A stretch of DNA of 64,000 nucleotides, taken from positions 806,001 to 870,000 of the forward strand of contig MU008159.1 in the NCBI GenBank assembly GCA_010909165.1, read 5' to 3'. Every line of letters begins with the position of its first letter. Position 1 is the first letter of the stretch. The notes below the pieces were generated by a model that made no database searches, was not told where the DNA came from, and worked only from the letters and a program-made list of their open reading frames with translations. A program made the position numbers and the translations under genes. The DNA is from Anthoceros angustus. Lineage: Eukaryota; Plantae; Anthocerotophyta. Shown one piece after another: positions 1 to 64,000 of the stretch.

Positions 1-1129
1 ATAGCAACATTATGGTTCCTAACAAGCTATGTGCACGAAGCTATTTTGCTGATTGCTTAAGACATCAAGAGCTACCTTACGTAGACTTCGAGAAATTCTC
101 GTCAAATGCATCCCAGTTGCTGGTTTCAGTCAAAGATGACAAATTTATAATGTGAACAGGCACACTAGGAGGGAGTTCATCCACTGGAGACCCGTTTTTT
201 AGGCTATCTGCAATATGTGACAATTTTTTGCCATCAAATTTCCTTCTGCCGGTTGATCTTGCAAATATGAGAGGCTGATCTGGTGTTGGCGTTGGACGTG
301 CGCGGCTTCTCTCCTTCACAGAGCAGGCGCGCGCTCTCCTTCCATGTCCATGGCAAGAGGACACCCTTTTTCTTTGGCAGAGGACCGGCGCACGGTGGCA
401 ATCTTCCTTGCCTGTTTGTGGGCGTCTGCAGCATTGGGCCGGCCTCGGACACATGCCACAGCACGCCACCGCATTCCAACGCCGCGCAGATTCATGACCG
501 CCGCGCAGCGCGACTTTGAGCTTTCCCTTGTGACTTATTTGCTGAGCTATGGCTGCAAGGCGCGCCCATCCTTCTCCTTTTCCGGTATGCGTATGCACAA
601 GGGCGCCCGACGACGGACTCTAAATGCTGCAGCGAGGGCACCAGGCACTTGTGTGGTGCGAGCGTGGCGCTACCAAGGGCGTGACCTCCGCATCGCCTCC
701 CTTGAACCTGCGGTGCAGCGCGCGTGGGCAAACCGCCCACGCGCGTCGCGCATTTGTGTCCAGGAAGAGTGAGGGGATGCGGTGGCGACGGCCAGTTTCC
801 AGCAGATTGCACTGATTCTAACAAAGATGCTCCTATCGCCATCGCCAGATACCTGCAAGCAAGCACCCACCACAAGTTTGATGATGACAGCAAGACGACA
901 ACTAACCATCAAAACCCATTTTTGGTTTTGAGAATAAAGTCCTATTTTCTAGTTTCATTTTTATTTTCATATTTTATGGCTATTTTCTAATTACAATAAA
1001 TGCCCATTTATCAACAACATAAGTTTGGATTTTCCTTTAGCTCTTTAGCTTGCTAGTTTAGGAAATCCTTAAACCTACTTAGCTTATTTTCCTAGCTTAA
1101 TCTCACCCTCATCTCATAGTGAATGGGAG

Positions 1130-1366
1130 TGATAAAATATATACCTCTCTAGGGCACTATTCGCCAAGGCACCTTTAAATCCCTAGAATTAATGATTTAT
1201 TAATTCTTAGGGCTGGAAGTAGTTTCTTAGGAAGTTACTTAAGTAGTTAGTTGTTATATCGGTTATATCGGTTGCAACAACCTTTAACCATTTGTACTAT
1301 ATAAATACTTATTCTAGGCAACATAATCAATGCTAAGAATCCTTTGGGCAAGCATGATTCTCATCA
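1130..1366 (+). mobile_element. 237-bp LTR (TG...CA) preceded by a polypurine tract
   Basis: Starts TGATAAAAT, ends CTCATCA, preceded by purine-rich GAATGGGAG; it is a diverged reverse complement of 6835-7071 (also 237 bp). Confidence 0.8.
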
Positions 1367-2926
1367 GAAACCCGTTGGCAAGGCAGCCCTCAAGGACTTC
1401 GGAGAGATGAATGAGACATTCGTCAAGGTGTCTGCCGGAAGCAATGCCTCTCTTCTTCACAGACTGTCCCTGCCAAACTTTTGTCTGCTTCCAACTTGGA
1501 ACACAAAAGCAATCCCATCAGTTCACGCAATCCTATTTGTCTCATCGGATTCTTCAAGGCATCATGCTATATTAGAAGGTGCATAACTGGTCTAAGCGCT
1601 CTATTCAAGACCCCACCGAAAATAACTTTCCTTTGGAGATCAGTAGGCCCTTCCATGAAAGCAAGCATGGATGTTTTTGTGACAGCAGGTGAGACTTTGC
1701 TCTATACAAAATATCTTCAAAGACACTACAGATCAGAGTGCTCTTGCAAATGTCAACAGTGACTATCGCAAAGCTTAAGTTAAAGCTTAATTTGATCTCA
1801 CATTCTCTAGCAATGATTGAGCAATAATTTACACAATGAAAAGATTTGTAAAAACCATATTGGTTAGATATCACAAGGAGCAAGTACTTACCTTGGAGCT
1901 TAACCAAAATCAAGATGATTTGATTATTAAATTGCTGGACAATGCATAGATTCCTGAGTATTGGAGAGGACAAAGCAACCTCACCTTTTCATCTTGGTTT
2001 ATTTATCTCAATAAATTGTACCAGTTTGCTCCAACGTGCAAATGGGTGCATGCACGCTTAGGTAGATCACATTTTATTACAAAAGCAAAAGTGGACTAGA
2101 TGCAACATGTGCCCGATAGCTTTAATTATAAAATAATGACATAATTGCTAGTAATTACCTTTTATAAATTACTAAGCACAATTTGAAGTTAGGAAAAAAT
2201 TTGAGTCAATTAAACCAATTTTCGAACATTGAGAAATATTTAAAAGATAACGTGGACATAATAAGTGTTCGTTTTTCGTTGCGTTCTTCCCCATTTAAAG
2301 TGGTCTTCCAACATGCCGAACAACATTTGGAGAATGTAGGATCACAACAGTACCCTGGAATATGCCATTGGAAGCATGGACACATTCACGCTTTGACATA
2401 CTAAAACATTTGCAGCACTCTTGCATAGAGTGAGAAGCTTTGATGCACTTGGGAATTTGGAGTCTCGCGCGCAACGAGTCGACGTTTTCACAAAGTCTTC
2501 GGAAATGGAGGCGACGCTGTGAGAGGGTGCACTTCCTTCGAAGGCTATGAGGACATCTAGCGAGAAGAGTAGAGGCGTTGCAGACAAAGAGATTGCTGGT
2601 GGCACCTGGATTTCGATCGGATCTGGTCTATGGTGTACCAAAGAGTAGCAGATATAATTCTTTCCGGATTATTTCTAGATACTCAATAATTTTTTAAGAG
2701 TTGTAAGATTTATTAGGATTACTTTTGATGAATTTTAAAATACATTTATATTGTACAATAGGTATATAAAATGCATACCTTTGTCAATAACAACTTGTTT
2801 GCATATCTCCATCAATAACAAGTTGAAAGTTTTTTCTTGCTCAGTTTGATCTCTAGTTTTTCTTGTCTCTGCTTATTGTTTTAGAATATTGATGTAAAAA
2901 GTAAAGCCAAAGTCCAAACATGTGTA

Positions 2927-3274
2927 TCGTACCCCGAGGGGTGGTTCAACAGGATAATGCCGAAATAATTTTTTTTTGAAAAAATAAGGTTCAACATAAA
3001 TATTTATATTTTTCAAAATTTCAACATTTAAAAAAAATAATTTTATCAAATTTCAATATTTATTAAAATAAATGGGTATATATGTAAAACTAATGAATAT
3101 GTATAGACCTCCCCTAAACAGGTCCTAATTTTCCACACAAACCCTAATTTCCTTGTTTTCGGTATCATAAACTCATAAATTTTTACCTATTCAACATTTT
3201 AAGTAAATAATTTCTGGATTTTCAAATTTTACTAATTTTAATTAATTAACGCCGAATCACCCCTTGGGGTTCAG
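2927..3274 (+). mobile_element. ~350-bp AT-rich MITE with (C)CGTACCCC-type TIRs, probably Tc1/mariner group (TA target)
   Basis: Left end TCGTACCCCGAGGGTGGTTC and right end GAATCACCCCTTGGGGTTCAG are imperfect inverted repeats, flanked by TA on both sides; homologous halves occur at 37128-37323 and 56905-57063. Confidence 0.7.
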
Positions 3275-3813
3275 TAATATCCCAAACAAGTTGTTGTTTT
3301 GTTGTTCGAGCCAACTCGTGTCTACTTTTTACATCAATATTCCAAACAGGTTTTCATGTCTGCTAGCAGGTGGAAGATTGCAACTTGTGAGTTTCCAACT
3401 GCAACATTGTATGTTGGATCTATTGGTGTTGTCGGGAATTGTGGTCGCATGAAATGTGATGCTTCCTAAATTGATGCAAGATCAATTGTTGCTTGCAGAG
3501 GGCGCGTATTGGATTGGTGAAAGATGAGATTAACTTTTTTCTGATAGAAATAGCCTGTAGCTGGTCTTTGAGATTGTTACAGTTTCGCCATGGCAACTGG
3601 ATCTGCATCTCTTTCATTCGCTATTTTTCTTTGTTACGTTCTTTCCAAAGAGTCCAAACTCAGATTAGCGACCGGATGGGAAGGCATAACTTTGTAAAAA
3701 AGCTGGGTCGAAGTTGTGATTGCTGCATTTCAGTCATCATGTGTAAGCTATTTCTTTGACCTAGATACTATAGTCCTACCGAAATGACGTTTCAGTCGTG
3801 TTTCTTTTAGAAG

Positions 3814-5238
3814 TTGCCCTTAGATGCGTTATCGTGTCTCGCCATATTCGCTGTCCCTAATTTGTTCCCACTAATTACCGTGAGTCGACGGCTTCAACTA
3901 CACGGCTTCGACAACGATGAAACATTCAGCCCGGTACTTCAAATTACCTCCTTAGGAACTCTTACGGCATTAGCTTCTCACCATGACTATGAACTAATAC
4001 AGTTAGATATAAAAACTGCTTTCCTATATGGCAACCCCGACCATGATATTTGTATGGAAATACCTGAGGGTATACATTTTAAAAATAAGGTAAAATATCA
4101 TGCATGTAAATTATCAAAGACATTGTATGGACTCAAACAAAGTGCCATGAAATGGAACTCTAAACTAGATACTAATCTTAAGGCCCTAGGTTTTACAAGG
4201 TTAGATTCGGATAGCAACATCTATATTAGAAGATCGGACAATGATTTCATTGTGTTAGGAGTGTATGTAGATGATATTGTACTAATGTCTAATTCTAAGG
4301 ACATATTAGAAGACACCATGTTAATGCTTTCAAAAAGGTTTGCTATGACCACGTGCAGGGACCTTTCTTATTGTCTGGGCATTCAAGTCCTTAGACATAG
4401 AAATGCTAGAAGCCTATTTATCCACCAATCAAAATATATTCAGGAGATTTTAACTAAGTATAAAATGTTAGAGGCCAAACCTATATCTACTCCAATGGAA
4501 GTTAACCTAAAACTTAGCACATATGATGAGCAACAAGATCCATACTCCAACGCCGATGAGCTTCCCTACTCCTCAGCCATAGTGAGCCTTATGTATCTTA
4601 TGGTCTGCACAACACCTGACTTGGCATTCTCAGTGGGGAGCTTTATCACAATTTCTAGCTAATCCCACACTCCTAGGACCATTGGAAGGCTGTTAAACGT
4701 GACTGTGTTTAGATACCTCAGGGTCACCTCAGATATGAGACTCCTATGTCAAACACACATCAAGCAAGATGAGCCCCTCTAGCTCATAGGTTTCAGCGAC
4801 GTAGATTAGGCTGGAAACCCTAATGATAGGACAAGCACTAGCAGCTAGAGGCAACAAGTTGTAGTCCTTAGCTCGACAAAAGCAGAATATTGTTCTTGAA
4901 CTCATGCAGGGAAGGAAGATAAATAGCAGCTGCTAGAACTATCGGAGCTAGGGGAACAACAACAGATACCTAGGCCTCTTTACTGCGACAATCAGGCAAC
5001 CATCTCACTCACTTATAACCCAAAGTTCCATGCGCGTACTAAACATGTGGAAGTTCAATTCCATTTTATTAGACAGATAGTCGAGGATGGGAAATTTGAC
5101 GTCCTCTACTTCCCGAAGAAACAAATGGTTGCTGACGTGCTCACCAAGGCTCTTACTACAGCCCAATATCAACCACACTCAGCAACAGTGGGATTAAGAA
5201 GAATATCAGAAGTTAATAATCAAGATCAAAATACTTAA
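3814..5238 (+). pseudogene. Ty1/Copia pol remnant (reverse transcriptase and RNase H)
   Basis: Motifs ETFSPV, QLDIKTAFLYG, LYGLKQSAMKW, VYVDDI, PYSSAIVSLMYL, then CDNQA...TKHVEVQFHFIR...ADVLTKAL, with stops and frameshifts after 4662; followed by a PPT-like AAGTGGGAG and TGTTAG (start of a truncated 3' LTR, ~5268). Confidence 0.92.
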
Positions 5239-5294
5239 ACTAATGTCCGCTTACCAAGTGGGAGTGTTAGAATAAAAGTAAGCTAGGGCACAAG

Positions 5295-7071
5295 TTAGGG
5301 CACACGGCCTCTTCCTCTACCTCTGCCAGTGAACATCGCCTGCTGTCTGCTGGATTGGTAATCTTGTCGACAATTTGACTCCTCCCGGATCAATGCTCCA
5401 ATTAACTCAGTAAGACTGATGTCCAGATCTTCATCTGAGTCGTGTATCCCCTTTGCGAGCATTTCTGAAAACAGCATTGTGAGTTTGTTACAAATGATCT
5501 GTAGGAGGGTGATAAGGATAATAATAGACCAACAAAATAGGTTAACTCCAGGAGTTTATTGTTAGATGCAGCTTCTAGTTGTGATCGTGCCAAACGAAAT
5601 ATCAAACTCATAACATCTTTGGAAGAGAACAGTTGGGTGAGATGGTCCCACATTTGTTTAGATGATCCTGCTTCACTAATGTGCCTCACCATTTATTGTG
5701 AAAGGCCACTTATGAAGATATCTTGAGCTTTCTTGTCCTTAACGTCTCAGGTACATTTACTCTCCGATGCCCAAGAAGGGCACTCGTGGCTTCCACTAAC
5801 GATGTCCCAAAGCTCTCAATTGCACAAGACTCCTCTCATTCGTAGGCGCCAGATGTCGTAATCCTTGCCGTTGAATCTGTCCTTCTCCTTGAAGTTGTCT
5901 CCATAATTATGAATAATTGTTGACTTCATATAAGATGAGTCTCTATCATTATCTTTATCCTTGGACTTTTCCTTATTGAAATCGTCAACAGATTGTTCTT
6001 CATCATCGTCCAGCCGAGACATTGCAGGATGTTTAGAGAGCACGAATATGTCGTGCTGGTGTCGACTTAGGAAAGCTCATGTATGCAGAATTATCTGCAT
6101 CCTCATCAGAATCAGCATCTGCATATTCAGGAACTAGTGGATGCAAAGGACTGTTGTTAAATGGAATAGATACTTGCAATTCAATTGATCAACGCGACTG
6201 CTAAGATCATAGATTTCGCTTATCAGTAAGCCTAATCTATCTTGAGCAAATTCGTAAAGTTCCTTTATATCTGACTAAATTGAGGCGACACTTGGCTGCA
6301 AAGTGTTAGAGTAGGAGTAGAAGGACGTGCACTGATGTTAGGAATACCTTGCAATGCTAACTCAATAGCCTTAACTTGTATTGGAGATAATGAGGTAAGC
6401 AATCTACTTCTAGCTACTTTGATTTTATGTCCTTGATTGTCAGACTTCATCAAAATTGAACCAATGAAATTACAAACTTGTTTTGAAAGTTCTTCAATTT
6501 CGTCAATTCAAGTATTTGCCTTTTTCAAACACAAAATGTCGTGTGTCTTATAAAATTTCTCCTGCTTTGCTGCTTTGCAGCCTTGGATGCTCTCCAATTC
6601 TTATGCTTACCAGGATTTAAGAGATCCATGGCAAATTGGAGAGAATTGGATGCACAAATTGTGCATCATATAAAAACAATGTTGAACATGATGCAACTGC
6701 TGCAAAAGATCAAATCTCCTCGATGCCTATCTAAAAATTAGAGAATTTAAACTAGAATAGGTATTAGAAGATTGATAGCTTCGTAGCCAGCAAGTAGCAC
6801 GCTCAAAAATCAAGAGCTAGGTGCTCTGATACCATGATAAGAATCATGCTTGCTCAAAGGATTCTTAGCATTGATTATATTGCCTAGAACAAGTGTTTAA
6901 ATAGTACAAACGGTTAGAGGTTATTGCAAATGATATAACCGATATAACAACTAACTACTTAAGTAACTTCCTAAGAAACTACTTCTAGTCTTAAGAATTA
7001 ATTATTCATTAATTCTAGGGATTTAAAGGTGTCCTAGCGAATAGTGCCATAAATAGGTATATATATTATCA
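5295..7071 (-). mobile_element. 5' part of a second Copia-like element: LTR (6835-7071), tRNA-Met PBS, long leader, degenerate gag
   Basis: On the minus strand the LTR is followed by TGGTATCAGAGC (plus-strand GCTCTGATACCA, 6823-6834); gag motif RFNGKDYDIWRLRMRGVL (5816-6043), SSKQMWDHLTQLF, and an RGRGRG tail; truncated at ~5290. Confidence 0.85.
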
Positions 7072-10000
7072 TTTCAAGGTTTGCGCCCCTTCCACGTACA
7101 TGTTCTCCTACTGTAATCAACTGCTGGTACTTGTTTGGAATTTAAAGAAGAGCGGGCCTTTGCGCAGGGTTGCAGCTATGTTGCCGCAGGCTCAATGTTG
7201 GGAATGGAGGTGGATCAGGATGTCAGTGATGACGTCCTCGAGCTTGTTTCCTGGTGATAGCTATTTATTTCCTTTTTTGTCCTTGATCGCCGACTAATGT
7301 CCTTACTACAGGAGTTGTAGGGACGGGTGGCAGAGACGAAAAAGTGGTCATTCAAGATTTGGTTAGAGCAGGGGTAAGGCGTCGGTGCTTGCAGATGGCC
7401 TTGCGGGCACACGGCTCCAGTAAGGGAGTATATGAGATTCAGTTGCTGGAACCTTTCCCTAGTTACAAGCTGAACCACATGTCGTCCAATGTTAGTTCTG
7501 ATGCGGATGCGACTGTGAGGGCCACTCTGCTTGTTGCGGTCAAAACCATGGTTGCTGATGATAATTGGATCTGCGTTGGTTGTTGTGGGGATCCTGAGGT
7601 TGCTAAACGGACCGAAGAGCGGTGAAGATGTTGCTAGTGTCTAGCCCCTGCCTAATGGTGAAATTCAACAACTTGGAAGAGTTTCACTAGCTTCATTTTG
7701 AACGAGATTTATTCATTGAATCCAATGAGCACATATATGGCTCCCACAGCACTGAAGGAGATTCGGCTCCAAATGTTCCCGAGAATTAGAGAGTTAGCAA
7801 GCCAAAGAGTGAAAAAGCTCGTGGATTGGGATTGAGAGATGGCTAAGGCGAGTAATCTGTCATGGGGTGCAGCTTTTTTGTTGAGAAAACTCAGAAGCTG
7901 ATCCAAAACACACCCACACTAGGGCTGTCCAAGCATGATGCCATCATTCTTTTGAAGGCATTGCTGACGACTTCGGACTTGATCAAGACCTCCCCAATTG
8001 GGCTGAACCCTTTTAGATTGACATTGACAGACGAGGCAAGTAGGGTGCTTGATCGATATTAGTGGGTTATTGATACCTGCCACCGTTTTACAAGTGCAAG
8101 ACCGGGTGGATGCGGATTTGCTAGTCAATCCGGTGCAGTGGATGGCAATGCAACTGTAGCTTTGAGTCCACATTATTAAACAGTTCTCGAACAATTTTCA
8201 GGTGGTGCTACCAAACCATGCGGCCGGTTTGAACTTTTAAGTTTTAGCCATAGGATAAGTTAACCTTTCTACATATCCCAAGGGGATTTCCCCTACCTGT
8301 TCTGTTTTTTATTATATATAAATCAATATGGATTCTACTAAAAAAGCAAAGACATATGTGGTAAATTATCGAATCTTTCATGCCACATTTTTCATATGCT
8401 TTAAATTTGTTACCTTTTCACCCCATGTGCGTTGGTTTGCACAACTACTAGATGGACACTGGTTTGATCAGCATTCACAACCAAGCTTGGCATAATGTTA
8501 TAGAGCTCTTTCTTAAATATGAGAGCCTTCATCATTCTTTGAGCAAATGTTTTTTGTAATATAGTGAACGATATTTATTGCTTTACAACTTGAATTTCCT
8601 CTACTTGTTGCTTTCTTCCCGGAGGGTTTCCGCCGGCTCTGCTATTACGCATGTACGGAACAACGTGGGAGATGCAGCTTCTTCGACACCGATTGTAAGT
8701 AGGCCTTTTCACATCCCTAACCACGAGGTTCTTCGGGCGGTTGGTAGTTTTGAAATGCGTGATCGTGGGGGCTAGTCCCCCTGGCATGGTGCCCTTCGTT
8801 GGTTTTTTCCCCCTTTGTTTTTGGGGTGGATGGATTTTTCCCATGTTTTTTATAATAAAGTCTTCTTTTCATTAGAAAAAATTCCTCTACGATATCATCT
8901 TTGCCTACATCAGGCCTCTAAGAAAGATTTTGTAGATGTGTAAGAGACCTTGCTTATACTGTATCTCTTTCATTGTCAACCTAATATTTTCTTTGAGCTC
9001 CCCTACTTGTGTGAATCAAGTCATTTAAGAAGCATCTATTTGATATTTATCTGTCGAGTTGCTTCTGGACCTAGCTTAAATAAGTCAATGCTAAATTTAC
9101 GTTTTCACTATTCTTATTTGCACAAAGTTCTTTAGGTCAATGAAACGAGGAGCTCCACCCAACCTTAAAAGCCGTAGGTATTAACTGGATAGATAAAAGA
9201 AAACATAAAACCCACTCATGATTTTCTTCTTTCTATTTATGGTTTGTGAGGTACTACAAAATTACAAAGGGAGGTAGATATATTATACTACATATTTAAT
9301 ATATTATCAAAAATATAAATTAAACTAATCAAATTAATTTTTTTCCAAACAAAAATTATTCGACATGAGGGTGTTTAAAATTGGTGGCCCCATCGATACA
9401 CTACGATATACATATATATCATCCTTCCTTGAGAAATGCCAGAAGTTCAGTGGAACTCCATAGCTAAGTGAGCTGTCAAATCACTATTGAGATTAGATAT
9501 CGGCCATCCCCAATGACTCTTGGCTCTTGAAGGCCTGCCTGTTGTGAAGTCTTTTGAGGTTGCCTTATGTACGATCTCTGTTGCGAAGCCTTATATACGA
9601 TCTCAGTTTCTCGATTGCAAAAAGCGTCGTTGTTGTAAGGGCCTTTACGGACTTTCTGACATATAATCTCTACCTGCAATGGGCCGCTGTTGTAAAGCTC
9701 TTAGGGGCTACCTTACATATGATATCTGCCCGCAATGGGCCACTAAGGGGCCTCTTAATTGGTTATCTCCGCCATTGGATAGCCCTTGGCACTCCTATAA
9801 ATATATAATTTATTTTATAAAATTAGATCATTGATAGATGAGTGTTTATACTTACTTACTCATATTTATTTCAAAACTGGTGGTCCCACGTTTATGAATT
9901 CGCTCCGAGGGAGTGCGGCGTGCGATAAAGGGATGACATCGGGCAAACAAGCCTCAAGGGCGAAAAGCTTTTGAGCAAGCAACCTCCTCGCTTGGGCACA

Positions 10001-10778
10001 TGCCCATCTTTCAAATCTGGCGCCCTATTTTAGGGTCAAAAACAAAAGTAAAAACGGATAAACTGCGAGGAACGGAATAGCTTGTAAAGAACTCTGGTCT
10101 CCTCTCCTCTCCTCCCCTCCCCCTCGGGCCTCGGGAGAAGAAGAAGAAGAAGATATTATTTAAGTCCACTAAGGACGGATTTTTGTCATGGGACTTAGTA
10201 CTTAACAACTTGTACCATGGTAAGTTTAAGCTACTTGCACCAAGGCATCCACTCCCTTTAGGCACCCTATCTAAGTACTGATCTAAGCGCATGATGCTTA
10301 ATCACGACGTTCTTATAAATGTGTGTCGATATGGCATGTGCAAACTGGAATACCTACAACATACACACCTAGTTTCGGCACGTGATTGGGTGGACATATT
10401 TATGTCGGATACGATTTGTCGCCTGTGCAATGTAGGTATGTATACGGTTAGATATTTGCCCGCGGATACGCTACACAGCCCGATTAGCGGCCGGCCGAGC
10501 GATGAGAGTGATGCGACGGCTGAGATGCCGCCGCGTCCAACACGCGTTTCAAAATAGGGTAGACAACGTGCAGGAGGCAGAAAGGCAGGAAGGATGGGAT
10601 GAAACATTGGAACTCGGGCAGCAATTCTAGATGTTTGGGAGATCGAGATCGTGACCGTGACCGCCACCTTCGTGTGTGCGGGGCTGCGTCGTGCTCAGGT
10701 CTTTCTGGAGCCCCGAGCCCAGCAGGGAAGGTGTCGAATTACACCAGGCCTGTAGATGGGTGCTCGACTTGCGCAGCC

Positions 10779-13661
10779 ATGGTGTTGAGTGACACTGTAA
10801 TGGGCTATTCGTCAGACTGGTGCAATCCGGAATCATCTGCTGCCGCCTGTCCTGAAGGTGAAACTGAGGTAAGTGAGCACCCGCTCCAGCCGATTTTGTT
10901 GGGCCTTGTCGTCGTCGGTTTGATGGAGTAAAATTCGATGCGGGGTGTGTGTGCGCAGGCATCGACCCTTGACCCGAGTTACATCATCCATCTGTTGAGG
11001 CAACTGCTCCCGGACATTCATCGGGAAGCAGACCAAACACGTGTTGTTGACCAGAGGAAGGAGCCAGGGGTGCCTTTGACGGAGGAGGAGGTTGGTGGCG
11101 CTGTTTTGAATGAGTGTAGGGAGGATCAGCCGCCGCATTTTGCAGGGGAACCTCACGGAATTTGCGGAACTCTGCCAGTCCAGCAGGGAGAATTGAGCAG
11201 GGATGACGAACAATGCGGGAGCGAGACCGCTCCCAGCACTTCTGCAGACGGTACGGGTGACGGAGGATCAGAGGGTGTTGATGTTGTTCTTGGAGGACTG
11301 AGTAAGATTGAGGAAACGGTAGAAGTAAAAGAGGATCCAAGAGAAGAAGCAGGTTGTGTTTTATGGGATCTTGCTGCTAGCCAATGTCATGCTGATTTCC
11401 TGGTAAGCGACGAAAAATGGGAGCGTTTGTTGCGGGCACATTCCCCCTTGGATGTCAGTGCAAGCATCGGTGGCTGTGCGTGCCACTCTTCTTGGGGACT
11501 GATGGGGCTGCAATCTGGTCCTTGCCTTTGACAGGTTGAGAACCATGTCCTCGATGTCTTGCTAGGCATACTGCAGATTCCACAGTCTGACAGGATGAGG
11601 GTAAGAGCTAACGTATACTTGTTGTCAGTCCTCAGATTTCGGCCTGTCCACTATCTGGAAATTGTAGAGCCTAGTCCTCTGTTTTGTAGTAAGTCTCTGT
11701 GAGCAGACCGCAGATCTAAGCTGTTCTTCTCAGGGGATGTAACAAATTCTCCTCTGGTTTAGGAAATCTGCTTGGGCATTCTTGGGAATCTAGCCTGTCA
11801 TTTGGGGCCTGAGAGAGCAATGGTTTCCACGCGAGGATTGCTGGAGACTGTTGTCCTACAGTTGTATGTGGATGATTCTCCGAGCTTAACTGAAACCTGC
11901 AGGTTAGTTATTATGAGCTAACAAAATTGAAGTTCACGAGAGGAATCACTGCTTTTTCTCAGTGACGGAAGTATAACTTGTCCAGGTCATGAATGTGCAG
12001 ATTGCTTAGTGCTGGTCTTCATAGCGAAGTTGCCTCTACATGGGTAGAGGCTCTGAAATCTGAGGATACCTTGGAGCGAATTATGTGGATTTCAGGGAAC
12101 ACGTTGAATCCTCAGTTGCTTGAGAAGGTTTGTGGTTATAGGGTTGGAAGATTTTGCTGATGTTCTCTGCTTGGCTTATTGTTGCAGTTGGCTGAGTGCC
12201 AGTGCTACCTTTTGCGACTGACGTGAATTTCAGGGCCCTCTGAATCACCTGCATTGATTTCAGTAGCTTTTTCAGTGTGTAAGATTCGAGTTTTTTGTGC
12301 AGCAGAGTAGTGAGCTGTTGTTGGCAATGGTGGATAGTCAAACGGATGCGTCAACTGTTCTTCTTCCTATCCTCCTGAAGTTGCGCCTGCCAGAGCTTCT
12401 CACTGATTTACTCTCATGCGAACTTAGCACCATAACGTCTAACGCTCCCTCACGTGGGTAAGTTATTTGCAGTTAAGACTTGATCATGTTGCAGTCGTCA
12501 TAATTCATTGTCAAAGATTCATCAGCTGCATTGCTTCTTAGTTTAACGCTGTTTTCCATTTTTTTTCTTTGGATGATCTAGGGATGTGGTCTTGGATATT
12601 GTACTACAGATAGCAGAAGCACTGTCCATCTCCGATGATTATGCAACCGAGCTTGCAGCCAATCCAAAGCTTTTCTCTCTAGCTTGTGAAGTTATCCGGC
12701 TATCCTCGAGGGATGAGGTGCGACTTCGCCCGCCAGGAACCTTTTTCCAGCACTGTACAACTCCGCGTGTATCCTGACGCCGGGAATATTGATCACCTGC
12801 AGATTGGGCCGTCGGGGATCACAGCAGCAGTTCTTGTTGCAAATCTTCTTTCAGAAGAAGCAGGACTGATAAACGAAGTGTCTGGCGGTATGCAGTTTGT
12901 TTTCTGGTCAGCTTCGTTATTTGTATGTAAGCAAGTGTGGAATGCAACACGTTTCTGCCTTTGGCAATCGTTTTGATGCAGCAAACAATTCTGAGAAGTT
13001 GCCAAATACCAGATGCTGTTCTCTCAAAACATCTATTTTTCCTTCTTCCATCTGCTGGAGAGGACCCTGGGGCTAGAAATGCTTTGTGGAGTATTTTGAA
13101 CAGAATCTGCAAATGTATGGGGGCAACTCCACTTCAAAAGGCTAACGCGAGACAAGAACAAGTTCTCCAAGTCTTTGCAGATGGAAGTTGTGCATTGGTG
13201 GAAGATCTGGATTCACACCGTGGAGAAGACATGAGGGAAGAGCAACGGGCACTTGCCGGATATGATGCTGCTTCCATCACAAGCAGGGGTCTACAAGCGA
13301 AACTTGCCACAGTATCCTACATGTGTTTGCGTCACATCTGCTGCCAAGCTATCCTGACATGCATGCATCCCAGTTGTTACCAGAACTTCCCTTCCCTGCT
13401 GGAGATGTATGGCATCTTCCTCTCTCTGCAAATTTGCTGGTCTTAACTTCGCGTAATCAGGCCTCGCACATGATTGCAATCATGGAACAATGGACGGCTT
13501 TGCAGGGGGATAATGCTGGTGAGGATGCTGTGTCGGCTCAATCCTTGAAGAGTGCTTGCCATCTTCTGAGACACGAGGTGGACACGATCAAGCGAAGATG
13601 TGCTGACGAACTGGACATCGCCAGAGCAGAACAAAATGGGAATACTCATCCCATTTGCTGA
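10779..13661 (+). CDS. SAAL1: SAAL1-like ARM-repeat protein (about 9 exons; an upstream in-frame ATG at 10599 is possible)
   Basis: Spliced GT-AG reading gives LDPSYIIHLLRQLLP...EEAGCVLWDLAASQCHADFL|VENHVLDVLL...|EICLGILGNLACH...|IGPSGITAAVLVANLL, the conserved plant SAAL1-like motifs; stop at 13659-13661. Confidence 0.85.
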
Positions 13662-15643
13662 AAACAAGCAAACAGGAGCTTTACGTCGGGAGGTCTGAAG
13701 TTGCCCTTGTAGTATGCAACAGAGAACCTAAACTGGTTGTCCTAAATCGCGTCTGCGAGGTGGTAAGGGCAGTGACTGAGACTCGTTAGACTTGTACTTC
13801 ACTCTGTAACGCTGCGGCACTGTACATGATGAGCGTTCGCTGTTGAATTCCGCTACAGCTGTGTGAGAAGGGTTTATACATACCAGGGGCCACTTGGCAC
13901 GGTCCTCTGTCAGCAAGCCTGGTGTGCCATGGATCGGATCCGCTTGAGTGCTTGCCAGGACAGCAGAGTTCCGTGTTCCAACTTTTTCCATGGCTCAGTC
14001 GTGGTGGCCCCGGAGCTAATCTGACTAGCTTTGCACTACGCAGACGCCGGATGGTTTGTACGCCGCGCCACGGCGCCGCGCGCTGTCCTCATCTGCATAG
14101 TATTCTGATGAGTCGCGACGCGACTCCTCTCCAAACGGATAACAGCGGCAACTGCAGTTTGAGCTGTCGTCCCGACTAGCACACATGGTAGTGGTGCTCC
14201 TTCGCTGGTTGGAGCGATTTAGACCTGTGACGAAAGGGGCAGGATTTTTCACGTCTTGAAAGTATCTCCTGTTGTGCGTCTCTCTCTAGGGCTTTGCCTC
14301 CGGAGGATCCTACCCTCGTTCATTGTGTGAATGCGCATTGTTTGAAGTGGGCTGCCTGAATTTTTTCCATTCCGTGTGCCTCTCCCCACGGTTTTCCTTG
14401 TTCGCAGATGTGCCCGGAGGAATCCGCGGTTGATGGAGAAGAGGGCTTCTGCCGGCCTTGTTTTTGGACAAATCTTGGTTCTTGACCTCCTGCTCTGCTG
14501 CAGCGAGAACCGTGTTGGGCTCTTGCCGTGTTCTTGTCCGCTCTGTGACAAAGACTTGGAGACAGGGTTATGTGGGCTGAAGAGTTTGGTTGGCTTCTCC
14601 AGAACGTTTCTGCGGAGGTCTGAAATTGGGTAGGTGAAGGAGAGACTATGAGCATTTCACAGTCCCCCTTTCGCTGGTCTATGAGATGATATCGGGGCGG
14701 AAGGCTTGAAGCAAGAACGATGGCCAACTGGGTGTTGCTTCTGGAGCTGATGAGGGTTGCGGCCGCTTCCATGGAGATGCTGACTCGAGCCCTGGAGCGA
14801 CTCCACTCAGCTCCCGTTATCCAGGAGCACGCATCCAGAATCTGAGCTGCGTAACTGAACAGAGTTTGGGTGTGGGCACGCCGCTGTCGTTGTACGCTTA
14901 GATTAGGAGAGCTGCAAACAAATTGTACACCTAGTCACAATTCGTTGATTAGTCTCCGTAGCTGCTAGCTTACTGAGATGGATTTATCAAGTGGGGGGTT
15001 TTCTGATGCGCTCGGTGGCCATGTAATACCAGCTACTGACTTTTCCAGGTATGTGTGGCCGTAATGTCCTCTTCTGATATCTTTGATGTTGAATTCCTCA
15101 TACTTGAGCAGGAATCGATTGATATCTTTTCTGGCATAGGACATAATGTGTTTGGTCGATAGAGGTGTCAGTGCTGAGAATCCTGTCCATGTGTATATCG
15201 ATCAGAACGTTTCAACGGATCCCAAGTCCTCTGTCAAGTATGCCCTTTGTAGTCTGTCTTCCCTACCTGCGCTAACTTACCATGACCTTCCCCCGAACGT
15301 GCAGGCGGACTACAGAACTGCGGAAATTGGCTTGTGTGACAGTATGTGAATGGGTAAACTGTGCACCCTGACGCACACGTAGTTCCTTCTTCAACTGATG
15401 CGGTTTCACCAACTAGCATCCATAGTACCTGGCCCACTTTGCTGACACCTTCAAGCTTCCCTCCGTATGGACAACCACGTATATGCCGTGCACACACCAG
15501 GATTCTGTTGTTGAGATCGACAATTTCTGACACCAAGTTGCACTAGGGACTGGCTCTGCTCTCGTACCAATTTTGGGCTTTTACCGTTTGCATGAACTAA
15601 AAATTCCTCAGTGAAACTGCTAAACGCGAGCAACAAACAACTG

Positions 15644-16419
15644 CTACAGGCGAGCCTTTTTGGCTTGACGACATGTCCTCTCCAGGTCCGTGATGAAAAA
15701 CAGCAACTTATCGAATACGCTCGGCAATGGTTCATCAGGCCGTCTTCCCTCGTCTGCAACAGCGTATCGAGGTGCACCTGCTGTTCCCAAATTCATCACC
15801 GCACTACGCACGATGCCCTGTGGTTCGGGGCTCACAGCTGGCTGATGAGCAGTCCGCGGGCGCTTGGACGGTGACTGATGTGCTGTGCTGGATCCAAGCA
15901 AGCGCACAATCACTCCCCTGTTCACTAGGTAGAAATGTGTACCTTCTCGGACAAATGTTGTCTTCCTGTTAGAGAAATTGGAATTAGAATGAGGAATAGC
16001 ATTCGATGCTGGAAGACAGCAAGCAGGAGCACCAGGTATTCGTAACAGAGTGAAGCCATACGTTCCAATCCGGTCACACCGATCCTGTATCTCATACTCA
16101 GTCCGCCATGTGCTGCGCTCCAAATCCGCTCGGCTCCTGGATTGTGCCTTCTTCTTTCCCCAACGTCTCAGAAACAGGTGTTCCCAAAGCTCTGCGGTTG
16201 CACTGATCATTCTCCAGTCTCTGCAAACTGCAACGCGTCTGAGGAAATTGTCAAACCGACTTCTACTTCATGAATCCCCGTGATGGAAACTAGGCCTGCG
16301 CAGAAGACGAGAAGTGGTATGCTACAGATTTCAGCCTCACCTGATGCAACGGATGCGAGATGGCGATGATCTAGCAGGAAGAAGATTTTCAGCCACAAAT
16401 CCCGAGACAACTTCTCCAT
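15644..16419 (-). CDS. F-box protein (3 exons)
   Basis: MEKLSRDLWLKIFFLLDHRHLASVAS|VCRDWRMISATAELWEHLFLRRWG is an F-box motif split by an intron; last exon ends with VFDKLLFFITDLERTCRQAKKARL*. Confidence 0.8.
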
Positions 16420-16780
16420 GAAATGCGAGATGGATGTCGTTCAATTAGGCCATGAATTTTAGCCGCTGGTTGCAAGTTGAGCAAGGAAAGTACATTCCTG
16501 TGTCCTCCAACCCCACTCGTAACCGCGCGCAGTTGTCCGAGACGGAAATAGGTATTTACCTAGTAAGTCCCAAGTTTTTAATTTTCGGAAAAGTATGTTT
16601 TCGAAAGTGTTTGGTCTGTACCACATGAACCGGGTCATAAACAAGCAAACCAAGCTGGCAGCAAAGCTATCTCCTCCCTGCGTCACATCACACGGCTCAT
16701 CGTCAGAACAATGTACATAAACCCTGAAACGCTACAGCCTAATAAGGAACTAAGTATTTAATTTAAGGAAATTTCGGAAA

Positions 16781-16841
16781 AACATGGTTTCGCAAAAGCA
16801 TGGTTTCGACAAAGCATGGTTGCGAGAAAGCATGGTTCGAA
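16781..16841. repeat. Four ~17-bp tandem repeats (AAGCATGGTTTCGACA-like) between the F-box start and the AP endonuclease stop
   Basis: AACATGGTTTCGCAA/AAGCATGGTTTCGACA/AAGCATGGTTGCGAGA/AAGCATGGTTCGAAG read directly. Confidence 0.8.
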
Positions 16842-16877
16842 GGTGTTTGGAGCTTACACAAAACTTGAACCGGGTTA

Positions 16878-18593
16878 TCAACTCTTAAGCTTTTTCAGGC
16901 CCATATCATCGTCCTTTGCAGCTGAAGTTGAGAAAAAAGCTAACAGATTTTTCTGTTTGCTGCCGTCTATAAATTTGGGTGCTTCCTTGCGTTTGGAAGA
17001 AGCCACGCTTTTCAAGGGAGCTGATCTGCTCTTTATGCCCCCTTCAGGATGCACGGAGCGCATACCCTGCACCTTTTTCTCAGCCCCTCCCACCTCCGGC
17101 TTCTCATCAGTTGGATCTGGATGTTCTGCAACCGGTTTCGGATCACCCACTACGACTTCCAGTTCAGGCCTGGGGTCACGGTCCGCTTCAACGGGACAGG
17201 GTACTGGGGGAGATGCTAACCCTAGGCCCGCACTTTTTGAAAATAGGCTGGTCAGTTTCTTCTGTTTCTGGTCCTCCTGGAACCGTTTCATGTTCCTGGA
17301 GCTGATCAGAGGAGGAGGATGCGGGGGCAGAGATGGCTGCTCCCGCAGCGTCACAGTCACTGCTGCATGGTCGCTCCACTTCTTCGGCACCATCTTTACG
17401 ACATCGGCTTGCAAAACCTCGGGGAGGAAACCCGTGTCACATATTGCGTAGTCAATCCTGGCCACATTAGCATGAGCAGGGGCGAGCTCTGTCAAGAGGA
17501 GAGTTCTAGATGCTGGAGAGTGCACCAACGAGGCCAGCAGATAGTATCCATACCTGGCTCCTTCGTTGTGGATTCTCGCATCGGTCTTCTGATCCCACAC
17601 CGAAAACACATCCTTGTCATCGGGATGGAAGTGCCGGAACAAATCCACATAATCGGTGAGGAACGAATCGATCCAAGCCCTCTCTTCTGCCAAAGCAAGT
17701 CCTCAACAGTGAGCACCCGGCCACGCAGCACAAGCTCATGCCCAAGAGCCGTAGCTGCGCTACGCTTATTTACTTACCTTGGGAATAAATCTCCTCAACC
17801 TTCCACTTGGAATGCACATCCACGTTGCAGTGGGCGAGGTTGAGATCTCCAACAACGACCACATGCCTCCCAGAGCCTACAACCTCGTCACCTGAACAGC
17901 ACACCCCCGTCAAGCTACTACCCTAGGTCAGAGAAGGGGAGAGTAAAGCCACGGCAACAGGCTTACAAGTGTCTCGCAACGCTCTGAGGTATCTCAGCTT
18001 GAAGTCCAGCCGAGATGCGTCCTCACGCCTGTCGCCAGCGTTCGGCACGTAGACGTTGAGCAGCACGAAGGAGCCGTGGTCCGTGAGCATGAGCCGGCCC
18101 TCCAATTGGAGATCCTCCGAGTAGTAGCCTTTGCTGTGATCCAAGCAGTCAGCCTTGGCCTCCACTGGCGACAGCTGCTGCTTCACGTAGGTCACCACAC
18201 CTGCCACAGTCCAATGGCCAATTCAGAGCGCGCACCAAAGACCAACCGCAGGTATGCAGGAAGTGGCAGTTACCGCTGTAGCCCTTCTTCTCCCGGCTGA
18301 AGGCCCAGAAGGAGTCGTAGCCGTCCACACAGGCCATCCATTTCTCCAGCTTGTCCTCCTGGATTTTGGCCTCCTGTGCCGCCACACATGCTTGCAACTT
18401 TTAGCCTCATCCAAACTGCGTTGAGAAGGAGAGAACGCTAAAACAGAAGAAGAAGAGAGCATGGCGTCACCTGAAAGCAAACCACATCGGCTGCAAGCAC
18501 CTCGGAGAAGAAGGTGGATGCCGAGGCATGACGGTGAGCTGCATCCTTCAGCGTGGCGTACAGGCCGTTCACGTTCCAGCTCACAATTCGCAT
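16878..18593 (-). CDS. ExoIII-family AP endonuclease, APE2-like (about 6 exons)
   Basis: MRIVSWNVNG, VCFQ|EAK, KKGYSG|VVTYV, LLNVYVPN, VVVGDLN, RIDY and WSDHAAV cover all EEP-domain catalytic motifs, joined by GT-AG introns; C-terminal tail contains QKNLLAFF. Confidence 0.9.
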
Positions 18594-19000
18594 TCTGCAG
18601 ACAACCCATACTATGGCTCATGGTCGCCACAGGCAGCAGGTCAAATATTTGCTTCACTTACTTCTTGCCGAAGCTCACAAATATGGCCTTGCCGCCAAGG
18701 AAGACATCGTCCGACTTTACCTCGGAGGACTGTGTAATTCTTGGGTTACTGATTCTAGTTCGACAAGTCGGCCTCGTGAAGTTCTGATCGTGAGAGGCTT
18801 TTCAACACTGATAATCAGCGACGTTTACCTTGCGGGAATTACCTAGAGCTTCTCCAAAAAACAACTTTATGTGTTAAGTGTCCACCAGGGGCGGAAAACG
18901 GCAACAGGGACACCGGTCGGGACTCGGGAGGAGCTGAAGGCGTATGGTGGCGTGAGGGCCGGGGGGTTCCGGGACTGGGTTTTGTGGGATTTGGCTGGCA

Positions 19001-19576
19001 ATGGCCTTCTCCGATCTCAAGTACAGGGACAGCCTGGTGCTGCTGGCCGTGTCCTTCGGCTCTGCGTGGCTGTGCGAGGGCATCCTATGGCTGCTAATTT
19101 ACCGCACTTCGACATACAAGAGTCTGCGCTCCAGCATCGACCGCACCAGCAAGAAGCTGGAGATTTTGAAGAGCGGCACCGCTCCCACAGGGGCTGGCAT
19201 CAAGGCCAAGTCCAAGGCCAAGAAGTTGGATCGCTTTGAGACCTCGCTCAAAGGGTCTAGCCGAGATCTGGCCTACTCCAAGTTGAAGTCTGGGGGAGTG
19301 GTTGCCGTGGTGCTCATCGTCGTGTTCGGTCTCCTGTCCTCGCTCTTCGAGGGCAAGGTGGTGGCCAAGCTCCCCTTCACCCCGATAGCCCTGGTGCAGA
19401 AGATGTCTCATCGGGGCCTGCCCGGTGACGATCCCACCGACTGTGCTATGGTGTTTTTCTACTTCCTCTGCTCTGTGAGCATCCGCTCCAATCTGCAGAA
19501 GTTTCTAGGGTTCACTCCCCCTCGGGGGGCTGCGGGACAAGGATTGTTTCCATTACCAGATGTGAAGACGAAGTAG
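19001..19576 (+). CDS. TMCO1: TMCO1 / EMC3-family ER membrane protein (calcium load-activated channel)
   Basis: Intact intronless 191-aa ORF with TM-coiled coil-TM layout and the signature FEGKVVAKLPFTP...SHRGLPGDDPTDC...FFYFLCS...NLQKFLGF. Confidence 0.93.
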   Translation: MAFSDLKYRDSLVLLAVSFGSAWLCEGILWLLIYRTSTYKSLRSSIDRTSKKLEILKSGTAPTGAGIKAKSKAKKLDRFETSLKGSSRDLAYSKLKSGGVVAVVLIVVFGLLSSLFEGKVVAKLPFTPIALVQKMSHRGLPGDDPTDCAMVFFYFLCSVSIRSNLQKFLGFTPPRGAAGQGLFPLPDVKTK

Positions 19577-19941
19577 GGAGAAGGAGGAGGTGAATCCGAC
19601 TGTGGGCCATTGAACAGGTGTTAGGGAAGATCTCATGTGGTTGGCGTTTGCAACATTTGCAAATGCTACTGCGCAACTCATGTCACCGGTGAGGTGGATT
19701 AGAGTATTATTGTATGGGCTGCTGGGAGTTCAACCTTGGTTTGGGGGTGAGATTTTTGAGTGCACCGTGAGTGCAGGTCCTTTGGAAAAGGCTATTTTGT
19801 AGAGATGTCTTCGAGGTGGGGGCTTGAATTAGCCTTCATACAACGACAATGAAAAGAAACGCTGCTGGCCTTTTGTCATGGACCATGTACTTTTAGCTGC
19901 CCCTGAAGCCAAAAAGATACTGGATTCGTTTTTGTGAACAC

Positions 19942-20238
19942 TATGATCGTCTCTGCCGTAAGCGGCAGGGATGCGTGGTACTCTTTCAGATGCTCGTTTG
20001 CCTACTATGCACATGGTCATCGTCAATCCTTAGTAAACCAATAGTTGATGGACAGGTTGTCCAGGTTGTATTGCGGATCTTCACGTCCTGAACATTATGA
20101 TCATCTCTGCCTTAAGTGGCAGGGATGCGTGGTACTCTTTCAGATGCTCGTTTGCCTACTATGCACATTGTCATCTTCAATCCTCAGTAAACCAATCGCT
20201 GATGGACAGGTTGTCCAGGTTGTATTGCGGATCTTCAC
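19942..20238. repeat. Tandem duplication, 154-bp period, 2 copies
   Basis: GGCAGGGATGCGTGGTACTCTTTCAGATGCTCG...GCGGATCTTCAC occurs twice, 154 bp apart. Confidence 0.9.
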
Positions 20239-20521
20239 AGTTTTGTGCAGTGCCGGTTCATCCCTTTCTATCAGCTGGAAACACTCCCGTTTCAGAATGG
20301 TTATAACGTTTCACGACTTGTTCAGGACGTGGCTTGCCGACTTCTACCCTCGTGAAGGAGGATGATGATTTAAGTCCATCAGACATTCAGTGACTACGTA
20401 CTTCAAACCACCAGCTGCAGATGGCTCCTACACCATGACAGGCTTCTAAGCACATACACTCTGCCCAAATGACTGCATGTATGTGGCTTTGCGCAGGCTC
20501 ACTGTTCTAACGACGATATGA

Positions 20522-22021
20522 TTACGGTGCTAGCTGGAACCTTTGAGATGTTGGGTGTGATGGAATAGTACATGGGTCAACATCTAATCTGGGTATGAAG
20601 GTTCCCACGGCAGATGTGGACCACACAGAAGCATCCAGAACTGCAGCTTCACTCCAGCTCGGCAGGCGGCACCATCCTCTCTTGCGCCCTTCGTACATCA
20701 GAATAACATTAGGACAATCGAAGCTCGCAATGTAGAAATGGTCAGCGACTCCCGAGCACTTGAACAAGTTGTTGGTCCCATCACGAAACCAAGTCCTTGC
20801 ATCTGCTGGAACCATCTCCTCGTGGCTTTTCACTGTCCAACTATTGCTGCCACTTGCAAACTTAGCTACACAAATCCTACTCACTCGATACCTGGCCTGC
20901 ACACAAAAATGGCTCTGGTGCCCGTCACCACGGACAGCTTCCTCGTTCCCGGATCCAACTTCTCTATCTGCTGGGTTTACCGAGGAGTCCTGAAATCCAG
21001 GCCAATCGTTTTTGTCGTACTGACGTGCACCCTCGGTATCTTGAAACAGCATTTGGCCGTGGACATTCCCTCCTCCGTGCTCTTGGTCTCCCTTGACGTC
21101 CAAATGCAGCAAGTCTGTATCGAGAACATACGGCTCCAGTGATCCTGCTATAAACTGTATCTTCTCCGGAGAATCGTCACTAACATCATCATCCAGAAGC
21201 AGCTGAAAAGTCCCTGCATACATGTGAACTCCAGAATGCACGAACTCTGCAATGGGGATAACCACACCAAAGCAGTCCTGTGTCACATTGTAGGATATAA
21301 TCTCAATCCCTGACACATGCCTCATAGCCAGTAAATACACAGCATTATCAGACACCGCACTTGCAAGAGGAAGAATCAAGCTTCCTTTCCTCATATATGT
21401 AGCGCCAGCCTGCCATCTGCGAGTCGCAGACCAATAGACTTCCACCCCCCAAGTGAACAGCGAGCCTTCTCTCCTGTTGATGCTCACAAGCTTGTAAGTT
21501 TTCGAGCACTTGTCGACAACAAGCGAAGTATCCACACCCTTATGAGTCTCCGGAGCAAGAATTTTGGACCACTTATTGGTAATGGGATTGCCAACCCAGT
21601 ATACCTGGCCCCTGTTTCTCCCCACAGGATTGACTTGCAATAAACCCACAAGGCCCGAGTACCCCCCAGTAGATCGAAACAACGTGACCTCCGTCCAGGG
21701 GTTGACATTGTGCAACGGATTGGGAATCCTGTGCCACTTGCACTGCGATGGATCAAACATCCAACTAAGCCACTCCCTTTCTACTAGCCACCTGTCCACA
21801 TGCACAGGGCAACAAAGCAGAAACCAAGGAGTCGAGTTCTCCACTTCCGTCGAGCGAACTAGAGCATGCCATCTTTTGCATACAGTCCCAGCCTGTACAA
21901 GGTTTGCAAAAGGCAGCCGTACTAGTATTCCGGTGAGGATGTCATCTGGCAGGTGACAACAACCAACTTCAGCTGGGCCACAACATTCGTCCTCATTTTG
22001 GTAACAACACATGTCTGCCAT
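20522..22021 (-). CDS. F-box protein with kelch-like/beta-propeller C-terminal domain
   Basis: Intact 499-aa ORF; F-box LPDDILTGILVRLPFANLVQAGTVCKRWHAL followed by plant F-box-associated motifs (VGNPITNKWSKI, VEVYWSATRRW). Confidence 0.85.
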   Translation of the reverse strand: MADMCCYQNEDECCGPAEVGCCHLPDDILTGILVRLPFANLVQAGTVCKRWHALVRSTEVENSTPWFLLCCPVHVDRWLVEREWLSWMFDPSQCKWHRIPNPLHNVNPWTEVTLFRSTGGYSGLVGLLQVNPVGRNRGQVYWVGNPITNKWSKILAPETHKGVDTSLVVDKCSKTYKLVSINRREGSLFTWGVEVYWSATRRWQAGATYMRKGSLILPLASAVSDNAVYLLAMRHVSGIEIISYNVTQDCFGVVIPIAEFVHSGVHMYAGTFQLLLDDDVSDDSPEKIQFIAGSLEPYVLDTDLLHLDVKGDQEHGGGNVHGQMLFQDTEGARQYDKNDWPGFQDSSVNPADREVGSGNEEAVRGDGHQSHFCVQARYRVSRICVAKFASGSNSWTVKSHEEMVPADARTWFRDGTNNLFKCSGVADHFYIASFDCPNVILMYEGRKRGWCRLPSWSEAAVLDASVWSTSAVGTFIPRLDVDPCTIPSHPTSQRFQLAP

Positions 22022-23337
22022 TTCGTATCACAAATGCTTGTCAACCCGACAGGCACCTAATCAACCCTTCACCATTGCAACTGTGAACGATTTCGCCACT
22101 TACAACCTTATGTAAGCTTTCTACGGAGCCCCTCAGCTGCAACGTACACAGCATGCAAAGCAACCAAAGCTGAAGCACACAACCACAACCACTGTCTGAA
22201 ACGTTCAAGACGAGGACAAGGAAGCCATAAAACCTGGCACCAACTTCCTACTCCGCCCTGACTCAGATCCATCTCGCACCGTCAGAAGCAAATTCAGTGA
22301 GCACGTTACCTAGAGGAAAACAATTCCTGAGTTGTCCATCAGCCCGGCAGACAACGTCAGAGGCCTTGTTGGATGATACCAGACACGGCTATTTCTCCCG
22401 GGATCTCTCTGATCTCGGCGAGACCTCCACGTGGCTTCCTCCTTCTTGGTCGAGGGTTAAAGCCTAACGCCAGCCGGATCACGCGGGTTCTTGAAGGCTC
22501 CCTTCCTGTGGAAGGACTGTGTGGGCAACGGAGTCGTGTGACTCCGCTTCCGAGATTCAGGCTCGAATCAGGTACGTGGTGTTGGTGGATGCGTCATGTG
22601 CGAAGAAGCCTAGATTCTGTGATGACTGGGTGGGATGTGATTTTGCGGTCTCAATTCTGCAAGCAAAAGCTGATTCAGGGAGGGCTTCTCCATGGAATCT
22701 ATTGCGAATTCGCGACCATTAATGTCCTCCTTGCCTGGAGAGGAGATTGGAGAGTTGGTTCCTTGTGAATTTGCAAGTTAAGGTTGCTTTGCAAAAGAGT
22801 TGTCGGAATTCAGCTTCATCTACAACTGTAGTTACACATTTGCTTTTGCATCTGGTGACTTATCACTGCTGTATGCGAGCGCACTTGCGTTTGGTCCCAG
22901 TGATATGCACTGTCGTAGAATTAGAGCCTGCATGTTGGCGAATCTTCTTTGAGATATCTCACTCTCCCTCCAGATGGGGAATGAGTTTGTACTTTGAGAC
23001 AAAATTTGGAAGGCATGAGCAGTTTGGTTGGGTTTCGGTGGTGATTAGTTTCATTTGTCATCTCATCGTGACGGAGACTGCGACGTGACTTAGCTGAGGT
23101 AGGACCCATTCAACTAGGACCTGTACATCGTGTAATGGTGGCATGTGCGGTATACTTGCCAACTGGAGTTCTTCACTGTTGAGACTCTTTTTCGTTGAGT
23201 GATGCTTGGTTGTCATTGGACTCAATGTTTGTCTGTCCACACTGTTTTCCTGTTACACTCACTGAAGGAGTAGACTCCTCAGGTTGTTTCTGTTTTTTTT
23301 CTCATCTAGTGAGCAGGACCCGAGGACGCGTGACGGA

Positions 23338-24958
23338 ATGTGGCGGTGTCATGGCAGGAACAACACCGAGCTTGTCCGAAATCTCGAAAGTGGGTTTCCT
23401 GTATGTTTGCTTATGTGCATGTGTGAAGTGGGGTAATTTTGTAGATGCCATGGGCCAAGCTGCCTCTTCTTCAGCCAGCAACATTGGTCTGGTTTCCCAG
23501 CTGCAAAGTGGGTCTCTTGTCCTTCACATTTCTGTGTTACATGTTTGTCAACATGTTGGAGAACGTATGTAGTAGGAGAAGGTGTTTGCCTTTGATATCT
23601 CAACCTTAGGCCCTTTTGGGCAATCTGTACGGGTTTGGCCTTCTGAGAGAAGTTAGTGGGTCATGTTATTCAACTTTGCTTCTGCTTGGTTAGTCCTTGC
23701 CTGAGTTCTCTGACATGCCTGTGAGAAGTAGTAATATCCTCTCATGCCCTGCTGTTTGGTGTCTGTGCAGAGCATGGAATCCTTACTTCACGAGAGTGCG
23801 CTGCAGCTATGATACAGATTGACAGGGCCCATTATGTGCCAGCCGGTGGTACACCTTACGATGATTCTCCACAGGACATAGGTATATCGTCTTTATACTT
23901 TGTGGAACATTCGTGGGTGAGTGCTCGTAGGACATGTACTGCAACATCATCCATTTTAAATTGTCTGTTTCGATGTAAACTGTTGCTGTTGGTGGCAGGG
24001 TTTGGTGTGACCATCTCAGCTCCGCACATGGTGAGTTTCATGGAAAGATGACCTTTGCTGCGCTTCAGGACTTCGTTTTGCTTTCAAATGATGGGAAACT
24101 CAGTGCTGGATTTGCAGCATGGCCACTGTCTGTCCTTGCTGGCAGATCATTTGAAGCCGGGCAACTCTGTGCTTGACGTTGGTTCAGGTTCAGGCTATTT
24201 GACAGCTGTGCTCGCTTTACTGGTATGGCATGTCAGATTATCAGAGACCTGGATTCATTTTCCTTCCTGTCCTTCCCAGCATCTTGTATTTGACAGGGAC
24301 AACTTCTTGAGATGCTCTGTTGAGATTGAGAACATTCCTGGCGTGCAGGTTGGGGAAACAGGGCGAACTGTCGGGGTAGAGCACATACCAGAGCTTGTTG
24401 AAAGGTCCATCAATGCAATCAAACACGGAGCAGCCGGACACCTTTTCGATGGTGGACAACTGTCAATCCATAGTGAGACTTCACCTCAATATTTCAGTTT
24501 CGGTCTCTATAGTTTTCATCATGAACATGACAGACTCAAACTAAGATATCTTATTGCCTTCGCGTTGCAGAAGCAGATGGAAAGCTTGGTTACGCTGATG
24601 CTGCACCTTATGATGCAATTCACGTCGGGGCTGCTGCAGCAGGTCATTCGTCGAGGTCCTCATGGTGAACTTTGACAAAATCAAACTTCGTCCTCTCATA
24701 TTGCTATTGCATCGTGCAGAACTGCCAGAGGCACTGTTGGAGCAGTTGAAACCAGGTGGACGCATGGTTATTCCTGTTGGAAAAGGTTTCCAGGTTTGTA
24801 GACTTCACAGCTTTCTGGATCTTTTCTCTCTTAAGTTCATTACTTCTCGTATGACACATGATTTGCCGGAGCAGGACCTTGTGGTCATCGACAAGCTAGC
24901 TGACGGCACGATCAAGCAGCACGCACAAATGAGCGTGAGATACGTCCCGCTGATTTGA
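23338..24958 (+). CDS. PIMT: Protein-L-isoaspartate O-methyltransferase, with two candidate first coding exons (23338-23389 and 23450-23507)
   Basis: Spliced reading KHGILTSRECAAAMIQIDRAHYVP...G|FGVTISAPHM|HGHCL...VLDVGSGSGYLTA|VGETGRTVGVEHIPEL...|DGKLGYADAAPYDAIHVGAAA|ELPEALLEQLKPGGRMVIPVG|DLVVIDK...VRYVPLI*. Confidence 0.92.
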
Positions 24959-25156
24959 TGTCTAACTGGGACGCTTCTCCTTGTACTGTACATACATGAC
25001 TCCTGAAATAACGCAAGGCATGGGTGCCCTACTTGTTTGGCATGGCATTGTGTCCTCTCTTACTCCTTTTTGAACTCCACGTGCTGGACAAACTTGATTG
25101 ATTCTGTAAGAATGCCTCTTATCCATTTGACTTGTGACAGCGTATGGAAATGCCAT

Positions 25157-25250
25157 ACACAATTTAGTCCTTTTACATGTACACAATTCAGTCCTTTCAC
25201 ATGTGCACAATTTAGTCCTTTTACATGAAGGCCTTAGTCCTTTTACATGA
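25157..25250. repeat. ~23-bp tandem repeat (TACACAATTTAGTCCTTTTACATG), 3-4 copies; also at ~26873-26960, with one unit at ~30574
   Basis: Units read directly; they abut the truncated start of the SWIM/MULE relic. Confidence 0.8.
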
Positions 25251-25356
25251 AGGCCTTGGGAAATGTTATGTACATGGACATGGACTCAAGGAATGATCTA
25301 GCATCAGCCCAGATGAAGCTTCAAGAGTTTTACGAGGTGTATGATGCCTCGGAAGC

Positions 25357-37323: not shown

Positions 37324-37806
37324 TAGGTTCTTTCATGTGGTTGAGCAGTTGCGGCCATTCGAGACGCGCTGCCATAGGAGATAGCTTTGAGCCTTGGTTT
37401 CTGCGTGCTCTCGCAGAGCGCGCACGAGCCCACCCACCGTGAGGCCTCCCACCCTGAGCTCGCCCACCACTGACGTATGAACGAGAAATTTTTATAAGAT
37501 GAAGCGGGCTGGTGTTCAAAATGTAACGTATATACTGTAAAACTACGTATTTTAACCTCATAGTTCGTAGAACCTTGGGTTTTTTACGCTAATTCAGTTC
37601 GGCCTCCGAAGTCTTTCAGAGGCCGAACCGATTCAAACCGAACTAAACTCTAATCATTACTTGCTTATGACAGCACGTTGGGTCTTGTCCAGGTATCGGT
37701 TCTATTCAATTATGTGCTAGCGTGGGTTAGAATTGAATTGAACTGAGTGAACGGTCTTTGCAAACTGCCGGTCCGTAGGGGTCTTAAGTAGTTACAACAT
37801 GATAAT

Positions 37807-37974
37807 GAGCAGGACAAAGTGTTTTAATGTGGAAATGGGAGCCTTGCAAGCGTCCCTAAAAAGGTCCACATTTCAACCGATGGATGGGCAGAGCAGGACA
37901 AAGTGTTTTAATGTGGAAATGGGAGCCTTGCAAGCGTCCTAAAAAGGTCCACATTTCAACCGATAGATGGGCAA
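37807..37974. repeat. 84-bp tandem duplication
   Basis: GAGCAGGACAAAGTGTTTTAATGTGG...CAACCGAT.GATGGGCA at 37807 and 37891. Confidence 0.9.
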
Positions 37975-38664
37975 TTTCGGTGTGCTGTACATAGGCAGTT
38001 GGACCATTTTATTTTTTTGATTTTTAGATGAAAATTATATTCTTCAACACGTCAAGGAATTTTCGAGACCTAGGTATTGCCATGCACTTGTAATTTTCAT
38101 AATAATATGAAGAAAAATATTACCCTGTAAACTTGTACACTTATTATTCTATGCGCTAATTATCCGAAAACCAGTCCATCCATGTGGGGTACTTTGATTT
38201 AGGATTTAGCGGGTCGAAATTAGGCATTTTCAAGGTTGCTTTATTATCATTATCAGAGGGTGATCTCGTGCAGATCTCTCTTGTAGTTATCAAAACCATG
38301 ATTTCTATGAACCAATTCAATTATATTTGTCAATGTTGACCCTATGTAGTTGGATAGGGTAGTTTGATTCCCTATTAGTCTAACTACGATTTATCTTGGT
38401 TTGCACAAGGCTGGGTACCCTAATGTTGTCTACGTGTTTTATTCATGTGAGGGAAGAGACCCAAAGGATGTTTATAACTAGGCCATAGAAATCTAGGCGT
38501 TCATAGTTGGTAACCAACCTTGGTCAACTTCAAAGAAAAATATTATCCACTTCTGCAAGCCATTTTGGAGTGAATGATGCATCTAATTGTATAATGTGCC
38601 TGCACTTGTTATGTGTTAAATTTGCGATAAATTTACCAATCAATTTAAAAAAGTCAAGAAAGAA

Positions 38665-38935
38665 AAATTACATATTGATCTTGAACGATAATGTATCTTT
38701 ATATGGGGAAAAATTGGACATCCTTGAACGACAATGTGTCAACTAAATTAGGTCAAGGAAGAATTGGACATCCTTAAACAACAATGTCTATTTAGGTCAA
38801 GGAAGAATTGAACATCCTTGGACCATGAAGTATCTACATTAGGTCGAGAAAGAATTGAACGTCCTTAGACCATGGTGTATCTAAATTAGGTCTAAGAAGA
38901 ATACGTCATGATTCCTTGGACCATGCTATATACAT
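38665..38935. repeat. About six degenerate ~45-bp tandem repeats upstream of TATA-like boxes
   Basis: TTAGGTCAAGGAAGAATTG(G/A)ACATCCTT core repeated; CTATATATAG at ~38952 and CTATATAAAA at ~39037. Confidence 0.75.
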
Positions 38936-39210
38936 CTTCAAGTTTGGGCTCCTATATATAGAAGGTGAATACTAGCATTTATCAATTCATTGTTTCATTA
39001 GCTTGTTGTCATATTACTTAGAAACTACAAGGTTTCTCTATATAAAATGCAAGCACGGGCTTGTATAAGTTGAAGTAAGTTGTCATACTCCTTCCGCAGT
39101 TGAAAATGATAAATTTTGAATTTGATAATATTGCTTCATTAGGCTAAATACTGTTGAATTACTTCCAGAGTGTGAGCTGAAAAACAAGAGTTCGAAGCAC
39201 AAGTAGCAAA

Positions 39211-39438
39211 ATGCAGATCTTCGTGAGGTTTTCAAATATGAAATTTGTGCTCGAGGTGGAGGGTAACAAGCCCATTTATTATATGAAGATGAAGCTCGAG
39301 AAGCACAGCGAAGTTCTCCACAACTTTCCTCCTCACAAGCAAAGAGTGTTTTACAACGGAAAAGAATTACAAGATCAAGTTGCTCTTGTTGACTATTGCA
39401 TCCAAGAGAACTCTCATCATATTGACCGTTCAAGTTAA
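39211..39438 (+). CDS. Divergent ubiquitin-like protein (75 aa, no terminal di-Gly; possible frameshifted pseudogene)
   Basis: MQIFVR...LEVEG...MKMKLE...FPPHKQRVFYNGKELQD...LVDYCIQENS parallels ubiquitin MQIFVK...LEVE...IPPDQQRLIFAGKQLED...LSDYNIQKES. Confidence 0.75.
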   Translation: MQIFVRFSNMKFVLEVEGNKPIYYMKMKLEKHSEVLHNFPPHKQRVFYNGKELQDQVALVDYCIQENSHHIDRSS

Positions 39439-40227
39439 GTGTGTCGTTCAAGAAGGTGGATATGGATTTTCAAAGCATAAACTTAGAACATGAAATGTTG
39501 GAACAATCGTCTAAGAAGAAGATTAGAATTAGATAGCTAGTTTGCGATTCCTGGTTGGACCTCAATTGAGCCCAACCTATCATAGCTCAATGTAGTATAG
39601 CTCAATGTAATAGTAATATATTGACGTGTTATAATGCACAAATGTTCTGCATAAGTGTATTATTACGCTCATGTCTTGCAACAAAAATAATCAACCAAAA
39701 GTGCTACGAACTCATATCTTGCACTAATCGATAGTCATAAATTAAAAATCATATGTTAGTTATAAGAAAATAACTCAAAATTAAATGATTGATTGTCCAG
39801 TAAACGAAAGATCAAATAAAAAGGGGAATGCAAATGTACATGACATTACAAAATTACCTTCGTTCATACCAATGAAGATAATATTGTACTTGTTGAGTTT
39901 AAAATATGTTTGCCCAATGGTTTAATTTGAAAAATTTTTCCTACAATATTTTCGCATACACGCGCCATTCGAGCTTGGTTATCCAATTCGTTGTGCAGAA
40001 AGGGGTTATGGCTAAAATCCCGTCTTCTTTTGCGCGAAAACGCGCATTCGCTTTTTTTGAGAGAGTTTGCTAATTTAAATGTGGTGTTCAAATCTGCGAT
40101 ACCACTACCTGCATGTTCAGCTGAACTTTGGGCTAGTCGTCGAGAGCAGCAGATGTTCCTCGTCCGGTTGGCTCTGATCTTGGTGAATTGGTCATTGATA
40201 TAATTCATATTGTAGTCAATCCGGGCT

Positions 40228-41092
40228 ATGAGCCTTAGTCACATCATGTGGCAGCTACAGGCCTTGAGTCCAAGCAATGGAAGGATGCTATATAGTCAGA
40301 ATATGATTTCTAACAAGACATGGGAGCTTTGCAAATCCCCTCAGGGGAGGAAAATTGTGACAAGCAAGTGGGTCTTCAAGCTGAAATATAGAGCTGATGG
40401 TTCCATTTCCCATTATAAGGCAAGGTTCGTCGCTCGTGGTTTTTTGCAAGTTCCAGGCTTGGATTATCACGATACCTTTTCTCCTTGGAGAAAAGATATA
40501 TCGAGATTTGGGCTTCATTAAGTCTTTAGCAGACTCTAATGTGTATTTGCTTTAGGATGACGCTGGTTATGTCATGTTGGCCTTGTACGTTGATGACAAC
40601 ATTGTTCTTGGTACCAACCTGCCAAACATTGAACGAGTTAAGTCCCTACTATCAGGAAGATTTGATATGGTGGATGTAGATGAGTTGTCTTATTGTCTGG
40701 GCATTGAAGGAGCAGTCACCAAAGACCGAGGCTGAGAGAAGTGCAATGGTTAATGTGCCATACTCACAGTTGGTTGGGTCTTTGATATTTTGTTCCAATC
40801 ATACACGTGCTGATGTTTCCTTGCCAATCAGCATGATCTTCCAATTCTTGAAGGCCCCTGGACAAGTTCATTGGTCAGCAGCAAAATACATCTTGCGATA
40901 TCTGAAAGGCACTAGCACACATGGCATACACTACTCGAAACAGACTATGGCTGAAGAGGGACTTACTCTGGTGGGCTACTGTGATGCCGATTGGGTATCA
41001 GACCCAAACACGAGGAAGTTCGTTTCGGCCTGGGCTTTTCTGCTTGCAGGTGATGTTGTTACCTGGTCATCTAAAAAGCAATCCACAGTGTC
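40228..41092 (+). pseudogene. Ty1/Copia RT and start of RNase H (internally deleted), interrupted at 41093
   Basis: KWVFKLK...[69 protein letters not shown]. Confidence 0.92.
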
Positions 41093-42214
41093 TGTGGACA
41101 AGGGAAGAACGGTAGACTCCCCCTTAGGAAGGTAATAGGAGTATTTTTTTTTGTTTTCTTTAGTATTCGATGTGGGGAATAAGGCGGTAAAAAGGGTAAT
41201 AATGACAATTTGGATTACGACGGAGAAGGGAAGGGCGAACCTAGTGGTCCGGACTCGGGGAGAGGCGGACACAGTCCGGACTCGGAGAGAGCGGACCCGG
41301 TGGTCCGGACTCTGGAGGAAGAGGCGGGCTTGGTCGAGGTCCTGACCACTTTTGGGTTGATGCGCCGTTACACTTGCATCCTTGAGCCCGACTAACGCGA
41401 GTCACAGTCACCGGGCGGACTACTCCAGAGAGACTAATCCAAGTTCTGGTGACGGACCCTAACGCGTGGTGGTGAGTGCAGGTGTGGAGAACTCGGGATC
41501 CACCTCTTCCGGGCGGGATCTCGGCCGGAGTTGAGGCGGGCGTTAGCGAACCCGGAAGGCGTGTAGGCATGGGTGGGCGGCAGGGAATGCGAGAACACGA
41601 TAATATTCATACCGTGGAATAAGCGAGAGCGGCTTTTGCAATGAATAAAGCTGAAACCGGCGGGAACATGGGAGCAGCGCTGATCTGCCATTTTCCAAAA
41701 AATGCTTCAAAATTACAGTTGCTTTGTGTGCGGGGAGGCGGGATAATGTCATGACATAGGCTGGAAAAGGGATATACAACCTCGATGGGCACACATTTGC
41801 CTTGAAATAATGCCCATACATGACTTTCTTTGGTGGCGTGAAGAGGGCAGAGAGGCCTCTTGCTATTCATTCAGTACGTAAAGGGTATATGATTTTGGAA
41901 AAACCGTTTTAATGAGGGAGTAATAACTATTGGAGATGACAATGAAAATTCAACATGCAGTAGTGCAAGTCCCTGTTTCCATCTTCCAGAAATCAAGACA
42001 TGCAATTGCCGTTTCCATGCCTCTGGTGTGTGTTTTGTACCTGTCGAGTCTCACCTGCTTCATGGATGGGTGCTATCAAAGAAAAAACAATCTGGCAAGG
42101 GGAACAAAAGTCTCCAGAAGAGTGAGGAGATTGACTTACCTTAGAGAGAACTTTTGGACGCATGGACTCGAAATTCCGCCTTGACAAACATCGAAACATA
42201 TGGATATTGAAGCG

Positions 42215-42815
42215 GTATTGTCAATGGGCGCGGCATGCGGCGCCTCCATATCTTCTGCGGTAGAAACAAGTGACTTACCTTGCAGAACTCGTGGACGCAT
42301 GGTCCCGCGAAATGCCGCCGACAAGCGTTGTAACATATGCGAGTGGTATCGGTGTAAGCGAGGCGCGGCATGCAGCGCCTCCTACCGCCTACAAAGTGAC
42401 TTACCTTGGAAAGAACTAGGGACACATGGACCGCGAAATGCCGTCCCATCGACAAGCGTTGAAACATATGAGGAGTATGCGGGCTAGGGTATTGTCGGTG
42501 GAGGCCCCGGCATGCCGGTGCCTCCACTATCTATATTTTCTACAAACGGTAGAAACAAGTGACTTACCTTGAACTCGTGGGCCATGGCCCCGAAATGCCA
42601 TCCCTTCAAAAACGTGTAAACACATGAGGAGTGAATCGTGTAGGGGTGGGCGGTGGGCGCGGCATGCGGCGCCTCTGCTAAACAAGTGACTAACAAGTGA
42701 CGAACTAGGGAACACATGGACCCGCGAAATGCCATCCCATGTGACAAATGTTCAAACATATTAGGAGTGAACAAGCTAGGGTATTGTCAATGATGGCGCC
42801 AGATGCGGCGCCACG
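42215..42815. repeat. About five degenerate ~130-150-bp subterminal repeats inside the transposon
   Basis: Recurring blocks GCGGCATGCGGCGCC, ACAAGTGACTTACCTTG and CATGGACCCGCGAAATGCC. Confidence 0.75.
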
Positions 42816-43171
42816 GAATTTTTGGAAGACAACGGTAGACCACGTAAAAGCATGGACCCGTGCGCCTTCATTACATAGCGACGTAAAAGCGTGCGACCGT
42901 TCAGCCAACCTATCTAGTAATCACGGCCGAGTATGAAACTCGGGCAACATACGCTAACTCTATCGTGAAAACAAAACCCTAAAATCTCTAGTCTTGGGAC
43001 ACCGAATTCCTTCGTCAACCAAAGGACATCCATCATCCACTTCATGGTCACATCCTCCTCTCCTGCGAGATAAGGTCGGTGATTCATTCTATCTCGAATA
43101 GCCTTCTTGCGGAGCGTAAAGGTGCTTTCTTGCATTGAGGTTGAACCCATAATAGAGAATAATAGTCTTAT

Positions 43172-45768
43172 TCACAAATAGTTTATGAATGTTTTTGGGT
43201 AAATTTCTCTTTCCCACTCTCTTCCCATTTCGCGATCGTCGATTGTCTGGTCCTCTAACAAAGAACTCCTCAACATATTTCCCTTCAAAAGCATCGTGTG
43301 CTCAGTCTGCAGTGGACCATAAGAAATGGGTTCGCAATCAAGTCTCGCTTTCCACCTTCCCAATCGAAGCCACATTATGTGTATCTCCGAGCATGGAGTT
43401 GCAATGAACATGCCCTTCCTTATCTCTTTGACATCTCCATTCATCCTTTCTATTTCTTGATGTTGTCGACTTGCATTCGTGAGCTCCCAAATACATATCC
43501 CGTTGAGGAACTTCTCTTAGTAATGCTTCATCAAGCACAACCTCCTCCGGCACTTGAAGTGGCGGCATGGCCTCCACCTCTTCTCTGTACCACCTCCACG
43601 GTTGTTTAAGCACTAGAGCAATATTGTTCTCCACAATAGTGGCAATTCCTTCTGGTCGACCCAAAACAACCTCCACCACACCCTCCGATGGCGTGATATA
43701 CGTCGCCAAGTTCGATAAGCCATGCTTCAAGTGCCACACTGGTTGGTGAAAGACCTCCATCTTGACCCTTTTGTCTCGCCTTTAGCGGCATGAGGGGAGT
43801 GGGGCGTCCGGTGGTTGATGGAACAAATTTCAAAATTCCAACCCATCTTGATTCCCATTGAGGGATGTTGAGTCCGCTTACTTGAATGACCGTAACTTGA
43901 CCTCGGTCCCCGCTCCTCTCTCGTGATTTTAAATTGATGTTGGAAGGAAAGATTATTCAAGCGGTTCACTTTGCCTTGTGCATATCCTCTCGTCCCCTTC
44001 TTAATGGGCCATACATAAGACCGAAAATCTGCCACCTCATTACTTTAACTTGCGTTGGGGTGAAAGCTGTCAAAATCTCCAAAGTGTATCAATAAGCGCT
44101 TCTTTGTGCCTAAGAAGCTTCGAGAAACAAGAAAACATTTGATCAACGATCATGGGTATGACCAACCAATAGGAACCCAACCTTTATTTTAACGACACGA
44201 AGGTCGATGAGCATATTTAGGTGCGAATAGTAGCTGGTTCTTGTTCTCGCGGCAAGTATTATCAAGTGAGGTAAAGAACTTTAGGAAGCACCCTTCGTAA
44301 GAAAATATGACATCACAATTATGGATGGAGAGTTATTCGTTGCGATTAGCGTAGTGTAAATATGCCCGCCTTGAAAGTGTAATTATGTATCATACATCCC
44401 ACCACATGAACATTAATAAGTGATGCCTCGCCAACTCTTTGGGATAACGGAGGAAATGAGGGAGCTCTGTCTTCTTCCGTCCATGCCATCGATAGCAAGT
44501 CGCATATACTTGTGGGGCTGACTATAACTTTTGGACCGATGTTTTGCTTTGTCTCTCTCATTGCTTAGTCGCACTGTGATGCCAAAGCTCCTTCGTAAAC
44601 CTCTGCAAAAATGGAGACGACACAGTATTATATCGAAGATTGTTGCACAACCGTCTACACCTTAACATGAACATGGGTGCGGTTAATCTCTGGGGGGCGC
44701 CGGCATGCCCCTCCCGACATGCGGAAAAGCTTTGGGGGCACGCCTCCGCCCCCGAGGCGCTGAGGCGGCTGCCGGCCTGGTGCATGTCTTGATAAGGGTC
44801 TGGGCCCCGACAATGGAAGCACTCTTCGCCTACACCGCAACCTATGTGAGTCTTGCACATTGGTATCTACATTGCCACACCTCTCACGACAAGTGAGGCA
44901 CCTTTAAGCACTGGTGGCCACATATGCATATACACTCCGCAGCAGACATGTAAAGGCGATCATGCATCCTTCCGCAAAAATGGTTCTTAGAAACTATGCA
45001 CATCCCAAAGCAGGATATGAAGAACAAACCTTGGTACGCTCTGCCGGTGTTCGGATGGTGCGCTTGATCCTTCACATAAAGAGCAAGTGGAAAACCTATT
45101 AGACTTTGGAATCCTAACCTTGGAAGTTGGTCCTCCAGGGTCGGGAAAATAGGGATCGACACGAGCGCATACTAGACCGTGTCATATCCGGGCCCGGATC
45201 TCCAACTTTGAGAACGTGTCCCAGTGGAACACATCAACGTTTGGCCTTCCGCCATCACTTGAAAAGCTATCCATCCGAACGGCTCCCGATCGTGTGTAGA
45301 TGGTTGTCGCGGATTCACTCTTGACCCATCCCACGGTGCATTGCATAACACCCTGCTCTTCAACTCCTCGTACCTCTCTGAGCCGATGCAGTATACTCTT
45401 GAAAAGCTTGCAAACAACACCGAATGCGCGTCGCCCCCATTATATGCGTGATGACCTTGTCCTTTTCGGTGGCCTGTAAGTCCACGACCAGGAGGGACTG
45501 AAGAAATGTCTCTTGCTCTGCCCTCCCCATTCGCAGAAAACGATAACGTTGCTCATGGAAATTGGCCTTAGACATTGACTGGATGCATTGCTTGTTGCAG
45601 CATGGCTTCCAGAAGTCCGCTGTGACGACGTCGGAGTCGCTCTTCGACAAAGGAACTCCACTTGCCCACCTTCTCTGAACCACGGATTGCATGTCCCGTG
45701 GCGCCACAAATGTTTCGCCGGTGGTTTGGGGTGGAATGACCGTGGGCGGTCGCCTTCCTCTGTCTCAC
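43172..45768 (-). pseudogene. Sola/DUF7869-like DDE transposase, frameshifted in this sequence
   Basis: Across frames: CCNKQC...EQETFLQSLL...RCCLQAF; KVRIPKSNRFSTCSLC; YMRLAIDGMD; (DN)..RENKNQ; KVGFLLVGHTH.. (D...DN..ENKN...GHTH pattern); C-terminal EIRKGMFIA region. Confidence 0.75.
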
Positions 45769-46099
45769 TAAAGGTGCATCGGACGAGGGGTTTCAGAACA
45801 CCCTCCTTTCCTCAATTGGAAACAAACCCGGCCTTGGCAGTGCGTGGGAACTATTCGGTTCTTCATGCGCGGCCACTAGGACTCCGCTCCACGGTGAATA
45901 CAAATTGATGTTCCTTGGTGTTAGGAACACCGAGGAATCCTTGGTGAGGTCTGGACCCGCTTCCTCCAACCTTCATCGCAACGCGGCATTTGGTGACAGG
46001 GGGAACTGGCCTCTTGGTCATTGTTGGCATGCGTGAGAACTACCGCATTAACACACCGACCATCTACTACCCACAAGCCATTTGGAAATGCGGTGTGTT

Positions 46100-47360
46100 G
46101 TGCGGCATCATCGACAGGAGGATCGGACATTCAATCTTGCATTGCTTCCTTTTTCTTGCGGCGTCGACTCTCGGTTGATGCGATGACAGTCCTCCCTTCC
46201 GCAACATGAAAACGCCGAAGTTTAGGAGGAGAACATCAAGGGAACATTATTGCATGGAGTGCATTGGATACAACAAAGATCGCTCACTTCGCCCCATGCG
46301 GTGAGTCTCTGTAACATTCCGCGCGGCGATGCCACTTCACCCACGACACAAACGAAAGTGTGTTCTCCTGCAGGAAAAGGGTATAACGTCAAGCCACCAA
46401 CTTCAACGTCACCCAACGAGAAAGGCGCTATCAATGCACAAGTTCTAGACCTATAACGGCAAACAATCATTGCTGCGCCATCGTAATGGCGCCGCCTCCG
46501 CCAAAAGCGACACCACCATTAAGAGGTGTAGTTAGGACATTGTCCTAAAATGGAATTTATGCATTATGTACGTTCGCGAATCCATGGAGGTTACGGTGAG
46601 AATCGGGCAAATGAAGGGGAACCCTAACTTTTGTCCGGGCGTATAAGGTCTTTTAAAACCATTTCCCCACACTGTCCACAGGCACGAAACGGGCTTTACG
46701 TCCCCTTCAACTTTGTGGACTGCATGCGGACTCCTGCGCGAGAAGAGGGAGTGATTCAACGCTTGCGGATGCGCGTGGGGCCTTTGAGGATCATCCCCAC
46801 GCAAGGAAGGAGGTGTTCTTCTCCCCAATCCGTTGCTTTCCACCTATAAAGTGAGAACTCTAATCGTGAGAATTCACCGGTTGATGCGCGTCCGCGTTCC
46901 TTGTGGCGAAATCATGGCATCGGGAGGGCTCTCCGAGCAAGAAGGACCTAGCGGCGCCTGCTTGAACCACCTTCCGAGATTGCGGCGAAGAAACCAAGAA
47001 GAAGGCGACTCGGAGGCGGAGGAAGTCGCGGATATGGCGGCGCGACAAGGACCGGTGGCGCCAGGCAGAAACAACAGCATCGGAGGCGATGAGGATGTGG
47101 GTGGGGCGAAGAAATCGAGCTCGGAATTCAGCAAAAGCCGGCACAACACGGGGAGGCGGGCAGCCACGAAGACAAGGAGGCTTGAAGGGGAAGAAAGCAA
47201 CCCGATCCATGCCTTCGCCATACAACTTGGAAGAAACTATGCTCATCAGCGCGACTAACTCAATCGATGCGATTAATTGTCTAGGGAAGGAGTGGTTTTG
47301 CAGCGGGCTGGATGATCTTGACCATATGGACACCGCTTACGTGGTTGAGGTTTGGACCAG
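46100..47360 (+). pseudogene. Trihelix/Myb-SANT-like ORF with coiled-coil tail inside the transposon (duplicate at ~48250-49520)
   Basis: Fragments KRCS*DIVLKWN..YVRE..RANEGEPN...PFNF resemble the GT-1/ASR3-type helix and loop; acidic/basic linker; tail LEETMLISATNSIDAIN; heavily frameshifted. Confidence 0.4.
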
Positions 47361-50300
47361 CTAAGCCAAATCAGCGAGCAAGAGTTGGCTGGGTTGTATG
47401 GGCAAGTCTGGATTTATGCATAGCAGGGCGGAATTGAGTCCTCCTTACAACAAAGCCACACCAATCGGATGAAATTCGCCCGGTGCGGAGGAGTTCAAGG
47501 TTATCACCGTGGGCCTTGGGATGTTCAAGCTTAAGAAGTGTTCCCCGGATGTCGACAAGCGCCTTGAGAGGCTAAGCAGAATCAACACGTATGGACGGGT
47601 TGGCTAACATTGTTTTGTGCTTGAATCGTGCTTTTCATTTCGCTTGTAGCGCATGTAGTAGTTGGCTTATGGGTTTTGTGTGTCAGCAGTGGGAGGGCTT
47701 TCTATAAGCAATCGTGTGCTTTTGTCACACGCGATCTATCGTGGACCACCGGAGAGAAATGAGCATCACGGCGAACAGGCAGCCCTCCCAAAATCACGAC
47801 GGAGGACCTCTCAGCAGCTCGAGGAGGAGGAGCTGGGCCCAAGATGAGCATGATGGACCATTGCCCGACATCCTTGGACAATCCGAAGATGATGGAAGAA
47901 GCGGGGATGACTTGGAAACCGAGGTTAGAGATGCAGAATTAATAATGGATTATGACATGCCTCGACTCTATGCTTGTGCCCACGGTCCCTTATAACCCGA
48001 CAGGCGCGGCATCTTGCGGCGCCCGACTCCATTCGGTGTGGAGTCCGCCAACCCCTCGGCCGGGCATGGGTATGGATGTGGCGGGAGCAAGGAAGAGGAG
48101 GGCGGCATGCGGCCTAGCAGGTGTGGAGTCCTCCCAACCCCCATGCAGGCATGTTTATGGATGTGGGGAGCAAGGGTGGGGCGCGGCATGCACGTGAGGG
48201 CAGAACTACCGCATTGCGACCATCTACTACCCACAAGCCATTTGGATGCGGTGTGTTGTGCGGCATCATCGGGAGAGGATCGGACGCATTCAATCTTGCA
48301 TTGCGTTCCTTTTTCTTGCACGTCGACTCGGTTGAAGCTGCGATGACAAGTCCTCCCTTCCGCAACATGAAAGCGAAGTTTAGCGAGAAGAACATCAAGG
48401 GAACATTATTGCATGGAGTGCATTGGATACAACAAATATCGCTCACTTCGTCCATGCGGTGAGTCTCTGTAACATTCCGCGCGGCGATGCCACTTCACCC
48501 ACGACACAAAGCGAAAGTGTGTTCTCCTGCAGGAAAAGGGAAATATAACGTCAAGCCACCAACTTCAACGTCGCGAAAGGCGCTGGTGCGCTCAATGCAC
48601 AAGTTGTAGACCTATAACGGCAAACAATCGGTGCGCACGCCATCGTAATGGCGCCTCGCCAAAAGCGACACCACCATTAAGAGGTGTAGTTAGGACATTG
48701 TCCTAAAATGGAATTTATGCATTATATGCGTTCGCGAATCCATGGAGGTTACGGTGAGAATCGGGCAAATGAAGGGGAACCCTAACTTCTTGTCGGGCGT
48801 ATAAGGTCTTTTAAAACCATTTCCCCACACACATCCCCACGACGGCGGGCTTTCGTCCCCTTCAACTTTGTATGCGGACTCCTGCGCGGGCGAGAAGAGG
48901 AGTGATTCAACGCTTGCGGATGCGCGTGGGGCCTTTGAGGATCATCCCCACGCAAGGAGGTGTTCTTCTCCCCAATCCGTTGCTTTCCACCTATAAAGTG
49001 AGAACTCTAATCGTGAGAATTCTGGTTGATGCGCGTCCGCGTTCCTTGTGGCGAAATCATGGCATCGGGAGGGCTCTCCAAGAAGGACCTAGCGGCGCCT
49101 GCTTGAACCACCTTCCGAGATTGCGGCGGAAGAAACCAAGAAGAAGGCGACTCGGAGGCGGAGGAAGTCGCGGATATGGCGGCACAATCGCGGCCGACAA
49201 GGGCGGCAGCCAGGCGCCCGCAGCAAGCATCGCTGGAGGCGATGAGGATGTGGGTGGGGCGAAGAAATCGAGCTCGGAATTCAGCAAAAGCCCGGCTAAC
49301 ACGGGGAGGCGGGCAGCCACGAAGACAAGGAGGCTTGAAGGGGAAGAAGAAAGCAACCCGATCCTGCCTTCGCCATACAACTTGGAAGAAACTATGCTCA
49401 TCGTGGCGACTAACTCAATCGATGCGATTGTCTAGGGAAGGAGTGGTTTTGCAACAGAGGCGGGTATGGATGATCTTGACCATATGGACACAGGCAGGTG
49501 GTTCTGAGGTTTGGACCAGCTAAGCCAAATCAAAGCAAGAGTTGGCTGGGTTGTATGGGCAAGTCTGGATTGTCGCAACGGAATTCGAGGTCCTCCTTAC
49601 AACAAAGCCACCAAGCTGGATGAAATTCGCCCGGTGCGGAGGAGTTCAAGGTTATCACCGTGGGCCTTGGGATGTTCAAGCTTAAGAAGTGTTCCCCGGA
49701 TGTCGACAAGCGCCTTAGAGGCCAGAATCAACACGTATGGGTTGGCTAACATTGTTTTGTGCTTGTGCTTTTCATTTCGCTTGGTGCATGTAGGCGAGTT
49801 GGCTTATGGGTTTTGTGTGTCAGCAGTGGGAGGGCTTTCTATAAGCAAGCGTGTGCTTTTGTCACACGCGATCTATCGTGGACCACCGGAGAGAAATGAG
49901 CATCACGGCGAACAGGCAGCCCTCCCAAAATCACGACGGAGGACCTCTCAGCAGCTCGAGGAGGAGGAGCTGGGCCCAAGATGAGCATGATGGACCATTG
50001 CCCGACATCCTTGGACAATCCGAAGATGATGGAAGAAGCGGGGATGACTTGGAAACCGAGGTTAGAGATGCAGAATTAATAATGGATTATGACATGCCTC
50101 GACTCTATGCTTGTGCCCACGGTCCCTTATAACCCGACAGGCGCGGCATCTTGCGGCGCCCGACTCCATTCGGTGTGGAGTCCGCCAACCCCTCGGCCGG
50201 GCATGGGTATGGATGTGGCGGGAGCAAGGAAGAGGAGGGCGGCATGCGGCCTAGCAGGTGTGGAGTCCTCCCAACCCCCATGCGGCATGTTTATGGATGT

Positions 50301-51015
50301 GGCGGGAGCAAGGGAAGGGTGGGGCGCGGCATGCGGCGCCCGACTCCTTCATCCCAGCAGCGCCACCCTTCTACTATACCGGTGCTATGAGGCTATCGAC
50401 CCGTTGGATTGTCGGGAGGGCTGGAGGAAAGGCAAGCAGCGCGAGGAACGCAACACGACACCCAAGTCCGGATGCACTGGTAATTTGTTGGCGAACGAGC
50501 TAGTCATTTCCGATACAAGGCCGGGATCCGGAAAGAGGAAGCAGTCTTGATGCAAGAGGATCGGCCGAGCGAGAGAGTTTGGAGCCGAACATGGTAAAAT
50601 ACGGAAGAAAGCAAAAGACTACGAACTATGTCACCAGAGACATTCCAGTGTGGAGTCCCCGCCAACCTCAGGCATGGGTATGGATGTGGCGGAGCAAGGA
50701 AGAGGAGGGCGCGGCATGCGGCGCCTACTACGCGGTGTGGAGTCCTCCCAACCCCCATGCGGCATGTTTATGGATGTGGCGGGAGCAAGGGAAGGGTGGG
50801 GGCCGCATGCCCGCCTCTCCTCATCCCAGCAGCGCCACCCTTCTACTATACCGCAGGTGAGAGCTATCGACCCGGCCGTTGGATTGTCGGGAGGGCTGGA
50901 GGAAAGGCAAACGAAAGCGCAGTGAACAGAACCACGACACCCAAGTCCAGTGTGGTAATTTGTTGGCGAACGAGCTAGTCCGTACAAGGCCGGGATCCGG
51001 AAAGAGGAAGCAGTC

Positions 51016-53393
51016 TTGATGCAAGAGGATCCGAGCGAACGAGAGTTTGGAGCCGAACATGGTAAAATACGGAAGAAAGCAAAAGACTACAGGAACTATG
51101 TCACCAGAGACATTCCAGTGCACCTTTCAGCGGATGAAGAGAGGTTGGAATCTTCCTTCCACGAGGAGGACTACCTCACCCGAATTCGAGATGCGTATGC
51201 GAAGAAGGTGGTCCCGGTGGCTGGTGAAGCTGGAGAATCTGCGGCTGCCTCTTATCCCGGATGCGATTCGCGTGTGGATGAAGCGTGGACTAATTATCGC
51301 TCGCGTGATTGGAAGGGCCGAGTTGAGGAGGGCGTATTGCCCCTTTGTGCATGATTGATCCCAAGGAGTGTGATGATCTAGAGGACTGGTGGAAAAATTC
51401 AGGCAAGAAATACATCATGGGTGTGTGGCGGGAACCACACATTTGCGGCAATGCAACATTTGGCGGACATATCACCGATGAAAAGCGTTTCAAATGGATA
51501 GAGGCACATGTGTATTGTGGGTGACCACACGAAATGAGGGTTTTGGCGATCGATCACAATACAATGTCGACAAGCGGCGGAAGATGTCGTTCATAGAGCA
51601 AGTAAGATATCTCGAGATGAAGCGCTTATAGCCAAGCGGGATGGCGTGCATATGTCCATGAATTGGAAGTTCAACTGTATAAGGTATTGGGTCTTATCGA
51701 AGATGATGAAGGACGGAAGATGATGCCTACAAAGCGAACAAGGTTGACACAGACGCACATCTTGTGCATAGCGAAGTTGGAAGGAAGGGTATGGGAGAAT
51801 GTGGACAAAATTTTTGCAAAGTGGGAGGCTTGTGACTTGCAAGAAGAAACATGTGGCAGGATTGAGCAAAAGAGCAAAGGCAAGCGGAAAGCGGAAGAAA
51901 AGCGAAACAAGTTGAGGTATATTGGTGAAGCCAAGGAGATGCAGACAAAGCCATGGCGTTGCTTTCAAGGTATTCTGCGGGGAGGCGGGCAAATGCTTAT
52001 TAGTGCCACCGAGAAAGTTCTCACGCCTTATGGATTTGAAGGAATGTCGGATGAAATTATATTGCGCAAGAAATTGCATATCATCCAAGTGGCCATGGCG
52101 AAGCACTTAGGATGTTCATCTTTTGAGATGGTGAGGCAAGAGTACCCACAACATTCCACCGAAGTAGTCGCGAGTTCAGGCTTTCGAGGGAAAGGTATGT
52201 TATCATACTCTCTTGTTTCTTAGAACTTTATATGGTATAGGCGGGAGGAGGGAGGGAGGCGGCATGCGCCTCCTGTTGTCCTTCCGCATGCCCGCCCAGC
52301 AGGCGCCGGCTGCAGCGCAGCCAGGCGCCGGCATGCACCCCTGCTAGTAGGGGTTGCCGAGGAGGGCGCCGGCATGCGCGCCCCAAGTCTGCCTAGGCTA
52401 AGTGCGAGGGCGCGCGGCGCCTCGACATCGACTAATATTGACAAGCATCCTGTTTTTGTGCAGCAACAAAGACATTGAAGTCCTTACCAAGTGCCCCAAA
52501 ACTTTCAGCAGTTCATTTATGAGGTCAACACTTGGAAGGGCTTGGAGGATGAGCGCATGAGATAGAGACATTGAAGAGGATTGTTGCAATTTGTCCCCAT
52601 CGGAGAAAAAGTACGATGTCAGTTCATGCTCGAGATGTGCGGATATGCGAGGTTTTGTGAGGAAGAGGAGTTACTCTTTGCTTGTGATGGATGTCCCACG
52701 TGGATTCGAGAAGGGCCCAAAGGATGGAAGGTTTGATATTTGGCAAGTTGGTAATGTTTTGCATTCCTTCCATGACTTGAATCGGCGATTCGGGATGATC
52801 ATAATGCATGGTGTGGAAGATTCACATATTGTGCGGAGCCTATCGGAAGTGGTGCGGAGGGTGGTCTTGTTTCATTTGTGTGGACAAGACAAATGTCAAC
52901 AACGACAAGGGTGGGTTTGATACGGTGGAGTATATGCTTGGGGGGAAGAAAAGCTCGAGTTCTGGGCTGTCATGTTACCTAATGTTTTGGTGGCACTTTC
53001 AATAATGGTCGGTCGGTGATTGCCCACCATACGATTGTGAAAAGCGGTTTATCATTCACTTGACAAACTTGTTATGTCCCTACCGGCCTTTAGGTTTGAT
53101 GATGAAGCTTATCAAGACATTCTCAAGGAAGGGTGGATATTGGATGCATGTGCGGTAGTGGGTCATCTTTAATGGCTGCCTTGTTGTCGGCGAAATTGTA
53201 TTTCTATCGAGGCGGACAAGAGGTGTGCGAAATTCATTCCACAGTGTACATGGATATAATCTTGCGGATGCGGAGGAGGAGGCGACACATGAGCCGCATC
53301 GTCGTGGTCCATCTCAATTGGGCCAAGGAGGTTTGCGTCGGTGAGAAGGATATTGGGAAGGCTCAAATTGTGCCTCTAGGGTCGAGCGAATGA
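51016..53393 (+). pseudogene. ParB/Srx-like domain fused to a beta-class amino DNA methyltransferase (N6A/N4C type), one intron (~52196-52464); frameshifted in this sequence
   Basis: ParB-like VCGGNHTFAAM (51421-51453); catalytic motif IV-like YSLLVMDVPRG (~52670-52704) precedes CPYRP.GLMMKLIKTFSRKG and motif I ILDAC.GSGSSLMAA (~53138-53180), then RNCISIEAD; donor AAG|GTATGT and acceptor TGTGCAG. Confidence 0.75.
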
Positions 53394-54364
53394 AAGAAAG
53401 GACTGAGACCCCGCGATGAGGGCACAGACACTAGAGGTCAGATGGCACACCTGGGGTTGGGAAGGAAGACGACGCCCAGCGATGATGGTCATGACTCTGG
53501 AGAGACAGATGAAGAACGCCCGAGAAACGCCACCGTAGTTCCCGATAGTGAAGCCGGTTTGTGTGCGGTTGAATCTTGGACCGTGAACTTCCTTAGGTGG
53601 CTAGAACGTTTTCTTTGAATCAGATCGTATGGGCCGTTGTCTTTGGAGTGGATGACACGCCGGATCTTCTAGTAGCAAGTTGTTCTGTGTCTGGCCATGA
53701 GGCCATTTTTGAATACATCTGAGCGGACGCACTCTACTTATAACTGAGCATTGCCGCTTGTCCGCAAGCATCCCTGCACCCTAGCACCTTCATTGCAGAC
53801 CCCTTTGAACACGAGTTCGAATGTCAATCACAATGATTGCTTGGCACGGGCGCATGTGCTTTCGAAGAGACGTGTTTGGAGCGAATTAGTAACTGTATGA
53901 AAAGTACCAAGCGGCGGCAATTTTTCCATAACCGGCGTACATTATTCCGCCGGTATGAATATTATCGTGTTAGAGGTGTTGCAACCCACACCCACCGGAC
54001 CCGCAATTTCAACTAGGCACCCTTGTAATGAGGACAAGAGAGAAAGAGTAAAGGCCAAGGGAGAGAGAGAATTTTGGGAAGAGAACGGGTCCTTAAACAT
54101 TTGGACAAACTGGGCCTGTACGGTGATGAACCGGTGAGAAGCAACAGAACCGTGAGGTTAACCAGGTCCTAAAGATTTAGGCAAGCGCCCGATGCCGGCG
54201 TAGCATCGTGGTTAGTAACGTAGTGAGCGACGGGGGTAAGATAGGCAAGTTGAGTAGGAAAACGCAAGCGAGCGGAACAGTCAGTCTCTTGGGAATGGAC
54301 CCCATACCACAACGACACGGGATCGGTGCACACCCGGCTGGCCGTCAGCAAAAGTAGTTCCACA

Positions 54365-54720
54365 ATGTCATTGTCCTCAACTGAGGCAGAATATTCTGCT
54401 CTTACACAAGCTGCGAAGGAGGGCATCTGGTTGAGCAGACTTATGAAGGACATGGGACTGGAGCAGACTCAACCAACATTGATCTACTGAGACAATCAAT
54501 CAGCACTTACCCTTGCACAGAATCCAGTTTTTTATGCCTGAACAAAATACATTAAGGTCCATCACCATTTCATTCGTGATGCAGTTTCTTCAGCTCAGAT
54601 CTGTCTTGAGTATATTCCTACAGGATCTAATGCAGCTGACCTGCTTACTAAAGCTCTTCCTAAGGTAAAATATAATCTGCTTAAGGAGATGCTTGGAGTC
54701 TTAGATTCCAACAGTCCTCA
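54365..54720 (+). pseudogene. Remainder of the Copia RNase H split by the nested insertions
   Basis: SLSSTEAEYSALTQAAKEGIWL...DNQSAL.LAQNPVF...IKVHHHFIRD...ADLLTKAL. Confidence 0.92.
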
Positions 54721-55204
54721 TCTTTTTTCTAGTCATCAAAATTTTGAACTAGTAGTGAGAACCTTTTGCATCTTTTGAATCTTGAGACATTTGGCGTGGG
54801 CCCATTTCCAAGTGTAGCCCACTCTCGCACTGCACGCTGATCAAGAGCATTAGGTCAACGAAGATATTATCGTCCCAATGTCTGAGAAACAAAGTCTTGT
54901 AGGATTCCCAAAGCGAGAGTATTATCTTAGGATTGATTGGTATGAGTGAAAGGTTGGTGTGTAAACAAGTTTGCACCAAGAATCACAGCAGGAGCCCTAA
55001 AAACTCTAAAACATGTTCATACACATGCTGGTCGTGAGAATCACCTTCTTTTAGAAAACCTCATAATTAGATAAAGTTTAAAATCAAATTGTGCCTAGGT
55101 AAATAAGACCTAAACTCTTCAAAATAGCCGTTTTCAATGTGGATGTAATATGGCTTACCATTAATAATGGGGCTGGGCGCATCGGCCTTCCTTGTGTGAG
55201 GTCG

Positions 55205-55400
55205 TCTGCGCTAGATCACTTCCTGGATAAAGATAAAGAGAAGTGTGAGGATCTATGCGCGAGATCACCCTTTTAATAAAGATAATGAGAGGTGTGAGAT
55301 TTTTGATGCGAGATCACCTTTTAGATAAAAGATGAAAGAGAGGTGTGAGGTCTTCCGCATGAGATCACCCTCTAGATAAAGATAAATGTGAAGATAAAGA
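55205..55400. repeat. About four ~48-bp repeats (GAGATCACC...GATAAAGATAA..AGAGGTGTGAG); related unit at ~63195-63245
   Basis: Read directly; CTTCCGCA..AGATCACCCTCTAG.TAAA.GATAAA is shared with the 63.2-kb copy. Confidence 0.7.
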
Positions 55401-55581
55401 GAGGTGGTATATGGTTTTGTCGGGTTGCTTTCAATTAGAGCATGCAGTTTTGTACTTGGTTTTTAGGTGTTTTTACAATGGTGATAATATAGCAATAAGG
55501 ATACCATTTGAACCAACAAAATGATTGGACAGGTATGTTGAACCAAGTTGATAAAACCTTGGACCATGGTCTGCCTAAGCT

Positions 55582-55745
55582 GATGACCTCTCGCGTGGCC
55601 TTCTCGCGATGACCTCTCGCGTGGCCTTCTCGCAATGACCTTTCGCGTGGCCTTCTCGCGATGACCTCTCGCGTGGCCTTCTCGCGATGACCTCTCACGT
55701 GGCCTTCTTGCGATGACCTCTCGGGTCGCCTTCTCGCGATGACCT
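55582..55745. repeat. 26-bp minisatellite (GATGACCTCTCGCGTGGCCTTCTCGC), about 6 copies
   Basis: Unit starts at 55582, 55608 and onward. Confidence 0.92.
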
Positions 55746-55818
55746 TTAGCATCGCCTTCTCCCAAGACTCCTCCACATATTCTCGAAAAACATCAAGAAT
55801 CAACACTATTGCTCAATC

Positions 55819-56585
55819 ATGGATGAGGCAATCAATAAGTACGAAGACTTTACCAGACAAGCCAAGGGACATCTCACAGCTGTGGAGAATGGAGAAGCCT
55901 TTGAAGACCAAGAGGATGACCTCGTTGCGGGTTCAGAGGAGCAACATGCCAAGGCCAGATTAAAGCACGACACCAACCTTATATGGAGTGAAGAAGCAAC
56001 AATGGTCCTGATAGAAGCCTATCATGAGATGCACCTCAAGCAAGGGACTCTCACCACAAACACTAAAATGAGGTTGTTGCTGAAGTTGGCAACAATTGTG
56101 GCCTTTCTTGTGTGACTGCCAAAAAGTGCAAGATGAAAATGGAGAATCTAAAGAAGCGATATCGAAAAGAGAAGGAGCAGAAAACAGCAACGAGGAGCAT
56201 CAATACCACGTGGCCACATTTCCATGCAATGGTAGATCTTTGCGACAAGAACCCAAAGTTCCGAGGGATTCTAGGTGCCCTGGATCCTGGAAAGTCAAAG
56301 CCTAAGGAAGGTATTGCCAACTCACCTTCAGATGCTGCCAGGAGTGGAACTTACTTAGTTGACTCTGAGCAAGCTTCTCAAGGTGATCCGCCTCATGCAC
56401 CTCAGCACGTAACTCCCGATGCTCATGAGACCACTGAAGAGCAGTGTGCAGAATCCCCAAGTAAGCCAAGCATTGAAGAACATGACAACATGTGCGATTC
56501 TGTACAGGGCAAAAAGGTCAAGCGTAGAAGGTCTTCTACTTCAGGAGTTGGAAAGGAAATTGCGGCAGGTAGCATGGGACAATGA
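55819..56585 (+). pseudogene. Trihelix (Myb/SANT-like DNA-binding) protein, one frameshift near 56070; resembles Harbinger ORF1-type proteins
   Basis: IWSEEATMVLIEAY...(W)EVVAEV...TAKKCKMKMENLKKRYRKEK...TWPHFHAMVDL is the canonical trihelix pattern. Confidence 0.78.
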
Positions 56586-56628
56586 AGGTGGACCTTGGGG
56601 GTCAAGGTCAAAAAGAGCGACTAAGCCC

Positions 56629-56889
56629 TTACCTAAAGTTACCTACTGCTCCTAGAACATCATATGCAGGAAGAGCAAATGGCCTGCAAATGGCGGAGGA
56701 AGAGGAAGAAGCGTCACTTGCCGTCACCGCCTCGTGAAGGATTGCCGTCGAGATGGCCCTTTGAAGAGCAATGGAGACTCGCTGTCTGAAGTATGCTGTG
56801 AAATAAGGAAGGGGCAACCCTGCGCCATGCCTGCGGGTGTGGTAGGATTTGGCACATGACTCGAGAAATTGATCGAAGTCCGTAACCAT
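56629..56889 (-). mobile_element. 3' fragment of a restriction-like-endonuclease (CRE/R2-type) non-LTR retrotransposon
   Basis: YFRQRVSIALQRAISTAIL matches the conserved C-terminal helix of RLE non-LTR ORFs. Confidence 0.55.
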
Positions 56890-56904
56890 TGCCCCATATC
56901 GAGT

Positions 56905-57063
56905 ATACAGATACCTATGTATTCTAATAAATTTTGAAATTTGATAAAATTATTTTTTATTAATGTTGAACTTTTGAAAAATATAAATATTTATGTTGGA
57001 CCTTATTTTTTCGAAAAATAATTATTTCAGCATTACCCTGTTGAACCACCCCTTGAGATACGG
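56905..57063 (-). mobile_element. Left half of the CCGTA-type MITE, reverse orientation
   Basis: Reverse complement begins CCGTATCTCAAGGGGTGGTTCAACAGGGTAATGCTGAAATAATT and aligns with ~2927-3085. Confidence 0.8.
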
Positions 57064-58349
57064 CAGTGGAAATCATCCTCATTAATCTCTTCCATCTTGA
57101 AGCATCCGACTCTGCATACTTGCTCATCAAAATGCGCAAAACCATGTGTTGCTTCTTTCTTTTACCCACCAACCTGAATCTTGGCAAAGGGATATATACT
57201 TTGCTACCACCATGTTGTGCAACTAATTCACACACGTGAAGAGATGCTTGCCTAAACCTAGAACCTCATTATTGTCATCGTCATTCAATATCTTTCTCCG
57301 CTTAAATCCTAACCCAACATAGCCAAATGGCCTCTAATAGCCAAACAAAAGCTTATGAATACATATGCAAGATGACTTCACAAGTTTGCAAAAACAACAT
57401 GATCAACAATTTAGTTTATGGCTCCATCAGTCCTGAAGGTATGAGCCTCTCTATCTTTAGCACCAATGTGTTCAAACAAATTGACAATTTGCTGACTTGC
57501 CGAGATGTTGGGCACAAAACCCTACTAGCAAACAAAAAAGAGATGAGATTTGGCCTTGCATACAATGGAATACATGCAAAAAAAATGAAGAATGCAAATG
57601 GGTAATTTGGGGTAATTTCTATCCAGTTCAGTTCGATGACCTGTCCGTGGGATCATGGTTTGTTATCTACGGTTCGTTTTACAGTTCAATTCAATATCGA
57701 AATTGAACAGTCTAGTTAACTGCAGTTGATGTAGCGAACTATGAAACTAACGCAGTACGGTTGAATCACACCAGAGGTCCTTAGGACCCTTATGTACTGC
57801 CGGTTCGAGCCGGAGTTTAGCAGTTGGTCCGGTTCAAGCCAGGAGTAACAATGCTGTCGGGGTAGCAAGTAATGATTGGCTGTATCAATTAGATTGGCTG
57901 TATCTAATTGAAACAGTTTGGTTTCTCCCAGTCTGGACCCACGCTAAATCGAGAATCCACCACCATAAATTGCCCAGAGTTTGGAGGAAATGAGATGAAA
58001 AAATATCTGTTGTTCATTTTTACCTGTCACTTATATCTGTTATACTTTTCGTAGTAACTGGTGAGTTCAATTTTTTTTATGCTTGTGCGAGAAGCCATAG
58101 TTTGCTGATCACATGTTGCTCGCCAGTTCAAGTGGATTTTCAGCCTGGACTATTCAAATCGAAACTGAATTGTCCCCTTGGCATACGGTTCGATGAACTG
58201 AACGATTGAACTGAACTCACATCAGTTCACACTGCCTAAGAGACCTAAGATTATGTGCCATCCTTATTTTCGACGCGGTTTGGAAGATCATAGAAGGCAT
58301 CTTGTTAAATACCAAGTCCCATAATTGGAAAACATTTTCCTGGTGGGTT

Positions 58350-60811
58350 ACAATATATTCTTGTCTTCTTCTACTTGGAGTTTAGGGCGACGGATGGCGA
58401 TGGTGTCGAGACCCGATATGGCGCACAGGGCTTTGCTCCGGAAGCGCGACCAGATGCATGGAAGTTCGTTTCAGGTTATCCGTGTGAAAACTTGTACTTT
58501 GCATGGACGGCGGAATCACCTTCCTTGCTAGGAAAGCCTCAGTCAGCCGCCTCCAAAAGAGCTTGGAAGATGTCTAAAGGTACAGCTTCGGAATCTTCCG
58601 AATTCCAATGCTGCACCATCTTTTCCCTTCCTGCCCATGTGACGGAACCATGGTGACTATGCCCCATGGTCGTTTCGTCTACTACATTTGCGTGCCGCTG
58701 TACCGTAGTGTTGTGTCAAAGGAATATAAGAGATGACGAAGCGCGGGGGCTCTCGTCAGGCTATCCATTGCTTACACAATGCAGCACCTGTCCCAAAGAC
58801 ACCTTCATAGCATGCAAGGGAGGATGGGAGGGCAACTTGTAGTACCTTTAGGTGTTGTGGCAGATGCAAACAAGTGGCAGCCCGCATACGCGCTCAGCCT
58901 GGACCCGGTTCACATCCTTGGACTGCAAAGCGGCAGCTCCCACCTTCCCTTGCCACATCGCTCAGGCTTCCCTGCATTCAAATTCGTCTCATCCTAGCAA
59001 GCTGGGGAATTCAATTTGATCGCATTCTTGGGATCAGCTCCTCAAGTCACATTGATTATGCCATGCCTCTCTAGAGACCACCTTGTGCTGGTTGTAAGCT
59101 GGATTTCGCCAGCAACTTCACAAGGCATTGTGTCGACTGAAAATGGATACATACCGTCTTGCTGTATGGTTTTCCACAGTGCCTTCCAATCTTGATTAGG
59201 TTTGCACCAGTTCCGATAATCTCGATCATCAAACATGCCACTGCCATCGTCTCCCATTTCATCTACCTGTTTCTGCACCACTGCCACTCCCGTGTACACA
59301 GAAGTACAGCCCTCGTTCCAGATCATTCCGGATCTGCAAGGCACATTCGCTGCTGTCGTTGGACCCAGAATCAGGCCCCGCCCTCACGACCTCGGGCGCT
59401 TCCTGCCACAGCTACAGGCTCAATCGAACCAGATTCCAGGCCTGCATCCCCGATCCTTGATCTCCTACAGCTGCCCGTCCCCCGCAGGAGGGCGAGGAGG
59501 GATGGAGTTAAGCAAGCACATTCACCCCAAGAAAGGAAGCAAATTTTCTCTGGCGCACACACTTTAGCACTGGCTGCTACTTCAGTATTCTCACGGTCGG
59601 CCCTTACAAATGCAACAACCAGCAGCGAATCGATGCACACGGTACCCATCCCTTACAACAATGTCTCTCTATTCAAGCCTTGACATGATCTCCGTGGAGC
59701 TGTGGCAATCACTTCACGTAGACTCCTTCCTGCTTCAGACGTGCATTCGTGCACACCCAGCAATCAGGGCAGTCCATGTCACCACATGATCCTTTGTGGC
59801 CATGCTGTCAAAAACCTAGCGTGCATTTTTCACTTCGCCACATTTTGAATACATGTCCACCAGGCAGTTGCCAACAAACACGCTAGTAGAAAAGCCACCC
59901 TGCACCACATCGCGGTGCACTTTTCTGCCAGATTCCAAGTCAGCGGCAAACGCACAACCTCAAGGGCAGCTACCAAGACGTGACCATTCGCCTTCACTCC
60001 TGACCTACGCATCCCATGGTACAGTTGTATGCCCTCGTTAGGTTTCCCATGTTTAGCATATGCAAAGATAACATGATAACATCTGGCTTGCCTACCCTGA
60101 CCACATCCATGGCCTCCTGCAGCCTACCTCCACATGCATACATGCGCAAGACATGGTTTCCCAGAGTTTGACAATGAGATCATGAACCGTCGCCCCACAA
60201 CCATATCCTTCTTCGCTGGACACAGGTTCAGCACAGTGCAAAACAGAGACTGAGAAATAGCAGAATCTTATCTTCGCCAGAAATTCCAAGGCTCAAACGG
60301 CCTCAGAAAGCTTCCCCTGCTGACATAACGTGCTCACAGTTACAGCCGTAACGACGCCCATTTCCGAACCTGCACACCTGCCAGTTTCAGGCTTATCCGG
60401 AGCGCTGGACTTGGAAGGGGAAGCACCAATAACCATCTGCAAATCCAAGGAAACGAGCTGCTCATCAACCCAAGCTGGCTTAAATATGTTGTTTAACCAC
60501 AGCACCTCGCCAGAACACTTACGCCGGAAGCCAGGCGCACGGGAGCTCTTCCTGTCTCGTCTGTTGTCCCATCACATGGTAGAGTCCAGAAAAGATTGTT
60601 CCCACAACTGCTCCTGCTTCTGGCAACGACCACCGCTGGAAAACCCGTCCCCACCTACACATGTTCTCGAAAGTGCTGGGCTCCTTACACTGCTGCACCT
60701 GGAGGCTTTGTTTGCCAGAGGCTGACTACCTGAGCTGAGCTGAGCGGGAGCTCCTCGTAAATCCCTGTATACCCACCAATTGGTTGGGTCCATACGGGGT
60801 CCGGTTGCCAT
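58350..60811 (-). pseudogene. PLS-class pentatricopeptide repeat (RNA-editing-factor type) pseudogene
   Basis: LCQQGKLSEAV; GRKVHRDVVQGGFSTSVFVGNCLVDMYSKCGEVKNAR*VFDSMATKDHVVTWTALIAG; E-domain-like SSSYIPL..YG near 58.72 kb; multiple stops and frameshifts; ends approximate. Confidence 0.75.
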
Positions 60812-61088
60812 ACTGTGGCCATCGTTCAGGGATGTATTCCAAATACAGCTTGAAGGAACCTAAGAGGTGTTTTCCCTATCGTCCTCTCATACCCCTAATC
60901 TACTGTCCCGTGACCAGAGACGCACGTTTTTCGAAGCTGGCCCTCGACACCTTGCTTAACCCGAGAATGACGAGGCCCTTTTTCGGCCTTTCAGAGTGAA
61001 TTCCTTATATTTAACCACAATTAAGTAAATAAAAATCGGACTGCTTTCTCACAATTACCACCATGGTTAGTTCCACACCCTCATCGAT

Positions 61089-61659
61089 TAGGAGTGCCAG
61101 TTTCAACGAAGTGCCAGTTTCTTCAAACTAATGTCAATTCAATTGAGCAGTTCACTTCCTTGAACTGTATGCCGAGTAGGTAGACTGTTTAGTTCGAAAA
61201 TCCAGTTTCTTCAAACTAATGTAAATTCAATTGAGCAGTTCACTTCCTTGAACTGTATGCCGAGTAGACTGTTTAGTTCGAAAATCCAACTAAACTGGCT
61301 AACGAATTATAACTAGAGATCTACAGCCTCTCGGGCAGGCACATAAAGCTGAACATGGGTTGGTTTGAAGTGAACTCCCCGTAATTCGTATATAAAATAA
61401 AGTAGACGTAGGTGACCGGTAAAAATGAAATACATAATACATTTGCTTCCATCTCACTTCGTTCCAACTGTGGGTAATCCGTGGCAAGGAGAGAAACCCA
61501 ATTAGTAGTCAATCATTATTTACTACATCAGCACATTGTCAGCAATTTCGTTGCCACGATAGATATTGTCCATACGTCGATTCGAGCACTGTTCGATGCT
61601 GACTTGGCCTTGAACTGAACCGAACTGGCCAAACTGAGCTCCCGAACTGGCAATGCATA
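61089..61659. mobile_element. Probable hAT-type MITE rich in GAAC/GTTC motifs, with an internal ~88-bp tandem duplication (61114-61287)
   Basis: Ends TAGGAGTGCCAGTT and AACTGGCAATGCATA are imperfect inverted repeats; no TSD seen; similar GAAC-rich patches at ~37560-37770 and ~57620-58240. Confidence 0.45.
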
Positions 61660-64000
61660 AACGTCTTTAGAGATGCTATGGTGAAAATTCGCCTTGTTTG
61701 AAGGAATCTTAATGGACTCTTGATTTATTAGTCATCGCAAGGCATGAAGATGGTGTTCAAACTTTTTCTTTCAAAATCAACATATTCCTCAGAGATCGCT
61801 CAAACCTCCGACCTTGTCAATTTGAAGGAAAAAAGTCATCCATCGTTGAATTCACCGTAAACAATTCAAAATGAGTTTGTTCATCATTTAGAGGTTAAGG
61901 TTTGCCTTAACACAGCTCCACACTGTTCGTAACAACCCTATGACATAGAGATGCATAACGGAGTCTTAAAAAAAACAACAAGACTTCATGTAATACTACA
62001 AATTGGTTACAGGAGTTGTAATAAGAATACGATAAGAGGAGGTTTAGTCTCCAATCTTTGCCTCCTCAAACTAAAACAAGAATGCAACAAAGACCTAAAA
62101 ATACAACAAGAGTGCAACCACAATGAGTTAAATATCAACTACAATTGTGATTAGGTAGCCCTATTTCTTATAGGAACCCAAGGTTTACCTTATTCGATTG
62201 GATTGACATTTGTGAGTTTGTCTAATCAAGAACTAAATCTAGATACAATTAATTTAACCTCTATTTAACTCAACTATGGTTTATCCTAGTCTTCTCTTCT
62301 TAGTTGCTCTAGCTAGTCTTTTGTTGTAGTTCAGCTTGCTAGCTAATAACCATATATTCGGCCATGGATTGGATGATCAATCTTGTTCATCAGGCCATTC
62401 ACCAATAACAGTTTATTAGGTCATGGATCGGATGGTCAAATCTCGTCCAAAGCCATGCTTCTTGCTTGTCCATTCACGGCAAACTTTGGTTATGGCTTAC
62501 ACTCCTCCTTCTTCTGAATCGCAACCCATGAGTCGAAACATGATATTCTAGTAAAAGAAAAGTTAACCACAATAGATTAGAATACACGAGAGTTAAACAC
62601 CACATATTAGAATTGACTACGGCATGACAAGAGTTACTAGCCCAATAGGGTCTAGAAGAGATAAATAAGAATAATCGTTACTGCGAAAGTCTAACCAGAG
62701 GATAAATGGTGGTACCGATAAGATGACAACTAATTTAAATGCAGAATATAAATATGAGTGAAATACACTTACCAGCTTGATGGAAAAGAGGCTCATCTTC
62801 GCCATCCGCTTTGGTTGAAACTAGGTGTCGAGGCGTGTAGGCAACAAGTGGCAAACGAGCACACGTTGATAATAATTGTGAAGGCACGATTGGAGGAGCA
62901 AGCAAAACGCCATCTATTGTTTGCTTTTGAAACTCCATAGTAGGGTCCTGAGGTTGATGCATATGGGATCGAAGCATATGGGTATTTGGAGATGACTTTA
63001 GAAAACGTCCAATGATATCTTCTGGTAATTGCGCTCCCCAAGAGTGAGGATGCACATACACCAACTCACATAAGAACTCCTCAGTTACGCAGCCTATGAG
63101 CGTATTAGAATTGGGATGAAGTGCCATCAATTGTGCCCTGTTGGGATGGAGTGCCATTCTTTGCGCGCCTTGATGGGCAGAGGTGTGCCTCGCTTGAGTG
63201 GGGACTTCCGCACAAGATCACCCTCTAGGTAAAAGATAAAAAGATCTAAAAAATAGATCTAAAAAAAAACAAAAAAAGATTTAAAAAAATAACAAATGCT
63301 CCATATTTCTATCACAATTATAAACCACTTTGTCCTATTATACACAGTTTACCGCACAACTGTGGTAATGCACATTATGTGTGCAATGTTGAACGACTTA
63401 ATCTCCCGACCACAAAGCTGCTTACCACCTTGTCCTAATAAAGATAGTTTACTGCACAATTGATTATCGCACAATAGGTAGAGGCTGTTTACCGCGCAAC
63501 AGTTAGAGAAGAAGAACACTAGGACCAGCATACAAGATTGGACCTTCTAGAATCATAGATGAGGTCTATTAAATAACAACCCAATGAGCCTTAATAAAGG
63601 GGGCACATTGCATTAATAAGGAACCTATTATTAAAGAGCAGCCCAACGAGCCTTTATATAGGAGGACATATTGCACTAATAAGAGACCTACCTATATTGT
63701 AGTCTAGATATAGTACTTTATAAATAGAGTATCATAAAACGCACGGTTGAACTTAAAATCTTCCTCACATGAACTAAACCTCTCCTTGTAAGAACTCAAC
63801 TAGATGACTTAAAAGCTTATAATAGTAAAAACTACGGGGGAAAACCTGTCCGAAAGGAAAAAGCCATATATAAGGCATTCTCAAAAACCACTTGAGCTAC
63901 AAAACTGAGCTAATATTTCTTGCCCTTAGATAGTAGTTTCTTAAATGGTTTGAGAAGCCTGATCTTTCTCATCCGCCATAATATTGGCACTTGAGAATTG

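Follow-up and report, generated by a model that had tools for sequence, protein, structure and literature searches.

Two alternative 5' splice sites in the first coding exon of a hornwort PIMT gene and the predicted N-termini of its two mRNAs

Protein-L-isoaspartate O-methyltransferase (PIMT, or PCMT) repairs age-damaged proteins, and the locus described here, which lies in a stretch of 64,000 nucleotides of hornwort DNA analysed as a whole (hereafter the window), raises the question of how a single gene for this enzyme can begin in two different ways, and of where translation of the second version would start. Two start codons lie close together at its 5' end: ATG 23338 opens MWRCHGRNNTELVRNLE, a canonical PIMT N-terminus, and ATG 23450 opens MGQAASSSASNIGLVSQLQ. 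In the original prediction, these marked two tandem, homologous and mutually exclusive first coding exons, each with an acceptor of its own, the second of which would yield a lipid-anchored isoform. The elements on which that proposal was built are recovered by direct reading, namely both ATGs, both AAA/GTGGGT donors, the AG dinucleotides at 23308-23309 and 23443-23444 and the 55-nt gap between the two segments (23390-23444).

When considered from the point of view of its translated exons, the locus is a predicted PIMT gene (Table 1). With its 36 aa, exon 3 by itself reaches 21.0 bits for the Pfam family PF01135 (PCMT), whose curated cut-off is 20.3, and the stop-free reading of 24052-24672 reaches 49.5 bits for the same family. 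There are 783 PIMT homologues among the sequences found, with the hornwort Nothoceros as the top match. The AdoMet motif VLDVGSGSGYL and the SAPHMH and DAIHVGAAA blocks are all present in the exon translations, and the corresponding columns are invariant in the alignment of homologues.

Table 1. Features of the PIMT locus and of its tandem copy, in positions of the window
Feature	Position	Strand	Basis or remark
PIMT 5' exon, 3' part	22300-22571	+	donor after 22571; joints, splice sites
PIMT 5' exon, longer alternative form	donor after 23098	+	joint 23098>23310
5'-UTR intron, GT..AG	22572-23309 (alternative 23099-23309)	+	acceptor AG 23308-23309
First coding exon, short form (donor A)	23310-23389	+	joint 23389>23771, ORF, land-plant A-type N-termini
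AUG-B' (gtcATGg)	23351-23353	+	within the Cys-His-Gly codons of frame A, in the +1 frame
Stretch kept in the long form	23390-23449	+	unbroken contigs, ORFs, hydropathy
'Exon B' segment	23450-23507	+	MGQAASSSASN, then replacement first helix GLVSQLQ; ends in phase 1
Long-form intron	23508-23770	+	donor B GTGGGT; acceptor AG 23769-23770; joint 23507>23771
Short-form intron	23390-23770	+	acceptor AG 23769-23770, common to both forms
Common coding exons	23771-23881, 23999-24030, 24118-24222, 24349-24472	+	joints, splice sites
Common coding exons, continued	24571-24642, 24720-24793, 24875-24958 (including stop)	+	PCMT methyltransferase core
5'-truncated tandem PIMT copy	25355-27081	+	corresponds to 23610-25367

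RNA contigs were examined across 22300-25100 in four sequencing runs (X1, X2, X4 and X20), which represent four related organisms from four studies, and spliced reading frames were derived by walking the exon coordinates. The joints 23389>23771 and 23507>23771 are both seen in all four runs, so that two donors in the first coding exon share one acceptor and both are used in RNA, as in a switch of the PIMT2 type. The acceptor 23309/23310 is also in use, with upstream donors at 22571 (X1) and 23098 (X1 and X2). Contigs of 148-175 nt cover 23360-23507 without a break in each of the runs, and in X1 and X20 unbroken contigs extend 27 nt further, into exon 3. These contigs represent spliced RNA and not DNA, since the depth of the intron downstream of the long-form donor is zero or about 15-fold lower. 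No joint 23389>23445 occurs among the contigs of the four runs, nor any joint into 23445 from any other donor. The sequence AAA/GTGGGT is found just twice in the window, its GT falling at 23390 in one case and at 23508 in the other, and the distance between the two donors, 118 nt, is not a multiple of three. Both segments end in phase 1, and either can join exon 3 (K-HGILTS, from 23771) in frame, as had been proposed. Because the contigs run continuously through 23360-23507 and then jump to 23771, 'exon B' is not a separate exon; the first coding exon is lengthened by the use of an alternative 5' splice site.

The idea of one PIMT gene with alternative N-termini thus holds, as two classes of mRNA occur in every run; what changes is how they are made. 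Of the two acceptors assigned to the segments, that at 23309 is used according to the RNA joints, whereas that at 23444 was not seen in use in the four runs; likewise, the joints expected from the UTR into A and from A into exon 3 are found, whereas joints of a separate B are lacking among the contigs, and in the RNAs spliced at the second donor the end of A and the spacer are present without interruption. The exon may also harbour a promoter, as contigs do not reveal the 5' ends of transcripts. The contigs over 22300-22571 may belong to the divergent F-box gene. Downstream, the tandem copy of the gene begins inside the intron that follows B and lacks the A/B exon; it differs by 12 small deletions, seven of them in exons, and none of its variants occurs in an X1 contig. 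The copy could be a pseudogene or else an artefact of the assembly.

The consequences for translation differ between the two mRNAs. In the short form, ATG 23338 (AUG-A) opens an ORF of 217 codons. The additional 118 nt of the long form alter the frame, and ORF A there comprises 32 codons and ends at TAA 23434-23436. The same mRNA contains AUG 23351, with G at -3 and G at +4, from which 252 codons are open to the normal stop. Initiation at AUG 23351 needs leaky scanning, given that AUG-A, which has a purine at -3, comes first. The 39 nt from 23351 to 23389 are open in both frames, each of which would be used according to the splice form. Beyond them, frame B reads the skipped donor GTGGGT as Val-Gly, followed by the hydrophobic core VGFLYVCLCACV and by KWGNFVDA, and the stretch 23390-23449 holds out-of-frame ATGs at 23403, 23413, 23419 and 23445.

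Two splice forms with open frames are observed, in a layout that is kept in ferns and Ginkgo, and the explanation considered probable for them as a whole, though well short of certain, is a switch between two donors in which the long form is read from AUG 23351. The two donors, which are identical and separated by 118 nt, are both joined to the acceptor at 23770/23771. Splicing at the first donor would give the ordinary mRNA, whose AUG 23338 would direct a canonical and presumably cytosolic enzyme of 217 residues. Splicing at the second would add 118 bases, shift the frame and finish ORF A after its 32 codons, and ribosomes scanning past AUG-A would then initiate 13 nt downstream, at AUG 23351. 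The resulting protein of 252 residues would start with 13 residues encoded by A codons read in the +1 frame, continue with the Val-Gly of the skipped donor and the 12-residue hydrophobic core, and proceed through Met-Gly and a Ser-rich linker to another version of the first PIMT helix, by which the enzyme fold would be restored. The leader may serve as a targeting or anchoring signal, either secretory/endomembrane or organellar, in the manner of Arabidopsis PIMT2.

As the original prediction had it, the B segment supplies a genuine counterpart of the first PIMT helix, which profile and structural models of fern B-type proteins bring out. Alignments of these proteins with the PCMT profile and with human PCMT1 (1I1N) begin at the B helix, and in the AlphaFold model of a B-type protein the helix at residues 43-52 packs on the domain with a pLDDT of about 95, while a detached helix of low confidence occupies residues 17-35. 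The homology claimed between A and B is unproven for their DNA: outside the common donor 9- to 12-mer their similarity is not above chance, with 53% of shuffles of the coding parts scoring at least as high as observed.

The leader itself can be compared among four B-type sequences (the hornwort, two ferns and Ginkgo), all of which possess a hydrophobic, uncharged core of 12-20 residues according to hydropathy. Signal peptides and anchors were judged by their n-region, by an h-region of 7-15 or more residues and by small residues at -3 and -1. The hornwort core of 12 residues is followed by VDA/MG, which agrees with the -3/-1 rule; however, the n-region is long and not basic, and with a core of that length the leader is no textbook signal peptide. 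All four sequences also keep Met-Gly together with the PS00008 pattern (used here as G, a residue neither charged nor aromatic, any two residues, S and a residue other than Pro), with Gly at position 2 and Ser at position 6: MGQAASS in the window, MGNEASS in the two ferns and MGICSS in Ginkgo. The residues that precede Met-Gly and its distance to the hydrophobic core vary among the four. Initiation at AUG 23351 alone leaves the invariant Met-Gly and the Ser at +6 unexplained.

Relatives differ from the window at just 2 of the 148 positions of the segment 23360-23507. The neighbouring intron has differences at 24 of 323 positions (Fisher p = 0.008), the coding exons at 22 of 482 (p = 0.09). The one change listed for the segment, 23401 G>A, is synonymous in frame B and would replace Val by Ile in frame A. 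A stable RNA structure was considered as a reason for this conservation and rejected, since no unusual fold was found (z = -0.03).

Outside the hornworts, the evidence comes from transcripts or from gene models of ferns and Ginkgo, and DNA backs a single fern transcript. In Psilotum, two proteins that are identical over their last 199 residues derive from one Trinity gene (c23848_g1), namely P0041, which is A-type and has 218 aa, and P0122, which is B-type and has 251 aa. A second fern, from Logan (P0013), and Ginkgo (P0033) show the same N-terminal plan as the long hornwort ORF, and all three B-type ORFs (P0013, P0122 and P0033), as assembled or annotated, begin at the homologue of AUG 23351 and carry the hydrophobic leader. 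The fern transcript L001 contains, in this order, ATG-A, an embedded ccATGg, an unspliced A/GTGGGT, a spacer and ATG-GGA; its 361-nt leader has no other AUG. The prediction that exon B would be conserved is thus borne out in Psilotum, another fern and Ginkgo, whereas no B segment follows donor A in Marchantia, Sphagnum or Selaginella, where that position was examined; a single ancient origin would therefore require several losses. Searches for further examples yielded little: a word search that used the long exon translated in frame B gave no candidates, one with residues 1-60 of P0013 matched P0013 itself alone, and a profile of the three B-type N-termini gave a single match, repetitive and irrelevant, among 1.84 billion representatives. 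B forms probably sit in clusters that are represented by other isoforms, and they are nearly absent from protein databases because gene callers mostly report the A form alone.

Other start codons could serve the long mRNA. Translation from AUG 23450, either by reinitiation after ORF A or from a transcript that starts inside the exon, would produce a Gly2 N-myristoylated protein (MGQAASS...), that is, a membrane-associated cytosolic PIMT, possibly beside the leader form. The conservation of Met-Gly and PS00008 amid variable flanks speaks for this reading, as do the context of the codon (G at -3 and G at +4), the end of ORF A just upstream and the Cys that Ginkgo adds in MGICSS, a possible palmitoylation site. 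Six AUGs precede it in the long mRNA, however, including the optimal in-frame 23351 and the out-of-frame 23445, which lies 5 nt before it, and the distance from the stop at 23436 is 14 nt, a short gap after an ORF of 32 codons being poor for reinitiation. In the fern transcript L001, ORF A extends past the Met-Gly AUG, so that reinitiation is impossible there; moreover, frame B is open and hydrophobic upstream of Met-Gly in all four lineages, and a literature search found no link between PIMT and myristoylation. Such a start is accordingly unlikely, if worth keeping in mind, and a lipid-anchored isoform becomes less likely than originally envisaged on the evidence of the sequence: the Gly2 and the myristoylation pattern of the proposed start are kept, whereas the AUG in frame upstream of it had been missed. 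The variant in which the long mRNA yields both a leader form from AUG 23351 and an N-myristoylated membrane form from 23450, with the motif retained ever since hornworts, ferns and seed plants shared an ancestor, is likewise given a low probability. A third candidate is AUG 22373, the sole ATG of the 5' exon, which is also in frame B, so that the leader of the long form may be longer. Through the 22571 donor it would open 332 codons, and the enzyme would be preceded by some 113 residues in which Arg, Ser, Leu and Pro abound, resembling an organellar presequence with the hydrophobic stretch within. Frame B is indeed open over 22331-22571 and 23310-23507, with only 0.8% of shuffles of the 339 nt being free of stops, 22345-22571 contains no indels in X2 and X4, and PIMTs of 290-335 residues with long extensions exist in liverworts, mosses and Closterium. 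Yet the contigs over the 5' exon may stem from the F-box gene, the context is weak (T at -3), the stop-free run consists in part of the stretch already accounted for by the 252-codon ORF, and the seven substitutions listed for the 5' exon ORF include both silent and replacement ones. In the short-form mRNA, the same AUG would give rise to an upstream ORF of 106 codons overlapping ATG-A, and in the fern transcript L001 frame B is closed by a stop four codons before the embedded AUG. This longer leader is a doubtful proposition as well.

Less credit still is due to two further readings. The long form might be non-productive or regulatory, either a poor template or a substrate of nonsense-mediated decay, with the choice of donor tuning the amount of PIMT, given that the first AUG opens just 32 codons and that seven exon junctions lie beyond the stop. 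On the other hand, assemblies from each of the four organisms include the long form, with a contig depth of the same order as that of the short form, B encodes the first PIMT helix in the right phase and is kept in ferns and Ginkgo, and the kept stretch is no less conserved than the coding exons, all of which makes a purely regulatory role improbable. The original arrangement, in which A and B are mutually exclusive exons with acceptors of their own and an intron of 55 nt between them too short to be spliced, could point to the spacing, to the short T-rich run before AG 23443-23444 and to the fact that A, B and exon 3 together would remain in frame (23445-23507 = 63 nt). It is very hard to reconcile, however, with contigs that cross 23390-23444 unbroken and with the absence of any joint into 23445 in the four runs, and the fern transcript L001 also keeps the stretch unspliced. 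Steric exclusion between two exons is thus abandoned, and the switch between two donors, read from AUG 23351, is retained as the preferred explanation.

The closest precedent is Arabidopsis PIMT2, for which Dinkins 2008 (Plant J 55:1) is reportedly the source. One account of this gene describes a start codon and two alternative donors flanking a targeting peptide, with one acceptor, the kept segment being an insertion read from the same start codon (PMC3847293). The hornwort gene thus shares with PIMT2 both the enzyme family and the layout of two donors and one acceptor, and whereas a single PIMT2 gene provides cytosolic and compartment-targeted forms, targeting in the hornwort is only putative. 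In contrast with PIMT2, the hornwort segment of 118 nt changes the frame, so that another AUG in the +1 frame must serve, and it includes a first enzyme helix of its own. There is also apparently a single gene in the hornwort, as opposed to the Arabidopsis pair of PIMT1 and PIMT2. In angiosperms, PIMT1 and PIMT2 comprise a leaderless form and a form with an extension of about 50 residues, which goes to chloroplasts, mitochondria or the nucleus (PMC12510314); these forms come from two genes, those of the hornwort from two splice forms of one. The long PIMTs (290-335 residues) of liverworts, mosses and Closterium (P0030, P0051, P0044-P0049 and P0022) are likewise N-terminally extended, in streptophytes with a single main gene, but their extension precedes MSWRCHG in the same frame and includes no second helix.

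Beyond this enzyme family, the mammalian CDKN2A gene (p16INK4a/ARF) has a dual-coding exon from which alternative splicing derives two unrelated proteins. The hornwort stretch 23351-23389 would similarly be read in two frames depending on the splice form, with the difference that both frames lead to the same enzyme core, since the second donor restores the phase. Mutually exclusive tandem exons also offer two alternative segments with the same end phase that supply the same structural element; in the RNA contigs of the four runs, however, B has no acceptor in use and is always joined to A.

Work on seed plants has made clear that the location of PIMT matters, and Arabidopsis relies for this on a second gene as well as on alternative splicing. 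The hornwort locus would represent a single-gene solution, consisting of two identical donors, a 39-nt dual-frame stretch and a spare first helix, and it would also be a concise case from nature of a dual-coding exon that is conserved. If this design dates back to early land plants, compartment-specific protein repair would be older than the duplication that gave rise to PIMT1 and PIMT2.

The sequence itself holds a plant-type PIMT gene on the forward strand, whose core exons match Pfam PCMT and whose closest database protein comes from the hornwort Nothoceros. The original prediction had described two tandem, homologous, probably mutually exclusive first coding exons, A and B, each with its own acceptor, 55 nt apart, and ending in the same phase at the same donor sequence. 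The sequence elements of this description can all be read at their positions (see the table), and the 9-mer AAAGTGGGT occurs only twice in 64 kb, at the two donor sites. Homology of A and B is plausible from the protein pattern but not demonstrated, since outside the donor block their coding parts are no more alike at the DNA level than shuffled sequence.

Features of the PIMT locus and its surroundings (PIMT on the + strand; frame A, frame of ATG 23338; frame B, +1 frame)
Feature	Position	Remark
F-box gene	20522-22021, - strand	Intronless, 499 codons, head to head with PIMT; Pfam F-box and At3g26010-like beta-propeller
AUG in 5' exon	22373	In frame B with the 22571 donor; 332 codons
Upstream donors	after 22571; after 23098	Alternative, one acceptor (23310)
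AG before A	23308-09
ATG-A	23338	Opens MWRCHGRNNTELVRNLE
Embedded AUG	23351	gtcATGg; frame B
Donor GT of A	23390	AAA/GTGGGT, phase 1
Stop of ORF A, long form	23434-36	TAA
AG before B	23443-44
Segment B	23450-23507	ATG 23450 opens MGQAASSSASNIGLVSQLQ
Donor GT of B	23508	AAA/GTGGGT, phase 1
Exon 3	from 23771
Homologue query	24052-24672	Stop-free reading; two exons and the intron between
24-nt tandem repeats	25135-25246; 26876-26963	Short arrays 3' of the PIMT stop, both copies
Tandem PIMT copy	25355-27081	= 23610-25367; 5'-truncated, begins within the intron after segment B
Second tandem duplication	27720-29980	Period about 1.18 kb, 98-100% identity; sub-repeats at ~165-nt spacing

Part of the stretch is contained in 23 runs, and contigs of four of them, from four differently labelled organisms, were compared over 22300-25100; those of X1 are identical to the window, and those of X2, X4 and X20 are 88-99% alike. 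All contigs compared are spliced at GT..AG and hence represent RNA. The predicted acceptor before A is real, 23309/23310 being joined from both upstream donors, and the joints 23389>23771 and 23507>23771 were each found in 4/4 runs, at contig depths of the same order. No joint into 23445, 23389>23445 included, occurs among the contigs of the four runs. Instead, unbroken contigs of 148-175 nt lead from 23360 to 23507 across both the supposed intron of 55 nt and segment B, extending 27 nt into exon 3 in X1 and X20. Over the intron 3' of 23507, X1 and X20 show zero depth, and in X2 and X4 the depth drops to about 1/15. The acceptor ascribed to segment B (AG 23444) is thus not seen in use; B lengthens the first coding exon via a second, identical 5' splice site, so that splicing chooses between two donors. 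That A and B are true mutually exclusive exons is scarcely credible, as the RNA runs through both before splicing 23507>23771; splicing 23389>23445 is no major route and may at most occur now and then, as contigs can hide rare forms. The 5' exon likewise has alternative donors, its longer form adding ~13 upstream AUGs and looking non-productive, and an X20 contig is unspliced across 22345-23389.

When ORFs were derived from the exon coordinates with a local script, the short form (donor after 23389) gave a 217-codon ORF from ATG-A with an N-terminus of the canonical land-plant type (cf. MSWRCHG... proteins). The long form carries 118 nt more, which shifts the frame: ORF A reads into the retained stretch and ends after 32 codons. 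The embedded AUG, 13 bases past ATG-A within the Cys-His-Gly codons and with G at both -3 and +4, opens in the long form a 252-codon ORF ending at the normal stop. Its product would begin with MAGTTPS..., from the A codons in +1 reading; the unused donor contributes Val-Gly, and an uncharged core of 12 residues and ...VDA lead on to the originally described MGQAASS..., GLVSQLQ-K and the enzyme.

The long mRNA is probably translated from this AUG, which would yield PIMT with a leader. The N-myristoylated product originally proposed would start instead at Met-Gly 23450. Four lineages keep this Met-Gly, and a Ser at +6, unchanged despite differing surroundings; the start is nevertheless unlikely, being disfavoured by the layout of the long mRNA, in which six AUGs lie 5' of the Met-Gly codon and the codon sits inside open frame B. 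A longer presequence from AUG 22373 is rather improbable; the contigs around that AUG may derive from the divergent F-box gene. Very improbable, finally, is a purely regulatory, non-productive long form. In relatives, 2/148 positions of 23360-23507 differ, against 24/323 in the adjacent intron (p = 0.008) and 22/482 in the coding exons (p = 0.09), small counts that are compatible with overlapping coding constraints; the only listed change in the stretch (23401) is silent in frame B, and RNA folding of the stretch is not unusually stable.

The homologue query matched 783 PIMTs, whose N-termini fall into three groups: A-type (MSWRCHG...), in-frame upstream extensions (liverworts, mosses, Closterium) and a small B-type group. 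The latter includes P0013 (a Logan transcript contig with a core closest to ferns), P0033 (a Ginkgo gene model) and P0122 (Psilotum nudum, found through cluster look-up). In their common plan, an MA-x-x-T/S start and (R/K)-V-G precede 12-20 residues of hydrophobic core, after which come Met-Gly, a stretch rich in Ser and x-L/M-V-x-x-L-Q-K/R. A single Trinity gene of Psilotum accounts for both forms: the A-type P0041 has 218 aa, the B-type P0122 has 251, and the final 199 residues of the two are the same. The fern transcript L001 repeats the architecture of the window (ATG-A, embedded ccATGg, unspliced A/GTGGGT, spacer, ATG-GGA); its 361-nt leader is free of any other AUG, and a frame-B stop four codons upstream makes the embedded AUG the first possible frame-B start. 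Frame A there terminates beyond the Met-Gly codon, which rules out reinitiation at that codon in this species. Segment B was not found after donor A in Marchantia (L002), Selaginella (L003) or Sphagnum (L004), whose donors are stronger (GTGAGT, GTATGT and GTACGT, respectively); Selaginella also lacks the embedded AUG.

The B helix appears to belong to the enzyme: the Pfam PCMT profile begins with it in P0122 and P0013 (residues 42-43), and the alignment of human PCMT1 (1I1N) with P0122 begins at residue 7 of the former and residue 41 of the latter. An AlphaFold model of P0122 predicts a helix at 43-52 packed on the domain (pLDDT about 95) and, with low confidence, a separate helix at 17-35.

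In EukProt, one Trinity PIMT gene is represented by two isoforms (P0038/P0039): one has a signal-like leader in frame A, and the other a MALTTTTW... start that fits the +1 reading of SHGVDNNDLVN codons, together with a helix-like SNESLVNLLQ stretch. Another streptophyte may thus have an arrangement of the B type, perhaps including a retained intron. Angiosperm PIMT2-like proteins (P0097, P0111, P0054, P0060, P0067) carry, after the ME start and ahead of the FWTG/KNK N-terminus, a hydrophobic insert that looks like a counterpart of the inter-donor segment.

Around the gene, the tandem copy differs by 6 mismatches and has lost 1-5 nt at each of 12 sites, of which 7 are exonic and mostly frame-breaking. 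Nearly all indels between the copies are losses from copy 2, explicable by decay or assembly error, and its variants occur in no X1 contig. RNA contigs span both the F-box gene and PIMT, so their 5' regions probably overlap. An X20 contig matches the window from 23341 on, after 200 unrelated bases ending in ...DEMS codons ahead of WRCHG, and seems to stem from a paralogue or allele extended upstream in frame A (cf. liverworts and mosses).

In Arabidopsis PIMT2, two alternative donors with a single acceptor downstream flank a chloroplast-targeting peptide (PMC3847293), and variants locate to cytoplasm, chloroplasts and mitochondria (PMC3847293, PMC12510314); that donor choice gives different PIMT N-termini is thus already published there. 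In a search that did not reach key subscription papers, none was found on a version whose retained segment shifts the frame and whose start codon lies within the conserved N-terminus but is read in +1, on a spare first PIMT helix, or on such an arrangement in hornwort, ferns and Ginkgo. What seems new here, stated with caution, is the frame shift with its embedded +1 start, the spare helix and the spread across hornwort, ferns and Ginkgo; by analogy with Arabidopsis PIMT2, the leader may serve as a targeting or anchoring signal.

Follow-up and report, generated by a model that had tools for sequence, protein, structure and literature searches.

A damaged or misassembled transposon gene ending in a bacterial-type amino-methyltransferase cofactor-binding block in Anthoceros angustus

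The window analysed here is a stretch of 64,000 nucleotides from Anthoceros angustus (contig MU008159.1 of assembly GCA_010909165.1, positions 806,001 to 870,000 of the forward strand), and all coordinates refer to it. At 41594-53971 lies an element of 12.4 kb, measured from one terminal inverted repeat (TIR) to the other. The left TIR (41594-41614; AACACGATAATATTCATACCG) is 21 nt long and 100% complementary to the right one at 53951-53971, and if one indel and one mismatch are allowed, the pairing reaches about 30 nt. The bases that flank the element, CGAG and AGAG, are identical at three of four positions and do not form a clean target-site duplication. Since a Ty1/copia RVT_2 region lies directly upstream (40216-40732) and the C-terminus of the copia pol resumes downstream (54254-54775), the element is nested in a plant retroelement. 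The description of 41594-53971 as a TIR-bounded DNA transposon nested in a Ty1/copia element is thus supported.

The TIRs enclose two genes on opposite strands, a transposase-like gene of the DUF7869 type on the minus strand and a methyltransferase-like accessory gene on the plus strand. The transposase-like gene (42900-45900, conserved core at 44073-44278) is frameshifted, and its motifs DGMD, DNTCRENKN and FLLVGHTHD..IVDQMFS are spread over three frames. Single pieces of it found no match in a Pfam search. When the core is read through the frame breaks with X, it matches DUF7869 (PF25273) with an E value of 1.8e-16 and 60.7 bits, the cut-off being 26; a scan of viral contigs with the same core found nothing. 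As assembled, this gene is broken, like the accessory gene. The sequence-only reading that drew attention to the locus had placed the accessory gene in a DNA transposon, and the perfect 21-bp TIRs together with the transposase-like gene bear this out.

Between the two genes lies a tandem duplication with a 2.15-kb unit (46226-50540), and after it a 475-nt repeat (50400-50900) in which the initial 50 nt of the proposed accessory reading frame occur a second time (50573-50622 equals 51041-51090). The element contains 17 GCATGC hexamers, whereas its own composition predicts 7.6 +/- 2.6; these hexamers share the extended context GGAGGCGCsGCATGCsGCGCCTCC. Arrays of the palindromes lie close to the left end, in the region that separates the genes and within the candidate intron (see below). 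In the left subterminal array (42233-42667), four palindromes centred on GCATGC, each about 24 bp long, follow one another at intervals of about 140 nt.

The accessory gene occupies 51016-53393, with a coding region of about 2.1 kb. All the motif strings quoted in the sequence-only reading are present on the plus strand where that reading had put them, but none runs in one continuous frame, since they are spread over three. Three longer open frames can be followed on this strand. One of 131 codons (50959-51351) contains the proposed start at 51016, lies upstream of the ParB-like stretch and has no Pfam match. Another of 200 codons (51621-52220) lies between the two domain candidates and has no Pfam, PHROG or homologue match, a word-based homologue search included. 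The third, of 119 codons (52561-52917), carries the motif-IV-like LLVMDVPRG; the piece matched nothing in Pfam, the PDB or PHROGs, and an exhaustive phmmer search of 1.84 billion representative proteins returned two repeat-protein artefacts only. An ESM Atlas feature search with the 119- and 200-residue pieces gave unrelated low-score clusters. More generally, single-frame pieces retrieved nothing relevant from Pfam, PHROGs or the PDB, and our own methylase HMM, run on all 2574 stop-free pieces of the window, found nothing above noise. The whole reading path meets five to six in-frame stops, including those at 51522, 52221, 52558, 52918 and 53017. With these stops and frameshifts, the copy cannot make the accessory protein as assembled. 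In the one RNA run searched, no contig matched. For profile searches, read-through peptides of 75-95 residues were built, with X at each frame break.

It is at the 3' end of the gene that a recognizable fold emerges. From 53079 to 53256, up to the stop codon TAA at 53257, the plus strand holds a block of the form RPLGLMMKLIKTFSRKG x ILDAC x GSGSSLMAALL x RRNCISIEADKRCAKF, which resembles motif X and motifs I-III of beta-class amino-methyltransferases. The strings from RPLGLMMKLIKTFSRKG to RRNCISIEAD fall within 53079-53216, and the frame changes three times within 60 nt, near 53135, 53152 and 53187. In a Pfam search of the block read through with X, N6_N4_Mtase (PF01555) was the sole family matched (E 9.5e-6). 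Its score of 26.2 bits is 0.5 bit under the gathering cut-off of 26.7, and the match spans about 50 residues, profile positions 167-216 of 221. Our own methylase HMM, made from 15 phage and E. coli sequences, gives the block 28.2 bits (columns 198-249). With an HMM built from 119 bacterial ParB-methylases the score is 21.1 bits, shuffled sequences reaching 2.1 at most. When metagenomes were scanned with the read-through of motif I, all matches were bacterial methylases, and identity to 12 of these is 36-51% over 46-56 residues. The same region gave weak matches to a TTHA0409-type methylase, DpnA, N4C methylases, PRK13699 and CcrM.

The motif I loop (of the type hh-D-x-F-x-G-S/x-G-T/S), expected to bind S-adenosylmethionine (SAM), follows a helix of the motif X type (P-x-x-L-x-x-x-L-I). 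It stands about 20 codons ahead of the stop codon, some 130 codons downstream of the motif IV candidate. The position of the block at the very C-terminal end agrees with the beta-class order of motifs, IV...X-I. We take these matches to show that the accessory protein, as predicted by reading through the frame breaks, carries at its C-terminus the cofactor-binding half of a bacterial/phage beta-class (N6A/N4C) methyltransferase fold.

The other half of the fold is much less distinct. The sole motif IV candidate reads D-V-P-R (52690-52701) and lacks the aromatic residue of the canonical (D/N/S)PP(Y/F/W). The surrounding 11-mer scores 5.3 bits, which 139 other places in the window equal, and it is weak at the fourth position against the methylase profiles. 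A profile of the N-terminal half of methylases, placed upstream of motif I, gave a non-significant fit (p = 0.09-0.29). The D-V-P-R stretch is a candidate for the catalytic strand. Of the beta-class likeness initially proposed, the motif X/I part thus stands beyond chance and the motif IV part does not. The designation of the protein as an epigenetic writer is not borne out by a D-V-P-R that is indistinguishable from a chance occurrence.

The ParB-like candidate (51351-51640, plus strand) runs over three frames, with GGNH at 51427-51438, LAIDHNT followed by RKMSFIEQVRYL, and a TGA at 51522. The series YIMGV x GGNHTFAAMQHL ... LAIDHNT ... RKMSFIEQVRYL resembles only by eye the ParB pattern of a G-x-x-R / GERRxRA-type loop behind a beta-strand, with a helix bearing E-N..R further on. 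Its 95-residue read-through had no match in Pfam (E<=10), NCBIfam or the PDB, nor against the HMM of 119 bacterial ParB-methylases, and hhalign gave a probability of 0.2%; a scan of viral contigs found nothing either. A frameshift-tolerant search with the ParB sub-model puts 51389-51674 first in the window, at 38.3 versus 36.5 for the next place, about 2 bits above noise. Profile searches of this copy therefore lend no support to the earlier ParB-like reading, and a ParB/Srx domain in the N-terminal region is suggested by visual resemblance.

Between these regions, 52195-52463 on the plus strand is a candidate GT-AG intron of 269 nt and 61% G+C, which contains four of the GCATGC palindromes of the element. 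Its signals are canonical: AAAG/GTATGT at 52194/52195, CTAAT at 52432 and TGTTTTTGTGCAG/C at 52463/52464. An intron had been proposed here with boundaries one base off. Neither DNA nor RNA contigs aligned with it. As assembled, its removal joins frame 0 to frame 2, with a stop 19 codons on, and so does not restore the frame. The possibility that the intron is a copy of an upstream repeat module was rejected, as blastn found no similarity to the rest of the window.

How much of the damage belongs to the genome, and how much to its assembly, can be judged in part from short reads. Matches were found in 133 short-read contigs, which fall into four similarity classes and indicate a multi-copy family. 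Compared with the window, these contigs differ by indels at 62 places, mostly of one or two bases, and by substitutions at 21. The five near-identical contigs listed show 25 gaps versus 8 mismatches over 862 nt, and of the 12 indels listed, 11 are bases that the reads have and the window lacks. Since the differences are mostly indels, some of the frameshifts may be assembly errors; such errors, rather than decay, probably account for some of the broken frame. Sister contigs carry an additional TA after 51426 and an additional G after 51483, which together give exactly the frame path through GGNH. Some other read-supported indels would break the 200-codon frame. The short-read run is shallow, and 52174-52479 and 52888-53295, with the intron and the frame breaks around motif I, lie outside its coverage. 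When aligned, the copies of the 2.15-kb tandem duplication also differ from each other by many small indels, but substitutions outnumber indels under stricter gap costs. As a gauge of assembly noise the tandem copies are only suggestive, because the indel-to-substitution ratio varies with these costs. Frameshifts in high-copy repeats of this assembly may be indel errors, and pseudogene calls need accurate reads.

A precedent for such a gene is known. Sola1-1_Ec32, a transposon of Ectocarpus, carries a ParB-like plus N4C/N6A DNA methyltransferase accessory gene on the strand opposite to its transposase (Dinatale et al. 2025, PMC12477816). The pairing of a ParB-methyltransferase with a transposase is already published for transposons of brown, green and red algae. 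The present element has in common with Sola1-1_Ec32 that it is a large TIR transposon, that its accessory gene opposes the transposase gene, and that this gene ends in a bacterial-type amino-methyltransferase fold; the role proposed for both is the binding and marking of the element's own DNA. The two differ in size (21.5 kb for Sola1-1_Ec32 versus 12.4 kb here) and in the gene itself (a protein of 1104 residues versus a coding region of about 2.1 kb). Unlike Sola1-1_Ec32, the present copy resides in a land plant, is damaged, has an undetectable ParB domain and reads DVPR at motif IV. Sola1 elements have a DDD transposase and a 4-bp target-site duplication; here the transposase is shown as DUF7869 only, and the CGAG and AGAG flanks agree at three of four bases.

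Taken together, we favour, at a probability of roughly three in four, the reading that 51016-53393 is the damaged second gene of a cut-and-paste transposon, transcribed away from the DUF7869-type transposase gene of the opposite strand, and that it encodes the cofactor-binding half of a methyltransferase fold at its C-terminal end. The likeliest model for the family is the published one, in which the protein would bind the element's own DNA; the GCATGC-centred palindromes of about 24 bp are candidate sites. Through its SAM-binding fold the protein might then methylate the bound DNA, or its non-canonical motif IV might leave it able only to bind or shield these sites.

Several other accounts must be weighed against this one. 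The likeness to a methyltransferase could be a chance product of three frames, given that single-frame pieces match nothing and that the frames were picked freely. This is very improbable: a frameshift-tolerant alignment of both strands of the window places 53079-53243 first (49.6 versus 36.5 for the next place), 60 simulated windows reach a maximum of 42.1 (Gumbel P ~3e-4), and frame-free scans with two different HMMs both rank the block highest in the window. In addition, Pfam returns N6_N4_Mtase and nothing else, and a gene of this kind is already published for the type of transposon in which the block lies (PMC12477816). A more serious contender, though clearly below even odds, is that the family protein does not methylate DNA bases at all, the fold being kept only as a SAM- or DNA-binding module in a transposon regulator or DNA binder. 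The persistence of a well conserved motif I beside a DVPR that fits methylase profiles poorly at its fourth position speaks for it, but the weight of the latter is reduced by the fact that the motif IV assignment is only a candidate, not above chance. Bacterial or phage contamination of the assembly is barely conceivable. The closest sequence matches are indeed bacterial methylases, but at just 36-51% identity over about 50 residues; the gene lies within eukaryotic-type TIRs together with the DUF7869 gene, inside a copia element, and a DNA run of the organism shows the family to be multi-copy. The earlier view that this is not a contaminant thus holds.

It is also unlikely, though less so than chance or contamination, that the gene is intact or nearly so in the real genome, its frameshifts being mostly long-read assembly indels in a high-copy repeat, so that this could be a working copy. 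The predominance of indels in the comparison with short reads, the two read-supported indels that restore the path through GGNH, the perfect TIRs and the small indels between the internal tandem copies would all fit. However, the five in-frame stops listed above are substitutions, not indels, the transposase gene is broken too, and no RNA contig matched. Furthermore, the short-read contigs may represent other copies rather than this locus, some of their indels would break the 200-codon frame instead of mending it, and stricter gap costs turn the differences between the tandem copies into a majority of substitutions. A bolder version is a long shot: that a land-plant branch of the algal ParB-methyltransferase transposons is still active, its D-x-P-R protein methylating or shielding the GCATGC palindromes as a form of self-labelling, and that the decay is largely an assembly artefact.

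Returning to the favoured reading of a damaged transposon gene, its relation to prokaryotic enzymes can be followed in the C-terminal block. The match here, RPLGL..LI...S..G.ILDAC.GSGSS..AA....R..I.IE.D, compares with kP..L...li..sS..gd.VLDpf.GSGtT..aA...gR..iGiE.d in bacterial and phage beta-class methyltransferases (PF01555; CcrM, DpnA, TTHA0409), and the motif X helix and motif I loop, which correspond, are C-terminal in both. Bacterial ParB-methylase fusions combine PF02195 with PF01555, for instance in a 441-residue protein on locus L022. These bacterial relatives have DPPY, which the accessory gene lacks, and its N-terminal half and ParB part do not align to the bacterial profiles. A eukaryotic setting and a probable intron, predicted from its splice signals, further set it apart from bacterial methylases. 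Homologue searches with E. coli YhdJ and a bacterial ParB-methylase, run for the profiles, retrieved close bacterial relatives only. Because the metagenome, viral-contig, representative-protein and homologue searches retrieved no eukaryotic relative of the accessory gene, its domain architecture is read from one damaged copy and the literature.

The locus adds one more land-plant copy, albeit a damaged one, a non-canonical D-V-P-R at the catalytic position, and palindromes, specific to the element, that are candidates for binding or target sites. Transposons with a DNA-modifying enzyme of their own could mark or protect themselves, and could be an entry route of bacterial amino-methyltransferases into eukaryotic genomes. 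Marchantia MpDN4MT1a/b (bioRxiv 10.1101/2021.02.12.428880) and bdelloid N4CMT (PMC8885841) exist as single host genes, carry the N4C-type motif TSPPY and have demonstrated 4mC activity. What the accessory gene has in common with them is an amino-methyltransferase fold of prokaryotic origin in the nuclear genome of a eukaryote. Unlike them, it appears from its sequence to be multi-copy transposon cargo inside TIRs, with DVPR in place of SPPY.

This copy of the element has a genuine SAM-binding end, that of a beta-class amino-methyltransferase, on which frame-free scans, simulations and independent libraries agree. The motif X/I block (53079-53256), translated as a read-through with a filler residue X at its three frame breaks, scores 28.2 bits against our own profile of 15 diverse phage and E. 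coli N6_N4 methylases, whose family membership was verified. It aligns with the profile segment kPeaLlerlilassnegdvVLDpfmGSgtTgaaalklgRkfIGieineey. Because the sequence-only reading had picked its frames freely, frameshift-tolerant alignment was run on both strands of the whole window. Positions 53079-53243 come out on top (49.6, runner-up 36.5), above anything in 60 simulated 64-kb windows, whose maxima average 36.9 and peak at 42.1 (Gumbel P ~3e-4). With a second profile, built from 119 bacterial ParB-methylase fusions, the same scan again places the methylase block first (41.5 vs 35.5), and the block itself scores 21.1 bits against at most 2.1 for 500 shuffles. In Pfam, N6_N4_Mtase is the sole family matched by the read-through, over profile positions 167-216 of 221 (E 9.5e-6; 26.2 bits, below the cut-off of 26.7). 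NCBIfam returns weak matches to a DNA methyltransferase subfamily and CcrM, while the PDB matches, WD40-repeat artefacts aside, are a TTHA0409-type methylase, DpnA and N4C methylases. Twelve bacterial metagenome methylases are 36-51% identical to the block over 46-56 residues; homologue, phmmer and viral-contig searches retrieved no eukaryotic relative of the gene.

Three-frame translation of the + strand from 50900 to 53700 recovers every string cited in the sequence-only reading: GGNH at 51427-51438, LLVMDVPRG with DVPR at 52690-52701, and RPLGLMMKLIKTFSRKG, ILDAC, GSGSSLMAALL and RRNCISIEAD at 53079-53216. The strings are present, but spread over several frames rather than carried by a single continuous one. 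Inside the motif X/I block, three frame changes are needed over 60 nt (near 53135, 53152 and 53187), four are required through the ParB-like stretch, and stop codons lie along the whole path at 51522, 52221, 52558, 52918 and 53017. The unbroken + strand pieces reach 200 codons at the longest (51621-52220), with others of 131 (50959-51351) and 119 (52561-52917). No single-frame piece finds a match in Pfam, PHROGs, PDB or ESM Atlas. A word-based homologue search with the 200-residue piece returned nothing, and exhaustive phmmer comparison of the 119-residue piece with 1.84 billion representatives gave only two repeat-protein artefacts.

The proposed motif IV, LLVMDVPRG, does not rise above chance. 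The 11-residue string scores 5.3 bits, a value equalled at 139 other places in the window, and the tetrapeptide DVPR has neither the second proline nor the aromatic residue of (D/N/S)PP(Y/F/W). Limiting the search with the N-terminal half of the profile to the 616 nt that precede motif I puts the alignment on DVPRG, a position consistent with motif IV, with p = 0.29 for the motif IV region, 0.09 for IV-VIII and 0.15 for the whole half. Homology of DVPRG to motif IV is not demonstrable from these alignments, and the catalytic motif, as read here, is non-canonical and statistically unsupported.

ParB-likeness is unproven in this copy. The 95-residue ParB-like read-through has no match in Pfam (E<=10), NCBIfam, PDB or the ParB-methylase HMM, and hhalign assigns it a probability of 0.2%. 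The single positive sign comes from a frameshift-tolerant scan with the ParB sub-model, whose best place in the window is 51389-51674, upstream of the methylase block and sharing its strand, by a margin of 2 bits.

The candidate GT-AG intron (52195-52463, + strand, 269 nt) lies between the end of one open frame and the start of another and has good, canonical splice signals: an AAAG|GTATGT donor, a branch-like CTAAT at 52432 and a TGTTTTTGTGCAG|C acceptor. The segment does not derive from the repeats upstream, to which it shows no similarity. Splicing of the sequence as assembled would not restore the frame; it leads from frame 0 to frame 2, with a stop 19 codons on, and one further shift is required to reach the frame of motif IV. 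The intron is plausible but unproven, the RNA run giving it no support.

We compared a DNA run and an RNA run of the organism with 50950-54000. In the DNA run, 133 short-read contigs matched: 44 at >=99%, 44 at 95-99%, 32 at 90-95% and 13 below 90%. These four similarity classes indicate that the transposon family is multi-copy. Contigs and window differ at 62 indel places vs 21 substitution places (five near-identical contigs listed have 25 gaps vs 8 mismatches over 862 nt), and in 11 of the 12 indels listed the reads have bases that the window lacks. Two of these, TA after 51426 and G after 51483, yield exactly the frame path through GGNH that had been deduced from the sequence. The pattern suggests assembly indel error behind part of the frameshift damage. 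Near-identical contigs depart from the window almost only by indels of 1-2 bases, mostly bases missing from the window, which points to uncorrected assembly errors in high-copy repeats, so that frameshift-based pseudogene calls in this genome call for caution. Indels also abound between the two internal 2.15-kb tandem copies, but there the indel/substitution ratio depends on gap costs. Contig coverage has gaps at 52174-52479, around the candidate intron, and at 52888-53295, around the motif I frame breaks. The RNA run gave neither a matching contig nor a splice joint, and the gene copy shows no sign of expression in it. We conclude that this is the accessory gene of a DUF7869/Sola-like transposon, in a copy that is damaged or in part mis-assembled.

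The mobile setting proposed for the gene holds. Perfect 21-bp TIRs, extending to ~30 bp, lie at 41594-41614 and 53951-53971; their flanks, CGAG and AGAG, form no clean duplication. A frameshifted transposase-like gene (45900-42900, - strand), whose core read-through with X matches Pfam DUF7869 (E 1.8e-16), points away from the methyltransferase-like gene. Between the two are a 2.15-kb tandem duplication (46226-48384 and 48385-50540, the copies differing by many small indels) and a 475-nt repeat (50400-50900), in which the opening 50 nt of the claimed ORF recur (50573-50622 = 51041-51090). Copia parts on both sides, RVT_2 just upstream (40216-40732) and the resuming pol C-terminus downstream (54254-54775), place the element within a plant retroelement and exclude contamination.

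The idea of an element carrying its own DNA modifier is already in print: Dinatale et al. 2025 (PMC12477816), where Petroll et al. 2025 is cited, describe the 21.5-kb Ectocarpus element Sola1-1_Ec32, with a ParB-like and N4C/N6A methyltransferase gene on the strand opposite the transposase, and propose for proteins of this type that they bind the element encoding them and modify it. Literature searches found Sola1 together with ParB only in that paper, and DUF7869 in none, so a land-plant host may be unreported. Marchantia MpDN4MT1a/b, by contrast, are host genes with TSPPY and are not the same thing as the gene described here.

Candidate binding or target sites of the element's proteins are provided by GCATGC, which occurs 17 times in the element against 7.6 +/- 2.6 expected from its composition (0.19 per kb outside). 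Most sites lie within an extended ~24-bp palindrome, GGAGGCGCsGCATGCsGCGCCTCC. Palindromic sites are at 42233, 42368, 42510, 42662, 44703, 48105, 48186, 50242, 50329, 50714, 50805, 52262, 52286, 52331 and 52372, with four near the left end (spacing ~140 nt), several between the genes and four in the candidate intron.

In the surrounding Ty1/copia pol, the RVT_2 matches are followed by an RNase H-type motif, WSSKKQSTVS (40216-41132), before the interruption, and pol continues 13 kb further on with its C-terminal part (SLSSTEAEY ... YIPTGSNAADLLTKALP). Unexplained stretches of ~460 nt and ~290 nt separate the copia parts from the TIRs, so a further nested element may be present. Further downstream, an 11-copy 13/26-nt tandem array (55556-55789) adjoins an ORF (56112-56582) with a Myb/SANT-like DNA-binding domain (Myb_DNA-bind_4, E 2e-9), and the two may be part of another transposon.
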